From Candidatus Nanoarchaeia archaeon (GTDB taxonomy: Archaea; Nanobdellota; Nanobdellia; Pacearchaeales; GW2011-AR1): a stretch of DNA of 13,343 nucleotides. The stretch covers positions 1-13,343 of the forward strand of contig DATDUI010000076.1 in assembly GCA_035290465.1 (NCBI GenBank), written 5' to 3'. Shown here in pieces: positions 1 through 13,343 of the stretch. Position numbers and translations under genes: made by a program. The notes beneath the pieces are model-generated. The model was not told where the DNA came from. It did no database searches and worked only from the letters and a program-made list of their open reading frames with translations. Positions within the stretch are counted from its first letter, which is position 1. The number at the start of each line of letters is the position of its first letter.

Positions 1-114
1 ATTCTGTGGAGATTGCAGAATAGGGTTAATTATTATGTTTTTAAGAGATATTTGAAATTTTTAGAGTACCAGTTTTACCCTGAAAAAATAAAGAGACTGA
101 TTAACCCGCCATAG
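1..114 (+). CDS. Possible 3' end of an upstream CDS (partial, function unknown)
   Basis: Frame 1 is open from the window edge for 37 codons (ILWRLQNRVNYYVFKRYLKFLEYQFYPEKIKRLINPP) and ends at TAG 112-114. An open frame of that length is uncommon in such AT-rich DNA. No recognisable motif. Confidence 0.25.
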   Translation: MLWRLQNRVNYYVFKRYLKFLEYQFYPEKIKRLINPP

Positions 115-244
115 TCCTTTATAAATATCGGAGATACTGAAATCACAATAAAATTTAAATAGTCCAAACATCTTAAAAATATTAGTTAAACAATTCTATT
201 AAATTATCCAAAATATTTTTAAGGATAATAACACAACAATTAAC

Positions 245-2029
245 ATGATAACAAGAAAAGAATTAATAAATGAATATATTGAATTTTTTAAAGAAAAAGG
301 ACACCAAGAAATCCCTTCAGCTTCATTAGTTCCTGAAAATGACCCAACAGTTTTATTTACTACAGCAGGAATGCATCCTTTAGTCCCTTATTTACTTGGA
401 GAAAAACATCCTCTAGGAAAACGTATTGTAGATGTTCAAAAATGCATAAGAACAGGGGATATTGAAGAAGTAGGCGATACAACCCATCATACATTCTTTG
501 AAATGCTAGGCAATTGGTCAATGGGCGATTATTTTAAAAAAGAAGCAATTGAATGGAGTTTTGAATTTTTAACAAAAGTACTAAACATACCAATAGAAAG
601 ATTAGCAGTTTCAGTATTTGGAGGAGATAATAGAGAATCAAAAGTTCCAATTGATAATGAAGCAACCCAAATTTGGAAAAACATTGGAATTCCAAAAGAA
701 AGAATTGCATTAATAAAAGGAGGTATTTATGAAAGTGAAAATAATTGGTGGGGACCAGCAGGAACAACAGGACCATGTGGACCCGACACTGAAATGTTTT
801 ATTGGAAATTAAATAACATTCCCGCTCCAAGAATATTTAACCCTGAAGATAACAATTGGGTAGAAATTTGGAATGACGTATTAATGCAATATAACAAAGA
901 TTCAAAAGGAAATTATAACAAAGCACAACAAAAAAATATTGACACAGGAATGGGAGTAGAAAGAACCGTTGCAATTTTAAACAAATTAGAAGATAATTAT
1001 CTTACTTCAATGTGGAAACCAATAATAGAAGAAATTGAAAAACTTTCAAATAAAAAATATAAAAATTATCAAAAAGAAATGCGAATAATTGCAGACCATA
1101 TTAAAGCATCAGTTTTCATCATCTCCGACGGAGTAACCCCATCTAATACATTAAGAGGATATGTTTTACGTAGATTAATACGTAGAGCAATAAGACTCTC
1201 AAAAAAAATTGGAATTGAAAAAAAACAAGATTTAATAACACCAATCGTAGAAAAAATAATCAACATTTATTCAGATACTTACCAAGAATTAAAAATTAAT
1301 AAGCAAAAAATAATCGAAGAATTAAATAAAGAAGCAGAAAAATTTGAAAACACATTAGATAACGGATTAAAAGAATTTCAAAAAATGATTGACAAAGATA
1401 ACCAAATAACAGCAAAAGATGCATTCCTTTTATTTCAAAGTTATGGTTTTCCAATTGAAATGACTTCTGAATTAGCAAATGAAAAAGGAGTTAAAATTGA
1501 TATTGAAGGCTTTAACAATGAATTAAAAAAACATCAGGAATTATCAAAAACTCTCTCAGCAGGAACATTCAAATCAGGATTAGCAGATAACTCAATTGCA
1601 ACAACTAAACTTCACACAGCAGCACATTTACTCTTAGCTGCAATAAGAATGGAATTGAAAAATGATTCAATAATGCAAAAAGGTTCAAATATAACCTCAG
1701 AAAGATTAAGACTGGATTTTAATTTTGATAGAAAATTAACAAAAGAAGAACTTGAAAGAATAGAAGATAGAGTTAATGCAGAAATTCAAAAATCATGTGA
1801 AGTTATCCGTGAAGAAATGAGTCCGGAAGAAGCGTTTAAACAAGGAGCTATTGGAGCCTTCGAACATAAATATGGTTCATGTATAACAGTTTATAGAATA
1901 GACGGATTCTCAAAAGAAATATGTGCAGGACCCCATGTTAAAAATACTTGTGAACTCGGTAAATTTAAAATTCAAAAAGAAGAAGCATCAAGTTCAGGAA
2001 TAAGAAGAATTAAAGCGATATTAAAATGA
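245..2029 (+). CDS. alaS: Alanyl-tRNA synthetase, bacterial-type, short form lacking the C-Ala domain
   Basis: The N-terminus FFKEKGHQEIPSASLVPENDPTVLFTTAGM and WGPAGTTGPCGPDTEMFY are hallmark AlaRS class II core motifs. The editing domain carries HTAAHLL (HxxxH) and CAGPHV. The ORF stops at GIRRIKAILK, immediately after the editing domain. A TATA-like atattttta lies about 30 nt upstream of the ATG. Confidence 0.95.
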   Translation: MITRKELINEYIEFFKEKGHQEIPSASLVPENDPTVLFTTAGMHPLVPYLLGEKHPLGKRIVDVQKCIRTGDIEEVGDTTHHTFFEMLGNWSMGDYFKKEAIEWSFEFLTKVLNIPIERLAVSVFGGDNRESKVPIDNEATQIWKNIGIPKERIALIKGGIYESENNWWGPAGTTGPCGPDTEMFYWKLNNIPAPRIFNPEDNNWVEIWNDVLMQYNKDSKGNYNKAQQKNIDTGMGVERTVAILNKLEDNYLTSMWKPIIEEIEKLSNKKYKNYQKEMRIIADHIKASVFIISDGVTPSNTLRGYVLRRLIRRAIRLSKKIGIEKKQDLITPIVEKIINIYSDTYQELKINKQKIIEELNKEAEKFENTLDNGLKEFQKMIDKDNQITAKDAFLLFQSYGFPIEMTSELANEKGVKIDIEGFNNELKKHQELSKTLSAGTFKSGLADNSIATTKLHTAAHLLLAAIRMELKNDSIMQKGSNITSERLRLDFNFDRKLTKEELERIEDRVNAEIQKSCEVIREEMSPEEAFKQGAIGAFEHKYGSCITVYRIDGFSKEICAGPHVKNTCELGKFKIQKEEASSSGIRRIKAILK

Positions 2030-2220
2030 AATATCAAAATATAAAAAATCAAAAAGAAGACAAACAAATATTAGGTTATTCTATAGCAAGTGCATTATCA
2101 GGAATTATGGACACAAGAGGAATGAAACTTTATCAAAAACCTTCATCAACGCCTCCAAAAATATCTAAAATAGAATTAAAATTATTTGAAGAAGCATTAA
2201 GAATAGCAGCTAAAAAATAA
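2026..2220 (+). CDS. Hypothetical 64-aa protein, start overlaps the alaS stop (ATGA)
   Basis: ORF from the track. ATG 2026-2028 overlaps TGA 2027-2029 of alaS, a typical translational-coupling arrangement. No recognisable motif and the composition is basic. Confidence 0.35.
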   Translation: MKYQNIKNQKEDKQILGYSIASALSGIMDTRGMKLYQKPSSTPPKISKIELKLFEEALRIAAKK

Positions 2221-2360
2221 AGATAAAAACTATTTCTTTTTATTCAACACATCAAAAGGATTACAACCAATTTCCCATAATAATTGAGTCATTTTATCTC
2301 TAGAATCATAATTAATCTTTCCATTCATACCAGCATAACCAGTAAAATTTTTTAGATAAT

Positions 2361-3389
2361 TTAAAGATTATAACGTTCCTCAATATGATATTTTTCATTA
2401 AGTTTATTTAACTTAAACTCTTCCCAACGATTAATTCTTCCATCCTTGAAACTCTCTCGAATTTTAGCAAAATATTTACTATCAGAATATTCATAAAGAT
2501 TATAACCTAAAGAATTGCCTTCAGAAATAAAAAGAATTTGAGGTTGAGATAAAAGTTTTATACCCCCAAAATATTCAATTTCTTCATCAGTAATAATCGA
2601 CGAACCCCCGGTCTCAATAAAGCAATAACCAGTATTTTTAACAGAATATTTATCCGGACATTTCACACCAACAGCTTCATGATTTTCTAAAAGGTAATAA
2701 AAAATAACTGTTTCATATCCTAATTCCTTCAACAAAAATGCAAGTAATGCAGACTTTTCCCCACAAATACCTTCTTGATCATATAACACTTCATAAGAAT
2801 ACCGAGAATATTCTAAGGTATAAGAACCAAAACGGGTTGTCTTATTTGAAAAACCAAACGGAATTTTTTGAACTAAACTAACAGCAATCCTAAATTGGTC
2901 ATCTTTATCATTAGTAATATTTTGAATTTTAGCAACCAAAGGCAAAAGTAATTTTCTTTGTTCAGCTTCATTAATATTAAGCATTTTAAATTCTTCTCTT
3001 AAAGGACGATCATCACCCTTGTAAAATAAACTTCTGGGCAATTCAAATAAATAATCAGCCATTTCATCATAAACTAAAAAATCAATAAAACCATCTTCAC
3101 CCCTTAAAGTATAATTTAATCTAATCAATTTTGATCCAAGGAGGGTATCATATTCACAATGATTTTCAACAACAATAAAATCCTCCGGACAACCGCAATA
3201 ATTAGCTTCAGTAACTAAAGTCCCTTCATAACAATAAAAAGGTTTAATATTTGAACAAGATTCATAAGGAGTTTCATCACCGCAAGTAAATAATTTGACA
3301 TAAACCTCCTGTTTAATCGAAGGATAAGTAACTAACACCAAACTAATTAAAACAGCAAAGACTAAAATGATTGCACCCCTAAATATCAT
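2361..3389 (-). CDS. Membrane-anchored Cys-rich transglutaminase-like (papain-fold) cysteine protease/transglutaminase
   Basis: An N-terminal hydrophobic helix (AIILVFAVLISLVLV) is followed by a 7-Cys module (CGDETPYESCSNIKPFYCYEGTLVTEANYCGCPEDFIVVENHC). The core looks transglutaminase-like: QEGICGEKSALLAFLLKELGY (nucleophile Cys), then ENHEAVGV (His), then CFIETGG/ITDEE (acidic residue). A TATA-like box lies about 30 nt upstream of the ATG at 3389. Confidence 0.7.
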   Translation of the reverse strand: MIFRGAIILVFAVLISLVLVTYPSIKQEVYVKLFTCGDETPYESCSNIKPFYCYEGTLVTEANYCGCPEDFIVVENHCEYDTLLGSKLIRLNYTLRGEDGFIDFLVYDEMADYLFELPRSLFYKGDDRPLREEFKMLNINEAEQRKLLLPLVAKIQNITNDKDDQFRIAVSLVQKIPFGFSNKTTRFGSYTLEYSRYSYEVLYDQEGICGEKSALLAFLLKELGYETVIFYYLLENHEAVGVKCPDKYSVKNTGYCFIETGGSSIITDEEIEYFGGIKLLSQPQILFISEGNSLGYNLYEYSDSKYFAKIRESFKDGRINRWEEFKLNKLNEKYHIEERYNL

Positions 3390-3525
3390 AAAAATAATGA
3401 AGTAAAAATATTATAAAAAGCTATCCCTAAATGCCGGAAAGAATATTTTTTAATTTTCTTTTGTTTAAACACTACAAATTCAGAAGAACAACAATATTTA
3501 TATAACAATAATAAAAGATTCAATT

Positions 3526-4458
3526 ATGCAAAAATATCAGGAACAAATAATACAGATAAATAAAGAAAGACTTACACAGGTATGCCTTAAATCATATCAG
3601 GCATTTATAAATAAAGAAAAAATTTTCAAAACAAAAAGGGAAGAGGTTTTACCTCAATTTAATCTTCCGAAAGATTTAGAAAAAAATCCAAAAGAAACAG
3701 CTAACTATTTATTTATTTTAGCGTTAATGGAAAGAAAATCTTTAACCAGAATTAATATTAGAAACGGCAGGAAAACATGGGAAGATCCGCAAACAAAATG
3801 GATATTTACTCCTGAAAAATCTGTTAAAAATTTAGAGAAAGTAACTCAAATTTGTCAGGAAAATCTACAATATATGCTAAACGATTTTCCAAAAAATTAT
3901 GTAAAAAATATGCAATTATTATTAGAAAAATATAACGGAGATTCAAGGAATATCATTCATAAACAAAGCATAGAACAAGCAAGAAAAAATTTAATGGAAT
4001 TTTACGGAATTGGAACAGGTATTGCTAATTTATTCATTAACTATCTAACAGATATTAATTTAATATGCACATTAAATCCATTAGAAGCAAGGGTAAAAGT
4101 TGACGTACATAAGGCAAGGATACCCATTAATACTAACTGTATTACCGGACAAGACGAATACAGAAGAGACATAATAACAAAACCATTAGAAGAGATGTAT
4201 TTACAAATTTGCAAAGAACAAAAACTAAATGCACAAATATTAGATACTGCCCCATGGATTATAGGATCAGAAATTTGCACAAAAAGAAATTATAATAGAT
4301 GTCTGCAAGATTGCCCAATAGAAAAATTATGTATTTCATGTGTGAAAGAAAATGACAAGACTGGAAAAATAATAGTTAATGAATTAAAAAGAGATGGTAA
4401 AACATATAGAGTTGAAACAAGAAAACATGCAAGACAACTACAATTATTTAAATTTTAA
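3526..4458 (+). CDS. HhH-GPD superfamily DNA glycosylase-like protein with a C-terminal Fe-S cluster loop (EndoIII/MutY-like, Lys-less HhH)
   Basis: The helix-hairpin-helix FYGIGTGIANLF is followed by VDVHKARI (compare EndoIII VDTHIFRV, catalytic Asp). The four-Cys cluster is C-TKRNYNR-C-LQD-C-PIEKL-C, close to the EndoIII C-X6-C-X2-C-X5-C loop. The EndoIII Lys position in GxGxK is Gly here. A TATA-like tttatata lies 29 nt upstream of the ATG. Confidence 0.7.
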   Translation: MQKYQEQIIQINKERLTQVCLKSYQAFINKEKIFKTKREEVLPQFNLPKDLEKNPKETANYLFILALMERKSLTRINIRNGRKTWEDPQTKWIFTPEKSVKNLEKVTQICQENLQYMLNDFPKNYVKNMQLLLEKYNGDSRNIIHKQSIEQARKNLMEFYGIGTGIANLFINYLTDINLICTLNPLEARVKVDVHKARIPINTNCITGQDEYRRDIITKPLEEMYLQICKEQKLNAQILDTAPWIIGSEICTKRNYNRCLQDCPIEKLCISCVKENDKTGKIIVNELKRDGKTYRVETRKHARQLQLFKF

Positions 4459-4459
4459 T

Positions 4460-5248
4460 CTAAAGAATATTAGCATAAGGTAAATAATTAATAATTTCAC
4501 ATTCTTTAAATAAATTTATTTGTCTTAAACTTCCCCTATTTGCACCTCTCCACCAAAGTAAAGAATCAACTAAAGCTAAATTAACTTTCTTATTATCTAA
4601 CAAAAATCTTTCATCATAAGAAAAAAAATTTTTAGCATCTTCTTCAATTCTAATATAATCTTTATTATTAGGAGTTTTTCTAACTTTTTGATTACCACTC
4701 AATCTAGGTTTAGAAATAAAATAACTTTCATTTATACTTAAACCGAAACAACTTAAATTTTTCATAACATGTACATCAAGAGCCAATAAATTAGTACCCC
4801 CAAGACAAATATGCCAAAAAGAAAAAGTTTTATTGCTAACCCATTTAACATTCTTACAATACTCCGCTCTTATAACTGAATCCGCATTAAGAATATCCTC
4901 ATACCATAAACCATTTTGTTTTTCAAAATAATCTAAAGGAGCATCAAATCTGTCTTGATGATGAAATCTCCATCCATTTTCCTTAGCAATTTTATTTACT
5001 AATTTTTTATCATTTAAAACATCTAAAGAAGCATATTTTTTTAGAGCATTAAAATCATCAGGATAAGATTTTTGTCTTAAATCATAAATAAACTTACTTG
5101 CAGGTTCCCAAGCCCAAGCCTGACTAGCAATACAAAAAAGTAAAGACTCCAAAGCCCCTTCACTGGTTAAAGGTTTAACTACATGTGCATTTAAAACATT
5201 TTTTGCTTTTTCAATTTCCCAATCAGATATCTCTTCAATCATATTCAA
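4460..5248 (-). CDS. Ogg2/AGOG-like HhH-GPD N-glycosylase/DNA lyase homologue (divergent)
   Basis: The sequence is collinear, from my memory of it, with the archaeal Ogg2 layout. Matching segments are LLFCIASQAWAWE (FCILTANF-like helix), NGWRFHHQ (GHRFY-like), VSNKTFSFWHICLGGTNLLALDVHVMKNL (GIGYKEASHFLRNVG...IIDRHIL-like, with Lys and Asp 18 residues apart) and LVDSLLWW near the C-terminus. The track start at 5248 is a TTG. The first ATG is at 5240-5242 (third codon), 2 nt after the upstream gene's stop. Confidence 0.65.
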   Translation of the reverse strand: MNMIEEISDWEIEKAKNVLNAHVVKPLTSEGALESLLFCIASQAWAWEPASKFIYDLRQKSYPDDFNALKKYASLDVLNDKKLVNKIAKENGWRFHHQDRFDAPLDYFEKQNGLWYEDILNADSVIRAEYCKNVKWVSNKTFSFWHICLGGTNLLALDVHVMKNLSCFGLSINESYFISKPRLSGNQKVRKTPNNKDYIRIEEDAKNFFSYDERFLLDNKKVNLALVDSLLWWRGANRGSLRQINLFKECEIINYLPYANIL

Positions 5249-5766
5249 AAATGAGGATTTTTTTCATCCCAAGATTTAAATTCAAAATCATCATAACCTA
5301 AAACTTTTTTCATTTCTTCTTCATTATCTTTAAAACTTTCCCTATACCTTTGTGCAATATCTAATAAATAAGGAGAATGTTTTGATTTAGAAGTTCTTTT
5401 TTTAATCATATGATTCAAAACAGAAATAATATCACTTCTTTTCAAATTAGTCTGAGGATTTTTTCTAAATCTTCTTTTAATTTTTTTACCATCGATTTTA
5501 CTGATTTTATATTCTGGTTTAGTATGCATTTTGCATAATTCACAATACCATTCAACATTTGAACTACTTTTCGATCTTATACCACATCCATCTTGAAAAT
5601 ATCTATCCATATATTTTTCCTTATCCGGAAACACTTTTTCAACTTCAAGCTTATTTTCTAATAAATCATAAAGCATTAATTCAAGGGGTAAAACATATTT
5701 TTCTGAAAATTCAACTCTTTCTCTTTCATTAAATAAATCATACCAATCAATAATTTCATCAATCAT
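5245..5766 (-). CDS. Hypothetical 173-aa basic protein with a C-X13-C-X2-C-X2-H motif, coupled to the Ogg2-like gene
   Basis: ORF from the track with ATG at 5764-5766 and a TATA-like tttaaaa 28 nt upstream. The stop (5245-5247) abuts or overlaps the start of the downstream glycosylase gene. It contains DGCGIRSKSSSNVEWYCELCKMH and a Lys/Arg-rich segment (KKIKRRFRKNPQTNLKR). No family recognised. Confidence 0.6.
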   Translation of the reverse strand: MIDEIIDWYDLFNERERVEFSEKYVLPLELMLYDLLENKLEVEKVFPDKEKYMDRYFQDGCGIRSKSSSNVEWYCELCKMHTKPEYKISKIDGKKIKRRFRKNPQTNLKRSDIISVLNHMIKKRTSKSKHSPYLLDIAQRYRESFKDNEEEMKKVLGYDDFEFKSWDEKNPHF

Positions 5767-5889
5767 AAAAATTTAATAAAAAATTAGTTTAAAAGGATTA
5801 TCACATTCCAGATGAAAAGAAAATTATGAAAACATACTTAATCTAAAACTTAATAAATTAATTTATTTTATTTTCTAAAAGAGGCAAAA

Positions 5890-6561
5890 ATGTCAAAACA
5901 ATTTTTTAAAAAGATCCCCAAACTTCCGTTATCAGCATTAATATTTTATGTAAGCATTGTAATTTTATGGAAGTTTAAATATATCCCCAGTCCAAGTAAT
6001 ATTCTTTTACTTTTAGAAAATCTTTATATCTCTTATGGTTTGATTGGACTTTTCATCGCCTCATTTTTAGAAGGAATTGTTTATTTTGGGTTGTATTTTC
6101 CTGGTTCTTTTGTTGTTGCTCTTGCGGTCATTCTTTCTAATGGAACTTTCAAATCGCTTTTTTCAATTAGTTTAATCGTAGCAATTGCATTAACCATAAC
6201 TTCTTTAATCAATTATACTTTGGGTAAAAAAATACTGGCTAATAGATTAAATCGAAAATTGTTAGCAGAACAAAAAACAATATTTTCTAAAGACTTTTTA
6301 GTTTCCATGCTCCACCCGAATATTCTTGCTTTTTATTTTTTCAATTCAGGGATAAAAAAACAAAATTTATTGAAAGTTCTTTTAGTCCCTTTAATCATGA
6401 TTCCATATGGCCTTGCATTAGGTTATCTTTTTTACTCAATAAAAGACCCGTTAAGAACAGCAATTGAAAGCCCTTACATTATGGTTTCAATTATTTTATT
6501 TTGGATCTTGCTTACTTTCCTTTTAGAAAACATCAATAAGAAACACATCTTTTCTCCATAA
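5890..6561 (+). CDS. DedA/VTT-domain-like polytopic membrane protein
   Basis: There are multiple hydrophobic helices. FIASFLEGIVYFGLYFPGSFVVALAV resembles the DedA signature (E-x8-P-G-[DES]). The size (223 aa) is typical for the family. Confidence 0.55.
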   Translation: MSKQFFKKIPKLPLSALIFYVSIVILWKFKYIPSPSNILLLLENLYISYGLIGLFIASFLEGIVYFGLYFPGSFVVALAVILSNGTFKSLFSISLIVAIALTITSLINYTLGKKILANRLNRKLLAEQKTIFSKDFLVSMLHPNILAFYFFNSGIKKQNLLKVLLVPLIMIPYGLALGYLFYSIKDPLRTAIESPYIMVSIILFWILLTFLLENINKKHIFSP

Positions 6562-6653
6562 ATTTAAACACATTTACACAGTTTAAATTCAGCATAAAAA
6601 GATATTTTTCGAGTTGAAGGAACATTAAAAAACTTGTTTTTTCTTGTTATTAT

Positions 6654-6875
6654 ATGGTTGTTGAAGAAGTTGCAAATTTATCTACAGATGTTTTACTTGA
6701 ATTAGGTAAGATTGGATTATGGTTGCAAACTTTGGGTGTTATTATTTTATTTTGGTTGATTGTTCAAATAATCACTTTAATTATGAATCGTAAAAAAAGA
6801 AAAACTATTGATTCAATGAAAGAAGATTTAATTCGAATTGAAAAAAAATTAGATAAATTATGTAGAAAAAAATAA
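6654..6875 (+). CDS. Small single-pass membrane protein with a charged coiled-coil-like tail (unknown function)
   Basis: A TM helix (IGLWLQTLGVIILFWLIVQIITLIM) is followed by RKKRK and KEDLIRIEKKLDKL. A TATA-like attaaaaa lies about 30 nt upstream. Confidence 0.45.
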   Translation: MVVEEVANLSTDVLLELGKIGLWLQTLGVIILFWLIVQIITLIMNRKKRKTIDSMKEDLIRIEKKLDKLCRKK

Positions 6876-6885
6876 TTTTAGAGAT

Positions 6886-7095
6886 TTATTTCTCTTGTAT
6901 AATCTTAGGCTTGTTGACTCTTTCTTGTTTTTTTATTGTTACTAAAAGTCCTGCCATTTGGTTTCTTATTTTTTTACTTGGCATTGTATCACTTAATATT
7001 TTTTTATTATCATTAAAATTTTCAGTAAATCCTATACCTTCTTCTATAAATTTTTTAGCAGTTCTTCTAATTAATTTAGATTTTATCTTTCCCAT
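6886..7095 (-). CDS. rps17e: 30S ribosomal protein S17e
   Basis: MGKIKSKLIRRTAKKFIEE...FNDNKKIL...SKKIRNQMAGLL matches the archaeal/eukaryotic S17e pattern (MG.IR...IKR.A..L......F..NK......SK..RN.IAGY). The size is about 65-70 aa. A TATA-like tttaaata lies 29 nt upstream. Confidence 0.9.
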   Translation of the reverse strand: MGKIKSKLIRRTAKKFIEEGIGFTENFNDNKKILSDTMPSKKIRNQMAGLLVTIKKQERVNKPKIIQEK

Positions 7096-7141
7096 GTTCT
7101 ATTCTTTATTTCTTATTATTTAAAGCTTTTGGATAAAAAAA

Positions 7142-8077
7142 TTATTCAATTTTTTCAATATTTTCCAGATGTTTTATTGCTTCAATGAAATTTATTAATT
7201 TTTTTGTTGGTTCTCCCTTGCTTAATATAGTAAAATTAAGGTTTAATTCCTGACTTTTTTTGTATGCTTTTGTTATCTCTTCTTCTCCGATTCTTTTTTT
7301 GCTATATGCTATTAATAAGAATTCAGCATTTTCTTTTTTGACTTTCAAGATTAAATCGTCTTTACTAAACCCTTCAATTCCTGTGATTTCTATTTGTTTT
7401 TTTAATAAATATTCTTTTATTACATCGAAGAATTTTTCATTTGGTTTATTTGCTTGATTTCTTTTTTTTGGAGTACTGTTTTTTTGTGGTCTTTTTTTAA
7501 TTGGTTTTTCTTTTATTTTTATTTCAGATTTTTCAGGATTTTTTTCTTTTGTTTTTTCTAAATGTTGTGGTTCTTTTTCAATTATTTCTTGTTCTTTTTG
7601 AGATTCATTTTCATTAATAACTAATTTTGTTTGTGGTATAATCTCTTCTTTTTCCTCTTTAAGTTCTAATATTGGTGCTGTAAGATATCTCCAAAAAATT
7701 TCTTCTTTATTTTGGAATGGAATTGCAAAATCTTTAATTGCTCTTAATGCAACTCTTATTGCTGGAAGCTGTTCTGAATCGTTTAGAATTTTTTTTTCTT
7801 TTAATAGAATAAAAGCATCTTTTTCCTTGCTTTTAAGATTATTTGAATATCTCTCTAATTGTGGTTCTTGTCCGGATAGATAATAAATAGGGGAACTTCC
7901 GACTCTTAAATGACTGATTTTGATTCTTTTTTCGGATAAAAGTTCAGAAAGAAATGCTGAGGCAAAAAGCATACTTAGACCTGTCCCTTTAGCAATATGA
8001 ATCGGTAAACTTGGTCCTTTATTTTGAATGATTGATATGATGTTTTGTTTTAGTTGAGTTGTATCTTGGGTTGCCAT
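7142..8077 (-). CDS. Tandem winged-helix-like protein with a long K/E-rich linker and a conserved-looking C-terminal domain (unknown function)
   Basis: The first wHTH-like unit is the N-terminal IISIIQNKGPSLPIHIAKGTGLSMLFASAFLSELLSEKRIKISHLRVGSSPIYYL. A second similar unit is KDAFILLKEKKILNDSEQLPAIRVALRAIKDFAIPF. An approximately 90-aa low-complexity K/E/P linker follows, then a C-terminal domain (FFDVIKEYLLKKQIEITGIEGFSKDDLILKVKK...FLLIAYSKKRI). There are no Cys residues. Confidence 0.7.
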   Translation of the reverse strand: MATQDTTQLKQNIISIIQNKGPSLPIHIAKGTGLSMLFASAFLSELLSEKRIKISHLRVGSSPIYYLSGQEPQLERYSNNLKSKEKDAFILLKEKKILNDSEQLPAIRVALRAIKDFAIPFQNKEEIFWRYLTAPILELKEEKEEIIPQTKLVINENESQKEQEIIEKEPQHLEKTKEKNPEKSEIKIKEKPIKKRPQKNSTPKKRNQANKPNEKFFDVIKEYLLKKQIEITGIEGFSKDDLILKVKKENAEFLLIAYSKKRIGEEEITKAYKKSQELNLNFTILSKGEPTKKLINFIEAIKHLENIEKIE

Positions 8078-8152
8078 TAATTTAAAAAGATAAAGGTTGG
8101 TTATAAGTTTTTTGATGAAAAGATATAAAAAATCTCTTTATGTACTCTTATT

Positions 8153-8557
8153 ATGACAAACGCGACATTTTATTATAATGTTCCAACTCCAAATCAAGAA
8201 AGAAGTTTTTTACAAAAAGTTTTTCAATGTGATGAAAAAAGATTAATTGAAAATATTAATAGTCTTGTTTCAAAATTAGGCACTGCAAAAAAAGAATTAT
8301 CTAATGATTCACGATGGGGAGTTCATTGTTTAGAATTAAATTTTCCAATTTTTTCATTTAATATTGATTCAAAAAGTAATTTATATCTTGCTTCTGAAAA
8401 ATTATTTGAAATAACTGCCCCCATTTTTCCTTATTTAGTTAATTCGAATAAAGAAGGATATGATATTCTTGAAAGATTCTTAAAAAATAATTATGCCGGA
8501 AAACTTAAAAAACAATTTTTAGTTCCTGGTAAAAAAATAATTCTTCCGAAAGCTTAA
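8153..8557 (+). CDS. Hypothetical 134-aa protein (no signal peptide, no recognised motif)
   Basis: ORF from the track with an ATG start and a TATA-like atataaaa 30 nt upstream. Confidence 0.55.
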   Translation: MTNATFYYNVPTPNQERSFLQKVFQCDEKRLIENINSLVSKLGTAKKELSNDSRWGVHCLELNFPIFSFNIDSKSNLYLASEKLFEITAPIFPYLVNSNKEGYDILERFLKNNYAGKLKKQFLVPGKKIILPKA

Positions 8558-8584
8558 AGTTTTATTTGTCAGCAGTTGCATAAA

Positions 8585-8677
8585 CTTTATAAATCGATAA
8601 TTTATACTTTTTATATGACAATAAAAAAAACACTTGGAGTAATTGCATTAGCTTCAACAATCGGGTTAGTTGGATGT
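8585..8677 (+). promoter_or_regulatory. 5' cassette copy 1: TATA-like promoter (tttataaa 8586-8593), ATG 8615 and a 63-nt signal-peptide coding repeat
   Basis: The 34-nt ctttataaatcgataatttatactttttatatga is repeated exactly at 9005-9038 and with 3 changes at 9513-9546. The 63 coding nt recur at 9131-9193 with 1 change. Confidence 0.6.
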
Positions 8678-8992
8678 TCAAATAATCAAGAATATAATTT
8701 TAAGGGAAAAATCGGCGAAGATCAAGTCTATTTCTATGAAAAAAATCTTGGAAATACGAATATTCTTGAAGTTGTAAAAACAGATGGAAGTATTGTAAAA
8801 TTTGTTGATGATGCAAATAACGATTTAAAAATTGAATATGTTCAAATAACAACTGGAAAGAATCAAACAAGCTATTATGCTTCTTCTAAAAATCCTATTG
8901 TAGCAGGAATTGCCCAAAAAGCACAAGAAGAATTTGATTCTTATTTAACAAAAATAATTGAGATTCAGACAGCTCCACTATATAAAGAATAA
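8615..8992 (+). CDS. Putative secreted lipoprotein A (lipobox LVGC), paralogue of 9547-9969
   Basis: The signal peptide is MTIKKTLGVIALASTIGLVGC|SNN. The track ORF begins at a TTG (8576), but that falls inside the promoter cassette. ATG 8615 is the start shared with the paralogues and lies 29 nt from the TATA-like box. Confidence 0.8.
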   Translation: MTIKKTLGVIALASTIGLVGCSNNQEYNFKGKIGEDQVYFYEKNLGNTNILEVVKTDGSIVKFVDDANNDLKIEYVQITTGKNQTSYYASSKNPIVAGIAQKAQEEFDSYLTKIIEIQTAPLYKE

Positions 8993-9004
8993 TTCTTCCT
9001 CAAT

Positions 9005-9038
9005 CTTTATAAATCGATAATTTATACTTTTTATATGA
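9005..9038 (+). promoter_or_regulatory. Orphan exact copy of the lipoprotein promoter cassette (no signal-peptide ORF attached)
   Basis: There is a 34/34 nt identity with 8585-8618, including the ATGA. The downstream sequence diverges into a 13-codon ORF (9035-9076). Confidence 0.5.
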
Positions 9039-9102
9039 TTCTTCGAGGGTTTAATTTGAACGTCAGAGAGTATTAACTTTAAAGTGGTGACACAACGAAA
9101 GA

Positions 9103-9193
9103 TTTATAAACAAGTAAACTATTTATTTATATGACAATAAAAAAAACACTTGGAGCAATTGCATTAGCTTCAACAATCGGGTTAGTTGGATGT
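9103..9193 (+). promoter_or_regulatory. 5' cassette copy with a variant promoter (tttataaa 9103-9110) plus a near-identical 63-nt signal-peptide coding repeat
   Basis: 9131-9193 differs from 8615-8677 at one position (gta to gca, V to A). The TATA-like box lies 28 nt upstream of the ATG. Confidence 0.55.
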
Positions 9194-9505
9194 GCACCTA
9201 TTCCAGATGAAAAATTTATCCCTGAATATATTTATGGTGTAGTAACTAAAGAAGGAGGATCAATTGTTGATTCTGTAAACTCTAAAGATTATAATTGTAG
9301 AGATCCTACTTATGCAATCCAATTTAAAGCAGATGATGGTAAATTATATACTTTTCAAATTTTTGGAGGTCGATTAGATGCTTTAAATTTAGCAATTAAT
9401 AAAGGAACAAAAATAAGAATGAAAAAAAATAACTTTAATCATAATCTTCATAGTTTAGTTGGAGAAATCTCCGATCGTCATGTACAAATCCTTGAATCTG
9501 AATAA
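9131..9505 (+). CDS. Putative secreted lipoprotein B (same signal peptide, unrelated mature domain)
   Basis: The signal peptide is MTIKKTLGAIALASTIGLVGC|APIP. The mature part (EYIYGVVTKEGGSIVDS...YTFQIFGGRLDALNLAINKGTKIRM) shows no visible similarity to A or C. Confidence 0.8.
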   Translation: MTIKKTLGAIALASTIGLVGCAPIPDEKFIPEYIYGVVTKEGGSIVDSVNSKDYNCRDPTYAIQFKADDGKLYTFQIFGGRLDALNLAINKGTKIRMKKNNFNHNLHSLVGEISDRHVQILESE

Positions 9506-9512
9506 AATAATC

Positions 9513-9570
9513 TAAACTTTATAAACAAATAATTTATACTTTTTATATGACAATAAAAAAAACACTTGGA
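9513..9570 (+). promoter_or_regulatory. 5' cassette copy: promoter plus the first 24 coding nt
   Basis: taaactttataaaCAAataatttatactttttatatgacaataaaaaaaacacttgga matches 8581-8638 except for tcg to caa. The tttataaa box at 9518-9525 lies 29 nt from ATG 9547. Confidence 0.55.
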
Positions 9571-9969
9571 ATATTGGCAGGAGCAACTTTATGTCTATTT
9601 GGATCTTTCTATAATTCAGAAACTTTTAATAGAAAAATAGGTGAAGAGCAAGTCCGATTCTATGAAGACTTTTTTGGAAAACATACTCTTGAAGTTATAA
9701 TCAAAGATGGAAGTGAAAAAAAATATTATGATTTCAACAATGACTCAAAAATAGATTCTGTTAAAACAGTTATTAATGGTAAGACCGCTAATTATCATAC
9801 TAGGGGGTATAATTACTATTTGGATAAAATTGGAAAATCAGAGAAGATAGTAGATTATTATGTTAGTACTAATAAGCAAATTGTATCTAATATGATTAAT
9901 ACTTCACAAATAGAATATGACAATTATTTAAGACAAATAACAAATATCAAGGTAATCAATAAAGAATAA
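9547..9969 (+). CDS. Putative secreted/membrane-anchored protein C, diverged paralogue of lipoprotein A
   Basis: It shares MTIKKTLG, then has a diverged hydrophobic region (ILAGATLCLFGS). The mature part aligns with A: KIGEEQVRFYED vs KIGEDQVYFYEK, LEVIIKDGS vs LEVVKTDGS, EYDNYLRQITNIK vs EFDSYLTKIIEIQ. Both end in KE. Confidence 0.8.
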   Translation: MTIKKTLGILAGATLCLFGSFYNSETFNRKIGEEQVRFYEDFFGKHTLEVIIKDGSEKKYYDFNNDSKIDSVKTVINGKTANYHTRGYNYYLDKIGKSEKIVDYYVSTNKQIVSNMINTSQIEYDNYLRQITNIKVINKE

Positions 9970-9988
9970 ATATTTTATTTTAATGAAT

Positions 9989-10507
9989 CTAAGGTTTTAC
10001 CCATTTAACTTCATAATAAGTTATTGAACCTTCTTCATCTAAAATTGCTAAAAGCAAATTTTTCTTTGTTGAATGTGCAACTCTATTTTTTGCAGAAAAT
10101 TCGTGCCATGTTAATTTATTTGATTCATGGTCTGTAAAAACAATCCACTTTGCATGTTCTTTACCGGGTTTTGTTCCTTTTTCGTAAATTCTAAATTCTG
10201 CCCCGAATTTTAAGGCTGTTTTTACTGTATATCCTTTATCTCTTAAATCTTTAAAGACAAGATATTTAATATGTATTTTTTTATCGATTTTTTTTAATTT
10301 TTCCATCAATCCCTCAAAATTAAGAATCTTTTTTCCGAAATAAATTTCAATCTTATTTCTTTCTGTTAAATAAAGTGCTTCAGGTAATGAATATTGAATT
10401 TTATTTTGAACGAGTTCTCCAAATCGACTTTTATTATAGAGTGCATATGCTTCTGAATCATTAGTTGAAATTATTTCTCCTGTGATGTATGTTTTTATTT
10501 TTTCCAT
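9989..10507 (-). CDS. endA: tRNA-splicing (intron) endonuclease, short homotetramer-type
   Basis: LPEALYLTERNKIEI, FKDLRDKGYTVKTALKFGAEFRIYEKG, EHAKWIV and AHSTKKNLLLAI match the archaeal EndA pattern, including the Tyr/His/Lys catalytic positions. The size (172 aa) fits the alpha4 type. Confidence 0.9.
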   Translation of the reverse strand: MEKIKTYITGEIISTNDSEAYALYNKSRFGELVQNKIQYSLPEALYLTERNKIEIYFGKKILNFEGLMEKLKKIDKKIHIKYLVFKDLRDKGYTVKTALKFGAEFRIYEKGTKPGKEHAKWIVFTDHESNKLTWHEFSAKNRVAHSTKKNLLLAILDEEGSITYYEVKWVKP

Positions 10508-10524
10508 TCTATAGAGATGTAAAG

Positions 10525-10553
10525 GTAATATTTAAAAGTTATTGAGAGGTTTA
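10525..10553. promoter_or_regulatory. 29-bp upstream element (gtaatatttaaaagttattgagaggttta) in the 51-bp endA/hydrolase divergent intergenic region
   Basis: An exact 29/29 repeat occurs at 11122-11150. Its AT core (aatatttaaaa, 10527-10537) lies about 30 nt from the endA ATG (10507, -) and about 29 nt from the hydrolase ATG (10559, +). It also contains gagagg 8-10 nt upstream of the + strand ATG. Confidence 0.55.
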
Positions 10554-10558
10554 AATGT

Positions 10559-11122
10559 ATGAATTGTATAATTGTGCATGGTAGTAATGATTGTAAGGAA
10601 GAAGCAAAAGAATTGCCATTAGAAAATGAAAGACATTGGATGCCTTGGATCAAAAAAGAATTAGAAAAAAGAAGGATAAAAGTTTCAAATGAATTGTATC
10701 CTAAAGATTGGTTGCCGGATTATAAAGAATGGAAAAATGTTTTTGAAAAGAATAAAATTAATGAAGAAACGGTTTTAATTGGACATAGTTCGGGTGGAGG
10801 GTTTTTAGTTAGATGGCTTAGTGAAACACAAAAGAAAGTTAAGAAATTGATTTTAGTTGCTCCTGCTATTTTTCATTCTGGATGGGGGAAATCTCTTGAG
10901 GGTTTATTAAAATTTGATATCAATCCTAACATTAAAAATAATGTGAGAGAAATTATTCTTTTTGTTTCTTTAGATGATGAAAAAAATATTCTAAAATCTG
11001 TTGAGATTTTTTCTAAAGCTTTAGATATTAAACCTATTATTTTTGACAATTATGGGCATTTTACTGAATCAGAAATGAGAACAAAAGAATTTCCTGAGCT
11101 TTTAGCGAAAATTCTTTCTTAG
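10559..11122 (+). CDS. YdeN/RBBP9-family alpha/beta serine hydrolase
   Basis: IIVHGS...HWMPWIKKELEKR, the nucleophile elbow GHSSGG, SLDDE (Asp) and YGHF (His) are present, and it is about 190 aa. This is the characteristic layout of the small YdeN-type serine hydrolases. Confidence 0.8.
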   Translation: MNCIIVHGSNDCKEEAKELPLENERHWMPWIKKELEKRRIKVSNELYPKDWLPDYKEWKNVFEKNKINEETVLIGHSSGGGFLVRWLSETQKKVKKLILVAPAIFHSGWGKSLEGLLKFDINPNIKNNVREIILFVSLDDEKNILKSVEIFSKALDIKPIIFDNYGHFTESEMRTKEFPELLAKILS

Positions 11123-11150
11123 TAATATTTAAAAGTTATTGAGAGGTTTA
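11122..11150 (+). promoter_or_regulatory. Second exact copy of the 29-bp upstream element, in front of leuS
   Basis: It is identical to 10525-10553. The atttaaaa core lies about 30 nt upstream of ATG 11157. The element begins immediately after the hydrolase stop (TAG 11120-11122, sharing its G). Confidence 0.55.
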
Positions 11151-11156
11151 TTATCT

Positions 11157-13343
11157 ATGGTTTATGATTTTGTAGAAATTGAAAAAAAATGGCAGGGGAT
11201 TGCTGAGAAAAAAGATTTGTTTAAATCTGAAATCAAAAGCAAGAAAAAAAAGTTTTATTGTTTAGAAATGTTTCCTTATCCTTCTGGCGAGGGTTTGCAT
11301 ATGGGGCATGCTTTGAATTATTTTGTAGGTGATATTCTTGCTCGTTTTAAGCGAATGAATAATTTTAATGTAATGTATCCAATGGGTTATGATGCTTTTG
11401 GACTACCTGCCGAAAATGCTGCAATAAAAGCAAAAACTCATCCTCGGGAATATACCTCTAAAGCAATGAAGAATTTTGTTAAACAGCAAAAAATGATGGG
11501 AATTAGTTATGATTGGTCTAAATCTTTTGCGACATGCAACCCTGAATATTATCATTGGAATCAATATTTCTTTTTGAAATTCTTAGAAAAAGGTTTGATT
11601 TATCGAAAAAAAGCTCCTGTTAATTGGTGCAATAAATGTGATACTGTTTTAGCCAACGAACAAGTTCATGACGGTAAATGCTGGAGGCATGAAGATACTA
11701 ATGTCGAGATTAAACATTTAGAACAATGGTTTATTAAAACCACTGATTATGCTGAAGAACTTTTAGAGAGGGTTGATAAATTGAATTGGCCGGAAAGAAT
11801 TAAAATTATGCAAAAAAATTGGATTGGCAGAAGTGAAGGTACTGAAATTTTATTTGAGATTAATAACGAAAAATGGCCAATTTTTACAACAAGACCTGAC
11901 ACAATTTATGGTGTAACTTTTATGGTTATTTCTGCTCAGCATTCAAGATTAGATGAATTAGTAACTGATGAACAAAAAAAGAAAGTTGAAAAATTTTTGA
12001 AAGAATTAAAATCTGTTAGTGGAAAGGATTTAGAAAAAATGGATAAAGAGGGTATTTTTACCGGTAGTTATGCGATTAATCCTATTAATAAAGAAAAAAT
12101 TCCAATTTATGCAGGAAATTTTGTTGTTGCTGATTATGCTTCCGGGATGGTTATGGCTGTTCCTGCTCATGACCAGAGAGATTTTGATTTTGCATTAAAA
12201 TATGAAATTAAAATGAAACCTGTTATTCAACCTGTTAATTTTGAGATTGATAATATTCGATTAGAAAAAGCATACAAGTTTCCAGGGACTTTGATTAATT
12301 CAGGGGAATTTAATGGTTTAGATAATGAAGATGCAAAAGAAAAAATTACTGATTTTCTTATTAAGAAAAAAATTGGAAAGAAAATTGTGCAATATAAATT
12401 AAGAGATTGGTTAGTTTCTCGTCAAAGATATTGGGGGACTCCTATTCCGGTTATTTATTGTGATGATTGTGGCATTGTTCCGGTTTCTGAAAAAAATTTA
12501 CCGATTAAATTACCTGAAGATGTAAAGTTTGGCAAAGGTAATCCTCTTTTAAGTAATGAAAAATTTGTTAATGTTAAGTGCCCTAAATGTGGGGGCAAGG
12601 CAAAAAGAGAGACTGATACAATGGATACTTTTTTTGATTCTAGTTGGTATTATTTAAGATATCTTGATAATGAAAATAGCAAAGAACCATTTGCAAAAAA
12701 GAAAGTTGATTATTGGATGCCTGTGGATCAATATATTGGTGGAGCTGAACATGCTTGCATGCATTTAATTTATGCTAGATTTTTTACAAAAGCTTTGAGA
12801 GATTTAGGATATGTTAATTTTGATGAACCGTTTACAAGTTTATTTAATCAAGGAATGTTACATGCTAATGATGGAAGAAAAATGTCTAAATCTTTGGGCA
12901 ATGTTATTAATCCTTTAGATATCATCGAAAAATATGGGTCTGATACGTTAAGGCTTTCTTTGATGTCGTTTGCTACTCCTGATAAGGATACTAATTGGGA
13001 TGAAAAAGTTTTGATTGGTAGTTTTAAATTTGTAAATAAAATTCATGATAAATTCCAAGAGATTAAAATTGGCAAGTCTGATAAAAAGATTGAGAATAAG
13101 TTGAACAAAGCAATTAAGGAAGTTACTCATCAAATTGAGAGTTTTAAGTATAATTTAGCAATTATTAAGTTGAGAGATTTGTTTGATTCTTTGAAAGAAG
13201 AAGAAAGTAAGGAAGTTTTGATTAAAAGTTTGAAGTTGTTGCATCCTTTTTGTCCACATTTGTCTTGTGAATTGTGGGAGAAAATTGGTGAAAAGGGTTA
13301 TGTTGGTTTAATGGAATGGCCAAAAGTTGAAGAGTCAAAAATT
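11157..13343 (+). CDS. leuS: Leucyl-tRNA synthetase, bacterial-type (3' end beyond the window)
   Basis: This ORF is not in the track because no stop is reached, but the frame is open for 729 codons to the window edge. Motifs by my own translation: MFPYPSGEGLHMGHA (HIGH motif); VNWCNKCDTVLANEQVHDGKCWRHEDTNVEIKHLEQWFIKTTDYAEELL (E. coli-like Zn module); TTRPDTIYGVTFMVISAQH and MAVPAHDQRDFDFALKY (CP1 editing); KMSKS at 12879-12893. Confidence 0.95.
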   Translation, partial: MVYDFVEIEKKWQGIAEKKDLFKSEIKSKKKKFYCLEMFPYPSGEGLHMGHALNYFVGDILARFKRMNNFNVMYPMGYDAFGLPAENAAIKAKTHPREYTSKAMKNFVKQQKMMGISYDWSKSFATCNPEYYHWNQYFFLKFLEKGLIYRKKAPVNWCNKCDTVLANEQVHDGKCWRHEDTNVEIKHLEQWFIKTTDYAEELLERVDKLNWPERIKIMQKNWIGRSEGTEILFEINNEKWPIFTTRPDTIYGVTFMVISAQHSRLDELVTDEQKKKVEKFLKELKSVSGKDLEKMDKEGIFTGSYAINPINKEKIPIYAGNFVVADYASGMVMAVPAHDQRDFDFALKYEIKMKPVIQPVNFEIDNIRLEKAYKFPGTLINSGEFNGLDNEDAKEKITDFLIKKKIGKKIVQYKLRDWLVSRQRYWGTPIPVIYCDDCGIVPVSEKNLPIKLPEDVKFGKGNPLLSNEKFVNVKCPKCGGKAKRETDTMDTFFDSSWYYLRYLDNENSKEPFAKKKVDYWMPVDQYIGGAEHACMHLIYARFFTKALRDLGYVNFDEPFTSLFNQGMLHANDGRKMSKSLGNVINPLDIIEKYGSDTLRLSLMSFATPDKDTNWDEKVLIGSFKFVNKIHDKFQEIKIGKSDKKIENKLNKAIKEVTHQIESFKYNLAIIKLRDLFDSLKEEESKEVLIKSLKLLHPFCPHLSCELWEKIGEKGYVGLMEWPKVEESKI

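Follow-up and report, generated by a model that had tools for sequence, protein, structure and literature searches.

The locus considered here raises the question of how three small adjacent genes, A, B and C, come to share a 5′ module of promoter, start codon and leader while the bodies that follow are partly unrelated. The question bears on the biology of the organism, insofar as the surface proteins of DPANN archaea, which live attached to host cells, constitute the interface of this lifestyle; to our knowledge, the diversification of these proteins is almost unexplored, diversity-generating retroelements excepted. The window (the whole stretch of 13,343 nt that was analysed) derives from a Nanoarchaeia (DPANN) population, which bears out the first-pass annotation, where a small archaeon had been surmised. 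As regards the genome itself the analysis covers this 13-kb window, other strains being represented by related contigs (labelled L001–L035).

The neighbourhood of the module is chromosomal, with S17e, EndA, AlaRS and LeuRS around A, B and C and no cp32-like prophage plasmid. The three ORFs all lie on the + strand, and gene U is the left anchor of the module. No Pfam or NCBIfam model reaches its curated cut-off with A, B, C or U, no Rfam family was found in or near the module in the window, L015, L002, L004 or L011, a permissive Rfam scan of the L002 upstream region returned nothing credible, and no tRNA remnants were found at the module. Its features are the following:

8153–8557, + strand: gene U, 134 aa, cytoplasmic, from the ORF list
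8582–8614, + strand: core promoter of A, a BRE-like AAAC plus the TATA box TTTATAAA at 8586–8593
8615–8992, + strand: gene A, 125 aa, prolipoprotein
8984–9038, + strand: orphan block, a U 3′-end fragment AATAATTCTTCC plus the A promoter and ATGA
9039–9130, + strand: native upstream region of B, a conserved upstream element plus its own TATA box at 9103–9110
9131–9505, + strand: gene B, 124 aa, prolipoprotein
9506–9546, + strand: core promoter of C, with its TATA box at 9518–9525
9547–9969, + strand: gene C, 140 aa, paralogue of A
9970–10002, no strand assigned: right module boundary, C–EndA intergenic sequence plus the EndA 3′ coding end (…TAAGGTTTTACCC)

A TATA-like box is found ~25–30 nt 5′ of the ATG in every gene of the window, and A, B and C each possess their own, ~26 nt before the ATG. 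Because the box of A is centred at this distance from the start codon, a leaderless mRNA is predicted for this gene, the placement of the transcription start resting on the established geometry of archaeal promoters, and the transcripts of all three genes may well be leaderless, with the ATG at the transcription start. The 34-nt core promoter of A (8585–8618) recurs before C (9517–9550) with 31 of 34 identities and at 9005–9038 with 34 of 34; the 34-mer thus occurs three times at ≤3 mismatches, and the 23-mer ATGACAATAAAAAAAACACTTGG three times with 0 mismatches, the expectation from 200 shuffles being 0 in both cases. That the promoter and the first 24 coding nt recur at 9513–9570 with 3 substitutions, as had been annotated, is correct, 8581–8638 matching this segment at 55 of 58 positions; within the coding sequence, C has only its first 24–27 nt in common with A and B. 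The repeat leading from A to B had likewise been described as comprising promoter and leader, and here only the second half of the claim survives: the leader-coding segments of A (8615–8677, MTIKKTLGVIALASTIGLVGC) and B (9131–9193) are identical at 62 of 63 nt, whereas the promoter is not repeated before B, where 9101–9134 agrees with the A promoter at 17 of 34 ungapped positions and an alternative alignment needs one gap.

The perfect promoter copy, overlooked in the first-pass annotation, is an orphan located between A and B. Followed by ATGA, it matches the A region at 36 of 37 positions when extended to 9002–9038 and heads only a 13-codon ORF (9035–9076); the block that contains it meets the stop codon of A at a microhomology, AATAA, and in strain L017 a block of the same type is fused directly to the B leader. 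In the window B is instead preceded by its native upstream region (9039–9130), a segment missing from L017. The conserved element that it contains (~9050–9112) resembles sequences elsewhere: 9071–9110 is 88% identical to the region upstream of an A homologue in L004 (the element gives a match of 41 nt with E = 6e-7 between window and L004), and 9075–9192 matches positions 2223–2346 of L011 with E = 4e-6. A resemblance of the 92-nt segment to the C–B spacer of L015 was considered and rejected, the similarity not being above that of shuffled sequences. The C promoter is preceded by AAAATAAT-CTAAA, left over from the 3′ end of U, and the boundary with the 3′ end of B coincides with a AATAAAAT microhomology.

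The leaders of A and B consist of a charged n-region, a hydrophobic h-region and a lipobox (MTIKK + TLG(V/A)IALASTIG + LVGC), and both conform to the lipobox definition [LVI]-3 [ASTVI]-2 [GAS]-1 C+1 (PMC12462473). The earlier assignment of LVGC as a lipobox is therefore retained for A and B, in whose families a lipobox is conserved, but not for C, which has ATLC at this place and whose L015 orthologue has no Cys. Judging from these sequences, A and B may be lipid-anchored at Cys21, and the product of C is probably secreted, either signal-anchored or processed by SPase I. A doubled 42-aa leader query gave 8 unscored word-sharing candidates from an index that also missed A's own cluster, a result that hints faintly that the leader may not be widespread. 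The cassette 23-mer had 0 matches in GTDB genomes and the cassette 0 matches in viral contigs, and a protein-pattern scan of GTDB genomes revealed only 2 distant single-copy loci, both without the cassette.

Beyond the leader, A and C are indeed the diverged paralogues that they had been taken for (39% identity at the protein level, E = 1e-19), and both are assignable by profile to a large, unnamed DPANN lipoprotein family that is not in Pfam or NCBIfam. The A/C profile retrieves 493 representatives at E ≤ 1e-3 and 286 at E ≤ 1e-10, one of the members being named Candidatus Woesearchaeota; the match spans the whole mature domain, with the motifs PEYxFxGKIGEEQVxFYE, LEVxKxDG and AQxxFDxYLxKI, and a lipobox-like pattern is present in 135 of the 153 members fetched, most of the others still having a Cys. 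The mature domain of A is modelled as a six-strand β meander followed by a long C-terminal helix (pLDDT ~83–96 per 10-residue block, residues 31–120), a structure for which no significant match was found in the PDB or in a viral library; an OspA-like single-layer sheet and C1QBP were considered as relatives and rejected, the matches being weak. As to B, its homologues display L[VATS]GC in 7 of 7 cases, and the model of its mature domain (pLDDT 66) finds its best Foldseek matches among IF1-type OB folds (E = 2.8e-3, target TM-score 0.66–0.70 to IF1); this domain, unrelated to that of A/C, may be OB-like. The first-pass statement that the body of B is dissimilar to those of A and C agrees with BLASTP, in which the leader alone aligns; a remote homology was also checked and not found, the predicted folds being different and hhalign of the family profiles again aligning the leader only.

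The near-identity of 5′ ends preceding such bodies could in principle result from ordinary tandem duplication, after which strong purifying selection acted on the promoter and leader nucleotides, with no gene conversion. The paralogy of A and C, the junction scars described below, which prove tandem duplication, and the conservation, across strains and copies, of the spacer separating TATA box and ATG and of the ~25 nt at the beginning of the coding sequence are in keeping with such a history; indeed, these ~25 nt show 0–6 differences among all orthologues and paralogues, a conservation for which selection on the initiation of leaderless translation, and not conversion, might be responsible in part. 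However, selection of this kind does not explain why B, whose body is unrelated, has a leader that differs from that of A at 1 of 63 positions in the window genome, as opposed to 8 of 63 in L015, when 5 (A) and 10 (B) differences separate the leaders of the window from those of their L015 orthologues. Synonymous differences between the A and B leaders amount to 0/16.3 in the window genome and to 5.5/16.5 in L015 (dS 0.44), and at the L015 rate a count of zero has, by our own arithmetic, P ~0.001. Furthermore, copies residing in the same genome have lineage-specific substitutions in common: the window has ATCGGGTTAGTT in both A and B, L015 has its specific ACTCTT in A and also in a C leader that is A-like over 43 nt, and L001 has the C-type CAA variant in pA as well as in pC. 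To this must be added that the 5′ end of B in L017 has been swapped for an A-type block including an A-type SNP. Selection without conversion thus appears improbable, and the homogenisation of the 5′ cassette among paralogues, postulated at the outset, is upheld by the absence of synonymous differences and by the shared substitutions; it exceeds the demands of the proteins and amounts to concerted evolution.

The mature domains evolve fast, at a near-neutral pace or faster: relative to L015, dN/dS is 1.04 for the mature part of A, 0.85 for B and 0.53 for C, and 0.54 for gene U, against 0.07–0.10 for the neighbouring genes S17e, orf311 and EndA, these values being obtained from short genes (~10 synonymous differences each) in a genome of 27% GC.

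The comparison of strains reveals that the order and content of the module vary. The order is A-B-C in the window and A-C-B or A-B in other strains; L015 has U-A-C-spacer-B-EndA, L001 has U-A-C and L017 has A, an orphan-type promoter, B and EndA, without C. The breakpoints lie at the cassette, and the B alleles are mosaic, with one breakpoint interval common to them. The notion of a recombining variable module, put forward in the first-pass annotation, is correct to this extent, but high-frequency switching does not form part of it: at least 24 contigs, drawn from many samples, carry the A-B-C haplotype with 100% identical proteins, in the same context in all those shown. The junctions retain scars of their origin. 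The stop codon of U falls within A's TATA box (…AATAATTCTTCCTAAATCTTTATAAA) in L001 and L015, and the passenger fragment that precedes the duplicated promoters derives from the 3′ coding end of U; downstream of A both strains have a 13-nt copy of the EndA 3′ end (TTAAGGTTTTATC), which is the single copy in L001, whereas L015 has two. The occurrence of U and EndA fragments at the unit junctions points to repeated tandem segmental duplication.

Some of the contigs behind the recombinant haplotypes are short or of low coverage, or belong to a single biosample (L016, L030–L032), and these haplotypes may include strain-mixing chimeras; L016, in which the A-type promoter lies directly on B and the contig ends 10 nt past the repeat, was left out of the evidence because it is possibly chimeric. 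An apparent lack of EndA in L010 was rejected as a scaffold N-gap artefact. Misassembly of a strain mixture might even be invoked for the repeated cassette and the orphan promoter as such, given that W-type and L015-type strains co-occur, that the N-gap of L010 has duplicated ends at the C/EndA junction and that L030–L032 look recombinant. Hardly any credence can be given to this explanation: the window arrangement recurs base-for-base in independent assemblies from many samples, and the repeats, 34–93 nt long, are shorter than the final megahit k (k141 for the window and L015, k127 for L017, as inferred from the contig names), so that single k-mers must span each junction.

The reading that we consider likely is that of an unstable surface-gene cluster, produced by tandem duplication and gene conversion of the 5′ module and subject to rearrangement at the strain level. 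A, B and C would each be a separate transcription unit, whose ~100-bp 5′ module would provide for expression and export by means of BRE/TATA, a leaderless ATG and the n- and h-regions of a Sec signal, the modules of A and B adding the lipobox for lipid anchoring. The order of events, as we infer it, would be as follows: repeated tandem segmental duplications spanning the entire interval from U to EndA enlarged the cluster, giving rise to C from A and leaving pieces of the U and EndA 3′ ends at the unit junctions, and the unrelated lipoprotein gene B joined, bringing its own upstream region. Non-allelic gene conversion and recombination would hold promoter and leader near-identical within a genome, the 5′ modules offering the homology by which genes are reordered, fused to the promoter of another copy or lost, and the exposed mature domains would diverge quickly. 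A surface or host-contact role of the three products may be presumed.

A partly overlapping proposal, which we regard as unlikely, concerns the manner in which the B unit arrived. Lipoprotein genes might be mobile between loci and genomes as portable cassettes of ~0.5 kb, each made up of a single lipoprotein gene with its regulated promoter and enclosed by inverted promoter regions, and B would have been inserted as one of them. The idea draws on L002 and L004, which have only a 520-bp unit in common (90% identity), their 15-kb contexts being otherwise unrelated, and on the presence of one and the same upstream element before A-family genes (L002, L004–L006), B-family genes (L011, L012, L035) and B of the window, although the family members in L028, L029 and L033 are without it. 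Inverted repeats flank the unit with scores exceeding those of shuffled sequences in L002 (37 vs 16.5±3.2), L004 (47 vs 17.9±3.0) and L035 (46 vs 22±4.2), but are not significant in L011, the window and L015; moreover, only four independent loci are involved, and neither target-site duplications nor empty sites were found. Viral-contig scans detected one archaeal-type promoter and one chance match inside a coding region. Since the inner arm of the repeats is mostly consensus BRE/TATA, which a viral contig also has before an unrelated gene, the arms could be convergent sense and antisense promoters and not transposon ends. It seems doubtful that Nanoarchaeia lipoprotein genes of unrelated families travel as ~0.5-kb cassettes (operator-like palindrome, BRE/TATA, leaderless start and lipoprotein leader, with an inverted promoter copy at the stop codon) and that the locus is an array exchanging their 5′ ends; if true, this would represent a surface-remodelling gene-cassette system in DPANN archaea with no described counterpart.

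Under the preferred reading of duplication and conversion, the locus would represent a second, simpler route to surface diversification, in which a promoter–start–leader module is common to unrelated small lipoproteins and in which recombination keeps the module uniform and duplicates, reorders, re-promotes or drops genes between co-existing strains. The predicted signals for transcription, leaderless translation, export and lipidation would all be packed into ~100 bp. In addition, the A/C family with its 493 representatives offers candidate archaeal lipoproteins for tests of the newly discovered AliA/AliB pathway outside haloarchaea. Compared with the predicted archaeal lipoproteins of this pathway (Haloferax volcanii), A and B match the lipobox layout, and no AliA gene was found in the 13-kb window. 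A study that predicts both lipoproteins and AliA for DPANN (PMC12462473) contains no description of shared promoter–leader cassettes or tandem arrays.

Among the bacterial systems, the vsp/vpma/vsa/vlp loci of Mycoplasma consist of lipoprotein genes that lie in clusters and have in common a conserved 5′ untranslated region and signal peptide as well as a cleavage motif (PMC2268961), and the conservation of 5′ region and signal peptide among clustered genes is found here as well. The Mycoplasma loci, on the other hand, have one active promoter and an adjacent tyrosine recombinase (Xer1/Mbr/HvsR), their 5′-UTRs contain recombination sites, inversions occur, the bodies are repetitive and switching is very frequent (PMC2268961), and of the recombinase, sites, inversions, repetitive bodies and single promoter none was found at the A/B/C locus in the 13-kb window. 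The first-pass annotation had drawn the vsp/vlp analogy, and as a mechanism it would mean programmed variation, with the 5′ cassette acting as a site of recombination or slippage switching at high frequency. Adjacent genes having a conserved 5′ region and a lipoprotein signal, the orphan promoter copy, an A8 tract (codons 3–6) and a T5 tract (promoter) that could slip, and a promoter driving B that differs among strains might all be cited in its favour. Yet the genes all lie on one strand, each behind a TATA promoter of its own, no recombinase domain occurs in any ORF of the 13-kb window (Pfam), the inverted repeats of the region are weak and at chance level, no inversions were found, TRF detects no tandem repeats in the gene bodies, and the homopolymer tracts are of the same length in all copies seen. 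Given that recombinase, inversions and body repeats were not found in the window and that the arrangement is unchanged across those ≥24 contigs, switching of the Mycoplasma type is very improbable, and the analogy is abandoned as far as mechanism is concerned.

One of the two closest analogues, the other being the Borrelia system treated last, is the lpl cluster of the S. aureus νSaα island, made up of tandem paralogues in which a conserved stretch is the site of homologous recombination, with rearrangements among strains and mosaic genes (PMC2568036). Tandem lipoprotein genes with conserved nucleotides as recombination site are common to both cases; the conserved stretch of lpl is located in the middle of the ORF and all members are homologous, whereas here it consists of promoter and leader and the body of B is unrelated.

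The best functional analogue of A, B and C, albeit without any sequence relationship, is the UHB/Erp–Elp system of Borrelia, where lipoprotein genes with a highly similar promoter region (“upstream homology box”) and leader encode mature subfamilies that are partly unrelated (PMC7002432, PMC12242104). In like manner, a promoter box and leader are common to A, B and C, and the bodies are partly unrelated. Recombination in the 5′ region has reportedly been held responsible in Borrelia (Akins et al. 1999, Marconi et al. 1996). The two systems differ in that the Borrelia genes are bacterial, are carried at equivalent loci by multicopy cp32 prophage plasmids and have sigma-70 promoters and SD-led mRNAs, unlike A, B and C, which form a chromosomal tandem array among housekeeping genes, with archaeal BRE/TATA and probably leaderless transcripts. 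The locus is a clear archaeal instance of an arrangement already familiar from bacteria and not a case of programmed switching.

Genes A, B and C, three neighbouring small genes for surface (lipo)proteins, are surrounded by archaeal housekeeping genes (AlaRS, ribosomal protein S17e, EndA and LeuRS), and in every gene of the window a TATA-like box is found ~25–30 nt before the ATG. The window corresponds to ENA contig ERZ27254746 k141_92049. The features of the locus are the following:

8153-8557, gene U, 134 aa, left neighbour of A/B/C
8586-8593, TATA box TTTATAAA of A
8615-8992, + strand, gene A, ORF of 125 aa
9103-9110, TATA box TTTATAAA of B
9131-9505, + strand, gene B, ORF of 124 aa
9518-9525, TATA box TTTATAAA of C
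9547-9969, + strand, gene C, ORF of 140 aa
9989-10507, - strand, EndA, tRNA-splicing endonuclease, right neighbour of A/B/C

The repeated cassette on these tandem genes, reported in the first-pass annotation, is a real feature. Counted from the start codon, A and B are identical at 62 of 63 coding positions, only one being different, and ATGACAATAAAAAAAACACTTGG is common to all three genes; the chance expectation for such repeat matches is 0 in 200 shuffles. Concerning the 34-nt promoter block CTTTATAAATCGATAATTTATACTTTTTATATGA (8585-8618), the second copy described ahead of C is indeed present, with 3 mismatches, at 9517-9550, and a perfect further copy at 9005-9038, between A and B (the “orphan”), had been overlooked; the block claimed to precede B is not there, the B upstream region giving only a 17/34 ungapped match, or a gapped one. 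In archaeal promoters the TATA box is centred ~26 nt upstream of the transcription start and, because the TATA–ATG spacing fits this established geometry, the mRNAs of the window genes are predicted to be leaderless, so that the cassette would consist of core promoter, start codon and signal peptide within ~100 bp.

Two related strain types were recovered, namely L015 (a 6.5-kb contig whose EndA has 96.9% nt identity to that of the window) and L001 (1.1 kb). Over the 63 nt of the leader, A and B differ at 1 position in the window and at 8 in L015, whereas the window and L015 differ from each other at 5/63 nt in the A leader and at 10/63 nt in the B leader. At synonymous sites, the A leader differs from the B leader by 0 over 16.3 in the window and by 5.5 over 16.5 in L015; at the L015 rate, the probability of finding none in the window is, by our own arithmetic, P ~0.001. 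Furthermore, lineage-specific changes are shared within a genome: ATCGGGTTAGTT by the window genes A and B, ACTCTT by the L015 genes A and C (the A-like part of C being 43 nt long there, not 27) and the CAA promoter variant by pA and pC, the promoters of A and C, in L001. Changes of this kind, common to the copies of one genome, are the signature of gene conversion acting repeatedly between non-allelic copies. For the first ~25 coding nt, which are alike in all copies from all strains, some of the 5′ conservation may instead be due to selection on leaderless initiation.

The order of the genes is also variable, being U-A-[orphan promoter]-[92 nt]-B-C-EndA in the window, U-A-C-[~240-nt spacer]-B-EndA in L015, with B on the opposite side of C, and U-A-C in L001. 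In a further contig, L017, a 100% window-type 3′ end of A is followed by the orphan block, which is joined straight to a leader (with the GTA codon of A) plus B, and then by EndA, the 92-nt segment and C both being missing; the window orphan is thus the block that acts as the B promoter in another haplotype. The alleles of B combine, as mosaics, one of two N-terminal types with one of two C-terminal types, and the breakpoint interval is common to them. The contigs L030 and L031 are of window type on the left and of L015 type on the right, without C, and L032 is of L015 type on the left and of window type on the right. These look like reciprocal crossover products within B between the two gene orders; they may instead be assembly chimeras, the contigs being short, low-coverage or of one biosample, and the haplotypes counted as secure are limited to those of the window, L015, L001 and L017.

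Passenger fragments of the flanking genes are found at the junctions. In L001 and L015 the U stop codon lies inside the A TATA box (…AATAATTCTTCCTAAATCTTTATAAA), and in every strain both pC and pB are preceded by a remnant of the U 3′ end, AAAATAAT…CTAAA; the window orphan retains AATAATTCTTCC, joined to the A stop codon at an AATAA microhomology, and the B 3′ end meets pC at the microhomology AATAAAAT. After A, both L001 and L015 have aaattatctaa followed by the 13-mer TTAAGGTTTTATC, identical to the 3′ coding end of EndA; L015 has two copies of this 13-mer. These U and EndA fragments indicate that the units arose through tandem duplication of the whole U–EndA interval and that the duplication junctions differ between window-type and L015-type arrays. 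Compared with L001 and L015, the window has gained ~30 nt between the U stop codon and the A TATA box.

Other strain differences are seen near the module. Contig L008 (4859-5377, corresponding to window 9989-10507) bears an EndA with a patch of L015-type SNPs (97.7% identity), returning to window type near its 5′ end, and is window-identical elsewhere, due either to homologous exchange between two co-occurring strains or to strain mixing in the assembly. The loss of the EndA gene call in L010 is an artefact of a scaffold N-gap with duplicated ends (2478-2577) at the C/EndA junction. A few kb upstream of the module, at another strain-variable spot, L015 has a gene for a 439-aa RHS/YD-shell repeat protein (546-1865, - strand) where the window has orf223 and its neighbours. 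Finally, a perfect 29-nt direct repeat GTAATATTTAAAAGTTATTGAGAGGTTTA (window 10525-10553 and 11122-11150), which holds the promoters of EndA/hydrolase and of LeuRS, flanks a serine-hydrolase gene (10559-11122); L017 has one copy of the repeat and lacks the hydrolase, a second gene presence/absence polymorphism edged by a duplicated promoter block.

As to the proteins, A has 39% identity to C (E=1e-19), and the similarity of B to either is confined to the leader. A profile built from A, C and five homologues, searched against 1.84 billion representatives, retrieved 493 of them at E<=1e-3, nearly all of 120–150 aa and one named Candidatus Woesearchaeota; neither Pfam nor NCBIfam contains this family. 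A lipobox-like pattern is present in 135/153 fetched members and, in most of the others, a Cys still ends the hydrophobic region; few members lack a proper lipobox, C of the window and the L015 orthologue of C being two of them. L[VATS]GC is found in 7/7 relatives of B, and a protein of an NCBI MAG labelled “Candidatus Nanoarchaeia archaeon” is 100% identical to B. The A and B leaders, MTIKK-TLGxIALASTIG-LVGC, meet the lipobox definition quoted in PMC12462473, where lipoproteins and the AliA enzyme are predicted to be common in DPANN, and we infer that A and B would be lipidated. The mature domain of A is confidently modelled by AlphaFold (mean pLDDT per 10-residue block ~83–96 across residues 31–120) as a six-strand beta meander followed by a long C-terminal helix, with no significant structure match in the PDB or the viral library; for B the model is less confident (pLDDT 66), with a resemblance to IF1-type OB folds at E ~3e-3. 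In a profile–profile comparison of the two families the alignment is limited to the leader; B is therefore not a diverged A, and the dissimilarity of its mature part, noticed in the first-pass annotation, holds also for remote homology.

Between the window and L015, dN/dS is 0.07 for both S17e and orf311, 0.10 for EndA, 0.54 for U and, in the mature parts, 0.53 for C, 0.85 for B and 1.04 for A, reaching 1.4–1.7, over few sites, for A versus L001; selection on the exposed parts is therefore relaxed or diversifying, although these values come from small counts. U is cytoplasmic and without known family, yet fast-changing (78% aa identity to L015), its N-terminal third having diverged beyond the reach of blastn.

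The 92-nt segment is, judging from its alignments, the native upstream region of B. Window 9071-9110 is 88% identical to the stretch just 5′ of the TATA box of an A-family gene in a relative, L004, and 9075-9192 aligns with the upstream region and leader of a B-family gene in L011. This upstream element (…ATTAACTTYAAAGTAGTAAAAGAACCGRAAGRTTTATAA), in which ACTTTAAAGT and CAGAATTCTG are palindromes, is found ahead of A-family genes in L002 and L004-6 and ahead of B-family genes in L011-12 and L035, and inverted copies of the region are found on both sides of the relatives' genes that carry it; in L002, L004 and L035 these copies align locally with scores far higher than those of shuffles, which is not so in L011, the window and L015. 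Such a unit, 520 bp long, is all that L002 and L004 have in common, which suggests that lipoprotein genes may be portable units, a lead and not a result. An equally good explanation of the inverted flanks is that they are convergent sense and antisense promoters, the inner arm being mostly consensus BRE/TATA and its string occurring also ahead of an unrelated gene on the viral contig L038. In this 43-kb contig (IMG/VR UViG_3300045118_000151; 997-1015, - strand), GAACCGAAAGGTTTATAAATA, the same BRE/TATA string as in the lipoprotein units, lies 24 nt before an ATG, probably an archaeal virus employing a consensus strong promoter.

A second conserved stretch, richer in G+C, is found farther 5′ of this promoter element (…TTAACATCGG…GAGCGCAGCGGGGCAAAATCC…; L002 ~7780-7910, L004 ~5960-6104, L011 ~2120-2190, L035 ~620-770). 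It has short GAA/GAAG-loop hairpins, similar to hairpins 3′ of the L035 gene, and no Rfam match; a structured RNA and a repeat element are both possible. L011, the contig bearing the B-family gene, also has an Rfam Bacteria_small_SRP hit (1525-1622, - strand; 46.6 bits, over gathering); this is an SRP RNA of unusual kind or else a hint on the binning/taxonomy of the contig. In a further relative, L033 (1844-2668), the gene 60 nt downstream of an A-family lipoprotein gene encodes an unrelated 126-aa lipobox protein (MKRILLPLLISGLALTGC…) with an acidic DxNKDG-like motif and a leader and promoter of another kind; tandem small lipoprotein genes therefore exist without a shared cassette.

Overall, the best explanation of the locus is a cluster of genes for small surface (lipo)proteins that arose by tandem duplication and recombines, its promoter–start–leader module evolving in concert. 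The likeness to the variable lipoproteins of Mycoplasma proposed in the first-pass annotation does not extend to switching. Mycoplasma vpma/vsp loci have a single promoter, a Xer1/Mbr recombinase, recombination sites in the 5′ UTR, inversions and repeats (PMC2268961), whereas A, B and C have a promoter each, all on one strand, and no recombinase domain, meaningful inverted repeats or known RNA family were found within the window, nor tandem repeats in the A/B/C bodies; what the two have in common is limited to the conserved 5′ end and the lipoprotein signal. Moreover, at least 24 contigs, spread over many samples (47 index blocks), have the window haplotype with A/B/C 100% identical, and the gene order is the same in every one among the matches listed; the variation is between strains and not high-frequency within a clone. 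A better match to the A/B/C design is offered by the “upstream homology box” and Erp-Elp proteins of Borrelia, in which a common promoter and leader peptide precede differing mature proteins (PMC7002432, PMC12242104), and the recombining tandem lpl cluster of S. aureus is also similar (PMC2568036); A/B/C have no homology to any of these systems. No archaeal account of such a promoter–start–leader module was found in the literature searched, and what is new here is an archaeal, predictedly leaderless, version of a design known from bacteria.
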